The notes beneath the pieces were generated by a model that was given only the letters and a program-made list of their open reading frames with translations, was not told the DNA's origin and did no database searches. Shown here piece by piece: positions 1-64,000 of a stretch of 64,000 nucleotides of DNA. Position numbers and translations under genes: made by a program. The DNA is taken from NCBI RefSeq assembly GCF_963921235.1, contig NC_086097.1, forward strand, positions 24,740,001 through 24,804,000. The letters run 5' to 3'. Source of the stretch: Mobula hypostoma (taxonomy: Eukaryota). Within the stretch, counting starts at the first letter, position 1. Every line of letters starts with the position of its first letter.

Positions 1-198
1 GTAAACACAGAGGTGGTGTTTATGGATGTACGGAAGTTGGTGTTTTGGGTGAACTGAGGGGTGGTGTTTATGGGTGATCTGAGTGGTGGTGTTTATGGAT
101 GAATACAGAGATGATCATTATGGGTGAACTCAGGGTTGGTGTTGATGGATGAACACAGAGGCAGTGAACACAGAGTTGGTTTTTCTGGATCAACACAT

Positions 199-1330
199 TG
201 TCATAGTCATACTTTACTGATCCCGGGGGAAATTGGTTTTCATTACAGTTGCACCATAAATAATAAATAATAATAGAACCATAAATAGTTAAATGGTAAT
301 ATGTAAATTATGCCAGGAAATAAGTCCAGGACCAGCCTATTGGCTCAGGGTGTCTGATCCTCCAAGGGAGGAGTTGTAAAGTTTGATGGCCACAGGCAGA
401 AATGACTTCCTATGACGCTCTGTGTTGCATCTGGATGGAATGAGTCTCTGACTGAATGTACTCCTGTGCCCAACCAGTACATTATGTAGTGGATGGGAGA
501 CATTGTCCAAGATGGCAGGCAACTTGGACAGCATCCTCTTTTCAGACACCACCGTCAGAGAGTCCAGTTCCATCCCCACAACATCACTGGCCTTACGAAT
601 GAGTTTGTTGATTCTGTTGGTGTGTGCTACCCTCAGCCTGCTGCCCCAGCACACAACAGCAAACATGATAGCACTGGCCACCACCGACTCATAGAACATC
701 CTCAGCATCGTCCGGCAGATGTTAAAGGACCTCAGTCTCCTCAGGAAATAGAGACGGCTCTGACCCTTCTTGTAGACAGCCTCAGTGTTCTTTGACCAGT
801 CCAGTTTATTGTCAATTCGTATCCCCAGGTATTTGTAATCCTCCACCATGTCCGCACTGACCCCCTGGATGGAAATAGAGGTCACCTGTACCTTAGCTCT
901 CCTCAGGTCTACCACCAGCTCCTTAGTCTTTCTCACATTAAGCTGCAGATAATTCTGCTCACACCATGTGACAAAGTTTCCTACCATAGCCCTGTACTCA
1001 GCCTCATCTCCCTTGCTGATGCATCCAACTATGGCAGAGTCATCAGAAAACTTCTGAAGATGACAAGACTCTGTGCAGTAGTTGAAGTCTGAGGTGTAAA
1101 TGGTGAAGAGAAAGGGAGACAAGACAGTCCCCTGTGGAGCCCCAGTGCTGCTAATCACTCTGTCGGACACATAGTGTTGCAAGCACACTTACTGTGGTCT
1201 GCCAGTCAGGTAATCAAGAATCAGGGAAGCATCCATCTGCATCGCTGTCAGCTCCTCCCCCAGCAGAGCAGGGCGGATAGTGTTGAACGCACTGGAGAAG
1301 TCAAAAAACATGACCCTCACAGTGCACATC
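199..1330 (-). mobile_element. Rex1/Babar-type non-LTR retrotransposon, 5'-truncated (RT C-terminal half, DUF1891-like region, 3' UTR, (TATGAC)n tail)
   Basis: ORF 337-1188 has GAPQGTVLSPFLFTIYT and KFSDD RT motifs plus RLYFLRRLRSF; upstream [15 protein letters not shown] is separated by a frameshift. A second copy of the 3' end is at 12368-12800. Confidence 0.88.
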
Positions 1331-2639
1331 ACATCACAGAGATGGTGTTTATGGATGATCACAGTGGTGGTGTTTATGGGTGACCTGAGAGGTGGTGTTG
1401 ATGGGTGGACACAGAAATTGTGTTTATGTGTGAACACAGAGGTGGTGTTCATTGGTGAACACAGAGATGGTGTTTATGGATGAACACAGAGGTGGTGTTT
1501 ATGGGTCAACACAAAGGTGGTGTTTATGGATGTACACAAGTTGATGTTTTGGGTGAACACAGAGTTGGTGTTCATGGGTGAACACAGAGTTGGTGTTCAT
1601 GGGTGAACACAGAGTTGGTGTTCATGGGTGAACACAGAGTTGGTGTTCATGGATGAACAGAGAGATGATTTTTATGGGTTAACTCAGAAGTGGTGTTTAT
1701 ATGTGCAATGAATGGTGGTGATTATCGGCGAACTGAGAGGTGGTGATTATTGGTGATCTGAGAGGTGGTGTTCATGGATGAACACAGAAATAATCTTTAT
1801 GGGTGAACTCAGAGTTGGTGCTTATGGGTGAACACAGAGCTGGTCTTTATGGGTGAACTGAGAGATGGTTTTTGTGGGTGAACTAAGCGGTGGTGTTTGT
1901 GGGTGAATTGAGAGATGGTGTTTATGGATGAACACAGGTGGTGTTTATGGGTGAACTGAGAGGTGGTGATTATGGGTGAAAGAGTTGGTGTTTATGGGTG
2001 AACTCAGAGATGGTGTTTCTGTGTGAATACAGAGTTGTTGATTAAGTGTGACTCAGAGGTGGTGTTTATGGGTGAACACAAGGTTGTGTTTTTAGATGAA
2101 CACTGGATTTGTGTTTACGGGTGAATATAGAAGTGATGTATATGGGTGAACTGAGGGGTGCTGTTTATGTGTGAACACAGAGCTGGTGTTTATGGATGAA
2201 CACAGAGCTGGTGTTTGTGGGTGAACACAGAGCTGGTGTTTATGGATGAACACAGAGCTGGTGTTTGTGGATGAACACAGAGCTGGTGTTTGTGGATGAA
2301 CACAGAGCTGGTGTTTGTGGGTGAACACAGAGTTGGTGTTTGTGGGTGAACACAGAGTTGGTGTTCATTTGTGAACTCAGAGTTTGTGTTTATGAACGAA
2401 CACAGAGTTGGTGTTTATGGGTGAACACAGAGTTGCTTTTATGGGTGAACTCAGGGATTGTGTTTCTGGGTGAACTGAAAGGTGGTGTTTATGGGTGAAC
2501 ACAGAGCTGGTGTTTCTGGGTGAACACAGAGGTTGTGTTTATGGGTGAACTGAGGGGTGCTGTTCATGAATGAACACCGAGTTGGTATTTATGGATGAAC
2601 ACAGAGGTGGTGCTCATGAATGAACGCGGAAATAGTGTT

Positions 2640-2771
2640 AACAACAGAAATTCTGCAGATGCTGGAAATTCAAGCAACACACATCAAAGTTGCTGGTGAA
2701 CGCAGCAGGCCAAGCAGCATCTATAGGAAGAGGGGCAGTCGACGTTTCAGGCCGAGACCCTTCGTCAGGAC
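2640..2771 (-). mobile_element. Short Penelope-derived insertion (hammerhead plus terminal repeat and tail) within the minisatellite
   Basis: Reverse complement of 23287-23418 with few differences; related to the terminal region of the PLE at 55560-57234. Confidence 0.85.
2736..2771 (-). ncRNA. Minimal type I hammerhead ribozyme motif, intact core
   Basis: The minus strand reads GUC-CUGACGA-AGGGUCUCGGCCU-GAAA-C-GUC-GACUG: conserved CUGANGA and GAAA, a GUC cleavage triplet and a 3-bp stem I. Confidence 0.75.
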
Positions 2772-3308
2772 AGCACAGACTTGCTGTTTATGGATGAACA
2801 CAGGGGTGGTGTTTATTGGTGAACACTGAGGTGGTATTTTTGGGTGAACACAGAGGTTGTATTTATGGATGAACACAGAGGTTATATTTATGGGTAAACT
2901 GAGAGATGGTGCTTACGGCTGAACTCAGATGTGAGGAGTATTATCTCTTCCTAAAACAGTGCGTGTTTATTTTCTGTCTCTTGTATCCTGAAAGTCCACA
3001 GTAACCATCAAGCACCTTCTTATGCCAATCGAACAACAATTTTATTTTGTTTTCATTGCCCTCCCAGCAAACTCTCCCCGCATTCTGTCCCAATGATGGG
3101 TTTTGTCGGAAGCATCTGCCCTCACAGATGCTGCTCGACCAACTCAGTCCTGACAGTAGATTGTTTGCTGCTCCATATTTCAGTAACTGCTGTCCCTCGC
3201 GTGTCTCCCTCCCCACATTCTTCCACTTCTCTTTGCACTCGGGGCAGTTACAGTACCAATCCAACATGTCTTTGGGATACGGGAGGGAGTGGGAGCATCA
3301 TGAGGAAA

Positions 3309-3896
3309 GCAACACACATCAAAGTTGCTGGTGAATGCAGCAGGCCAGGCAGCATCTCTAGGAAGAGGTACAGTCGATGTTTTGGGCTGAGACCTTTTGT
3401 CAGGACTAACTGAAGGAAGAGCTAGTAAGAGATTTGAAAGTGGGAGGGGGAGGGGGAGGGGGAGATCCGAAATGATAGCAGAAGACAGGAGGGGGAGGGA
3501 TGGAGCCAAGAGCTGGACAGGTGACTGGCAAAAGGGGATACGAGAGGATCATGGGACAGGAGGCCCAGGGAGAAGGAAAAGGGGAAGGGGGGGGAAAACC
3601 CAGAGGATGGGCAAGGGGTATAGTCAGAGGGACAGAGGGAGAAAAAGGAGAGTGAGAGAAAGAATGTGTGTATATAAATAAATAACAGATGGGGTACGAG
3701 GGGGAGGTGGGGCACTAACGGAAGTTAGAGAAGTCAATGTTCATGCCATCAGGTTGGAGGCTACCCAGAAGGAATATAAGGTGTTGTTCCTCCAACCTGA
3801 GTGTGGCTTCATATTTACAGTAGAGGAGGCCGTGTATAGACATATCAGAATGGGAATGGGATGTGGAATTAAAATGTGTGGCCACTGGGAGATGAG
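3309..3896 (-). mobile_element. Penelope-like element 3' fragment (GIY-YIG C-terminus, 3' region, decayed hammerhead) with 12-bp TSD, inserted in a SINE
   Basis: The minus strand translates LPVATHFNSTSHSHSDMSIHGLLYCKYEATLRLEEQHLIFLLGSLQPDGMNIDFSNFR*. TSD ATCATGAGGAAA at 3297-3308 and 3897-3908. Confidence 0.9.
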
Positions 3897-4799
3897 ATCA
3901 TGAGGAAACCTGTGTTGTGTCTGGAAGAATGTGCACTCTCCACCCAGTCAGCACCGGAGGGTAGGATTGAGCCGAAGTCTCTGGTGTGGTGAGGCAGTTT
4001 CACTACCAGACACGCTACTGCGCCACCCCGGTATTTCCACCGTTGCCTCAGCGACTAAATTTGAGCGCCACATCACTGGCCATGAAGTTAATTGGGACAT
4101 CCTGTAACAGGCAACCCTTTCTTTTCTATCCCCAACCCAGCATCCTTTGAACTGCAAAGATGTCCACCAGTTCACGGTGCCCTTTTTGCATTCTCTTTTA
4201 CCCTTTATCTCCACCTTGCTTAAATGACTAGAAGACAAGAATCTGCCTTGCTATTCACATCTGTATGAAAGAGCACTTGACATTTTTGGATAGTTTAATC
4301 AAAACCATCGGTGAAAAACTCCCTGATCAAATCTCAATCGACTAAGCCCTCTATTAATTCATTGGTGCTCCTGAGAGGATTTGGGAATGCATGAGATTAT
4401 TTAGGCCAAAAGTACTCATGTTTAAACGCAATTGATATTCAAATGCGACCTCTTTGATATTGAACACATTACTGTAATAGACTCTTGAATTTTAAATCCC
4501 CTTTGCCACAAAACCCACGGAATTTTCAATCTTTATAAATAGATTTGATAAATGGCATTTTCACTTTCATTCAAACTGATTAATCCAGAGTTCGTTTCAA
4601 TATGAATCCAAATAAAATTAAGGCACAGGATAATAGTTATTAAGGATAGAGTGACTGAGCATCCGTACAAAGATGAGGTGGCCACATAAAACCCTTGTGG
4701 CTTTGTTAAAGGTAAAGTGAGCATGATCAGACGGGTTGAAGATTTTTGGGAAGGTGATAGTCAATGTACAATACTGTGTAAAATTCTTAGGCACATATA

Positions 4800-7249
4800 T
4801 AAGACCATAAGATATAGGAGCAGAATTGGGCAATTTGGCCCATCGAGTCTGCTCTGCTATTTCATCATGGCTGATCCAATTTCCCTCTCAGCCCCAATCT
4901 CTGCCTTCTCCCCACAACCTTTCATGCCCTGACCAATCAAGAATCTATCAACCTCTGCCTTAAATATACATAAGACTTGGCTTCCACTGATGTGGGAAAG
5001 AATTGAACAGATTCACCACTCTCTGGCTAAAGAAATTCCTCCTCATCTCCATTCTAAAAGAATGCTCCTCTATTCTGAGGCTACACCCTCTAGCCTTATA
5101 CTGTCTCACCATAGGAAACATCCTCTCCACATCTAGTCTATCAAGGCCTTTCACCATTCGATAGCTTTCAATGAGGTCACCCCTCATTTTTCTGAATTCC
5201 AGAGAAAAGAGGACCAGAACCATAAAAAGCTCTTCATATGACAAACCAATCAATCCAGGAATTATTTTCGTAAGCTTCCTTTGAACCCTCTCCAGTTTCA
5301 GCACATCCTTTCTAAGATGAGGGGCCTAAACCTGCTCACAATACTACAACTGAGGCCTCACCAGTGCTTTATAAGGTTTCAACATTACATTCTTGCTTTT
5401 ATATTTTAGTTCTCTTGGAATGAATGCTAACATTGCATTTGCCTTCCTCATCATAGACTCAACTGGCAAATTAACCTTTAGCGAATCCTGCACAAAGACT
5501 CCCAAGTCCTTGGTTCACCTTCATTATTTGTGTTTTCTCTCCATTTAGAAAATAGTCAAACCTTTCATTTTTTCTACCAAAGTGTATGACCATACACTTC
5601 CCGATGCTGTATTCCATCTGCCATTTCTATGCCCATTCTTCTAATCTTTCCAAGTCCTTTTGTAGTCTCTCTGCTTCCTCAAAACTACCTGTTCCTCTGC
5701 CTATCTTCATATTACCTGCAAACTTTGCAACAAACCCATCAATTCCATCATCCAAATCATTGACATATAACGTAAAAAGAATCGGTCCCAACACAGACCC
5801 TTGTAGAACACTACTAGTCACTGGCAGCCAGTCAGAAAAGGCCCCCTTTATTCCCACTCTTTGCCTCCTGCCAATCAGCCACTGCTTTATCCATGCTAGA
5901 ATCTTTCCTGTAATACTATGGGCTTGTAGCTTGTTAAGCAGTCTCATGTGTAGCACCTTGTCAAAGGCCTTCTGAAAATCCAAGTATATGACATCAACTG
6001 ATTCTCCTTTGTTTTTCTAGCTTGTTAATTCCTCAAAGACTTCCAACAGTTTTGTCAGGCAATATTTTCCCTTGTGGAAACCACGTTGACGACAGCGTAT
6101 TTTATCATGTGCCTCCAAGTACCCTGATACCTCATCCTTAATAATCAACTTCAACTTCTTCCCAACCACCGAAGTCAGACTAACTGGCTCAAAGTTTCCT
6201 TTCTTCTGCCTATCTCTCTTCTTGAAGGAAGAAAGAAAGAAAAAAGAGAAATTACCTTTTAAACTCATGAGAGAGCATAGACCATCAACTTTTTTCTGTT
6301 GATGTTTCTGTAGCAGGCAATTTCTTTTTTACGAGGCCGAGTTGCTAGATCGTCGCTCAACCCAGCACGGATGAAAAGCATTTCAGGGGAGCTGGCTGGG
6401 TTTGAACTCGGGAGCCTTCGCCGGACTTGGCGCTAATGCCACTATGCCACCAGCCAGCTCTTCTTGAAGAATGGAGTGATATTTGCAGTTTCCCAGTCTT
6501 CTGGGAAAATTCCAGAATCTAGTGATTCTTGAAAGATCATTACTAATGCCTCCACGATCTCTTCAGCCACCTCTTTCAGAACTCCGGGGTGTACATCATC
6601 TGGTCCAGGTGACTTACCTACCTTCAGACCTTTCAGTTTCCCAACAATCTTCTGTCTGGTTATGGTAATTGTATATACTTCATGCCCCCTGACACCTGGA
6701 ACTTTCACCATACTGCTAGTTTCTTCCACAGTGAAGACTGGTGCAAAATAATTATTCAGTTCATTCACAATTACATGGTTCCCAATTACAACCTCTCCAG
6801 CATCATTTTTCAGTAGTCTGATATCCACTCTTGCCTCTCTTTCACACTTAATTTATTTCAAGAAACTTTTGGTATTCTCTTTAATATTATTGGCTAACTT
6901 ACTTTCATATTCCATCTTTACTTTCTTAATGACTTTTTCAGTTGCCTTCTGTTGATTTTTAAAAGCTTCCCAATCCACCAACTTCCCACTAATTTTTGCT
7001 CTGTTATATGCCCTATCTTTAGTTTTTATGTTGGCTTTGACTTCTCTTGTTAGCCAAGATTGTGTCATCTGTCCTTCAGATTACATCTTCCTCTTTGGGA
7101 TGTATATATCCTGTGCCTTCCGAATTGCTTCCAGAAATTCCAGCCATTGCTGCTCTGCCATCATCCCTGCCAGTGTTCTTTTCCCATCAATCCTGGCCAA
7201 CTCCTCTCTCATGCCTCAATAATTCCCTTTACTCCACTATAATACTGAT
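4800..7249 (-). mobile_element. CR1-clade LINE, 5'-truncated, decayed ORF2 (RT)
   Basis: Fragments MDFQKAFDKV, QGSVLGPILFTLYVNDLDDG, KSPGPD and RRNFFSQRVVNL; TSD ACATATA at 4793-4799 and 7250-7256. Confidence 0.92.
6228..6457 (-). mobile_element. tRNA-derived SINE nested in CR1
   Basis: The minus strand has A box TGGCATAGTGG and B box GTTCAAACC; 12-bp TSD CTCTTCTTGAAG at 6216-6227 and 6458-6469. Confidence 0.8.
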
Positions 7250-8096
7250 ACATATAGCTAGAGTGCCTCAGACTTCTGCACGGTACTGGATCTATCAACG
7301 TGGAGTGGGGAGCGAGTTTGTCAGTCTGGTGGGAGCAAAGGATGTTGGGAATGGCAAGGGTGGAGCCCTGCAGGAGAGGTATGGGACAGGTGGCAGAGAA
7401 GGAGTGGCAGGGTGGGGGAATGGCGTGGTTGCAAACATGCCCAGCCCTGATGCTCCAGGCAAGATAATTTCATTCCAAACGATTGGTTAATTGATTATTA
7501 CAGAATGCCTCTCTAGTGCTTCCTGCTCCCTCCCCTCCCCTTCCCCTTTTTCCTAGCCATGATTCCCCTTTCTCTGCCCCCTTCCAACTCTCAGTCCACA
7601 ATAGAGATCCATACCGGAATCAAATTTATCATCACTCACATATGCCTTGAAATTTGTTCCTTTTCTGCGGCAGCAGTACAGTGCATGACAAAGAATTATT
7701 GCAGTACTGTCCAAAAGTCTTAGACACCCTAGCTATATGTATGTGCCTAAGACTTGCACAGTTCTGTAACCTGTGTGGATTTCTGGGAGATTCTGCAGGA
7801 GGAATGGAGGCAGATATGAAAGGGGGATAGCCATATGTCACCAAGGTATTGCCAGAGATGTCTGTGGAGGCCAAAGTCATGGTGTATAGTTAAAGTGGTG
7901 GTTGATTGACTCTTGATTAGTAAAGGCATCAAAGGTAATGGGGAGAAAGCAGGGCAGTGGGGTTGAGAGCCATGATAGAATGCACTCGTTCTGCGCTTAT
8001 GTCTTACAGTATTGGATTATTCTTGGTATTGGTATTATTAATGGTTTATTATTATCACGTGTACCAAGCTTGTCATGCATATTGTTAGAAAAAAAA

Positions 8097-11000
8097 AACA
8101 TAGGAAATCTACAGCACAATATAGGCCCTTCAGCCCACAAAGCTGTGCCAAACATGCCCTTACCTTAGAATTTGCCTAGGGGTACCATAGCCCTCGATTT
8201 TCCTAAGCTTCATGTACCTATTCAGGAGTCTCTTAAAAGACCCTATCGTTTCCGCCTCCACCACCATCACCGAAAGCCCATTCCACACACTCACCACTCT
8301 CTGCGTAAAAAGCTTACCCCTGATATCTCCTCTGTCCTTACTTCCAAGCACCTTAAAACTGTGCCCTTTCGTGCAAGCCATTTCAGCCCTCGGAAGAAGC
8401 TTCTGACTATCCACGTGATCAATGCCTCTCATCATCTTATACACTCCTATCAGGTCACCTCTCATCCTCCGTCGCTCCAAGGAGAAAAGGCCAAGTTCAC
8501 TCAAACTATTCTCATAAGATATGCTCTCCAATCCAGGCAACATCCTTGTAAATCTCTTCTGCACCATTCCTGTGGTTTCCACATCCTTCCCGTAGTGAGG
8601 CGACCAAAACTGAGCACAGTACTCCGTGGGGTCTGACCAGGGTCCTATATAGCTGCAACATTACCTCTTGGTACCTAAACTCAATCCCAGGATTGATGAA
8701 GGCCAATGCACCGTATGCCTTCTTGATCACAGTCAACCTGTGCAGCAGCTTTGAGTGTCCTATGGACTCGGACACCAAGATCCCTCTGATCCTCCACACT
8801 GCCAAGAGTCTTACCATTAAAACTATATTCTGCCATTATATTTGACCTACCAAAATTAACCACTTCACACTTAACTGGGTTGAACTCCATCTGCCACTTC
8901 TCAGCCCAGTTTTGCATCCTATAAATGTCCCATTGTAACCTCTGACAGGCCTCCGCACTATCCACAACACGCCCAATGTTTGTGTCATCAGCAAATTTAC
9001 TAACCTATCCCTCCACTTCCTCATCCAGGTCATTTATAAAAATCACAAAGAGTAGGGGTCCCAGAACAGATCCATGAGGCACACCGCTGGTCACCGATCT
9101 CCATGCAGAATATGACCCGTCTACAACCACTCTTTGCCTTCTGTGGGCAAGCCATTTCAGGATCCACAAAGCAATGTCCCCTTGGATCCCATGCCTCCTT
9201 ACTTTCTCAATAAGCCTTGCATGGGGTACCTTATCAAATGCCTTGTTGAAATCCATGTACACTACATCTACTGCTCTTCCTTCATCAATGTGTTTAGTCA
9301 CATCCTCAAAAAATTCAATCAGGCTCGTAAGGCACGACCTGCCTTTGACAAAGCCATGCTGACTAATCCTAATCATATTATACTTCTCCAAATATTCATA
9401 AATCTTGCCTCTCAGGATCTTCTCCATCAACTTACCAACTCACTGGTCTGTAATTTCCTGGGCTAGCTCTACTCCCTTTCTTGAATAAAAGAACAACATC
9501 CACAACCCTCCAATCCTCCGGAACCTCTGCCATCCTCAATGATGATGCAGAGATCATCACCAGAGGCTCAGCAATCTCCTCCTTCGCCTCCCACAGTAGA
9601 CTGCGGTACATCTCGTTCGGTCCCGGTGTCTTATCCAACTGATGCTTTCCAAAAGCTCCAGCACATCTTCTTTCTGAATATCAACATGCTCAAGCTTTTC
9701 AGTCTGCTGTAAGTCATTCCCACAATAGCCAAGATCCTTTTCTGTGTGAATACTGAAGCAAAGTACTCATTAATACCTCTGCTATCTCCTCCGGTTCCAT
9801 ACACACTTTTCCACTGTCACACTTAATTGGTCCTGTTCTCTCACGCCTTATCCTCTTGCTCTTCACATACTTGTAGAATGCCTGGTAGTTCTCCTGAATG
9901 CTGTTCACCAAGGCCTTCCCATGGCCCCTTCTGGCTCTCTAAATTTCATTCTTAAGCTCCTTCCTGCTAGCCTTATAATCTTCTAGATCTCTATCATTAC
10001 CTAGTTTTTTGAACCTTTTGTAAGCTTTTCTCTTCTTCTTGACTAGATTTACAACAGCCTTTGAACACCACAGTTCCCGTACCCTACCATCCTTTGGAAC
10101 GTACCTATGCAGAACTCCACACAAATATCTCCTGAACATTTGCCACATTTCTTCCGTACATTTCCCTGAGAACATCTGTTTCCAATTTATGCTTCCAAGT
10201 TCCTGCCTGATAGCCTCATATTTCCCCTTACTCCAATTAAACGATTTCCTAACTTTTCTGTTCCTATCCCTTTCCAATGCTATGGTAAAGGAGATAGAAT
10301 TGTGATCACTATCTCCAAAATGCTCTCCCACTGAGAGATCTGACATCTGACCAGGTTAATTTCCCAATACCAAAACAAGTAGAGTCTCTCCTCTTGTAGG
10401 CTTATCTACATATTGTGTCAAGAAACCTTCCTGAACACACTAAACAAACTCCATTCCATCTAAACCCCTTGCTCTAGGGAGATGCCAATCGATATTTGGG
10501 ATATTAAAATCTCCCACCACGACAACCCTGTTATTATTACACCTTTCCAGAATCTGTCTCCCTTACTGCTCCTCGGTGTCCCTGTTACTATCGGGTGGTC
10601 TATAAAAAACACCCAGTAGAGTTATTGACCCCTTCCTATTCCTAACTTCCACTCACAGAGACTCCGTAGACAATCCCTCCATGACTTCCTCCTTTTCTGC
10701 AGCCGTAACACTATCTCTGATCAACAGTGCCGCCCCCCCCCCCTTTTGCCTCCTGCCCTGTCCTTTCTGAAACATCTAAAGCCTGGCACCTGAAGTAACC
10801 ATTCCTGCCCCCTGAGCCATCCAAGTCTCTGTAATGGCCACAACATCATAGCTCCAAGTACCGACCCACGCTCCAAGCTCATCCGCTTTGTTCATAATAC
10901 TCCTTGCATTAGAAAAGACGCATCTCAAACCATCGGTCTGAGCGCGTCCCTTCTCTGTCACCTGCCTATCCTCCCTCTTGCACTGTCTCCAAGCTTTCTC

Positions 11001-11152
11001 TATTTGTGAGCTAACCACCTCTTCCTCCGTCTCTTCAGTACGGTTCCCACCCCCCAGCAATTCTAGTTTAAACTCTCCCCAACAGCCTTAGCAAACCTCG
11101 CTGTAAGGATATTGGTCCCCCTGGGATTCATGTGCAGCCAGTCCTTTTTGTT
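8097..11152 (-). mobile_element. CR1-clade LINE covering most of ORF2 (endonuclease + RT) and the end of the SGNH-esterase ORF1, frameshifted
   Basis: ORF pieces [50 protein letters not shown] and [19 protein letters not shown]1 tail DWLHMNPRGTNIL. Confidence 0.93.
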
Positions 11153-11979
11153 CATACAGATCAGATCATGACATAGTGCACTGAGGTAGAACAAGGTAAA
11201 ACAGAATGTTGCAGAATAAAGTGTAAAAACTGCCAAAATCATGCAGTGTAGGTAAATGATAAAGCGCAAGATCATAATGAGGTGGACTGTGAGGCCAAGG
11301 GTCCACCTTATTGTGCAAGAGGTCTGTTCGGGGGCCTGATAACAGCGGGATAGAAGCTGTCCTTGAAACTAATGGTAGGTGCTTTCAGGCTTTTGTATCT
11401 TCTGCCTGATGGGATAGTGGAGAAGATGAATCAACTCAATCGCTTATTTAAAGCAGACACTGACTGACTCTTGTTTAGTGAGAGACTTAAGGGTAGAGGA
11501 GAAGTTGGGAGAATGGGACTAAAAAAATCAACCATGATTGAATGGCAGAGCAAACTTAATGGACCAAATAGCCTGATTTTCCACTCACTCCTATGTCCTA
11601 TGCTTATGATCTATATATTGCACATCTCACCTCTCAAGTTATCCCGACGTTCCGCACTATCAATAAAGCTGAAGAGGGAGCTGAGTTTCCTGCTCCACAG
11701 ATGCTGCCTGGCCTGCTGAGACCTTCCAGCAAATTCTGCTTATGACTTTCAGCTCACAACTCCCACCATCTCATGCATCCTTTGCTTTGTTCTCCCTTGT
11801 GCAGATGAAGTTGAGCAGGGAGTTGGAAAGCAAAGGGAAATCAGAGGTGCACAGGGATTTGGGAGCCCAAGAGCAGGATTCTCTAGGGTTAATTTGCAGG
11901 TTGAGTCCGTGGTTGGAAGGTAAATGTGAAATCTCATTGAAACCCATCGAATATTGAAAGGCCTAGGTAGAGTGGATAT

Positions 11980-13210
11980 AGAAACATAGAAAACCTACAG
12001 CACAATACAGGCCCTTCGACCCACAAAGTTGTGCTGAACATGTCCCTACCTTCGAAATTACTAGGGTTACCCATAGCCCTCTATTTTTCTAAGCTCCATG
12101 TACCTATCCAAAATTCTCTTAAAAGACACTATCGTATCTGCCTCCACCACCGTTGCCGACAGCCCATTCCACACACTCACCACTCTATGCATAAAAAAAC
12201 TTACCCCTGACATCTCCTCTGTACCTACTCCCAAGCACCTTAAACCTGTGCCCTCTTGTGGCAGCCATTTCAGCCCTAGGAGAAAGCCTCTGACTATCCA
12301 CACGATCAATGCCTCTCATCACCTTGTACACCTCTATCAGGTCACCTTTCATCCTCCGTCACTCCAATAGTCATAGTCATACTTTATTGATCCCGGGGGA
12401 AATTGGTTTTCATTACAGTTGCACCATAAATAATTAAATAGCAATAAAACAATAAATAGTTAAATAGTAATATGTAAATTATGCCAGGAAATAAGTCCAG
12501 GACCAGCCTATTGGCTCAGGGTGTCTGACCCCGCAAGGGAGGAGTTGTAAAGTTTGATGGCCACAGGCAGGAATGACTTCCTATGACGCTCTGTGTTGCA
12601 TCTCGGTGGAATGAGCCTCTGGCTGAATGTACTCCTGTGCCCAACCAGTACATTATGTAGTGAATGGGAGACATTGTCCAAGATGGCATGCAACTTGGAC
12701 AGCATCCTCTTTTCAGACACCACCGTCAGAGTCCAGTTCCATCCCCACAACATCACTGGCCTTACGAATCTGTTTGTTGATTCTGTTGGTGTCTGCTACC
12801 AAGTGGAAAAGGCTGAGTTCACTCAACCTGTTTTCATAAGGCATGCTCCTCAATCCAGACAACATCTGTGTAAATCTCGTCTGCACCCTTTCTATGGCTT
12901 CCACATCCTTCCTGTAGTGAGGCGACTGGAACTGAGCAGGAGGGGTCTGAGCAGGGTCCTATATAGCTGCAACATTACCTCTTGGCTCCTAAATTCAATC
13001 CCATGATTGATGAAGGCCAATACACTGTACGCCTTCTTAACCACAGAGTCAACTTGCGCAGCTGCTTTGAGCGTCCTATGGACTCGGACCCCAAGATCCC
13101 TCTGATCCTCCACACTGCCAAGAGTCTTACCATTAATACTATATTCTGCCATCATATTTGACCTACCAAAATGAATTACTTCACACTTATCTGGGTTGAA
13201 CTCCATCCGC
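11980..13210 (-). mobile_element. CR1 3' fragment (same subfamily as 8097-11152), interrupted by Rex1
   Basis: ORF MEFNPDKCEVIHFGRSN..QRDLGVRVH; high similarity to 8100-8895. Confidence 0.9.
12368..12800 (-). mobile_element. Rex1/Babar 3' fragment nested in CR1
   Basis: Near-identical to 199-631; CCAA repeated at 12364-67 and 12799-802. Confidence 0.9.
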
Positions 13211-14187
13211 TATGAAGAAGATGTTTCCTATAATGGGAGAGTTTAGGGCGAGCAGGCACAGGATGAATTTCATTAGCCAGAGTGTGGTGAATCTGTGGAA
13301 TTCTTTGCCACAGACTCCAGTGGAGGCCAAGTCTTTTGGGTATGTTTACAGAGGAAATTGATAGTTCTTAATTAATATGGGCATCAAAATTAGTATGATA
13401 AAGCAAGAAAATAGGGTTGAGTAGGATAATGAATCAGCCATGATGGAATGGCAGAGCAGACTTGATGGGCCACATGGCCCAATTTTGCTCCAATGTCTTT
13501 TGGTCCTAGTGTCGAAAACAGATGCCTCCCCAGTGTTGCATTGACAACATCTAGTGACTGTTAAATAAAGTGCAGTAATCAAGCTCGTTTGACTGGGCAC
13601 CACCTCCAGCTCTCACACAATGAGGCCTCATAAATCTCCACCGTTCCGCTATTGCATTTAAATGAGGAGTCTCCAGCCATTTCATTCTTGAAGTGTTTGA
13701 GTTTAGAAAAATAACCAGCTTATTAATAATGCACTGGTTTATAATGTATGCAGGATGCTTTATTGAAACAATAACATTGTAAATGTTCATGGTGAAGGAG
13801 GCACTAAATAATCACTTTAGTAATTAAGGTGGAATTATCTTGGTGAAAAGAAGGGTTTGGCTAACTGGGCATCATTTGTCTTTCACTGACAAAACTGTTG
13901 TACAATCCTGGAATGCACTGATAACACGCGGTGCACCTTAGCCATTCAGCAGTAAAGTGTGACCTGTTTCCAGTAGGTAAAGGTATTACAAGTTGTTTGT
14001 GAAGGCACCGCTACTGAATTGGGCAATTAGACCATAACCCACAAAACCATAAGACACAGGAGCAGAATTAGGCTATTTGGTCCATCAAGTCTGCTCCACC
14101 ATTCGATCATGGCTGATTTATTTTCCCTCTAAATTGCATTCTCCTGCTTGCTACCCGTGACCTCTTGCACCCTTTAACATATCCCTT

Positions 14188-14484
14188 GGGGCAGCACAGT
14201 AGCACAGCAGTTAGCATACTGGTATTACAGCATCAGCAATCAATGATAGGGGTTCAATTCCCGCTGTCGCCTGTAAGGAGCTCATAAGTTCTCTCTGTGT
14301 CTGAGTGGGTTCCTTCAGTTGCTCTGGTTTCCTCCTGATTTCCAAAGACATACAGTTAGAGTTCCTGATTTGTGGAAATGTTATGTTGCAGCTGCCCAAC
14401 ACAATCTTTGCTGATTTGTTTTGATGCAAAGGATGCATTTCACTGTATGTTTTCATGTTCATGTGACAAATAAAGCTAATCTTT
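14188..14484 (+). mobile_element. tRNA-derived SINE (HE1/V-SINE-like); related copies at ~21756-22040, 33720-33960, 42020-42318, 48905-49160 and 54625-54903
   Basis: A-box-like start, GGTTCAATTCCC B box, central GTGGGTTTCCTC..GGTTTCC motif and shared tails (GTGACAAATAAAGCTAATCTT or GGTTAATTGGTCATTGTAAATTGTCC). Confidence 0.75.
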
Positions 14485-14538
14485 TACCTAACCTGAATTT
14501 AAGTGAAGTTACTGTTCAGAATCAGGTTGATTGACACA

Positions 14539-15078
14539 CAGTACTGTGCAAAAGTCTATGGCACATATATATAGCTAGGATGCCTAAGACTCTTGCACCG
14601 TTCTGTAGTAATTTTATGTATTGCACTGCACTGCAGCCACAAAAAAAAATTTCTTGACATGCGAGTGACAATAAACCTGATTCTGATATGGGTCCCTGTT
14701 GTGGACTGAGAGTGAGAAGGAGGCAGGGAGAGGGGAATCATGGATGGGAAAAGGGGAAGGGAGAGGGGAGGGAATGGGAAGCACCAGAGAGACACTCTGT
14801 AATGATCAATAAACCAATTGTTTGTAATCAAATGACCTTGCGTGATGTCTTAGGGCTGGGAGTGACTGCTCTTGTGCCACCCCCGTCCCTGGCACTCCTT
14901 CTCTGCCACCTGTCCTACACCCCTCCCATGGAGATTCACCCTCACTATTCCCAACATCCTTTGTTCCGGCCAGATTTACAAACTCACCTTCTGGTCCGTG
15001 TTGACAAATAGAGTACTGTGCAAAAGTTCTTAGGCACCCTAGCTATATATATGTGCCTAAGACTCTTGCACAGTACCG
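14539..15078 (+). mobile_element. Composite Tc1-like non-autonomous element with palindromic TIRs (copy A)
   Basis: CAGTACTGTGCAAAAGTC..GCAC-(TA-rich)-TGCCTAAGAC..TGCAC palindromes at 14539-14605 and 15011-15078 flank a ~400-bp core. Confidence 0.8.
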
Positions 15079-16865
15079 CATGTTGACAAAATTTGTTTTT
15101 GTAGCAGCAGCACGGTGCAATACATAAACAATTTACAATAAAAAATATAAAAATAACTAGTGCAACAGAGGAATAGTGTGGTAGTGTTCATGGACCTTTG
15201 ACAAATCTGATGGTTGAGTGGAAGAAACTGTTCCTATAACATTGTGTATGGGTCTTCAGACTCCTGTACCTCCCCCCCGATGCTAGTAAGGAGAAGATGG
15301 CAAGTCCTGGATGGTGAGAATCCTTGATGATGAATCTAGGTTCTTGAGGCAATATCTTGTGAAGATGTCCTCGATGGTGAGAGGCTTGTGCCCATGAGGG
15401 AGCTGGCTGAGACCAGCACTCTCTGCAGCCTCTTGCGATGTTGACACCAACACCAGCTAATATTGTCTAATCTTGCACAACACCTTCAAAAGGAAGTGCC
15501 TCAGAAAGCTGGCATCCATCACTCAAGACCCTCACTATGCCCTCTTTTCGTTACCACCACCATGGAGGAGGTACAAGAACCTAACGATGGACATTTAATA
15601 TTTTCAGAACAGATTCTTCCCCTCCACCATCAGATCTCTGAACAGCCCATGAATCTCACTATTCCTCTTTTGCGCTATTTATTTTAATTTTAATTTTAAA
15701 ATACCGATTTTTTTTTGTCTTGCTGCCACAAAACAACAAATTTCTATGTCAGTGATAATAAACATGATTCTGATTGTTTTCTGTAACTGCCCATGATATT
15801 ATCATTTTACTGTACTGCTTCTTACTTCATCCCCCCCCCACTACCCCATGCACCCATGTTCCCCCTCACCTATCACCTGCCTTCCACTCCCCTACCTTCT
15901 TATTCTGCTTTCTGCCCCCTTCCTTTCCAGTCCTGGTGAAGGGTCGCAGCGTGAAACATCGACTGTATATTCCCCTCCACAGATGCTGCCCAACTCGCTG
16001 AGTTCCTCCAGCACTCCTGCTCAAGCTTTACAGCATTTTGCAGCATCTCTTCTCTTCACCGCCCTGTCAGCCTCTGTCCCCGCTTTCCGGGGATCCAAAC
16101 CGAAAGAAGATATTTTGAAAACCGTCCCCTCAAACCTGAGGGACAGAGTCCATAAATCCTTTCCTTCTCCATATTTTATTCAGGAATCCCACCTACTTAA
16201 ACTCTAATGAAAGATCAGACTTGAAATTATCTGTGGGAGCCGTTTGGCTCTGATGCTGAATCTAAATCTAAACCACTGGGTAATTGTGAGCCATTATTCT
16301 GCCTAGATATGGGATTCACTGCCCCAGATGTGAAATGGTTTGAAACGATAGCAATCTGAGCCCAGATCAGAAACACCTTTGATCAGGGGCCATTTCTGCT
16401 CGGATTCTGATGCTCTTTCCTTCATCTCTCTGCATGGCAAGAGGCTTATTTCATATTAAATTATGAGATGGGAGCCTGGAGTGCTGAACACCATTGTGAA
16501 CCTTAGAACAGGAATGTGTTATAATGACGACAGCATATTATCCTATACTTCTGAAATCCAGCTCCACTGAAGTCAAAAGAACCATATTTTAGAAGTGAAG
16601 CATAATCTTCAGATACTCCTCTGTTGCAGCTCTTCTGTTCCCCTGTGCCTTCACGTTCAGCCACAGCACAGTTGCGTCAGGCTGTAAGATGCTGCTCGGT
16701 GAATGGTTTTCACCAAGTTTGTTCCCCGTTCGTTACACTGTGCATCAGTGTCTATTTTTAAGGAGGGTGTGAGAATGCACAGACCAGGAGAATGCGTAGG
16801 CCCGTACAACTGCACAGGTTGTTTCAGGGGCTATATTTCAGAATCAGGTTATAATCACTGACGGA

Positions 16866-17839
16866 CAGTATTGTGCAAAAGTCTTAGGCACACGTATATA
16901 TATAGCCAGGGTGCCTAAGACATTTGCACAGAGCTGTTGTAATTTTATGTATTGCACTGTACTGCTGCCACAAAAAAAAGACAAATTTCATGACGTATGC
17001 GAGTGATGATAAACCTGATTCTGATATGGGTCTCTATTGTGGACAGAGAGTGGGAAGGGGGCAAGGAGAGGGGAATCATGGTTGTGGAAAGGGGAAGGAA
17101 GAGGGGAGGGAGAGGGAAGCACCAGACAGTCATTCTGTAATGATCAATAAACTAGTTGTTTGGAATCAAATGACCTTGCCTGGCACCACCAGCCTTGGCA
17201 CTCCCTCTCTGCCACCTGCCCCACACTGCTCCTGCACCCTCACCATTCCCAACATCCTGTGCTCCCACCAGATTTACAAACTCGCTCTCTGCTCCACGTT
17301 GACAAATAAGGTACTGTGCAAAACCCTACCTATATATGTGGAAGTGGAAGCATTGGAAAGGGTACAGAGGAGATTTACCAGGATGCTGCCCGGTTTAGAG
17401 AGTATGCATTATGATCAGAGATTAAGGGAGCTAGGGCTTTACTCTTTGGAGAGAAGGAGGATGAGAGGAGACATGATAGAGGTGTACAAGATAATAAGAG
17501 GAATAGATAGAGTGGATAGCCAGCACCTCTTCCCCAGGGCACCACTGCTCAATACAAGAGGACATGGCTTTAAGGTAAGGGGTGGGAAGTTCAAGGGGGA
17601 TATTAGAGGAAGGTTTTTTACTCAGAGAGTGGTTGGTGCATGGAATGCACTGCCTGAGTCAGTGGTGGAGGCAGGTACACTGGTGAAGTTTAAGAGATTA
17701 CTAGACAGGTATATGGAGGAATTTAAGGTGGGGGCTTATATGGGAGGCAGAGTTTGAGGGTCGGCACAACATTGTGGGCCGAAGGGCCTGTACTGTGCTG
17801 TACTATTCTATGTTCTATGTATATATGTGCACAGTACTG
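16866..17839 (+). mobile_element. Composite Tc1-like element (copy B) with a CR1 inserted in its right palindrome
   Basis: Same left palindrome and core as copy A; the right palindrome is split at 17340/17820. Confidence 0.78.
17341..17819 (+). mobile_element. Young-looking CR1 3' fragment with 10-bp TSD
   Basis: Open frame VEALERVQRRFTRMLPG..FFTQRVVGAWNALP..; (TTCTATG)n tail; TSD TATATATGTG at 17331-40 and 17820-29. Confidence 0.93.
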
Positions 17840-17942
17840 CACAATGAACTATGTTGATTTGCAGCAGCAGCAGCAGTATAGTGAAATACATAAACTATTT
17901 CTGTAACTTACAATAAGAAATATGTATATATATACATACACA

Positions 17943-17986
<44 letters not shown>

Positions 17987-17989
17987 CAT

Positions 17990-18470
17990 GGTGCAAAATG
18001 AGAGCAAAAAGTGAAATAGTTTTATTCATGGGTACATGGTCTGTTCGAAAATATGATGGCAGAGAGGAAGAAACTGTTCCTAAAGTGTTGAATGTAGGTC
18101 TTCAGGTTCCTATGCTTCTTCTTTGATAGGAGCAAGAGAGCATGTTCTGGATGGTGCAGGTCCTTAATAATGAATGCCACTTTCTTGAGGCATTGCCTAT
18201 TGAAGATGTTCTGAATGGTAGGGATGCTACTGCCCATGATGAAGGTTATGGCCTCTGGAGCTTTGCCCAATCCTGTGCACTGGCCCCTCCATACCAGAAA
18301 GTGATGCCACCAGTCAGAATACTCTCCATGGTACTGCACATCTGTAGGAATTTGCTCGAGTCTTTGGTGACATACCAAGTCTCCTCAAACTCCTGAAGAA
18401 ATCTAGCCACAGGATGCCTTCTTCATAATGGATTCAATCTGTTGTGCCCAGGATAGATATTCAGAGATGA
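17990..18470 (-). mobile_element. Decayed Rex1/Babar-type 3' fragment; similar fragments at ~11160-11420, 15080-15440, 15480-15775, 21290-21735, 43091-43900, 45835-46010, 50720-51270 and 52085-52290
   Basis: Remnants such as IIKDLHHPEHAL..FRNSFF, CMTVWYRNC and KFADDTT; shared TAAACCTGATTCTGA-type tails. Confidence 0.65.
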
Positions 18471-19444
18471 TGAGTATTGTGCACAGTTCTGATCATGTGC
18501 CTATGGGAAGGATATCCTTCAGCAGGAAATGGTGCAGAAAATATTAATAGGACGTTATCAGGACTGGAAGGTTTATAAGGAGCAATTGGATAGGTTATTG
18601 ATTTTTTTCTCTTGTGTGTACGACGCCGAGGTATATCAAATCGTGAGGGGTGTAGATAAGGTGAAAGGTCTTTTTCCCAGGGGAGGGGAATCTAAAACTG
18701 GAAGTCATAGGTTTAACCAAAGTCAAAGTCAAGTTTATTGTCACATGCACAAGTACGTGAATGCACAGGTGCAATGCAAAAGTTACTTGTAGCAGCATCA
18801 CAGGCACAGAGTATTAGATACATAGAATAGTACAATACCTCTTTCTTAACCTCGACACGTTCCAGGATATTAGTCTGTTCTGTTCTACACTGATCTCCTG
18901 TTCATAAAAGTCCCTATCACTGGTGAATAGTGAAGCAAAATATTTGTTCAGGACCTCCCCTACCTCCTCCGACTCCAGGCATATGTAAGCCTCCTGGTCT
19001 TTACGGACATGTGGAACAAATGGGAGCTTTCCTAAATCTCAGTCCACAAGGCCTTCTCATATGCTAGTTTAGCTCTGTCCATTCTTAAGCTTCTTCCTGG
19101 ATACATTATAATTCTCAAGAGCTCCATCAGATTTTTGATTCCTAAACCTTAAGGGTCAAGTGAGGAGGAATGGAGTAGAGTCCAAAGTTTTTGCATTACT
19201 TATTTAATTAAATTTTCTTAATATATATATTTTATTGCAATTTATAGCTTTTATATGTTTTGTATTGTACTGCTGCCAGCAACAAATTTCACTACATACG
19301 TCATAAACCTGTTTCTGATTCTGATACTGAAAATGTATGGAGGGCGATGGTCAAAGGCTCTAGGTGCAAATTGATGGGACTAGGCAGAAAACCAGGCTTT
19401 CACAGACTAGATGGGCTGAAGGACCTGTTTCTGTGTTGTAGTTT

Positions 19445-19815
19445 CATTGAAGCCTACCAAATATTGAAAGGGCAAGATAGGGTGGATGTGGAAAGGATAT
19501 CTCCTATGGTGGGGGTATCCAGAACTAGAGGGCATAGCCTCAAAATTGAGAGGTGACCTTTTAGAACAGAAGTAAGGAGGAATTTTTTTAGCCAGACAGT
19601 AGTGAATCTGTGGAATTCTCTACCACAGACTGCGGTGGAGGCCAAGTCCGTGAGAATATTTAAGGCCGAAGTTGATTCTTTCCTAGGGCATCAAAGGATA
19701 TGGCGAGAGGGCAGGTGTATGGAGTTGAATGGGTTCCGGGATCAACCATGATGAAATGGCTCGATGGGCTGAATGGCCTAATTCTGCTCCTATATTTTAT
19801 AGTCTTATGACTCTA
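19445..19815 (+). mobile_element. CR1 3' fragment
   Basis: IEAYQILKGQDRVDVERISPMVGVSRTRGHSLKI followed by a CR1-type 3' UTR. Confidence 0.85.
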
Positions 19816-20647
19816 TGATTTGCAAAATGCTGCCTGTTTTGCATAGAAAAGGCTGCCGTCTCTCAGTCTCTTAATTCTGCCCTTACAGTGGGGGCTCAAT
19901 GAAGTAAAGGGTTAAAGAAATTCCCGTTTTGAACAATTTCTCCAGAGCATTTGGTGAAAATGCGATTTTACAGCGATCCAATATTCCTGATCTGCAACCA
20001 GTCATTAAGTGTGAGGTACTGAAATACATTCAGAAAGCCCCTTTATCAGGAGGAGGCAAAACCAAAATTATGACAATATAGAGACAAGAAGCTAAATTAG
20101 ATAAAAGCGGCGATGACTTCTGACTAGGATGTGCTGGGACCTATAAAGAATTAACTTATTAGCAAGAGCTAATTTCCATCTTTCCCATTCATTTTACTGC
20201 TTCACTGCAACCAAATGTACTTAAAATATACAGAAGCTACATAAGGCGTTAATACAATGCCAATTTTATGCACATTGCAAAGAAGGGGAAGGGATCTGTG
20301 AAAGACCAGTATCTGGGGATTAATAAACCTGTGCTCCAGCATAAGAGAGATCTGTTTAACCTAGCGTCAAACAGGCAGGCATGTAAAGGATGTTTCTTGC
20401 TAATTTCACAAGACGAGCAGACAAAGGCCAAGCAACCCTTTAGGACTGTTCTGCCAGCAATTAAACTGGTCTGCACCTGATTTTCATATGCACACTTTAC
20501 GTCAGTGTCCATTGATACCATTAGTTCAAGTTCAAGTTTATTGTCATTCAACCGTATACATGTATACCTCCAAACAAATCAATGCCCCTCCAGACCATGG
20601 GGCAGCAACACAGTACATAGAATTCACACACAACACAAAGTAATATT

Positions 20648-21180
20648 CGTCGTCGCTGTTAGGTTGCATCTGGAATTTCCAGTTGGGGGACGATTTCCCT
20701 CTACACCGCTCTGACATATTAGGAAATCATGTCCTCAGCAAGTTACAGCAGTGGTTTGCCTTTGCCTTCTGCCGGGTGAGTTTAAAGAGGTCACTACCTC
20801 TTGCAGTGGATGACCAGGACGTCTAAGTGCCTTGTCGTGCTCTTAGTGCTCCGCTGACACCTGCTGGCCTGCCTTCTTGACCGTTGGACCAGTAATCCAT
20901 CTCCTCTGCTCAGTCTGCCAGGGCCAGACTTCACACGCTGGGACAGGCAGATCCCCTACCTCACTGAGGGTCGAAGAGCTGTCGGCTATCCTCACCTGGT
21001 TTGGCCTGTCTGCCGAGACAGTTTACCGGGGTGTGGCCGCTGCGCGTGCTACAGCTACTTGGAGCCACAGGTGAGAGTGAGCGCCAGGTGGGGACCGAAG
21101 GTGGACGAGCTGCCCTGAAAAGGGCACGGCAGGTCCCCCCCACCAGAGGTGTTACCCCTCCCTAGACGCCCCGTACTCCC
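20648..21180 (-). mobile_element. Non-autonomous RTE-related retroelement (5' UTR-like part joined to a short 3' end) with 12-bp TSD
   Basis: TSD CAAAGTAATATT at 20636-20647 and 21181-21192; GC-rich body with a (GAC)n tail on the minus strand. The RTE assignment is from recalled similarity to RTE 5' UTRs. Confidence 0.65.
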
Positions 21181-23215
21181 CAAAGTAATATTACTACAAA
21201 TAAATTAACAAAATATAAAAGAAGATTGACATTTAACATAAGGTGCATTTAGAACACAAGTTACTAGCGTTTCTTATGAGATGAGACCTGGGTGGTGGCT
21301 GGGAGTTCAGTAGTCTTACAGCCTGGAGAAAGAAGCTGTTACCCATCCTAACAGGCCTTGTCCTAATGCTGTGGTACCTCCTGTCTGATAGTAGGGCATC
21401 AAAGAGCTTGTGGGACAGATGGAAGGAATCTTTGCAATAGTACGAGCCCTGCGTACACTGTGTTCATGATAAATATCTCGGATGGGCGCAATGATAACCC
21501 CAATGATCCTCTCAGTAGTCCTCGCAATCCTTTGGAGGGTCCTGCAATCAGATGTCTTGCAATTCCTATACCAGACAGTCATGCAGCTGGTCAAAACACT
21601 TAATGGTGCTCTTGTAAAAATTGAATGAGATAGGAGGGGAGCCTTGATTGCCTCAATCCCTTCAGAAAATGGAGACATGGCAATGTTTTCTTGAATAAAG
21701 AGGTGGTGTTGAGGGACCAGGTGAGGTCATCCGTTATCTTCAAACTATCAGATTCCACGGTAGTGTAGTGGTTAGCACAACACCGTTACAACTCAGAGTG
21801 CTGGTGTTTGGAGTTCATTTCCGGCATCCTCTGTTAGAAGCTTTTGTATGTATTTCCCGTGAGCGTGTGGGCTTCCTCTGGTTGCCCTAATTTCATCACA
21901 CATTCCAAAGACGTACCAGTTAGTAGGTTAATTGGTCATTGTAAATTGTCTTGTGATGAGGCTAGGGTTAAATAGGGGAGTTGATGAGCAATGTGTCTCA
22001 CTGGGCCCGGAAAGGCCTATTCCAAGCCATTATCTCTAAATAAGAATGAAATGGGCACTCCCAGAAACTTGGTTCTCCATGGAGAAGCCATTTATGTGCA
22101 ATGAGGAATGGTCAATCTGCACCATCCCTAAGTCCACAATCAACTCTTTAGTTTGTCCACTTTCAGACTCAAGTTGATGTGCTTGCATCATTCTACAAAG
22201 TCACCCTACCTCCTGAACCAATGAAAGATCTTGGCCCAAAATGTTGGCTCATTATTCCTCACTTTAGATGCTGCTTGACCTGATGGTTTCTCCATGTCTT
22301 CCTTGTAAATATTACAAACTTCTCAGGCAGATCACTCCTCAACTTCTCAGTGTTTATGTGACCTTGGAAATCAAAATTAACTCTGCAGATACTGTAAATC
22401 TGAAACAAAAGGAGAAGATGCTGAAAATACAGGATTAGAGAGCATGTCTCATGTAGATAGGGCTCTGCCCTTTGCAGCAAAAGAAGATGAGAGGTGACTT
22501 GATAAAGTGTACAATATTATAAGAGGCACAGATAGAGTGAATGGCCAGAGGAATTTTCCCATGTGGAAATGGCTACCACAATCAGGGTAATTGGAGGGAA
22601 GTATAGGAGGGACGTCAGAGTTAAGTTCTTTTAACCAAGTGGTGAGTGTGTGGAACATCCTGTGGGACCATAAAACATAGGAGCAGAATAAGGCCATTTG
22701 GCCCACTGAGTCTGCTCTGCCACTTCACCATGGCTAATTTACTATCCCTCTCAACACCCTTCTCCTGCCTTCTCCCTATACCCTTCAACACCCTTACTAA
22801 TCAAGAACCTATCAACTTCCGCTTTAAATATATTCAATGTCTTGGACTCTATGGCTGCCTGTGGTAATGATTTTCACAGATTCACTACCCTCTGGCTAAT
22901 AAAAAACCTCCTCATCTCTGTTCCAAATGGACATCCCTCTGGTCTGAGACTGTGCCCTCCAGTCATAGACTCATCCAGTATAGGAAACATCCTCCCTACG
23001 TACCTTCTATCTGGACCTTTCAATATTCGATAGAGATTAAAGGCTTAGAGCCATCAAACATTCCTCATATATTAACCCATAATAATTCTCATGCACTTCC
23101 TCGAGACCTCTCCAATGCCAGAAAGTCTTTTCTTAGATAAGGGGCTGAAAACTGCTCACAAAACTCCAAGTGTAATTTGATTAATGCCTTCTAAGGCATC
23201 AGCATTACATCCTTG

Positions 23216-23418
23216 CAACACACATAAAAGTTGCTGGTGAACGCAGCAGGCCAGGCAGCATCTCTAGGAAGAGGTGCAATCGAAAAGTCCTGACGAAGGG
23301 TCTCGGCCTGAAACGTCGACTGTACCTCTTCATAGAGATGCTGCCTGGCCTGCTGCGTTCACCAGCAACTTTCATGTGTGTTGCTTGAATTTCCAGCATC
23401 TGCAGAATTCCTGTTGTT
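23216..23418 (+). mobile_element. Penelope-derived hairpin insertion (inverted terminal repeats around a hammerhead) with 15-bp TSD
   Basis: The arm 23215-23283 is the reverse complement of 23316-23384; TSD AGCATTACATCCTTG at 23201-23215 and 23419-23433. Confidence 0.92.
23286..23321 (+). ncRNA. Minimal type I hammerhead ribozyme motif, intact core, predicted cleavage after C23317
   Basis: AGUC-CUGACGA-AGGGUCUCGGCCU-GAAA-C-GUC-GACU: stem I AGUC/GACU, short stem II, self-complementary ACGU in place of stem III. Confidence 0.8.
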
Positions 23419-23901
23419 AGCATTACATCCTTGTTTTTATATTCTAGTCCTCTTGAAATCAATGCTAATATTGCATTTACCTTTCTTACAATCAACTCAA
23501 CTTGCAAGTTAACCTTTAGGAAATCCTGCACAAGGACTCCCAAGCCCCTTTGCAACTCTGATTTTTTAAAATTCCTCCTCATTTAGAAAATAGCCCAAGC
23601 CTTTATTCCTTCTCCTAAAGTGTACGATCATAGACTTCCTTACACTGTATTCCATCTGCCACTTCTTTGTCCATTCTCCAAATCTGTCTAAGTCCTTCTG
23701 CAGATTCCCTGCTTCCTCAACACTCCACCTGTCTTCATACCATCCACAAACTTGGTCACAAAGCCATCAATTTCTTCATCCAAATCATTGACATAGAATG
23801 TGAAAAGAAGTGACCTCAACACTGACCCCTGTGGAACACTGGCAGCCAACCAGAATTTGCCCCCTTTATTCCTACTCTTTGCCTCCTACCAGTCAGCTAA
23901 T

Positions 23902-25482
23902 AGGCATAGAAACAGAGAAACATAGAATACCTACAGCACAAAACAGGCCCTTTGGCCCACAAAGCTGTGCCGAACATGTCCTTACCTGAGAAATAACCTA
24001 GGGTTACCCATAGCCCTCTATTTTTCTAGGCTCCATGTACCTATCCAGGAGTCTCTTAAAAGACCCTATCATTTCCGCCTCCACCACCGTCACCGGCAGC
24101 CCATTCCATGCACTCATCATTCTCTGCGTAAAAAACTTACCCCTGATATCTCCTCAGTACCTACTTCCAAGAACCGCAAAATTGTGCCTACTCATGCTAG
24201 CCATTTCAACCCTGGGAAAAAGCCTCTGACTATCCACATGATCAATGCCTCTCATTATCTTATACGCTTCTATCAGATCACCTCTCATCCTCCGTTGCTC
24301 CAAGGAAAAAGGCCAAGTTCATAGACCACCCAATAGTAACAGGGACATCGAGGAGCAAATAGGAAGACAGATTCTGGAAAGGTATAATAATAACAGGGTT
24401 GTCATGGTGGGAGATTTTAATTTCCCAAATATCAATTGGAATGTCTCTAGAGTGAGGGGTTTAGATGGGGTGGAGTTTGTTAGGTGTGTTCAAGAAGGTT
24501 TCTTGACACAATATGTAGATAAGCCTACAAGAGGAGAGGCTGTACTTGATCTGGTATTGGGAAATGAACCTGGTCAGGCATCAGATTGCTCAGTGGGAGA
24601 GCATTTTGGAGATAGTGATCACAATTCTATCTCCATTACCATAGCATTGGAGAGGGATAGGAACAGAAAAGTTAGGAAAGCGTTTAATTGGAGTAAGGGG
24701 AAATATGAGGCTATCAGGCAGAAACTTGGAAGCATAAATTGGAAACAGATGTTCTCAGGGAAATGTACGGAAGAAATGTGGCAAATGTTCAGGAGATACT
24801 TGTGTGGAGTTCTGCATAGGTACGTTCCAATGAGACAGAGAAAGGATGGTAGGGTAGAGGAACCATGGTGTACAAAGGCTGTTGTAAATCTAGTCAAGAA
24901 GAAAAGAAGAGCTTACAAAAGGTTCAAAAAGCTAGGTAATGATAGAGAGCTAGAAGATTATAAGGCTAGCAGGAAGGAGCTCAAGAAAGAAATTAGGAGA
25001 GCCAGAAGGGGCCATGAGAAGGCCTTCGTGGACAGGATTGAGGAAAACCCCAAGGCATTCTACAAGTATGTGAAGAGCAAGAAGACGTTAGAGAATAGGA
25101 TCAATCAAGTGTGACAGTGGAAAAGTGTGTATGGATCCGGAGGAGATAGCAGAGGTATTAATGAGTACTTTGCTTCAGTATTCACTACATAAAAGGGTCT
25201 TGCCGATTGCAGGGATGCCTTACAGTGGACTGAAAAGCTTGAGCATATAAGTATTAAGAAAGAGGATATGCTGGAGCTTTTGGAAAGCATCATGTTGGAA
25301 AAGTCACTGGGACCAGACATGATGTACCCCAGGCTACTGTGGGAGGCGAGGAAAGAAATTGCTGAGCCTCTGGTGATGATCTTTGCATCATCAATGGGGA
25401 CAGGAGAGGTTCCAGAGGATTGGAGGGTTGTGGATGTTGTTCCATTATTCAAGAAAGGGAGTAGAGATAGCTATAAAAAGCT
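23902..25482. mobile_element. 5'-inverted CR1 insertion (3' end on minus 23902-24320; endonuclease-linker segment on plus 24321-25470)
   Basis: Both halves match the 8097-11152 subfamily in opposite orientations; imperfect TSD GTCAGCTAAT / GTCACTAAT. Confidence 0.85.
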
Positions 25483-27298
25483 GTCACTAATCTTCTATCC
25501 ATGCTAGCATCTTTCCTGTAGTATCATGAGATCTTAACATTTTAAGCAGCCTCATGTGCAGTATTTGTCAAAGGCCTTCTAAAAATCCAAGCAAACAACG
25601 TCCATTGACTCCTTTGTCTGTCTTGCCTGTTATTTCGTCAAAGAATTCTAACAGATTTGTCAGGCAAGATTTCCCCTGAAGGAAACCATGCTGACTTTGG
25701 CCTAATTTATCATGTGCCAAATACCCCAAAACCTCATCCTTAATAATGGACTCCAACATCTTCCCCAACCACTGAAATCAGGCTAACTGTCCAATAATTT
25801 CCTTTCTTCCTTTCTTTCCCAATCCTCTTAGACATTCGCAATTTTCCAGTCTGCCAGAGCCATTATAGTATGTAGTGATGCTTGAAACATCATTATGAAT
25901 GGCTCCACAATCTCTTCAGTACCTCTTTTAGAACCCTGGGGTGTTGTCCATCTGGTCCAGGTAAATTATCTATCCTCAGAACTTTCAACTTCCCATGCAC
26001 CTTCTCCCTATTAATAGCAACTACACACTTCTGCCCCAGACACTCTTGAACTCCTGGTGCACTGCTAGTCTTCCATAGTGAAAAATGATGCAAAAAAACA
26101 GTTCATCTGCCATTTCTTTATCCCCTATTACTACCTCTCCAGCATCATTTTCCAGTGGTCCAATACCCACTCTGACCTCTCTTTTACTCTTTATAAATTT
26201 GAAAAAACTTTTGGTATCTCATTTTATATTCTTGGCTAGCTTCCTTTCATATTTCATGTTTTTTACTCCTTATGGCTTTTTACTTGACTTTTGTTGGTTT
26301 TTAAAAGCTTCCCAATCCTCTCATATCCCACTAACTTTTTCTATATTGTATGCCCTCTCATTTGTTTTTTTTCTGTTGTCTTTGACTTCCCTTGTCAGCT
26401 ATAGTTGCCTCATTCTCCCTCTAGAATACTCTTCACCTTTGGGGTTTATTTATCCTGTACCTTCCAAATTGTCCCCAGAAACTCTATCAATTGTTGTTCT
26501 GCCATCATACCTGCCAGTGTCCCCTTCCAATCAACTTTGGACAGCTACTCTCTCGTGCCTCTGTAATTGCCTTTACTCCACCATAATACTTATACATCTG
26601 GCTTTATCTTCTCCTTCTCAAACTGCAGAGTGAATTACATCATATTATGATCACTGACTCCTAAGGTTTCCTTTACCTTAAGCTCCCTAATCAATTCTGG
26701 TTCATTACACAACACCCAATCCAGAATTGCTTTTTCCCTGGTGTGTTCAACCACAAGCAGCTCTAAAAAGTCATTTCCTAGGCCTTCTTCAAAATCCCTC
26801 TCTTGGGATCCAGCACCAACCTAATTTTCCCAATCTATCTGCATATTGAAATTTCCCAAGATTATTGTAACATTGCCTTTTTGCATGCCTTTTTGTCTGC
26901 TATTGTAATTTGCATTCCAGATCCTGACTACTATTTGGAAGCCTGTATACAACTCCCATCAGAGTTTTTTTACCCTCACAGTTTCTTAACTCACCCACAA
27001 TGACTCTACATCTTCCAAACCTATGTCACTTCTTTCTAAGGATTTGATTTTCATTTTTACCAACAGGCCGCCCTAACCCTTCTGATTAACTGCCTGCCCT
27101 TTCAATACAAGGTGTACCCTTGTAAGTTAAGCTCCCAACTATGATCTTCTTTCAGTCACGTCTCAATGATCCCCACAACATCGTATCTGCTTATCTCTAA
27201 CTTGGCTACAAAATTATCTACCTTATTCTATATAAATGCATTCAAACGTAACACCTTCAGTCCGGTATTCATCACCCTTTTCAATTTTGCCCCATGTT

Positions 27299-28045
27299 TC
27301 AATAGGTTTCAAAGGTAGATTAAATGTCAGAAAAATATATATCCTGAAATTCTTTGTCTTCACAAATCTCCATGAAAACAGAGGAGTGCCCCAAAGAATG
27401 AATGAGTTAATTACTAGAATCCCAAAGCGCTCCTCCAGCTCCCCCCCCACACACAAACAGAAGCAAAGCAACGACCCTACCCCCCCCACCAGCAAAAAAG
27501 CTTCGGCACCCCCCTCCCCCGAGCACTCAAGCATGCGGCAAAGCATCAATAAAGACACAGACTTGCAGTACCCCAAGGACTACTCGTTCAGTGGTAATTC
27601 AACATACCACTGGCTCTCTCTCTAAAAAAGAGATGTCCCCGTTTCACAGCGAGAGTGGAGACATAACAAACAACTCGCTGATTTATGATGTCAAAAGTTT
27701 GTTGCATCGCTTTTTCCGAGCTCTGCACCCAGAGAGTTCGGAGCCAGGCTCATGCTTCTGGACACACAGCTCACGGCAGCTAACCCGCATTCTCCCGCGC
27801 TGCCTCAGTCTTGAATCAACCCACCTCCAGAGCCACAAAAATGCGGCACCCTGGAGGTGTCTTCCAGGCTGCGTCTGTGGGATTTCAAAAAGCGTTCCAT
27901 TCCCGCAAACAACCAAAGTCAGAGTTTACCTCCAGGACAGAGTCTTCAAAAGAACCTTGAAAAGGGAAAAAAGAGATATCAAAAATAGAAACAGAGCTGT
28001 TTCCAAAGATGTAAGCAAAGGAGTTGCGGTTTAGCACCATCATCA
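27299..28045 (-). mobile_element. Non-coding interspersed insertion (probable non-autonomous LINE derivative) within CR1
   Basis: Interrupts otherwise collinear CR1 sequence (..TTTTGCCCCATG / GCCCCATATCACACTTC..); no credible ORF. Confidence 0.55.
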
Positions 28046-28606
28046 CTTTGCCCTGCCCCATATCACACTTCAACTCATCCCACTGTCTGCAATTTTGCCC
28101 TATTGTCTGCCTGTCCTTCCTCACAGTCTCACCACAGACTGCATGTACTTGTATACCAACTGCCACATTCTTAGTCCTTTCATTCTAGTTCCCATCCCCC
28201 TGCCAAGTTAGTTTAAACCCTTCCCAACAGCTCCAGCAAACCTGCCTGCAAGGATATTGGTCCCCCTCGTGTTCAGGTGTAATCTGTCCTTTTTGTACAG
28301 GCCATATGTTCCCAAGAAGAGATCCCAGTGATGCAGAAATCTGAAACCCTGCACCCTGTGGCAATTCCTCAGTCACATAATCATCTGTCAAATCACCCTA
28401 TTCTTACCCTCACTGGCACGTGGCACAGGGAGCAATCCAAAGGTTACTACACTGGAGGTCCCGCTTTTCAGCTTTCTATCTACCTCCCTATATTCTGTCT
28501 TCAGGACCTCCTCCCATTTCCTACCTATTTCATTGGTACCAATATGTGCAGTGACTTTGGGGTGTTTCCTCTCCCCTTTTAGAATGCCACCAACCCAATC
28601 CGAGAC

Positions 28607-29210
28607 AACAGACAACAGACAATAGGTGCAGCAGTAGGCTATTCAGCCCTTCGAGCCAGCACCACCATTCACTGTGATCATGGCTGATGATCCACAATCC
28701 GTACCCTTTTCCTGCCTTCTCCCCATATCCCTTCACTCCGCTATCTTTAAGAGCTCTATCTAACTCTTTTTTGAAAGAATCCAGAGAATTGGCCTCCACT
28801 GCCTTCTGAGGCAGAGTATTCCACAGAACCACAACCCTCTGTGTGAAAAAGTTTTTCTTCAACTCCGTTCTAAGTTGTCTACCCCTTATTCTTAAACTGT
28901 GGCCTCTGGTTCTGGACTCCCCCAACATCGGGAACATGTTTCCTGCCTCTCGCGTGTCCAATCCCTTAATAATCTTACATGTTTCAATCAGATCCCCTCT
29001 CATCCTTCTACATTCCAGTGTTTACAACCCCAGTCGCTCCAATCTTTCAACATATGACAGTCCCGCCATCCCGGGAATTAACCTCGTGAACCTACGCTGC
29101 ACTCCCTCAATAGCTAGAATGTCCTTCCTCAAATTTGGAGACCAAAACTGTACACAATATTCCAGATGTGGTCTCACCAGGGCCCTGTACAACTGCAGAA
29201 GGACCCCTTT
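28607..29210 (-). mobile_element. CR1 3' fragment (different subfamily) nested in CR1 ORF1
   Basis: LLQLYRALVRPHLEYCVQFWSP..KKNFFTQRVVVLWNTLP; (TTGTCTG)n tail; GACA duplicated at the junctions. Confidence 0.9.
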
Positions 29211-30064
29211 GACATCTCTGACCCTGGGCATCTGGGAAGTAAAATGTCATCTGGGTGTATTGATCACATCCACAGAATCTCCTGTCTGCTCCCGTATGGA
29301 ATCCCCTATCACTACTGTACTCCTCTTCTCCCCCATTCTCTTGTGAGCCACAGAGCCAGCTCAGTGCCAGAGACCTGCATGCTGCTGCTTCTCCCCGTTG
29401 TTACGCCCCAAACAGCATCCAAAACAGTATACTTATTATTGATGGGAACAACCACAGGGGTTCTCTGCACTGGCTGCCTATTCCCTTTCCCTTTCCGGAC
29501 ATTCACCCAGTTACTTGCTTCCTGCAACTTAGGGATGACTACTTCCCTGTAGCTCCTACCAGTCACCTCCTAGTTCTCCCGTATGAGCCGAAGGTCATTG
29601 AGGTGCTGATCCAGTTCTCTTAACACAGTCTCCAAGGAGCTGCAGCTTGGTTTACTTCATACAGATATAGTTATCAGAGACTGGAGGTCCCACGAAGTTC
29701 CTACATCTGGGTGATGGTAGATGCAGATACATTAGGGGCATTGAAGAAACTCTTAGATAGGCACATGGATGATAGAAAAGTGGAGTGCAGTGTAGGAAGG
29801 GAGATATAGATTGATCTTAGAGTGGGTTAAAAGGTCAGCACAACATTATGGGCTGAAGGGCCTGTACTGTGCAGTAGTGTTCTGTGCTCTATGCACTCAG
29901 CAGGTGCAGTGGCATCTGGAGAGAGAGGGAAAAGGAGAGAGACAGAGATAGAGAGATCGAAGAACCTTTGTCAGTTCTGATGAAGGATATTTGTCTTAAA
30001 TGTTAAATCTGATTTCTCTTTACACAGATTTCAAAGTTCAAAGTAAATTTATTATTAAAGTACA

Positions 30065-30636
30065 TACTCTCTGTGGGCACTTTATTAAGAGCCTCCTGTA
30101 CCTAATAAAGTGATCATTGAGTGTATGCTTGTGATCTCCTTCTGCTGTAGCTCATCCACTTCAAGGATTGACATGTTCCGCATTCAGAGATGTTCTTCTT
30201 CACACACTGATGTAACGCATAGTTTCTGAGTTACTGTCGTCTTCATATCAACTTGAACCAGTCTGGCTGTCCCCCTCTGACCTCTCTCATTAACAAGGCA
30301 TCTTTGCCTACAGAACTGCCACTCATTGGATGTTTTAGTGTTTTTTCACACCATTCTCTGTAAACTCTAGAGACTATTTTGCGTGAAAATCCCAGGAGAT
30401 CAGCAATTTCTGAGAATCTCAAACCACCTCATCCAGGAACAACAATCATTCCAAAGTCAGAGTAACTTGGATCAAATTTCTTCCCCACTCTGATGTTCAG
30501 TCTGAACAAAAGCTGAACCTCTTGACCATGTCTGCACACTTTTATGCATTGAGTTGCTGCCACATGATTGGCTGATTAGATATTTACATTAATGAGCAGA
30601 TGTACAGGTTTCCTAATAAGGTGGCCACTGAGTGTA
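30065..30636 (-). mobile_element. Internally deleted Tc1/mariner element with an extra inverted TIR at one end
   Basis: TIR ~CACTCAGTGGCCACTTTATTAGG with TA flanks; internal sequence is the reverse complement of the 38991-39516 copy. Confidence 0.85.
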
Positions 30637-30670
30637 TTTTATTGTTACACCAATTCCCATCAACTACCTT

Positions 30671-31560
30671 CAGTAAGAGAATGAGGGGAAATTTGATTGG
30701 GGTATACAAAATTATGAGCGGTGTTGATGGGTACACCTTTTTCCACTGAGATTGGGTGAGGTTAGAACTAGAGGTCACAGGATAAGGGTGAAAGGTGAAA
30801 TACATAAGGGAAACCTGAGAAGAAAGTTCTTCACTCAGAGAGTGTGGAACGAGCTGTCAGGGGAAATGGTGACTGCAAGCTCAATGTCAACTCTCAAGAG
30901 AAGTTTGGATAAGTACATAGATGGGTCTGGCATGGAGGGCTTTGGTCCAGGTGCAGATCAATGGGACTAAGTTTGGCACAGACTAGATGGGCCGAAGGAC
31001 CTGTTTCTGCATTACAGTGCTCTATGACTCTATGACTGCATTCAGTAATGAGAGGAGACGTGCACAAAGGAAACAGTGAACAACATGGCCCTGGAGAGTG
31101 CTGTAGAACTGAGGATCCTTGGATTTCAGGTACATGAAGGTGGAGTCACAGGTGGACAAGGCTGTGGAAGAAGGCTTTTGGTACACTGCCCTTCATTAGT
31201 CAGAGCATCGAGTAGAGCAGTTGGGATGTTAGGCTGCAGTTGTACAAGACATTGGTGAAGCTAAATTTGGAATATTGTGTTCAATTTTAGTCGCCTGGTT
31301 ATAGGAAATACATTATTGAGCTAGATAGAGTGCAAAGGAGATTTAGGTGGATGTTGGAAGGACACAAGGCACTAAGTTATGAAGAGGGGTTGAGCAAATT
31401 GGGACTTTATTCACTGGAACATAGGAGACTATAAGCTCATGAGAGCCATAGATGGGGTGATGGTGCACCATCTTTATGGCGGGGTTGAAAAATCAGGAAC
31501 CAAAGGACATAAGTTTAGGGTGAGAGGGGAGAGATTTACTCAGAACTTGAGAGGCAAATA
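30671..31560 (+). mobile_element. Two adjacent decayed CR1 3' fragments
   Basis: RTRGHRIRVKGE..FFTQRVWNEL; LYKTLV..LEYCVQF remnants. Confidence 0.75.
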
Positions 31561-34453
31561 ATGTTTTTATTTCAGATTTACAGCACCTGCAGGTTTTTTT
31601 TAAAAAAATACTTTCACCCAAGGAGCGTGGGGCTGAAGTACAACTGGGACTTCGGCAGCAACCTCGCCAGGTAGGATTCCTGTCAGTGGAGAGCTCAGAG
31701 TCAGACACCGTGAGTTCATGTCCCATTCCCAAAATCTGATCACACACAACTCGTCTCCACACCGCAACCCCCAGAGCTTTGTCAAGCAAGAAATTAAACT
31801 GAGCCTCAGTTCTACCCTAAGCAACACACACAAAATGCTGGAGGAGGATGTCGGCTGGATGTAAAGGAAGCCACCACTGGGCTTTGAAGAAGGGCAAAGA
31901 AGTGTACTATAGCAAACTCTCTTCCCTCAGCTAGCACTTCCAAACAAAATTAATACCTTCAAGCTGGTGTTTGTGGAAGGTTGCTAGGTGGAAACTGCTG
32001 GCCTGACAGTGCACTCAAAAGAGTGGCTTGGAGGGGTGCGGTTAGTGCTATGTCAGTGCAGGAGTTTCTCTGTATCTTTGAACATATCACATAGATCATT
32101 ACAGCACATTGCAGACCCTTCAACCCATGATGTGGTACTGAACTATTAACCTACTCTCAATCTAACCCTTCCCTCCTACATAGCCCTCCATTTTTCTATC
32201 AACCATGTACTATCTTGGAAGGTTTCTGGTAGGGACCTAATCCCACCAAGATGTCTCTGAAGCTGTGGAGTGAGGTTTTGACCATAAGACGTAGGAGCAG
32301 AATTAGGTCATCCGGGCCTAATTTTTGGGCTGGGCTGAGTGTGAGGTTCCCTTAGGGCAGGAATTCCCAACCTGGAGTCCACAGACCTTTCGGATAGTGT
32401 AAGGCTCCATGACATAAAAATGGTTGGGAACCCCCTGCCTTTGGGGTTCTCTGCAGAGAGGAGGAAGTAGGCCCTTGGAGATGGGCAGTGCTTTGAGGTA
32501 CAGACCCGAGTTTCACCTATACAGCAGTTCAGGAAGAAAAGCCTCAGCGTTACCAGCAGGAACTGGAGTTACTACTGAAAAATAGGCCACCTGGGAAAAG
32601 AGGTGTGATGCCTTCAAAACTATGAAGAATGCTCAGCTGGAGAGGATAATAACTGAAGAGACATTTGCAATTCACAGACTGAGTGATCTTAGCTGAGATT
32701 AAAACCCAATGTCCTTTGTGGAATTTCCCATCCTCTCCTCCCTCCCTCCGAAAAGACTTGTTGAATGATGCTGTTTAAAACTGTTCCCCTCCTAACTATG
32801 GACCTTCCTCTTTCCAGCTAACCTTTCCCCCTAAACCCTCCCTGTCTCCTAATCCACCCCTACCTCCCTGCTCCAGCTTGCTGTTTTGTTCTTAAACTTT
32901 CCCTAAATGCAACTTACTTTAAGCATGCATTATTAACACTTCAAGCAATCAAAGTGACCCATTCTGTGCTGGTTCCTTTAACTCTGTACCGACGTACATC
33001 CAGAATGCACGCCATTTTTACACACCCTGAGGGGAATTAAAATCTATGTTTTTTTTGTGATGTTATGGGTTTAAAAACAGAAAAGAGTAAATTGCAATAA
33101 ACCAGAGATAATTTCACCTCATTTCATGAGGCCTGGGTGACAGGTAAATATTTGTGACCCTCTTTACTCTGTCTCTGTGCATCTGGCTGTTCATCTTTTT
33201 AAGGTGTGCTGTAGGGGAAAGATTTTACTTTGGTTTATATTTTTCTCAAAACAAGGATTTGTTTCGCCAGTAATATTTTTTATATAAAGCTTTGGGCTTT
33301 TTATATTTTCTTTCAAAAATTGCTACTTCTTTTTGATTCTGCTGAACATTTTATTGGGAAAAAATATTTGTGCTGATAATTTTCTTCTTTTAAATAAAGT
33401 GAATCACAAACCACTTCAAGCCGTGGCAACGCTTAGGGTGGGGTGTAGGTTACTTTCTATCATCTGCACTCTGTTTTCTCCTACCCTTTGTTCATTAGGT
33501 TAACTTGGTTTGCCATGATGGTTCTCCTGGAGGATGCCTTAAAGAGCCCAAGCGGTGGTGGGGGAGATGGAACAGCCTTCTCTCACCCCCTCCTCTACTC
33601 TCCTCTCTGGCTCACCAACCCCCCCCCCCCACATCTACCCAATATCACAGAACGCCTGGTAGTGGGGTATGGCAGATGGCCCATACTCCACTATGCCACT
33701 GGTTCTGGTCTTACGACACTTGGGCCTGCAGTACATCTCCCAACGTGCCTGTGACTGCGGGTTTCCCGTGGGTTTCCTCCGGATGCTCCAGTTCCCACTC
33801 ACAGTCCAAAAACCTACTGGTGGCTAGGTTAATTGGCCATTGTAAATTGTCCCGTGATTAGGTTCAGATTAAATTGGGGGGGTGGGGGTGGGGTTGGGCA
33901 GCTTGGCCCAATGGGTCAGAAGGGCCTATTCTGCACTGTATCTCAATCAAATAAAAAAAATAATATTTTACTCCCTGCTGCCTCTTAATCGCGGGACACA
34001 AACAAAATCCTGTATTTGTTAACACGGGCAGAACCGGAATTTAAAAAGCTTTCTTTGTGCATCTCAGGGGAGTGACGCAGTTGGCATCATCGCCCACCCA
34101 CCCACACCCCCTGTTCCATTCCACCAGGCGGTAAAAAGAAGCCCCCTTTTGCGGATACTTACCAAAACACAGTATATGTGTGCTCTCAATATTTGGAAAT
34201 ACAACATTAACTTCACACAGTTTGAAGTGGTTTGGAGCGGTTGGAAAAGATGATTTATTTAGATTTTTTTCGGGAAAAGCTGTTTAAAGTTTAAAACAAA
34301 TTATATATTTATATATTTATATATGGACTGCATGGTGAAGAAGTTGCAGCTTAGGGTTTGTAAAATGTCAGTGTTAGAGTTATGTTTTTTTCTTTCCATA
34401 GATGGGCATGTATATGCTCATATATTTGTATATCCCCCATCCCTTCCTTACAG

Positions 34454-34563
34454 CTAAAAGCGCTAACGCAGCCAGATCGCTTGGTCCCACCCTGACATGG
34501 ACATGGCAACTTTTATACACATTCACTCCCATCATCTTCATCTCCCCCATAGTGCACTCATAG
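34454..34563 (+). CDS. NRXN3: NRXN3 alternative SS5 (AS5) exon, coding part: (A)KSANAARSLGPTLTWTWQLLYTFTPIIFISPIVHS*, GPI-signal-like tail lacking the transmembrane domain
   Basis: Acceptor CCCATCCCTTCCTTACAG|CT, phase 1 like the terminal-exon acceptors. The translation closely matches the recalled mammalian NRXN3 tail ARSSNAARSLRAALTWTWRLTYTFTPIIFISCVVHS. Confidence 0.88.
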
Positions 34564-35115
34564 GGCAGAACCCGGAAATGTTAAACCTCATCTCCCCCAC
34601 CCTCTCCCTCACCCACCATCCTCCTCTCCTCCACCACCTCCCCCTTTCAGGCAGTGTTCAAAATTGTAGAGTACCAGTCAACCAATTGTCTAATGGAAAA
34701 AAAACAAGAGAGATAAAAGAAAAGATTTAATTTTAAACAATGCTATCTCAACATAAAAGATTAAAAATAAAGGAAGTGCTAGATTTGTAGATATTTAACA
34801 GCAAAACAGACAGAAAAGAAATTGAACTGACACAATGTGCAGTCTTTTTTTTGTAGTTCCTGATCTATTTTAAACAACAAGCAACAAAAAAAAGCAGAGT
34901 CGCCTATTGGTGCAGAATTATTTTCATGTTGTGTGGTGTGAATGTAAATGTGTTGTTGCCTTCCCCTTTGTAATCATATTGTCAGCGAGTTTTATTTTTT
35001 GCTAATGACAAAAAAATTGAGAATAATATAGCAAACGTGTCCAAGAGTATCTTACACAACTTTCTTTTTATAAATTTTTTTCTTCATGCCAAAATCATGC
35101 GGGCAATTTATTGAT
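34564..35115 (+). other. NRXN3: Probable untranslated remainder of the SS5 exon, ending at donor GAT|GTAAGT (35115/35116)
   Basis: Consensus GTAAGT donor; TE-free sequence; several internal acceptor-like sites. Confidence 0.55.
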
Positions 35116-35554
35116 GTAAGTTGACAAAAACTTATTTGGTATCTATTCTTATCTATATGTATATATTGGATATATATGTGTGCATCATATATATACATAT
35201 AAACTTTCTTGGATGTGTTTTAGGCTGTAATGCTTATTAATTAATTTACAAAACGCTATTATCATTTCAAACTTTTTTGGTTTTTTAAACGGGAACGTTT
35301 ATTGATTTTTTTTAACGTGCCAGATTTTTATTTGAGTTGCGCTGCGGCTGTTATATTGCAAGTAAGGGGATCGGTTTTTTTTCTTTTCAGCTCGGTGGCT
35401 GTTGCATCTCTACGTGTGTTGTGATTTCCTCTTTTTTTGAGTCGGGTTCAGTTTTTGAGTGGGGTGTGTGTGTGTTGGCGTGGTGTGCGTGCGCTTGTTT
35501 GTGTGCACAGGCCAAATACCTTGCTAACAGCCTCTCTTTCTTCTTCCGTCCTAG

Positions 35555-36477
35555 GAGGTGAATTAGTTTTCCCAGTAGTGACAGAAGAACCTTTAGACAC
35601 CCCTCCTCTTGGCACCCGTGCCCCTGTCATCACCCTCCTTCCTACCTTCCGCCCCCTTCTCACCATTATTGAAAGCACCAAAGATTCCCTGTCCATGATC
35701 CCTGAGGTTGGGTTGCCTTGCTTGCTGGACCAGGACACCGATGATTGTGATGCTGGCTTGGTGATATCGGGTTATGGCTCAGGGGAGGCGCTTGACTCTG
35801 ACCTACCCCCTACTGATGATGAAGATTTTCACACCACCTTGTCCTTGGTAACAGATAAGACCTTGTCCACATCGGCCTTCGAAGGTGGCTACAAAGCGCA
35901 CGCACCCAAGTGGGAATACAAGGACTTTAGAGCAAACAAACCGCCTGAATCTGGTAGGACAGCCACCACTGACTCTCCCCCTGAGCTGACCAGCTCTTCG
36001 GTCTCCACACCGCCCAGGAAGCTGCCCAAGTTGCCCGCGGGCAAGCTGAATACGCGTGAGCAGAAACCCCAGCCTGGCCTAGTGTTGTTTCCTTTGCCCA
36101 CCGGTTATGAAGTAGACAACACCAAGTTGAAGAGCCCCTTAGTCACCTCACCCATGTTCCGTAATGTGCCCACAGCAAACCCCACCGAGCCGGGAGTACG
36201 AAGGGGCCCCGGGGCGTCGGAAGTGGTGCGCGAGTCCAGCAGCACTACGGGGATGGTCGTGGGAATAGTGGCCGCAGCGGCACTGTGCATCCTCATCCTG
36301 CTCTACGCCATGTACAAGTACCGCAACCGGGACGAAGGCTCGTACCAGGTGGACGAGACGCGGAACTACATCAGCAACTCTGCACAGACCAACGGCACCG
36401 TGGTCAAGGAGAAGCAACAGGGTGCCAAAGGCGGCAGTAAGAAGCACAGAAACAAGGACAAAGAGTACTACGTGTAG
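35555..36477 (+). CDS. NRXN3: Neurexin-3 terminal coding exon (long stalk insert, transmembrane helix, cytoplasmic tail with PDZ-binding EYYV)
   Basis: [107 protein letters not shown] tail. Branch-like GCTAAC and pyrimidine tract precede TAG at 35552-54; stop TAG at 36475-77. Confidence 0.97.
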
Positions 36478-37115
36478 CGAGCGGGGTGGACAAGCTATCC
36501 CGAGAGAAAACAAAAAGCGAACCAGAACAGAGGAGACACAAATAACAGAGAGAGAGAGAGTGAGAGAGAGAGAGATGTAACACGGAGTGGTGCAATCCTG
36601 CAACTCGACATAGATTTTAAACACACACGAAAAAAATAACTCTTTTGGGGAACATTTGGGAAAAAAGACAATCTCCAAACAGCCTGATGGCTGAGAGATA
36701 TGTGATACGTACTGTGATATAATTATAACAGAGTGAAGCTGTTAAGTGCATTAGATAACGCGCGCGTATACAAACACACACACACACACACACACCCATA
36801 CGCGGCCACCATAATTTCCAGAAGCTTTGGATATTGTGGTCCAAGGGATTTCAAACTCTTCAAGACTCCACAGCTTTTTGTCGGTTTTGTACCCTGGATG
36901 CGACTGTTAAGACTTTGTGACATTTCGCATTTTTCTGGAGGTTATCTCATTTGTTGTGAAGGCTGTGCACTTGATTTTCTTTAAACCATCTTTTCTCTTT
37001 GCCGTGTGGAGCATGTGATTGCGACATAATGTACAGACCAAGTCAGTGTCCCGCTGAGCGTGGACCTTGGGAGAGACGGAGAGCTGAGGGAGGTGGGGCG
37101 GCTGGTCGGCTGGTC

Positions 37116-37900
<785 letters not shown>

Positions 37901-38990
37901 CGGTCAGCTTCTCTCTCTCTCGCTCCTCCACCTCCTCCTCCTCTCCCCTCCCCTCAGAGAACGGGAATTTGCCGTTTACCTTTGTACTGTTTCTACATCT
38001 CGGATCGTGGTGTCCACCTTATGATTTGCTGTCCGCAATAAAAAAAAACAATTGTATTAAGTATATGAACATTTAAACGAAAAATAACATAAAGACGAAC
38101 AAAGCTAAAGTGGAAACACCCACAGATCGGACAGGTCTTGAACTGAGGTGACCACCTTCTCGTTTATGAGCTGTTTATTGTACAACATATTACTCATAGA
38201 GTGTGGTAGGTAGTTATACAGCTGGCAAAATCCATGGCTGTGGTTCTGAGTTTCAGTAACTAACTGTGGTGCATGCACATTTTAAAAAAATAAAATTAAC
38301 CACATCATATACAATATGGTGTTCAATTTTGATGGGAACCAATTAATGGTAATTCATTGGCCAAACATTCCGTTAGAGGTATGATTTTATTTATTTTATT
38401 TTATTAGATGTGCTTTGTTCCTCTCTCTTGTTCACTGTTAAATTCTCCTTCTTCCACTCTACCTGTCCCTCTTTCCTTCTCTCACTCATAGTCCAACTTT
38501 AGTTTGTTCTAAATGTAATTGGGCAGGTGGGGGAAATGGGACAGTGAGGCAAACAATGTTTGTCCTTCAAGCTTCCCACAGATGTATGTTAACAAAATGC
38601 AGATGGTGTGAATTTCCAAATATCAAACTGCGTCAAGAGAGAAGAAACAAGTTGTTTACATAATATGATGGTATTATTATAAAGCTCGTGTGCTCAGCAC
38701 TGGTGTACCTTACTTTGTTCATTCTTTTTCTATTGGTATATTGTACACTGCCAGACTCTCTGCTAGTCTCTAACATTGCCTATCATCTGTACATAGCAAC
38801 CCCAGAACACACACACACACACACACACACACACATTTCTATTTGCAAAGCAAACCCATGTAATATAATTTAGGCTTAAAGAGTTAGTTTTTTTTTTCTC
38901 TTGGTGTCTGTTTCTACAAGGTTACACACACTGAAGTTGGAAAACAAGTTATCCTTAATCCATGTGAGCTATGAGTTTTTTTTATATACA

Positions 38991-39516
38991 TAAATTCAGT
39001 CGCCTCTTTACTGGGTACACCTGTACACCTGTCCATTAATGCAAATATCTAATTAGCCAATCATGTGGCACCAACTCAATGGATAAAAGCATGAAGACAT
39101 GGTCAAGAGGTGCAGTTGTTGTTTGGACTAAATATCAGAATGGGCAAGAAATGCGATCTAAGTGACTTTGACCATGGAATGATTATTGGTGCCAAACAGG
39201 GTGGTTTGGGTATCTCGGAAGCTGTTGATTTCCTGGCATTTTGACGCACAACAGTCTCTGGAGTTTACAGAGAGTGGTGCAAAAAACAAACAAAAAAAAT
39301 CCAGTGAGCGGCAGTTCTATGGGTGAAATGCCTAGTTAATAAGAGAGGTTGGAGGAGAATGGCCGGACAGGAAAGCAAACTACACATTACAACAGTGGTG
39401 TGCAGAAGAGCATCTGTGAGTACACAAAACATTGAACCTTGAAGTGGATGGGCTGTAGCAGCAAAAGACCATACTGGGTTCCGTGCCTGTACCTAATAAA
39501 GTGGCCACTGAGTGGA
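38991..39516 (+). mobile_element. Internally deleted Tc1/mariner element within the probable 3' UTR
   Basis: Right TIR CCTAATAAAGTGGCCACTGAGTG and a decayed left TIR; from ATG 39140 it reads MGKKCDLSDFDHGMIIGAKQGGLGISEAVDFLAF*RTTVSGVYREW (Tc1 transposase N-terminal HTH). Confidence 0.88.
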
Positions 39517-40238
39517 TATATAACGTGACTGTTGTTTGATTACAAGTTAAGGTGAGCCAATGCTGCAGACTTCAAGTCACAACAATTGACGCTGAGTGGA
39601 TAAAACTGGAACACACAAGAAGTTTGCTCTCTCACTGTCTGCTCTTAAGGGTTATCCTGTGGATTCACTTAATGCTCATTTTTTTAAACTATGAACTATA
39701 AAGACGTGGAAACACTGTGGAGACTGTATCTTGGCTTTATATCATATTTTATAATTTTGTTCGGCATCAATGTGAAGGTTTGATTGGGTTCTTTTAAGTT
39801 GATGCAGTGTTAATTCATCCATCCCTCCATTTTCAATTTTTTTGCTGCATTTCAGTTCTATTAAAGATGTGCTTGGCAATAAAACGTTCTTCCCAAAGTT
39901 GATGAATATTGATCTACCTTTACATTTGGTGTCAGAAGCAATTTTTCAACATTCTGCACATCCTCTGAATAAACATTCCCAATCAAGCATTCTCCTTATT
40001 TGAACTTCAGAAGCTATTTTACTCACCTGCACTTTTCCCAACCTTTTTGACAAGATCACAGTATACTACTATCGTGAACTAGGGGATGGGATTGACAGGA
40101 CAGGCGAGTTCAAGGACTTGATAATGATACTGTCCTAGTAGGCCAACCTGCCAGGATTGGCTATAATCCTGGAAGTCTTCTAGAAGTAAAGGCCATTCTT
40201 CTCTGAAACTGGCAGCAACAGAGGTAATAGAAATACAG

Positions 40239-40922
40239 GCAACACACATGAAATGCTGCAGGCAGCATCTATGGAGGGGAATAAATAGTCAACACTTCAA
40301 GCTGAGACCACTCATCAGGACTGGAAAAGAAGGGGGCAAAAGCCAGAATAAGGAAATGGGAGGAGGGGAAGAAATACAAGATGGCAGGTGATAGGTGAGA
40401 CCAAGTAAGGAAGATGTGTGAGATTGAATTGTGTTGGCCAATATTGGCAATAACATCTCTGAGAGTCTACATTTATCTCTCTGTTCTACATCTGCAGACA
40501 TTATACAGAGTGTAACTATGGGCAAACATACAATTCGCATTAGAATATTAACATAAACACAAGAGATTTTGCAGATCCCTAGTAACACACACAAAATGCT
40601 TGAGGAACTCAGCAGCTCTGGCAGTATCTATGGAGAGGAATAAACAGTTGCCATTTTGGGCCAAGACCCTTCACCAGAACTGGAAAGAAGGGGAAAGAAG
40701 CTGGAATAAGAAGGTGGGGGGATGGGAAGAGGTTGGCAGGGGATAGGTGAGGAGGAAGGTGGCTGGGTGGGAGAGAGGGAATGAAGTGAGAAGTTTTGAG
40801 GGGATAGATAGATGAGGTAAAGGGCTGAAGAAGAAGGAATCTGACTGGAGGCGGTAGTGGACCAGGGAAAAAAGAGAAGGAGGAGGGGTATGAGAGGGAG
40901 GTGATGGGCAGGTGAGGAGAAG
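40239..40922 (-). mobile_element. Two decayed Penelope 3'-terminal fragments (40239-40420 and 40551-40922)
   Basis: CAACACAC..AAATGCT..GGCAGCATCTATGGA.. plus degenerate hammerhead motifs and a purine-rich region. Confidence 0.75.
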
Positions 40923-41114
40923 AAAACATAGAACAGTACAGCACAGGAACAGGCCCTTCAGCCCACAATGTTGTGCTGAACCAATTAAATTAGTAATCAA
41001 ATGACCAACTAAACTAATCCTTTATCCCTACACAAAGATCATATCCTTCCACTTCCCTCACATTTATGTGTCTATCTAAACATCTCTGAATAATGCCTGA
41101 GGTGTGTTGAACAA

Positions 41115-44100
41115 CAAAGCCTCAGCATTACGTCCTTGCTTTTATATTTTAGTCATCTTGAAATGAATGATAAATTTGCATTTGTCTTCCTTACCACTGA
41201 CTCAACCTCCAAGTTAACCTTTAAGGAATCCTGTACGAGGACTCCCAAGTCCCTTTGCATCTCTGATTTTTGAATTTTCTCCCTGTTTAGAAAATAGTCC
41301 ACCTCTTTATTCCATGACCAAAACTTCCCTACATTCCCTCTGCCACTCCTTTGCCCATTCTCCCAATCTGTCAAAGTCCTTCCGCAGACTCCAACACTAC
41401 CTGCTCCTCCGCCTATCTTCGTATTGTCCACAAAACTGACCACAAAGCCATCAAGTCCATCATCCAAATCATTGCCATATAACGTGAAAAGAAGCGGTCC
41501 CAACATCAACCCCTGTGAGGCACCACTAAGTCCTGGCAGCCAACCATGAAAAGTCCCTTTATTCCCATTCTTAGTCTCCTGTCAGTCTGCTAAAATTCTA
41601 TCCATGCCAGTATCTTTACTGTAATACCATGGGTTCTTACCATGAGCAGCCTCGTGTTTGGCGCTTTGTCAAAGGCCTTTCGAAAGTCCAGATAAACATC
41701 CACTGACTCTCCTTTGTCTATCTTGCCTGTTATTTCCTCAAAGAATTCCAAAAGATTTGTCAGGCAAGATTTCCCTTTAAGAATACCATGCTGACTTTGG
41801 CTTATTTTATAATGTGCCTTCATGTACCACAAAACCTCATCCTTAATAATAATTAATAACTCCAACATCTTCCCACCCAGTAAAGTCAGGCTAATTAGGC
41901 TATAATTTCCTTTCTTCTGTCTCCCTCCCTTCTTAAAAAGTGGAGTGACATTATCCATTTTCCAGTCCTCTGTAACTTTGGCACCCTCTGGAATCACTAG
42001 ATTCTGGAGTGGTTCTAGAGGGTGCCATAGTGGCTTAGAGGTTAGTGTGACACTATGACAGCTCAGGGCTGTTCTGGAGTTCAGAGTTCAATTCCGGCAC
42101 CATTCTGTAAGGAGTCTCCGTATGTCCCACACCTGGAATGTGTGGGTTTTCTTTACATCCTCTGGTTTCCTTACATTACCGGGTAGGTTAATTGGTTATT
42201 GTAAATTGTCCTGTGATTAGGTTGGTGTTTATCAGGGGTAGCTAGGGTGGCGTGGCTCAAAGGACCAGAAAGGCCTACCCCCTCGCTGTATCACTAAATA
42301 AATATAAATAAGTAAATATGCTTCCACAATCTCTTCAGCTACCTCTTTCAGAACCATGGGGTGTAGTCCATCTGGTCCAATTGATATATCTAACTTCAGA
42401 TCCTTTCCTTTCCCAAGCACCTACACTTATTTCTGCTGCCTAACATTCTCGGATTCCAGGCACACTGCCAATGTCTTCCACAGTGAAAACTGATGCATAA
42501 TACTAATTAAGCTCATGCATCATTTCTTTGTTCCCCCATTACTACCTCTCCAGCATCTTTTCCAGCCGTCTAAATCCACTCTTGCCTCTCTTTTACTCTT
42601 TACAAATCTGAAAAAAAAACTTTTGGTGTCCTCTTTTCTAATATTGGCTAGCTTACCTACATGTTTCATTGTTTCCCTCCTTATAGCTTTTTTAGTTGCC
42701 CTATTGGATTTTAAAGCTTCCAAATCCTCCAACATCCCACTGATTTTTGCTGTATTCTATGTTTTCTCTTTTGTGTTTATGCTCCGTTTGACTTCCCTTG
42801 TCAGCCACAGTTGCATTATCCTCTCTTTAATATACTTCTTCATCTTTGGGATATATCGATCCTGTTCCTTCTGAATTGCTCCCAGAACCTCCAGCCATCA
42901 TCCCTGCTACAGTCCCCATCCAATCAATTTTGTCAGCACTTCTCTCATTCTTCTGTAATTCCCTTTAATCCACTGCAATACTGACATATTTGACTTTATC
43001 TTCTCCCTCAGAGAGGGTGAATTCTATCATATTATGATCACTATTTCCTCAGGGTTCCTTTACCACAAGCGCCCTAATCAAATCTGGTTCAAAGTTCAAA
43101 AAGTACATTTCTTATCAAACAACATATATGTCAGCATATAGAACCCTAACATTCTTTTTCTCATGGGCATACTCAATAAATCCATAATGGAATAATAATC
43201 ATAATAAAATCAATGAAGGACCACACCAATTTGGCATTCAACCAGTGTGCAAAAGACAACAAACTGTGCAAATATATAAAAAAACAATAAATATTGAGAA
43301 AATGAGATGAGGAGTCCTTGAAAGTGAGTTCATAGGCTATGGGAACATTTCAGTGATGGGGCAAGTGAAGTTGAATGAAATTATCCCCTTTTTGAAAGAG
43401 CCTGATGGTTGAGGGATAATAACTGTTCCTGAACCTGGTTGGGTAAGTCTTTAGGCAGCTTTACCTTCTCCCTGATGGCAAGACAACATGATCTGGGTGG
43501 AGCAACATACATAAAAAATGCTGGTGAACACAGCAGGCCAGGCAGCATCTATAGGAACAGGTACAGTTGATGTTTCAGGCCGAGACCCTTCATCAGGACT
43601 AGCTGAAAGAAGAGATAGTAAGAGATTTGAAAGTGGGAGAGAGGGGGAGATCTGAAATGATAGGAGAAGACAGGAGGGGGAGGGATGGAGCTAAGAGCTG
43701 GAAAGTTGATTGGTAAAAGGGATACGAGGCTGGAGAAGGGAGAGGATCACGGGATGTGATCTGGGTGGTGTGGGTCCCTGATGATGTTTGCTGCATTCTT
43801 GCAACAACACTTCATGTAGATGTGCTCAATAGTGGGGAGGGTTTTACCCGTGATGGACTGGGCAGTATCAACTAATTTTAGTAGGATTTTCCTGCAAAAT
43901 ATTGCACAACACTCAATCCAAAATTGCCTTTCATCTGGTAGGCTCAACCACAAGCTGCTCTAAAAAAGCCATCCTGTAGGCATTCTACAAATTCCCTCTC
44001 TTGGGATCCAACACCAGCTTGATTTCCCCAATCTACCTGCATATTGAAATTCCCCATGACTATTTCCCCATTTCTCTTTTGACATGCCTTTTCCAACCCC

Positions 44101-44630
44101 CATAATTTATATCCCACATCCTGGCTACTATTTGGAGGCCTGCATATAATTCCCATCAGGGTCTTTTCATCTTTGCTGTTTCTTAACTCCACCCACAAGG
44201 ATTCTACATCTTCTAATCCTATGTCACCTCTTTCTAAGGATTTGATTTCATTTCTTTAACGAGGTCCTCCATTGCCTCTGCCTACCTGCCTGTCCTTTCA
44301 ATACAATGCGTATCCTTGAATGCTAAGCTTCCAGTTGTGATCTTCTTTCGACCACAACTCAGTGATGCCCACAATGTCATACTTACTGATCACTAACTGT
44401 GCTAAAAGATCATTTACTTTATTCCATATACTACATGCATTTAAATATAACACTGTTCAGTCCCATATTCATCATCCTTTTCAACTTTCCCCCATGTTAC
44501 ACTTCTACTCATCCCACTGGCTGTAATTTTTCCCTTTCACCTGCCTGTCCTTCCTCATAGCCTCACCTCCCACTGCATCTACTTGTATACAAACTGCCCC
44601 ATCCTCATCCCTATCAGTCCAGTTCCCATC
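41115..44630 (-). mobile_element. Decayed CR1 ORF2 with nested SINE (42020-42318) and Rex-like fragment (43091-43900)
   Basis: QHGILKGKSCLTNLLEFFEE, YLDFRKAFDK and WVELRNSK..CRPPNS..MGNFN. Confidence 0.85.
43501..43756 (-). mobile_element. Penelope 3'-terminal fragment with 12-bp TSD and near-intact hammerhead (43564-43601)
   Basis: TSD TGATCTGGGTGG at 43489-43500 and 43757-43768; minus strand UAGUC-CUGAUGA-..-GAAA-C-AUC-AACUG. Confidence 0.88.
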
Positions 44631-46090
44631 TGCCTGCCAAGTTATAAACAACAAGTTTGTCCAACTTCTCATTATAGCACATGAATTTTAATCCAGGGAG
44701 CATCCTAGTAAACCTGTTCTGCACCCTGTCCAAAGCCGTGACATCCACTATAATGGAGCAACCGGAACTGTATGCAATACTCCAGAAGCGGCCTAACTGG
44801 AGTTTTATAAAGCTGCAACATAACTTCCTGACTTTTGAACTCAATTGTGATGAAGAGTTAGTCTTAGGAATTTATTCTGCCCTTCACTAAGGTCATAGAT
44901 GATTGGATGTTGGCTTCAGTTCAGTTTGCTGCCATAATATATCATTGTCTCAATATCCAAATTTCATCTGGGGGCAACAGATGAGATGTTACAACATCTA
45001 ATGAAAAGCAAATGCAGGAATAAAATGACTGTTAAAACGTCAAGCAAAAGTGAGCCATGATTGGTTAGCTGTTTGGTTGCTAATTCAGCTTGGACCATTT
45101 GGTGCAGACACTGCAAGGTAGACTCTTGCTGCCCCTCCCATTGACCTCACCTTCCCACAGCCAATCAGGAAGTAAAACAGTAACTTTGTTATTTGATTGG
45201 TTGGTTCTCAATTGCCATTACTCCACCTCAGCTGACATTTCTGAGCAATAAGAAATTGTTGCTCATCTGTTGTCATTTAAAGTTAAATTGGATAGCTATA
45301 CAGACAGGAAAGGAATGGAGGGTTATGGGCTGAGTGCAGGTCAGTGGGACTAGGTGAGAGTAAGAGTTTGGCACGGACTAGAAGGGCTGAGATGGCCTGT
45401 TTCTGTGCTGTAATTGTTATATGGTTATAAATAGGAGTGTTCTAAAAAGGGATAGAGAATTTTGAAACTAGAAGGCATAATTTTAAGGTGAGAGAAGAAG
45501 AAAAAATTAAAAGGGACCTCAGGGGCAAATTTATCAACAGGGGATGGTGGATATATAGAACAAGCTACCAGAGGAAGTGGTCAAGGAAGGTACACTTACA
45601 AAATTTAAAAGACTTTTCGGTATGTACTGTATATGGAAAGGAAAGATCTGGAGTATATGGGACAAATGCAGGAAAATGGGATTAGCTCAGGTCAGCAACA
45701 TGGCTGGCAGAGATGAGCTGGGTGAAGGGCCTGTTTCAATGGTGTGCACCCTAAAGAGGTTACTTCCCTCTGTTGTGTCCCTCAGGGCCAGGAATGTCCA
45801 GGAGACTTCCAAACCATGGAAGTATTCATAGGTTGGTTCACTGTCCCTTCTGAAAGCTGATAGCAGAAGGGAAGAAGCTGTTCCAAAGACACGGAGTGCT
45901 CCTGTATCTCCTCCCTGAGAGCAGCAATGAGTGGAGGGAATGTCCTGGGTAACAGTGGTCCTTAGTGAAGGATACCGCCTTTTTGAGGCAACGCCTTTTG
46001 AAGTTGCACTCTGATTGGCCCAAAGCTACTTCTTACCACAGGTACAGCAGGAGGCCATTCCATTCCTCAGCCTGTTAAGATGAAGGCTGA

Positions 46091-46228
46091 GGAGTCCTGA
46101 TGAAGGGTCTTGGCCCAAAACGTCAACTTTTTATCCCTTTCCATAGATGCTGCCTGACCTGCTGAGTTCCTCCAGCATTTTGTGTGTGCTGCTTTGGATG
46201 TACAGCACAGCAGAATCCCTCTTTTGTT
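46091..46228 (+). mobile_element. Short hammerhead-headed Penelope-derived insertion (core mutated GAAA>AAAA)
   Basis: AGTC-CTGATGA-AGGGTCTTGGCCC-AAAA-CGTC; imperfect 15-bp flanking repeat TAAGATGAAGGCTGA / TAAAATTAAGGCTGA. Confidence 0.75.
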
Positions 46229-46962
46229 TAAAATTAAGGCTGATCCATATTTTAGTAGACTCCATCTGCTAAGTGTGTTTCTGTTAGCCCACAAACACTT
46301 CACCTTATAAACACCTCTCAGCGCAAAAGTGAAAGGCAAAACTGAATGACAGGAATACCAATCAGTATCCATGAAAAGGATTTGATCAAGATTAATGACC
46401 CACTGGCTACAGTATCTCCAAAGACCTTTGATTTCCAGCATCTGTGGAATTTTGCTTTTGAAAATGTCATTATTGACTTCCATTACCTCCCCAATCTACC
46501 AAAACCTCCGAGTCCCACTCCCACTCTACAGTATCTGTCCTCTGCTGTCTCCACTGTCACAGGAAGACCAAGCACAAACTAGAAGAACAAACATCTTGTG
46601 TTCTGCTTCAGCAAGCAAGCAGAATTGAAGGATATCCCTTTAGAGTTGAGATAAGGAGGAATTTCTTTAGCCAGAAGGTGGTGAATCTGTAGAATTTATT
46701 ACCACAGATGGCTGCGGAAGCCATGTATATTTGGGTACATTTAGAACAGAAAGTCATAGGTTCTTGATCAGTAAGGATGTCAAAGGTTATGGGGAGAAGG
46801 CAGGAGAATGGGTTGAGAGGAATAAAAACTATCCATGATGCTGTGGTGGAGCACCAAATGGCCTAATTCAGCTCCAATGTCTTACAGTGTTATGGTCCAC
46901 AGCCCAATGCTAGGATCACTAAATTTTCCAACTTCATGTGACCCACACCTCCGGTGTCCTAA

Positions 46963-47585
46963 GTACAAGATGCTGGAAATCCAGAGTAACACACACAAAA
47001 TGCTAGAGGAACTCAACACATCAGGCAGCATCTGTGGAACAGAATACAGAGTTGAAGTTTTAGACCAAGACCCTTCAACAGGATCCTCCTGTGTTCTTTA
47101 ACCAATCCCACCATCCTGTGTTCTTTATCCAATCCCACCAGCCTACCAGGGATCTTTCCTTCTTTGTTCATCTTTTCCAACCCCCTTCCATCCTTACTGC
47201 CTTGCTTCATCACACTTCCCCACTTGGTTCCATCCATCTACCCACCTACTGGATCTTTCTGTTGGTTCACCTTCACCACCTCCTTGTCAACCTGGCTCCA
47301 GCTGTCCATCATCTCTCCCTTCCACCTATCACCTACCAGCCCCTATCTTAAGACTCCACCCCCACCCCTCCCTCCCAAACTGCCTTCTTCTGCACTTCAG
47401 TTGGTTCTACTTTCCAGCCACTGCCTTACTCCATCTCTCACTCTGTATACCTTTCTTCTCTCTTCGCTCAGCCCTAATGCAGGGTCTTGACCTGAAATGT
47501 TCGCTGCCTCCACGGATGACACCTGATCTGCTGAGTCTTTCCAGCAGTTTCATTTTTTTGACTCTGGATTCTTGCATCTGTGGTC
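46963..47585. mobile_element. Old inverted pair of Penelope terminal fragments
   Basis: 46963-47090 is in minus orientation and ~47200-47585 in plus orientation; both carry degenerate hammerhead motifs. Confidence 0.6.
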
Positions 47586-48399
47586 TCCATTCTGCCACAA
47601 CCTCCACTGCTTCCACTCCTTCCTGAGGAAGCCAATTCTAGATTTCCAGAACTTCCTGTGTTAACGTATGCTCTGATACCATTGGTTCCAACGTTGTTCT
47701 GTTTCATTATTCTACAGATTCATACTTAGATTCCATATTTATTTATCATATTTATATTTATTTGTACATATAATGTACATTTCACATATGGAGTGAAATG
47801 TGTTGTTTGCATTTTATAACCAGCACACTCAAAGATGTACACTATATCAAAGTATGTATACTATATACAGCTTTGAGATTTGTTTCCTTACAGACAGCTA
47901 CAAAACAAAGAAACCCAATAGAATTGATTAAGAAAAAGATTGTCAAAGACCCAATGTGCAGAGAAAAACCCAGATCATGCAAACAAGTAACTTTCAAATC
48001 TGAGGTTTACGAGAATGACTTCACAACCACAGAGCCAGTCACAGCTGATCCAGAATCTGCTGGTGGAAGCCCACAAGTGTCACTGTACATTCCATCGCCA
48101 ACACAGCATGCCCAACATTCCCCTTCAGAGAAACACAAGAAGCAACAATAACCACACAAGAGCAAATCAAGCCCCTTTCCCATCCCTCCAAACCTCCCAC
48201 ACACCTTCCTCCTTATACGTACACAGACAAGCCTCCAACCCCAGGGCCTCCTGTCATGGCGTCAGAATTTCCGACTCACAGACATCGGGCTTCCAACGGG
48301 ACTTGACTCCAGGACACATCAGTCAAGGGTTTGGCCCTCGGGCCTTGAGTGCTGGGATTGCTTGGAACTTCAACCCCGATGAGGTGACTTGAGAAATAA

Positions 48400-48870
48400 A
48401 AACTCTTATTTTTATATTACAGAAGTTTATTGAAATCATTACGATATTACTATTATACATTTTACAGGATTTCAAAAAACACACATGGTACACAGTTTCA
48501 AATTTAAATATGGTTATCACTATACACAACACACTCAATCCCCTGAGGTGCCCACTGGTCCTGGAAATCCCTGACTGTACCCATGGACATTGCATGCTCC
48601 TTCTTGATGGACTCCCAGGCATGGACGTAACACCAGAAGAAGGACAGACATTTGGCTTGGGCTCAACTCCCCACCACCTGGACCTGTGACTGGCCACCAC
48701 GGCAATATCCAGTAGAAACCTGGCCCACTCTCTCCACACTGGGAAACCACAGAACAGGAGCCCAGACAGAAGTGCAGCTAGAACTTGAGGAGCAGTCCTT
48801 CTGGATATTCAAATAGAGGCTGTAACCTCCTGCGCTCAATCTACATGTGGTGGACTGTCTCCTCCCAATA
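48400..48870 (-). mobile_element. Tx1/L1-clade LINE 3' fragment
   Basis: Minus-strand remnants CRRLQPLFEYPEGLLLKF*LHF and EHAMSMGTVRDFQDQWAPQGIEC resemble recalled fish Tx1 ORF2 C-termini; AATAAA follows on the minus strand. Confidence 0.6.
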
Positions 48871-49480
48871 TTTTTTTCTTTATCCTCAATATCAAATGTT
48901 GGACGATACAGTAGCGTAGCAGTTAATGTAATTGGGGTTAAATTCCTGATCCTGTCTGTAAGGAATTTGTACGTTTTCTCCATGACTGGTACTCACATTC
49001 CAAAGATGTACAGGTTAGAATCGGTAAACTGTGGCGATGGAAGCGTGACAACGCTCGTGGGCTGCCCCTTTTCCATTCTTCAACTGTGTTGGTCATTGAC
49101 ACAAATTCAGCATTTCATTATGAGTTTCGATGTACATGTGCCAAATAAAGCTAATCTTAAAAATCTTAATCATCTAACCTGAGATATTATATCTCAAATC
49201 CTTTAATATTTTGGTGTCAAAGATAACTGGAGGATTTGACATTGTAGTTAAAGAAAATTTGAGACAGCACCTTACAAATGCAAAATACCTACCAGCTAGA
49301 AGAATAAGAGCAACAAAAGCACAGGGAACTCCACCATCAGGAATCTTTTCCAAGCCACACACTGTTCTGACTTGGGAGTATATCGTTGCTCCTTCACCAT
49401 CTCTGGATCAAAGTCCTGGAACTCGCTCTCTAACACCATTGTGGGTGAGCACCTACCTCAAGAGCTGCAGCAGTCTAAAA

Positions 49481-50710
49481 CAGGGGTCCCCAACCTTTTT
49501 TGCATTGCAGACCGCTTTCATATTGACAATATTCTTGCGGACCGGCCGACCGGGGGGGTGATGGGGCGGAGGGATGGTTCCCAACGGACAAGAGTACAGT
49601 AGCAGTCGAATACGTTGTGTTTACCCCGTTAAAACTACAATGACCATGAAACCTTGCGCGGGCACCAGTGCACATGCGTGACTTGCGTATGCGTGCACGT
49701 GCCGTTTTTTGCTACAAATCGTTTTTGGCGATTCTGTTCGGGGGGAGGGCGCTGTTAATCACGACCGGAATATCGGTGATAAGTGGCTAATACACACAAT
49801 TTCGTTTCTAAAAGGGTTTATCTAACGAATTTAATATTAAACGCACAGCGCATATTTTCCTCGCATGAATATAGCGATAAGTCAATTATCAGGGGAGGAC
49901 AGGGGGGCTTGAAATACGTGTTGAACGAACTCCCAGTAGAAGTGGCAGAAGCAGGTTCGATATTATCACTTAAAGTTAAATTGGATAGGAATGTAGACAG
50001 GAAAGGAATGGGGAGTTACGGGTTGAGTGCACGTCGGTGGGACTTGGTGAGAGTAGCGTTCGGCACGGACTAGAAGGGCAGAGATGGCCTGTTTCCGTGC
50101 TGTAATTGTTATATGGTTATATAAGTAAGTCAATAGCACCATAACATTTTAAGTAACGTTTGGATATTAAACACACAGCGCATATTTTCCCCGTAAGAAC
50201 AGAAAAAAATCATTGCAACACATGAATATCGCTGAATCAGTGGGAGCCCTGGGCTTGTTTTCCTGCAACAAGACGGTGCCATCGAGGGGTGATGGGAGAC
50301 AGCGATACTCGAATGGGTTCCTTATGTCCAGTCTATTCCGCAATTTAGTTTCTGTTACATTCATCGCAGAGATAAGTTGGAAATGGAAGCAACGTGTTCA
50401 GTGCTTTCGTCGCTGTCTCAGGATATTCGCCCTTGACTTTGATCCAGAATGCCAGCAGAGATGTTATGTCAAACATAATTTTCAGCCCGTCATCATTTGC
50501 AAACTCGAGGAGTTGATCTTCTTCCCGCGCTGACATGAATGACGCGCGGGTAATGACCTCGCGTGCGTTCAAGCTCAACAGTCCGCGTGACAGGGAATGA
50601 GGAAAGGTGCAGCTGACTCCTATCGCCAAATCATATCGTTTCCTCACGGCCCGGTAGCGCTTTCCTTACGGCCGGGTACCGGTCCGCGGCCCGGTGGCTA
50701 GGGACCGCTG
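49481..50710 (-). mobile_element. Non-autonomous hAT (Charlie-like) transposon retaining the transposase C-terminal dimerisation region and containing a CR1 3' end
   Basis: TIRs CAGGGGTCCCCAACC / GGCTAGGGACCGCTG; 8-bp TSD GTCTAAAA/AACTAAAA; SLLAFWIKVKGEYPETATKALNTLLPFPTYLC..TKLRNRLDI. Confidence 0.9.
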
Positions 50711-51595
50711 AACTAAAACACTCAAAAACTTCTACAAATAAATCGCAAAGAGCATTCTGACTGGTTGCATTACCATCTGGTTTGGGGAGCGGGCGGTGGG
50801 GTGCTACTGCACAAGATCAAAATAAGTTGCAGAAACTTGCAAAATTAGTCAGCACCATTATGGGTACCAGTGTCCATACATCCAAAACATCTTCAAGGAG
50901 CATTGCCTTAGGAAGGCAGCGTCCATCATTAAGGATTCCCATCACTCAGGACATGCCCTTTTCTCCCTGTTACCATCAGAAAGGAGGTACAGAAGCCTGA
51001 AGGCACACACTCAGTGATTCAGGAACAGCTTCTTCCCCTCTGCCAAACGATTTCTAAATGGACATTGAACCCATGAACACTATACCTCACTATTTTTTTA
51101 ATACTGTTATTTTGCACTACTTATTTTAACTGACCTATTTAATAGATATATCTATACTTAATGTAACTCATTTTTTCTCGATATTTATTTATCATGGATT
51201 TCATTATTCTGCTGCTATAAAGTTAACAAATTTCACGACATATGCCAGTGATATTAAATCCGATTCTGATTCTTAATTGGACATTGTAAATTGTCCTATG
51301 ATAAGACTGTGGCTAAATAGGTATGTTGCTGGGTGGTGAGACTTGGGCTGCAATGGCCTGTTCTGTGCTGTATCTTGAATAAAATAAAAGAAGACATGAA
51401 CAGCACAGAGACAGGCCCTTTGGTCTAACTTGTCTATAGCAACAAATGAATTAGTTCCATTTCAATTCAGATTCAAGTTTATTTATCACATGTACATCAA
51501 AACAGACAATGAAATGTGTTGCATGCATATCAGAATCAACAGAACCAAAGGTGAGCTGGGGTCAGCCCACAAGCATTGCCCTGCTTCCGACACTA

Positions 51596-52080
51596 ACTAG
51601 GAGTACAAGCTGACAGATGAAAGGTGAGACCAGGTGAGAGGGAAGTTGGCTGGGTGTGGGGGGTGGGGGGGGGGAATGAAGTAATAAGCTGGGAGAGGAT
51701 AGGTTAAAGAAGTAAAGGGCTGTAAGAAAAAGGGGATATGATAGGACACCATAGAAGAAAGAGAAGCGGGTGGGGTACCAGAGGAAGGTGATGTTCCAGT
51801 GAGGGGGAGGGGGTAACCAGAATGGGGAATGGAAAAAGAAAGAAGGGGGACGGATTCCCAGAAGTTATAGAAATTGATGTTCATGCCATCAGGTTGGAGT
51901 TTTACCCAGTTGGAATATGAGGTGTTGCTTTTCCAACCTGAACTTGGCCTCATCATGGCCATAGGAGAGATCATGGACAGATATGTCAGAATGGAAATGG
52001 AAAGCTGAACTGAAATAGGAAGTCCCCTGGAGATACTGCCTTTTGTGGAAGACAGAGTGAAGGCACCATTCAACTCGATT
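51596..52080 (-). mobile_element. Decayed Penelope fragment (GIY-YIG C-terminus)
   Basis: HSDISVHDLSYGHDEAKFRLEKQHLIF..LQPDGMNINFYNF remnants. Confidence 0.75.
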
Positions 52081-52708
52081 TTCAATCTCCCTCATCTATG
52101 CCAATTTGCCACCACCATTGATTTGGCCAACAACAAGTAGTGTCATCAGCAAACTTAAGTATAGCATTGGAACTGTACTTAGCCACACAATTGTAAGTAT
52201 AAAGTGAGTCGAGCAGGGGGATAAGTACACAGCCCTGTGTGGCACTAGTGCTGACAGTGAGTGTGGAGGAGATGTTGTTGCCAATCCATACTGCTAACCA
52301 ATTCTGCATTGTTCTCTGGGACAGAAAGCCCACAAGCCTGGCCCAGTCTGGCCCATATGGCTAAACCCACATCAACAAGTGTGAATTACCAGGAACAGAA
52401 CAACAGGCTGTTCTGTTGCATCAAACATCTTGTGTAGTAAATGGTGGCCTTTTTTCAGATTGAGATTGAGATTTATTTATCACATGTAACATGGAAACAT
52501 ACAGTGAAATGCAGAATTTGTGTTAAACAACCAAAACAACCTGGGGACAGCACAGAAATGTCACCACACATTTCAACACCAACATAGCATGCTCACAATG
52601 CTCAACAAAACAACACAGATCACAAAAAGCAACAAAACAACAACAGCAAAACAAGTTTCCTACCCTCCTCCCACCAGTCAAACCCTCCCAACCACACACA
52701 CGCACACA

Positions 52709-52752
<44 letters not shown>

Positions 52753-55559
52753 ACTTCCAACTCAAGGACATGCTTACGGATCTCCAGTTTCTAGTCTCCG
52801 GGCTTTGGCCATCGACTTCCAGACTTCCAATCGACTTTTGGGCTTCAATCTTTGGTATTGGTTCCACCATGGGACTAGCTGATGACGGGACTCTGAACTG
52901 CAGGCTCAAGGTCCAGGCTTGCCAACTGTCCAGCTTTCATGCCTCCGGTTCGCAAGAACATCACGAGAATAAAATTTGCACCAATGTTACTGGTCTTATC
53001 CCAGCTGGGCTGGAGTTAAAGTCAGATATCAAGGAGATAGAGAGGTGAACAATCAACGTAGTACGAATGAGTGAGAGTAGTCAGTTATATGTCAAGGCTC
53101 CATAAAACAAAGAAGCATTTTTTAAGAAGGATTTAAAGATGCTCCACAAAAGGGAAAATCTGTTTCAACAGACAGGAGTGCCGATAACCAGAGGACAAAA
53201 ATTTAAAATAACTGGCCAAAAAAGTCGCAAGGGAGAATATGAGAATAATTTTTATGCAGTAAGTTGTTATGATTTATAATTCATTGCCTGCAGGTCTCGT
53301 GAAAGCAGAGTCAGTTGTAATTCTAAAATGGAATTGGACGTATACTTGGAAATGGAAAACATTTCCAGGGCTACGGGGAAAGGGCAGAATAGAGGGATAA
53401 TTGGACAGCTCTTTCAAAGAGCTAGCACGGGCCTAACAAGTGACTGGCCTCCCCCGTGCCTAACTTGACATGAGCAAGATTGTGAATGGGAAGTATAAAA
53501 TTAATTCACAGCATCTTTGGAATGAGCTGCCAGAGGAAGTGATTGAGGTAGGTAAATTAACAACATTCAAGAGATATTTGTGTAGATACATGGATGGGAA
53601 AGGTTTTGAGGTATATTGACCAACTGTAGGCCAATGGGGCTGGCTTAGATGGGCATCTTGGTCGCCATGGACCAGTTGCTTCTTTGCTGTGCAACTCTAC
53701 GCTGGATTTCAGAAAGGCCTTTCCCAAGTCCCACATCGGAAGCTGGTCAGAAATATAAAAGTCCAAGGAAGCCAATGGAGAGGAACCAGTTGGATATAAA
53801 AGGTAATTGTTTTGTTTTGTGTAACAGGAGCTATTCAGCCCATTGGAGTCCATTGAACATCCCCATCAGTCCCGTCACCCAACATATTTCCCTGCATCCT
53901 ATCCACCGTCAGGTACCCATCTACCCCTTGACTCTCCTCCCACCCTTCCACACTGGCCTGTTAATCTGTCAGCCAGTATGCTTCGAAGATGCATGTGGAA
54001 AGTAGAGAACCCAGGGGAAGCCCATAGCAACACACTGGAGGAACTTCAGCAAGCTAGGCTATATCTATGAATGGGAATGGTCAGTCGGCAGCTTAGGCCA
54101 AGACTCTTCATTGGAACTGGAAAGGAAGGGGGCAGAAGCCATTATAACAAGTGGGGGGGGGGGAAGGGAAAGAGTACAAGTTGGCAGGTGATAGTGTACA
54201 GCAGAAACCACAGAGGAGGAGCAGTGAGTCGGGGTCTCACCAAACTCCTATTGAACAGAAGATTTAAACTTCTTAGGGCAGGCATACCTCTAAGAGACTC
54301 AGCAGAGGAGCTTCAAATCGTAAATGCAAAAGACTGTGCAGATGCTGGAAAACAAGAGCAACAGTACAGACACAAAATACTGGAAGAACTCAGCAGATCA
54401 GGCAGCATCTACGGCAGCGGAATAAACAGTCCACATATTGGGCCAAGCCCCTTCATCGGGACTAGGAAGGAAGGGGAGGGGATGGAGTGGAAGATGGTAG
54501 GTGGTAGGTGAGTCGGAGAGCAGCAGAAATTACAGCAGGGAACCCCTCCCCCCACCCCCACAGTGGCAAAGAGGACAGGCCAAAGGTCACCAGCTTCAAA
54601 AGGCAGTGTCTCAACAAGGTGGCAGGGCGGCATAGCAGTTAACGCAATCGCTTCCCAGTGCTAGCAATCACTGATCTGAGTTCGATTCCCACCACTTAGG
54701 AGTTTCTACGCTCACCCCGTGACTGCACGAGTTTCCCCCAGGTGATCCAGGTTCCTGCCACATTCAAAGGACGTACAGATTGGTGTTAACGAGTGTTAGC
54801 GTTACGTTCCAGGCTGTCCCCAGAACGTCGCAAATGTGACAAAAATTACGCTTTTTACTACTTTTGATTCTTCAATATATATGTGACAAATAAAGCTAAT
54901 CTTGCAAACTTTAAGGGCCCTTGCCACCCAGGAGATGCCCTCTTGTCATTACTACCATCGGGGAGAAGGTACTGGGGCCTGAAAATCCACACTCAGTGAT
55001 CTAGGAACTGCTTCTTCACCTCTGCCACCAGATTTCTGAACAGTCCACAATTTTGTATGTGCTGCGCTGTACTGCTGCCACAAAACAACAAATTCCACAA
55101 CATACGTCAGTGATAACAAACCTGGTTCTGGTTCACATTCTCACACAATGATGTCATACGGTTTTGTGGTGTGGACGCCGTGTTTCTTCCTGGTGGCTCA
55201 GCAAGTACTTCAGTCATTCATCCTGTCTCCCTACTCTGAATGCCTGCAAGAAAATAAACCTCAGGGTAGTATATGGTGACATATACACATTTCGTTCATA
55301 AACTTACTTTGAACTTTGATTATCTCTCTGCAGTTTGCGAGAAATTGCTGTTTCGCAGTTCACAGTAATGGTCCATCAAGTATACCTCATGAGCTGAGAA
55401 GTACTTTGAATGACCTGCCATTGCTCTTCCAGCCAGCCTTTGTTCAGCTCCTCAGTTTCAACCTTTCCACCGCACAAAGCAGTCCCTGTCTCTGGCTATG
55501 TACCGACAGCCTTCAGTCCTGTGATGGCTGAAGTCAGTCTGCACAGTCCTGCCTCAGGA

Positions 55560-57234
55560 CCTCAAACGCAAAATACTCTGCAGATGCTGGGGTCAAAGCA
55601 ACACGCACAACACACTGGAGGAACTCAGCAGGTCAGGCAGCATCCGTGGAAACGATCAGTCAACGTTTCGGGCCGAAACCCTTTGTCAGGACTGAAGAGG
55701 GAGGGGGGAGAGGCCCTATAAAGAAGGTGGGGGAGGGTGGGAAGGAGAAGGCTGGTCGGTGCCAGGTGAAAAACCAGTAAGGGGAAAGATCAAGGGGTGG
55801 GGGAGGGGAAGCAGGGAGGAGATAGGCAGGAAAGGTGAAGAAAGAATAAGGGAAAACACAATGGGAAGTAGAAGATGGAGGCAGAACCATGAGAGAGGTG
55901 ATAGGCAGCTGGGGGAGGGGGCAGAGTGAAACTGAGATGGGGGAAGGGGGGGGAGGGAATTACCGGAAATCGGAAAATTCAATGTTCATGCCAAGGGGCT
56001 GGAGACTACCCAGACAGTATATGAGGTTTTGCTCCTCCAACCTGAGTTTAGCCTCATCATGGCAGTAGAGGAGGCCATGTATGGACATATCCGAATGGGA
56101 ATGTGAAGCAGAGTTGAAATGGGTGGCAACCGGGAGATCCTGTCTGTTGTGGCGGATGGAGTGGAGGTGCTCGACGAAGCGGTCCCCCAGTCTGCGTCGG
56201 GTTTCACCGATGTAGAGGAGGCCGCACCGGGAGCACCGGATGCAATAGATGACCCCAACAGACTCACAAGTGAATTGTTGCCACACCTGGAAGGACTGTT
56301 TGGGGCCCTGAATGGTGGCGAGAGGGGAGGTGTAAGGAGAGGTGTAGCACTTACGCTTGCAGGGATAAGTGCCAGGTGGGAGATCCTCGGGGAGGGATGT
56401 GTGGACCAGGGAGTCGTGGAGGGAACAATCCCTGCGAAAAGCGGAGAGGGCTAGAGAGGGAAAGATGTGCTTAGTGGTGGGGTCCTGTTGAAGGTGGCGG
56501 AAGTTGCGGAAGATAATGTGCTGGATCCGGAGGCTGGTTGGGTGGCAGGTGAGGACAGGGGGAACTCTGTCCCTGTTGTGGTGAAGGGAGGACGGGTTGA
56601 GGGCCGAAGTGCGGGAAATGGAGGAGATGCGGGTGAGAGTATCATTGATGATGGCAGAAGGGAAACCACAATCATTAAAGAAAGAGGACATTTGAGATGT
56701 CCTGGAATGGAAAGTCTCATCCTGGGAGCAGATATGGAGGAGACGGAGGAACTGGGAACAAAGAATAGCATTTTTGCATGTGGCAGGGTGGGAAGAGGTA
56801 TAGTCGAGGTAGTTATGAGAGTCAGTGGGCTTATAGAAGATGTCAGTGGACAGTCTGTCTCCAGAGATGGAGACTGAGAGATGGAGAAAGGGGAGAGAAG
56901 TGTCCGAGATGGGCCAAGTGAATTTGAGGGCTGGGTGGAAGTTAGAAACAAAGTCGATGAAATTGACGAGCTCAGCATGGGTGCAGGAAGCAGCACCAAT
57001 ATAGTCATCAATGTAGCGAAGGAAAAGTTGGGAAGCAGTACCAGTATGGGTTTGGAGCATATTCTGTTCCACATAACCGACGAAGAGGCAGGCATAGCTG
57101 GGGCCCATGCCAGTGCCCATAGCTACACCCCTGGTTTGAAGAAGGTGGGAAGAGCCAAAAGAGAAGTTATTAAGTGTGAGTACCAGTTCCGCCAACCGGA
57201 GGAGGGTGCTGGTGGTGGGGAACTGGTGAGGTCA
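55560..57234 (-). mobile_element. Penelope-like retroelement, 5'-truncated, with terminal repeat carrying a hammerhead motif (55656-55695)
   Basis: RT + GIY-YIG ORF; candidate TSD TCCTGCCTCAGGA / TCCTGCTTCAGGA at 55547-59 and 57235-47. Confidence 0.93.
55960..57195 (-). CDS. Penelope RT C-terminal part plus GIY-YIG endonuclease (open frame, N-terminally truncated)
   Basis: QTRGVAMGTGMGPSYACLFVG, FLRYIDDY, YKPTDSHNYL and GVIYCIRCSRCGLLYIGETRRRLGDRFVEH. Confidence 0.85.
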   Translation of the reverse strand: MAELVLTLNNFSFGSSHLLQTRGVAMGTGMGPSYACLFVGYVEQNMLQTHTGTASQLFLRYIDDYIGAASCTHAELVNFIDFVSNFHPALKFTWPISDTSLPFLHLSVSISGDRLSTDIFYKPTDSHNYLDYTSSHPATCKNAILCSQFLRLLHICSQDETFHSRTSQMSSFFNDCGFPSAIINDTLTRISSISRTSALNPSSLHHNRDRVPPVLTCHPTSLRIQHIIFRNFRHLQQDPTTKHIFPSLALSAFRRDCSLHDSLVHTSLPEDLPPGTYPCKRKCYTSPYTSPLATIQGPKQSFQVWQQFTCESVGVIYCIRCSRCGLLYIGETRRRLGDRFVEHLHSIRHNRQDLPVATHFNSASHSHSDMSIHGLLYCHDEAKLRLEEQNLIYCLGSLQPLGMNIEFSDFR

Positions 57235-57381
57235 TCCTGCTTCAGGATGACAGATGGTTCCTTTGAACAACATATCATTCTGAGCAAAACAGTCTATCAA
57301 GCAAAAGACAAGGTCAGAGTTGCACATTCTGTAAGCTCCACAGTTTGATTGCCAGTGATTCTTTGTGATTTACTGTGCTAT

Positions 57382-59420
57382 AATAGAGTCATAGAGTCAC
57401 AGAGCACTACAGCACAGAAACAGGCCCTTCAGCCCATCTAGTCTGTGCTGACCCTGTAATCTGCCTAGTCCCGTTAACTTGCACCTAGATAATAACTTTC
57501 CATAACCCTCCCATCCAAGTACCTATCTAGATTTCTCCTATATCAAACTCACACCCTTTACTTCTACTGGCAGCTCATTCCACACTCTCACTACTCTCTG
57601 AGTGAAGAAGTTTCCCTCATGTTCCCCTTAAGTAGTTCACCTTTCACCCTTAAGCCATGACCTCAAGTTGTAGTCTTACCCAACCTTGGTGGAAAACAAC
57701 TGTTTGCATTTACCCTATCTAAACCCCTCAGAATTTCGTATACCTCTATCAAACCTCCCCTCAGTCTTCTAGGTTCTATGGAATAAAGTCCTAACCTATT
57801 CAACCTTTCCCTATAAAATTCAGGTCCTCAATTATACTTGAAAATTTTCTCTAGACTCTTTCAATCTTATTTACATCTCTCCTGTAGGTAGGTGACCAAA
57901 ACTGCACACAATGTTCCAAATTAGGCCATACCAACATCTAATACAATTTCATCTTAAATCCCATACACAATATATTAAATTATAAAGGCCCCTATGCCGA
58001 AAGTTTTCTTTACGACCCTATCCACATACCTGTGATGCCACTTTCAATTAACTACGGACCTGTATTCCCAGATCCCTATGTTCAACCACACTTCTCAGTG
58101 CCCTCCCACTTACTGTGTAAGACCTACCCTGGTTGGTCCTCCCAAAGTGCAACACCTCACACTTGTCTGCATTGAATTCTATCTGACATTTTTTAGCCCA
58201 TTTTCCCATTTGGTCCAGATTCCACTGCAAGCTTTGGTAGTCTTCCTTGCTGTAAACTACATCCCCAATCTCGGAGTGAACTGCAAATTTGTTGAACCAT
58301 TTTACCACATTATCATCCAGATTGTTGCTATAGATGACAAAAAACAGACCCAGCACCGATCCCTGTGGCACAACACTTGCTATAAGCCTCCAGTCAGAGA
58401 GGCCACCATCTACTATCACTCTTTGTCTTCTCCCGTGAAGCCAATGTCTAATTCAATTTATCTTGAATGTCAAGCAACTACACCTTCCTAACCAACATCT
58501 CATGTGGGACCTTGTCAAAGGACTTGCTAAAGTCATTGTAGACAACATCCATTGTCTTGCCTTCGTCAGTTTTCCCAGTAACTTCCTCATTAAAATCTCT
58601 ATAAGACTGGTTAGACACAACTTATCACGCACAAAGTCATGTTGGCTATCCAGAATCAGTCCCTGTCTATACAAATACTTATATATCCAGTCCCTTAGAA
58701 TACCTTCCAATAATTTAACCACTACTGGTGTCAGGCTTACTGGCCTATAATTTCCTGGGTTGTTCTTACAGCCTTTTTTTAACAATAGAACAACATTAGA
58801 TATCCTCCAAACCTCCAGCAGCTCAACTATGGCTAAAAAAAATATCCCTTGATGTCTTGATGTTTTAAATATATCTAGGACCCATGCAATTTCTGCATTA
58901 GGCTCACACAGGATGAGAGGTAACACCTTGTTAAGGTCTGGTGATTTATTCACCCTAACTTTCTTCAAGACAACTAACACGCCCTCCTCTGTAATCTGTA
59001 CAGGACCCGTGAACTCACTGCTGCTATGCCTCATTTCTAAAGACTGCGTCCATCTTCCAGGTACATACAGATGCAAAAAATCTACTTAAGGTCTCCCCCA
59101 TCTCTTTCAGCCACACACACACACACACACACACACAGATGACCACACTGATCTTTGAAAGGACTAATTTTGTCCCTTGCTATCCCTTTGTTCTTAATAT
59201 ATTTGTAGAATCCATCGGGATTGTCCTTCAACTTGTCTACCAGAGCAATCTCATGTCTTCTTTTGGCCCTTCTGATTTCACTCTTAAGTGTTCTCTTGCA
59301 TTTCTCATACTCCTGAGGTACCTCATTTGTTCCTATCTGCCTATACCTGTCATGCTCCCCCTTCTCCAGCTTAATCAGGGCCTCGATATCTCTCAAAACA
59401 CAAGGTTCCCTCAACCTGTT
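57382..59420 (-). mobile_element. Decayed CR1 LINE ORF2
   Basis: [33 protein letters not shown] and a (ATGACTCT)n tail. Confidence 0.88.
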
Positions 59421-59624
59421 ATATACCTATATACCAGAACTCTAGAATGTGCCCTGACAGTGACCAGAATATTTCAAGTGTGGTCTAACCATAGTTTTAT
59501 AGAGCTGTAAAATTACCTTGCGGCTCTTGAACTCAATTCCCTGACTAATGAAGGCCAACATACCATGGGCTTTCTTAACAACCGGCAGAGAGATTAAAAG
59601 GATCTCAGGGTTGTATGTGGTGTG

Positions 59625-61005
59625 TAGGCCTCAGGGTTGACCATGGAAATTGTCAGGATTGGTCATGGAAATTGTGTCCTAGCTGTCTAGGTACGCAAGC
59701 TTGGGCAGTACCATATGAAGAGCAAGCTGTTGCCCATGTAGCAATGTTGCCCTCTCCACACATCTGACGAACCCAAGGAATGGTAGAGACCGAAACAGTT
59801 TGGTACCAGAAGCGTCGCAGGAGTTGTCAGTCAGCATTGAACTCAATGGAGTCCACTGGGACTCCAGATCCAAATTTTTCCATTGGGGTTTACTCCTGAA
59901 GCCTTCCCCAAGGGTGGGTATAGCTTCAAGTCAGCAGAGGTTTGAGATTAGAGTTTTTCTTCTTCTTGAGGTGCTACATTTTGGTAGGGCTAGTCAAAAT
60001 AGGACATGTATGGTAAATGGTAGGGCACTGAAGAATGCAGAACAGAGGGATCTAGGAATAATGGTGCATAGTTCCCTGAAGGTGGAATTTCATGTGGATA
60101 GGGTGGTGAAGGAAGCTTTTGGTATGCTGACCTTTATAAATCAGAGCATTGAGTATAGGAGTTGGGACGTAATGTTGAAATTGTACAAGGCATTGGTGAG
60201 GCCAAATTTGGAGTATTGTGTACAGTTTTGATCACCAAATTATAGGAAAGATGTCAATAAAATAGAGAGAGTACAAAAAAGATTTACTAGAATGTTTCCA
60301 GGGTCTCATCACCTAAATTACAGAGAAAGGTTGAACAAGTTGGGTCTTTATTCTTCGGAACGTAAAAGGTTGAGGGGGGACTTGATAGAGGTATTTAAAA
60401 TTAAGAGAGGGATAGATAGAGTTGACATGGATAGGCTTTTTCCATTGAGAGTGGGGGAGATTCAAACAAGAGGACATGAGTTGAGAGTTAAAGGGCAAAA
60501 GTTTAGGGGGAACATGAGGGGGAACTTCTTTACTCAGAGAGTGGTAGCTGTGTGGAAACAGCTTCCAGCAGAAGTGGTTGAGGCAGGTTCGATGTTGTCG
60601 TTTAAAGTTAAATTGGACAGATATGTGGACAGGAAAGGAATGGAGGCTTATGGGCTGAGTGCAGGTCGGTGGGACTAGGTGAGAGTAAGAGTTCGGCACG
60701 GACTAGAAGGGCCGAGATGGCCTGTTTCCGTGCTGTAATTGTTATATGGTTATATATGGTTATAGAGGACCTGCCAACTAAGGTTGATGAGCCCCAGATG
60801 CCCTGTTTTAAGGCACCAGTAACCCACCTTTGTCCCTCCTCCTGTCAGTAGAAACGGTTCCGCCGGGCTTAGTAGCTAAGCCACACGTGAAGGCCAGGAG
60901 CTGGACTTGATTGTCAGAGGCTATTTGAGGCTCACGCCACTGGGGGCATTTAATAGGCAGTGGGAGTTTGTCCCCATTATCACCCTCAGCTATAAAAACC
61001 TTAAG
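59625..61005 (-). mobile_element. RTE-clade 5' UTR-like element interrupted by CR1
   Basis: Minus strand GCTATACCCAC..GAAGGCTTCAGGAGTAAACCCC..CAACTCCTGCGACGC..CCAAACTG..GGAGAGGG resembles recalled RTE 5' regions. Confidence 0.5.
59967..60762 (+). mobile_element. CR1 3' fragment; same subfamily tails at 45275-45430 and 49918-50122
   Basis: EVLHFGR..QRDLG..LYKALVRPNLEYCVQF..NFFTQRVVAVW; (GTTATATG)n tail. Confidence 0.92.
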
Positions 61006-61954
61006 GTCTGGTGATATGCATGTATTCTGATATGAAATTTACTTTGAAACTTTGAACTTACATGGCAACTTGATGATGAAGACATTAAACTTCCAAGGCA
61101 GGATAATGTGTGATTTGCAGAAGAATCCATGTTTACATAGGAAAATCAGAAGAAGGGGCCCAGTCCTTCCATTGAGTTTGTACTGGCTCACAGAACAATC
61201 CCATTTCCCCCAGAAAAATATCCCTCAAAATTCAAAATCTATAATTGAATGAGCTGCCAAAGGAAGTGATGACGCAGGTACCTTAGTAACATTTACAAGG
61301 TACTTAAAAATGGATTCATGGATTGGATAGGAAAAGTTTAGAGAGAGGTGAACTAGTGGGGCCAAAGGCAGGTGGACTAGTAGGACTAGCTTAAATAAGA
61401 ATCTTGATTGACATGGAGCAGGTGAACCTGTTTTGATACTGTATAACTATGACTCTATAACTTTGGGATGTGGGAGGAAGCTGGGGCACTTGGAGCAAAC
61501 CCACACGGTCATGGGGAGAACTTTAAGTCCAGCATGATCAGCCATGACCATATTGCATGGTGGGGTATGCTTGAGAAATGCTGTAGCTTACTCCTACTCT
61601 TTGGAACTTGTCTGGTGTTCTTCTGACCCAAAACACTTGAAAAATCCTGTGACTGGGAATCTGAATGGATTGGAAAGAGTAGCTATCCCTCTCCTGTGAC
61701 TGAACAAAACTGGTACTTCATCCTTCAGCCTATCCCTCATTGAGTCATGGAGCTGTACAACACCACATCAGTCCCGTCAGCCCATCCATTCTATGCTGAC
61801 TACTGTACTTAAAAATACTATAAGACCATAGGACATAGGAGCAAATTAGACCATTTGACCCATTGAGTCTGCTCTGCCATTCCATCATGGCTGATTTATT
61901 ATCCTTCTAAACCCCATTCCTGCCTTCTCCCCATAACCTTTGATGTCCTTACAG

Positions 61955-64000
61955 TGTTATTATGTGTGTACATAATAAAGAAGTTCAGCTCCCAGTGTAC
62001 AAAGCGGCGGTTCAGCCGGAACCAGAGGTGGACACACATACACACACTTTTGAGTGGCTGTAGGTCTCCAGCAAAACTTGGTTGAGCTGAAACCATTCTG
62101 TAAATCTGTAAATAAAATAGTTCTAGCATTTTTACCCATGCAAGTTAGTCTTTGTTAAAGAACAAACATGGTGTTAGAAACCTCCATGAGGTCTGAATAT
62201 AGAATGTAACTGAATACTGCGAGCAACTAATAAAAATGCTCATTTCCAACAGAGAGAAGCTGCCAGTAAGTTCACCAAAAAATGGTAGAAATTGAGGTAA
62301 GAGCCTAAAAATCCCCACAATTAATCATCTTAGTCCTCTCACACCTATGCAGTTCACTAGGAATTTACTGATAACTGGAAATGCTTCAAACGGCTATTCA
62401 ATATATATTTAGCATCGACCAGAGCAGGCAGGGCAGAGGAAAAATTGAAAGGTCCATCTTTCTACACATAATTGGTGAAAATGCTTTGGACATCTACAAT
62501 AGTTTTCAAATTAATGAGATAGACTTCATATTAGACAAAATTTGAGGAGTATTTTGTTCCAAGTAAAAATGTCATGTTTGAGAGATATAAGATCTTTTCC
62601 TGTGCACAGAAATGAGGTGCTAGCCTTGACCAATATGTAGCTAAGTTTCACACACTGGGATTTGAAAGCCTCACTTGTCAGAGACAAAATAATTCGTGGA
62701 ATCCCAGGTAATGGGCTCAGGGAAAATTTGCTCTGTGAAAAAGATTTCATGCTAGAAAAGGTTGTGAATATGGGTAGGGCAGTGGAGACCACACGAGCAC
62801 AAGCAAAGAAGCTGCACAGCACAGAAACAATAGTGCATGCTGTGAAAATAGAGGAGCGGTGCACAAGGCATTTCCCAAAGCAAAAGCACAGCAAAGAGGT
62901 GGGCTCAAAGAGCAAATGTGGAGGTAGGCACATCCCAAAGAAGTGTACTGCTTATGCAAAAAGTGTGGGGAGAAGAATCATTTTGCAAAGTGCTACAAAG
63001 CTAGTGCCTCCAAGAGGAAGGTGCAAACTGATAATGAGGAAATTGAGGGGAAATTTTGTAGATTCTCTACAGACTGCCAGTGCTGGTAAAACAGAATGGA
63101 TCTTTCCAGTGACTGTGAATGAGACAGTAATTCCATTCAAGCTTGACACCAGAGCCCAGGTGAATCAGTTATCCGTGGATGATTACAGGACTCTCAAAGT
63201 AAAGAGCAAGATATACCCTGTGAAGTTAAAAGTGACAGGCTATAGTGGAGAGGATGTTCCAGTAAAAGGGGTCTGTATAGTGACCTTCAAGCACAAGGGG
63301 CAGCACCTAAAGGCACAGCTAATGACTGTTGAAAAGAGAGTACAGCCAATATTAGGTCTGAGTGCATGTGAAAAGCTTAACCTGTTGAGAAGAACTTTCA
63401 TAGTGGCTTCACAGACCAAAGATGACCACTCTTCACTTGTGGAAGAGTACACTAATGTCTATGAGGGGCTCAGGTGGTTACCTGGTATACCCAAAATCCA
63501 CGTGGATGAGATAGTAACTTCTGTTGTCTTTGCATGCAAGAATGTTCCATTTGCACTTAGAAACAAACTTAAACAAGAACTAGCATGCATGGAATGGATA
63601 AAATATCATACAGAAAATTGAAGAACCAACAGACTTGGTGAGCTCACTGGCCATTGTGCAAAAGAAAAATGGAGCATTGCGGATATGTCTAGACCCAAGA
63701 GATCTCAATAAAGCCTTCAAGAAAGAACGTTTTAAATTGCCAACCAAGGAGGAGGTTATGTCCCAGTCTGCAGGTGCCAAGTGGTTTAGCAAACTCAACG
63801 CGTCATCTGGGTTTTGACAGACGAAGTTTGAATAGGCAAGTTCAAGACTGTGTACTTTTAACACATCAGAGGGTAGATATCACTGTCTTCAGTTACCTTA
63901 TGTGATCCTGTCCACGCTGGATGTCTACCATAAAACCATCTACATGATCTTTGAAGGCATACCTGGTGTCAAGACCTTAATAGATAATGTCATCACCTGG
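61955..64000 (+). mobile_element. Decayed Ty3/Gypsy (Mag-like) LTR retrotransposon: putative 5' LTR 61955-62168, PBS, gag-protease-RT, runs off the right edge
   Basis: TG..CA segment followed by PBS-like TGGTGTTAGAAA (62169); gag VRDKIIRGI and a degenerate zinc knuckle; protease FKLDTRAQVN; RT VSSLAIVQKKNGALRICLDPRDLNKA..WFSKLNASSGF; multiple stops and frameshifts. Confidence 0.9.

What the first reader, a model, noticed from the sequence alone, without database searches (positions are those of the whole stretch)
23201..23433. 203-bp hairpin insertion with a ribozyme in the loop and an inversion breakpoint next to the cleavage site
Seen: a ~68-bp inverted repeat (23215-23283 vs 23316-23384) encloses the hammerhead core. 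It is followed by a 34-nt unpaired tail (23385-23418) and flanked by a perfect 15-bp TSD. The inverted arm stops within 2 nt of the predicted GUC cleavage site. Known: Penelope copies often have inverted terminal repeats and a short 3' tail. Inference: the inverted arm was copied from a ribozyme-cleaved RNA, which would be a genomic fossil of in vivo cleavage during retrotransposition.
Basis: partly seen in the sequence, partly recalled or inferred. Interest (0 to 1): 0.72.

Follow-up and report, generated by a model that had tools for sequence, protein, structure and literature searches.

The report
Penelope hairpin, mostly from uncut RNA
This 203-base hairpin is an ordinary short insertion of a very abundant Penelope-type jumping gene; across the family the copies' ends are scattered and pile up 31 bases before the predicted ribozyme cut, with only a small extra bump at the cut itself, so this copy is probably not a fossil of self-cutting, although a small share of copies likely are.

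Summary
The structure is real: 15-bp TSD, 69-bp arms (94%), 34-nt tail, minimal hammerhead with predicted cut after 23317. It is the terminal repeat (pLTR) of a Neptune-type Penelope-like element with over 100,000 units in this genome. Of 89 tail-selected inverted copies, 75 arms run through the cut site and 5 (this one included) end within 2 nt of it. The main pile-up of ends lies at the ribozyme's 5' edge, 31 nt upstream, where this copy's forward strand also ends after reading through the uncut site. Genome-wide junction counts show a sharp minor peak at the cut (547 vs 88-223 at five neighbouring positions; 4,107 at -31). Removing microhomology and indel cases leaves about 2-3-fold. This arm ends at -2, a low-count position; the chance that it records cleavage is roughly 15%. 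Best model: both target ends primed cDNA on one uncut pLTR RNA and the two cDNA ends were joined. Earlier scan notes reported the -31 pile-up in this and other genomes, and a small cut-site excess in another genome.

The parts
23201..23215 (+). left target-site duplication (15 bp), inside a decayed LINE reverse-transcriptase remnant on the minus strand
   Evidence: D5; paralogous host copies carry the target once
23216..23283 (-). inverted 5' arm: pLTR positions +66 to -2 relative to the predicted cut, tail absent
23284..23285 (.). junction insert AA, matching neither arm; read as GAAA (23282-23285) if the arm really ended at the cut
   Evidence: sequence; (gap 2)
23286..23418 (+). forward 5'-truncated pLTR, starting at -32 (5' edge of hammerhead stem I), with tail
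23286..23321 (+). minimal type I hammerhead motif; predicted cut between 23317 and 23318
   Evidence: motif read; matches the min-HHR description in PMC4209133; no Rfam hit; activity untested
23385..23418 (+). 34-nt PLE 'tail' present on one side only
   Evidence: tail concept from PMC8557442 and PMC11167929
23419..23433 (+). right target-site duplication

Best explanation
The hairpin is a 5'-truncated, head-to-head insertion of a Neptune-type Penelope-like element, likely made when both ends of a 15-nt staggered target cut primed cDNA on one still-uncut pLTR RNA and the two cDNA ends were then joined. One strand likely started at the tail end (+101) and ran through the hammerhead to -31/-32, the commonest stop in the family and likely the RNA's 5' end. 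The other likely started at the tail base (+67) and stopped early at -2. A few untemplated purines fill the joint. Shown: anatomy, family identity, breakpoint distribution, arm concordance. Inferred: twin priming, the RNA 5' end at -31, end joining.
For: Family ORF with an RT YIDD motif, a CxxC-type linker and GIY-YIG lies upstream in long copies. Arm outer ends sit at the tail boundary: median +67, 71 of 89 within +60..+75; this matches the two RT start sites that bracket the tail in vitro (PMC11167929). TSDs of 10 nt or more were found in 111 of 210 copies, 72 of them 13-15 nt. 82 of 89 inverted insertions have at least one strand crossing the cut site; 180 of 210 forward copies do. Ends peak at -31: 16 of 299 ends in the sample, 43 within -33..-28; genome-wide 4,107 junctions, about 16 times the microhomology-free count at the cut. 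Arm and forward copy differ at 9% of subfamily-diagnostic sites vs 37% for random pairs. They share 20 rare variants vs a shuffled mean of 2.0, maximum 7. Hammerhead mutants did not change insertion in vitro (PMC11167929).
Against: No RNA end data: the guessed-RNA runs were contigs only. The meaning of the -31 peak is therefore unproven. No shared upstream exon was seen in 30 loci. A cap-like extra G is only hinted at (15 of the first 30 matches have G before the junction, counted by eye; several TSD-resolved cases are blunt). A real 2-3-fold excess of ends at the cut exists and this arm is 2 nt from it. This copy's arms differ at 4 of 69 sites, two of them family-polymorphic, which leaves two templates possible here. 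Shared rare variants could also come from gene conversion between arms or from small subfamilies.
Confidence: 0.75

Rival explanations
1. One reading: this arm is run-off cDNA from the 3' product of hammerhead cleavage. It truly ended at position 0, gained untemplated GAAA (GA matching the template by chance), and was joined to a second cDNA made from an uncut RNA or made before the cut.
For: Genome-wide junction counts peak sharply at the cut: -2: 93, -1: 88, 0: 547, +1: 204, +3: 164, +10: 223. After removing small indels and microhomology of 2 nt or more, the ratio to controls is 2.8 (95% range 2.0-3.8); with stricter hand-set counts 2.0 (1.3-3.0). 4 of 89 sampled arms end exactly at 0. Three of 50 loci join an end at 0 to an end at -31 across one extra base (L215-L217).
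Against: This arm's apparent end is -2, not 0; carry-over from true 0-ends explains an estimated 14-42% of such cases, and 7-27% once background is subtracted. The partner strand crosses the uncut site. 17 of 50 junctions at 0 use microhomology (9 via stem I AGTC, 7 via a GTC at -18), and about 7 more carry a templated CCTGAC piece. For joins to plain genomic DNA alone the ratio is 2.0 with a range including 1 (0.9-3.9). No equal-context GAC control was run. Minimal HHRs cut poorly in vitro (PMC4209133), and no RNA-seq reads ended at the cut in Anolis (PMC11167929).
Confidence: 0.15
2. Fold-back or self-priming: the arm was made by snap-back of a nascent strand at a palindrome (GTCGAC is centred on the cut), or on an antisense template as proposed in PMC3846280.
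For: About half of the junctions show overlap (43 of 89 with 1 nt or more, 11 with 6 or more). The arms are concordant in sequence. One sampled copy is a perfect palindrome at GTCGAC (L138).
Against: This junction has an insert, not an overlap. In many copies the arm reaches further 5' into the element than the forward copy does (e.g. L040, L054, L102), which a fold-back copy of the forward strand cannot do. Arms start at the tail base directly against the TSD.
Confidence: 0.08
3. A fixed 203-bp non-autonomous hairpin element (MITE-like) that moves as a unit.
For: Many hairpins are of similar size: 47 of 89 are 150-260 bp.
Against: Junctions differ between copies; even the 30 best matches to this insert have different arm and forward ends, and none repeats this junction.
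Confidence: 0.02

Closest known systems
Endonuclease-bearing Penelope-like element insertion unit: pLTR, adjacent inverted 5'-truncated copy, one-sided 30-40-bp tail, TSD (PMC8557442 passages; PMC3846280 passages and Discussion; PMC2377424 passages)
   Same: Head-to-head inverted pLTR, 34-nt tail on one side, TSD, heavy 5' truncation, RT + GIY-YIG ORF in long copies.
   Different: No ORF in this copy. TSDs here are mostly 13-15 bp (8-10 bp in the rotifer examples). The passages read do not map where the ends fall relative to the ribozyme.
[quoted passage not shown]
   Same: Type I core, short helix I (4-5 bp), palindromic positions 15.2-16.2 without helix III, predicted to need a dimer.
   Different: Helix II here is short (3-4 bp). 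In this copy the cut site is buried in the long stem. Activity was not tested.
PAc (Poseidon of Anolis) in vitro mechanism (Frangieh et al. 2024, PMC11167929; parts 1-2 of 4 read)
   Same: Two RT start sites bracketing the tail; both target strands cut and extended; uncut RNA is the dominant substrate.
   Different: Different clade (Poseidon; the hammerhead overlaps the ORF start). In the parts read, the study did not describe inverted products or an end pile-up at the ribozyme's edge.
L1 twin priming (recalled, not from a call)
   Same: Both target ends prime on one RNA and the two cDNAs are joined, often by microhomology.
   Different: In L1 the two cDNAs cover different RNA parts, giving an inversion. 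Here both cover the same part, giving an inverted repeat.

Membership tests
EN+ Penelope-like element | Single ORF with RT and C-terminal GIY-YIG endonuclease upstream of the pLTR | tested here: met
   Long copies (L071, L098 and others) end in this same repeat; translation shows YIDD and YIGET motifs. Pfam GIY-YIG E=2.7e-4, 21.6 bits, just under the 22.6 cut-off; no Pfam RT hit.
EN+ Penelope-like element | Direct or inverted pLTRs with an optional 30-40-bp tail | tested here: met
   34-nt tail; 89 of 210 tail-bearing copies have an inverted arm and 5 a partial tandem; tail-less copies are common.
EN+ Penelope-like element | Target-site duplication | tested here: met
   15 bp here; 10 nt or more in 111 of 210 copies; paralogous host sites carry the target once.
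Neptune clade | [quoted passage not shown] | tested here: met
   CKRNKCYTC between RT and EN in long copies.
Neptune clade | RT phylogeny groups with Neptune references | not tested
   No reference PLE proteins were fetched; Nematis is not formally excluded.
Minimal hammerhead ribozyme | Conserved core CUGANGA / GAAA / UH with helices I and II and a palindromic helix III stub | tested here: met
   Motif positions. Helices I and II form in the 37-nt fold, but the core mispairs and stability is not unusual (z -0.78). No Rfam match.
Minimal hammerhead ribozyme | Self-cleavage (as a dimer or protein-assisted) | not testable with these tools
   Indirect only: 2-3-fold excess of cDNA ends at the predicted cut.
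   This arm ends at -2; 4 of 89 arms end at 0 and 75 cross the site; the main peak is at -31. A minor excess at 0 is real.
Non-LTR retrozyme | Tandem non-coding HHR repeats (bioRxiv 10.64898/2026.07.22.740005, part 1 of 5 read) | tested here: not met
   Single inverted unit of a coding element's pLTR.

The most novel reading that the evidence does not exclude
The family's 100,000+ insertion junctions record two RNA 5' ends in the germline: a major one at the hammerhead's 5' edge (-31) and a minor, single-base one exactly at the GUC cut. The minor one would be direct genomic evidence that a minimal Penelope hammerhead cuts in vivo during retrotransposition, in about 0.3-0.8% of cDNAs, as a side path rather than as the cause of the inverted repeats.
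Probability: 0.4. Interest if true: 0.6.

Novelty: new member of a known kind. Interest (0 to 1): 0.3.

Why it matters
The insertion itself is ordinary. The family statistics matter more. PMC4209133 said there was no in vivo evidence for the role of PLE hammerheads, and PMC11167929 found cleavage unnecessary in vitro and no RNA reads ending at the cut. Here the breakpoints say that most templates were uncut and point to a defined RNA end at -31, while a small sharp excess at the cut hints at occasional cleavage. Both give exact positions to test by 5'-end sequencing. Six paper searches listed no paper whose title or abstract start maps PLE ends against the hammerhead. Subscription papers and supplements were not seen.

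Tried and rejected
Rfam scans found no hammerhead. The 30 loci from the whole-insert DNA search are biased towards similar junctions and were left out of the breakpoint counts. Orthologous empty site: contigs of 4 DNA runs laid on the locus were swamped by repeat copies; no 23215-23434 joint was among the rows shown; no verdict. RNA ends: no RNA holder listed; 4 guessed-RNA runs were contigs and showed no start or end sites; no verdict. Spliced-template explanation of the -31 peak: a branch-point-like TACTAAC, pyrimidine tract and CAG/TTAG lie just upstream, but 30 loci show no shared upstream exon. Branch-point stall at -46/-47: 9 of 299 ends in the sample, but genome-wide about 1.1-1.25%, similar to the sample's rate in that region; not supported, and no neighbouring control was run. 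'Arms generally come from two different templates': rejected for the family; the forward-C allele at +55 was an artefact of query selection. Loci for the -1 control were not obtained, so -1 enters only as a raw count.

Full report
Observation. The insert at 23216-23418 is flanked by a perfect 15-bp direct repeat and holds 69-nt arms (94% complementary, 32 nt apart) and a 34-nt one-sided tail, as described. A minimal hammerhead motif spans 23286-23321 with the predicted cut after C23317. Rfam does not detect it, and its isolated fold is not unusually stable, so the call rests on the motif and on PMC4209133. I number positions from the first base after the cut (0 = 23318). The arm's inner end is then -2, the forward copy starts at -32, and AA lies between them. 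The cut site lies within the long stem.

Identity. A 40-mer of the tail occurs 21,306 times exactly in the 3.48-Gb genome, a variant 4,171 times, and a 25-nt anchor just behind the cut 107,245 times. Long copies run upstream into an ORF with a YIDD RT motif, a CKRNKCYTC linker and a GIY-YIG domain (Pfam E=2.7e-4, slightly under cut-off). This fits a Neptune-type PLE as defined in PMC8557442; no tree was built. The target is a decayed LINE RT remnant on the minus strand whose reading continues across the site (the label CR1/L2-type is recalled). In 57 alignments of the right flank to fetched loci, nearly all (by eye) show host sequence running through one copy of the target, so the 15-mer is a true duplication. 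An orthologous empty site could not be judged.

Breakpoint test, sample. I took copies chosen by the tail alone, from about the first 70 Mb of contig C1 plus the window. Of 258 tail copies found, I dropped 33 that came from the query-biased search, then 14 under 86% identity and 1 at a locus edge, leaving 210; 89 have an inverted arm, this copy included. Arms shorter than about 20 nt, or with eroded outer ends, are missed. Arm inner ends range from about -2200 to +43: 75 cross the cut site, 9 stop before +2, 5 lie within 2 nt and 4 exactly at 0. Of forward ends, 180 of 210 cross it and 3 lie within 2 nt. The mode is -31 (16 of 299 ends; 43 in -33..-28), the 5' edge of stem I. This copy's forward strand belongs to that peak.

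Breakpoint test, genome-wide. I counted patterns of three non-reference bases followed by the element at chosen positions: -31: 4,107; -2: 93; -1: 88; 0: 547; +1: 204; +3: 164; +10: 223; -46: 138 with a stricter prefix. Scaled to units at risk, these are about 11%, 0.25%, 1.2%, 0.45%, 0.4%, 0.5% and 1.25% for -31, -2, 0, +1, +3, +10 and -46 (-1 was not scaled). The -31 pattern also catches older relatives, and the sample gives about 5%, so 5-11% is the fair range. I classified the first-listed loci: 50 of 547 at 0, 20 of 204 at +1, 20 of 164 at +3, and 30 each at -2, +10, -31 and -46. At 0: 17 inverted joins with microhomology of 2 nt or more (9 through stem I, 7 through GTC at -18, 1 deep in the ORF), 17 with less, 7 genomic, 3 direct and 6 small indels. 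At -31, 29 of 30 are free of microhomology with the element. With indels and microhomology removed, 0 exceeds the mean of the controls 2.8-fold (2.0-3.8). With stricter counts that I set by hand it is 2.0-fold (1.3-3.0). For genomic joins alone it is 2.0-fold (0.9-3.9), or 2.5-fold (1.1-5.2) without +1 as control. Position -31 exceeds 0 about 16-fold (13-23). So there is a sharp but minor excess at the cut. Its cause is not settled, because GAC/GTC recurs five times in the ribozyme and no equal-context control was run.

This copy. An arm ending at 0 followed by GA would look like an end at -2. A rough carry-over model puts the chance that an apparent -2 end derives from cleavage at 7-27%. The forward strand of the same insertion also crosses the uncut site. 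Arms and forward copies normally share a template: 9% mismatch at diagnostic sites vs 37% for random pairs in 171 hairpins (26 of them query-selected), and 20 shared rare variants vs 2.0 shuffled in the other 145. This copy's four arm mismatches are near the family background and neither show nor exclude that.

Mechanism. Arm outer ends sit at the tail base (median +67; 71 of 89 in +60..+75), directly against the TSD, and TSDs centre on 13-15 bp. PMC11167929 shows in vitro that a PLE protein cuts and extends both strands, starts at two sites bracketing the tail, and does not need ribozyme activity. The simplest reading, inferred rather than shown, is priming from both target ends on one uncut RNA, run-off or stalling, and end joining (38 of 89 junctions have inserts, 43 have overlaps). 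The -31 peak likely marks the RNA's 5' end. A splice-acceptor-like sequence lies just upstream, echoing the D. virilis intron that ends at helix I (PMC4209133), but no shared upstream exon or branch-point stall was found. Self-priming (PMC3846280) explains poorly the arms that extend beyond the forward copy.

Literature and earlier notes. Read: PMC11167929 and PMC4209133, parts 1-2 of 4 each; passages of PMC8557442, PMC2377424 and PMC3846280 plus its Discussion; part 1 of 5 of bioRxiv 10.64898/2026.07.22.740005. No supplements were read; they may bear on end mapping. Earlier scan notes, consulted after my own counts at -31, 0, -2, +1, +3 and +10, report the same edge pile-up in this and other genomes, and a small cut-site excess in another genome. 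They are unchecked and are not counted as support.

Verdict. A real, ordinary PLE hairpin. The specific fossil claim is unlikely for this copy (about 15%) and is not the family's rule. A minor in vivo cleavage signal in the family remains open (about 40%). Interest 0.3.

Noticed in passing
window 2640-2771 (-), 3307-3860 (-), 43501-43600 (-); older relatives near 15929, 40322, 40681, 46093, 47083, 54463, 55693: Further pLTR copies of this and older families in the window; the copy at 2771 starts exactly at -31, and the one at 3307-3860 carries the ORF's C-terminus and lacks the tail.
   Followed up: partly
family positions -53 to -31 (e.g. window 3404-3428, minus strand): Branch-point-like TACTAAC/TACTCAC, pyrimidine tract and CAG/TTAG directly before hammerhead stem I: a 3' splice-site-like signal that parallels the D. 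virilis intron ending at helix I.
   Followed up: partly
L103 (G000:C1:10087000-10096500): An independent insertion of this element at the same position in another copy of the host LINE, hinting at target preference.
   Followed up: no
L215, L216, L217: Three separate loci share one junction type: an end at the cut joined across one base to an end at -31.
   Followed up: partly
L222, L237, L239, L367, L368, L372, L375: Junctions that skip hammerhead stem II between two GAC triplets (-24 to +3); these could be template jumps across a nick or plain microhomology deletions.
   Followed up: partly
window 22600-23200 and 23434-23900 (-): Decayed LINE RT C-terminal region hosting the insertion.
   Followed up: partly

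Follow-up and report, generated by a model that had tools for sequence, protein, structure and literature searches.

Results

The window, which is the whole 64-kb stretch of DNA that was analyzed, is identified by its sequence as the 3′ end of a myliobatiform ray nrxn3. The exons and splicing elements described below all lie on its + strand. The last exon, exon 25, occupies positions 35555–36477 with its stop codon at 36475–36477, and it encodes the transmembrane helix and the cytoplasmic tail of neurexin-3. It has three in-frame phase-1 acceptors, 25a at 35555, 25b at 35855 and 25c at 36176. The segments that begin at these acceptors measure 300, 321 and 302 nt in the ray and 303, 321 and 302 nt in mouse, indicating that the layout of the exon is conserved to one codon. 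The product of exon 25 matches the Pfam family Syndecan (E 6e-7). It is 89.9–99.7% identical to 12 shark and ray nrxn3 records, the highest value being that for Hemitrygon nrxn3a (305 of 306 residues, 99.7%), and four Mobula records match its last 100 residues without a difference. Just past the stop codon of this exon, a run of GT dinucleotides extends for several hundred bases (~37100–37900). Compared with other sharks and rays, the transmembrane isoform X5 of the skate diverges at the start of its juxtamembrane region and has extra residues inserted in its cytoplasmic tail.

Upstream of exon 25, the interval 34454–34563 was assigned by phase, frame and homology to the coding part of NRXN3 exon 24 (AS5/SS5), comprising a C-terminal tail and its TAG. 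The acceptor is the CAG that ends at 34453 (AG at 34452–34453), and it sits behind a tract in which 15 of 16 bases are pyrimidines. The tract and CAG together (34434–34453) form the last 20 nt of the intron, and these are identical in two genomic loci of teleost type, L001 and L002, that are described below. The tail reading frame is in phase 1: its first two bases, from 34454 on, finish a codon begun in the preceding exon, and another 35 codons follow before the TAG at 34561–34563, giving a coding part of 110 nt and a tail of 36 residues. The first-pass annotation had described a clean phase-1 acceptor followed by a 36-residue frame and a stop, all of which are exact. It had placed them about 1 kb upstream of the transmembrane exon; the distance from the TAG to the first acceptor of that exon is 992 nt, while the transmembrane codons themselves begin near 36250, ~1.7 kb from the tail stop. 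Since the stop-to-stop frame of the tail is merely 53 codons in length, it would be missed by an ORF track. The 36-residue tail has no match in Pfam, and an Rfam search over 33000–35700 returned one chance match far under threshold.

Two further features of the exon deserve mention. An in-frame internal AG at 34470–34471, which would skip the N-A-A region of the tail if used, is a weak candidate acceptor; it is preceded by 6 of 16 pyrimidines and the AG is missing in L001 and L002. In addition, a second (−1) frame is open for ~85 codons over the ray exon (34467–34730) and for ~59 codons in mouse as judged by eye. No phase-1 acceptor leads into this frame over the ray exon, and it may be open because of the codons used in the main frame.

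Exon 23 was not found within the 64-kb window, in which tblastn with skate X6 matched the tail exon alone. As no upstream neurexin exon was found at 1–34328, the intron between exons 23 and 24 must be longer than 34 kb. The spliced join of exon 23 to the tail is seen in two RefSeq models of the little skate, X6 and X7, which are automatic predictions; in both, the tail that follows exon 23 begins with the residue that the ray acceptor predicts. The intron contains numerous disrupted fragments of LINE-like reverse transcriptases and endonucleases, which were labeled by eye. The segment at ~33730–33880, also labeled by eye, is presumably a SINE-like repeat.

Downstream of the TAG, the untranslated remainder of exon 24 is predicted to span 34564–35115 on the basis of a candidate GTAAGT donor at 35116–35121, with an alternative candidate at 35362. 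The + strand of the window has eight GTAAGT hexamers, such that 0.14 are expected per 1100 nt. Use of the donor at 35116 would produce an exon 24 of 662 nt and an intron of 439 nt ahead of 25a; the mouse exon is ~706 nt when its size is derived from construct lengths (1632 minus 926). Possible polyadenylation signals are present in the remainder of the exon at 34760 (ATTAAA) and 34766 (AATAAA), and the latter could terminate a shorter 3′UTR.

We considered whether the tail could be an acceptor-like frame that arose by chance, or the remnant of a dead exon that this ray no longer splices in. The rules of an anatomy filter were written with the ray tail already known, and the filter was applied to 346 acceptor-like sites on both strands of the window. 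It passed 4 of 75 candidate frames, and three of these lie elsewhere in the window and are unrelated. The anatomy of the tail alone is not rare and provides weak evidence against chance, and there is no tail-bearing myliobatiform record among 43 shark and ray records that contain the end of exon 23. It is sequence conservation and homology that rule out a chance origin of the frame. The ray tail aligns with the C-terminus of little skate neurexin 3a X6 with an E value of 5.9e-12 and 33 of 36 identical residues without gaps, and with a lizard fragment at 1.3e-7. The alignment with mammals that the first-pass annotation had described as gap-free is indeed so, with 27 of 36 residues identical to most mammalian tails at the same length and phase. 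When the ray exon was compared by eye with the mouse exon given in Table S4 of PMC9275415, 84 of 110 nt and 25 of 36 residues were identical, with ten synonymous changes over the same 110 nt. With the acceptor, frame and stop intact, and with the last 54 bases of the intron 93–94% identical to those of the teleost-type loci, a chance frame or a dead remnant is extremely improbable.

A broader collection of tails was assembled with a profile built from four of them, which gave 763 matches among 8000 scored candidates, with 120 listed. As determined by a motif filter, the tail is carried by 71 of 173 proteins and is exactly 36 residues long in 58 of the 71. The proteins that bear it are from mammals, turtles, squamates, sturgeon, reedfish and skate as well as from teleosts, where both nrxn3a and nrxn3b are represented. 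The motif filter required W-[TS]-W and the invariance of T-W-T-W among these tails is therefore in part built in; three records missed by the filter retain both W residues, one of them with I in between. Three teleost gene models fuse the first ten tail residues in frame to exon 25a. These models are likely prediction artifacts, though they could encode a transmembrane variant.

At the DNA level, the exon was compared with L001 and L002, the two loci confirmed among 198 pattern matches, with tails that correspond to those in nrxn3b- and nrxn3a-type records of teleosts. The 110 nt align without gaps at 71–75% identity. The differences at the three codon positions are 13/3/12 for L001 and 13/5/14 for L002, with few changes at the second position, and the synonymous changes number 9 and 10, respectively. 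This pattern of divergence identifies itself as the coding type. The ray exon is almost certainly an orthologous and functional NRXN3 exon 24; homology, position and phase all agree with the identity as an NRXN3 SS5/AS5 exon that had been proposed for it initially.

The intron immediately ahead of the acceptor is conserved as well. A block of 125 nt (34329–34453) is 82% identical to L001 (1078–1198) and 85% identical to L002 (1074–1198), and the identity rises to 93–94% over its last 54 nt. The flank upstream of the block is 36–42% identical to the same loci. The block is thus conserved above the coding exon itself (82–85% versus 71–75%). It opens in the ray, L001 and L002 with TGCATG, which we take to be an RBFOX-type site, and a second GCATG is found at 34406 in the ray. 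Indels between the ray block and those of L001 and L002 break the frame. Because genomic ORF matches extend into the intron in differing frames, the block is considered non-coding. Folding of 34329–34563 gave no signal (z 0.36). On sequence grounds, the block is likely a splicing control element. Within it, a second AG behind a pyrimidine tract (34400–34401; 14 of 16 pyrimidines) is a candidate acceptor that would yield an 18-residue frame with a stop. The AG is kept in L001 and L002, but its distance to the main acceptor is 52, 50 and 51 nt in the three sequences, which leaves no common frame, and it was rejected as a conserved coding acceptor. Further upstream, 33158–33198 has a weak 47-nt match to 559–605 of L001 (77%, E 0.01), which may reflect either chance or another conserved element.

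Another candidate splicing element extends across the stop codon, where 34520–34639 contains 13 YCAY motifs in 120 nt. On its + strand, the window has no denser cluster; the p value by dinucleotide shuffle is 0.03, hence the density is partly compositional. The corresponding stretches of L001 and L002 contain 8 and 9 such motifs. YCAY is a Nova-type motif, and PMC10287156 lists Nrxn3 as a Nova-dependent target, with the exon unstated.

The conservation of the intron above that of the exon fits an alternative in which exon 24 acts mostly at the RNA level, its stop codon serving as a switch that reduces transmembrane neurexin-3 through decay or translational silencing, and in which the peptide is secondary. 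The tail stop would lie ~550 nt ahead of the predicted junction between exons 24 and 25a, and mouse exon 25a has been reported to repress translation (PMC9275415). Nevertheless, what has been preserved in the exon is its length, its frame and its residues, with synonymous changes and no indels, and the −1 frame, open as it is in the ray, is unreachable by a phase-1 acceptor. In mouse, according to the same report, no translation-dependent decay of the exon 24 mRNA was observed and the protein is abundant. We consider a predominantly RNA-level function to be very unlikely.

The tail was examined for the properties of a glycosylphosphatidylinositol (GPI) signal, the parts of which are a small-residue site, a polar spacer and an uncharged hydrophobic end (PMC5054108). 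All of these parts are present in the ray tail. The first-pass annotation described the small residues, the polar spacer and the hydrophobic end correctly; a terminal H-S is to be added. The N-A-A at 34465–34473 is predicted from conservation to provide the omega, omega+1 and omega+2 positions, with some uncertainty as to the exact site, and 31 residues follow the N. In a set of 19 distinct homologous tails, which was limited to those of at least 36 residues and so excluded tails of 34 and 35 residues, the N, A and A are found in 18, 19 and 17, respectively. A K takes the place of N at the predicted omega position in the reedfish and in one fugu record, and the attachment site may shift by one or two residues in these cases. 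The uncharged hydrophobic stretch consists of tail residues 14–34 (34492–34554) by Kyte-Doolittle analysis. Its best 11-residue mean is 2.10, at the low end of the range of 2.04–2.88 for the homologous tails (n = 19), and there is no charge beyond omega+9. The ray tail has two more prolines than those of mammals, at positions 12 and 32. At the other end of the protein, the N-terminus of skate X6 and X7 is a hydrophobic leader as judged by eye.

The peptide that follows the predicted omega site is conserved to an unusual degree for such a signal. It is identical at 24 of 31 residues (77%) between the ray and three mammals. In the same comparison, which covers six proteins, the LNS6 domain of the skate is 75–79% identical to those of the same mammals and the stalk ~50%. 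Since GPI signals are described as requiring no particular sequence (PMC2289202), this level of conservation implies an extra constraint on the post-omega peptide. Sequence elements acting in the RNA, cleavage of only part of the product, or a signal that confers specificity are its putative causes; for the last of these, the six-residue spacer signal of CEA sets a precedent for a sequence-specific GPI signal (PMC2064130).

This constraint, being beyond the need of a peptide that is to be discarded, could also mean that the exon is translated in the ray into a product that is secreted or that retains its hydrophobic tail uncleaved, with no GPI anchor. The extra prolines and the low rank of the ray tail in hydrophobicity within the set would agree with this, and secretion was the first proposal for the mammalian form (PMC9275415). 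However, the N-A-A, the spacer, the uncharged hydrophobic end and the length have all been retained, and the mouse and mammalian tail, to which the ray tail is 69–75% identical, is known to be GPI-labeled. Specifically, mouse Nrxn3 exon 24 proteins take up 3H-ethanolamine and the mouse tail anchors a heterologous protein (PMC9275415, Hauser 2022). A secreted or uncleaved product in the ray is therefore unlikely. By sound analogy with mouse, it is likely that the ray tail directs GPI anchoring.

Discussion

We propose that the ray exon at 34454 is orthologous to NRXN3 exon 24 (AS5/SS5) and that its inclusion likely ends the protein before the transmembrane helix in a form that is GPI-anchored as in mouse; we assign this reading a probability of roughly 0.8. 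Exon 23 would be joined to exon 24 from two donors 9 nt apart, as in the RefSeq models of the skate, where X7 equals X6 minus three residues at the end of exon 23. In ray neurons, the YCAY cluster and the conserved block ahead of the acceptor may control inclusion. Use of the donor at 35116 with acceptor 25a would turn exon 25 into 3′UTR, and the resulting neurexin-3 would be truncated past the stalk and before the transmembrane helix. As in mouse, the mRNA would be expected to escape nonsense-mediated decay, the tail to be cut near N-A-A with GPI transamidation, and an ectodomain without a cytoplasmic tail to be displayed presynaptically. By parsimony, this arrangement probably originated before cartilaginous and bony fishes diverged. 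The loss of exon 24 in mouse impairs dendrite-targeting inhibitory synapses (PMC9275415), and the findings on GPI-type neurexin-3 are restated in a review (PMC9812575).

The exon itself is not new, as it is of a known kind and one public annotation of a cartilaginous fish already has it. The first-pass annotation had called it hidden, which does not hold: the little skate RefSeq models neurexin 3a X6 and X7 (XP_055496165.1 and XP_055496166.1) already end in the tail, and conservation to zebrafish has been published (PMC9275415, Fig. S1I). The alignment in that figure includes human, macaque, mouse, zebrafish and, under a garbled label, what is probably garter snake. The suggestion that the exon is missing from automated annotation stands in part. 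It is annotated in the little skate, whereas it is found in only 2 of the 43 shark and ray records with the end of exon 23, both from skate, and in 1 of 14 species, in isoform sets that are incompletely sampled. This suggests that the tail exon is under-annotated in most sharks and rays. With a stop so far ahead of the predicted 24–25a junction, tail transcripts could be treated by annotation pipelines as decay targets. The word "shark" does not occur in the main text of PMC9275415, and our literature searches found no paper on exon 24 in cartilaginous fish.

The presence of the exon in two batoid orders and in bony vertebrates, at the same position, phase and length, points by parsimony to an origin in the jawed-vertebrate ancestor, and this likely age is the one that had been put forward from the ray sequence at the outset. 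Searches of limited sensitivity (four candidates in a tail-only word search) found no tail in sharks, chimaeras, cyclostomes, NRXN1 or NRXN2. The GPI-type neurexin-3 proteoform is thereby moved one node deeper than in the published mouse-to-zebrafish alignment, a modest step that a specialist would expect. The ray sequence is useful as a distant natural variant showing which intron bases, in the block led by TGCATG, and which tail residues persist. The kept bases and residues offer targets for the control of AS5 inclusion and for the constraint on the predicted discarded peptide. One could go further and suppose both that exon 24, the 125-nt block and the YCAY motifs have formed a neuronal splicing module since the first jawed vertebrates and that the cut-off W-x-W peptide is a sequence-specific signal for anchor type or for presynaptic sorting at inhibitory terminals. 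We regard this combined proposal as a rather doubtful conjecture.

The ray exon may be compared with several known systems. Mouse and mammalian Nrxn3 exon 24 likewise has a 110-nt coding part in phase 1 that encodes 36 residues with N-A-A-R and a hydrophobic end, and it precedes an exon 25 with acceptors a, b and c. The ray tail differs from those of most mammals at 9 of 36 residues and from that of mouse at 11 by eye; the R-A-A of the mammalian spacer is G-P-T in the ray, and a mammalian C near the end is P. The alternative exon 23 donor at 9 nt is found in records of mammals, teleosts and skate. The AS5-type tails of teleosts, sturgeon and reedfish share the length and motif of the ray tail, with 17–26 of 36 residues identical and their hydrophobic half more diverged, and at L001 and L002 the TGCATG opens the upstream intron block just as in the ray. 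The closest counterparts are skate X6 and X7, from a different batoid order, which have the same C-terminal tail with three substitutions; they are automatic models whose names carry no GPI or AS5 label. With GPI attachment signals in general (PMC5054108; PMC2289202), the ray tail has its C-terminal position in common. Such signals, as described there, need no fixed sequence, whereas the one in ray and mammals has been conserved as strongly as the LNS6 domain.
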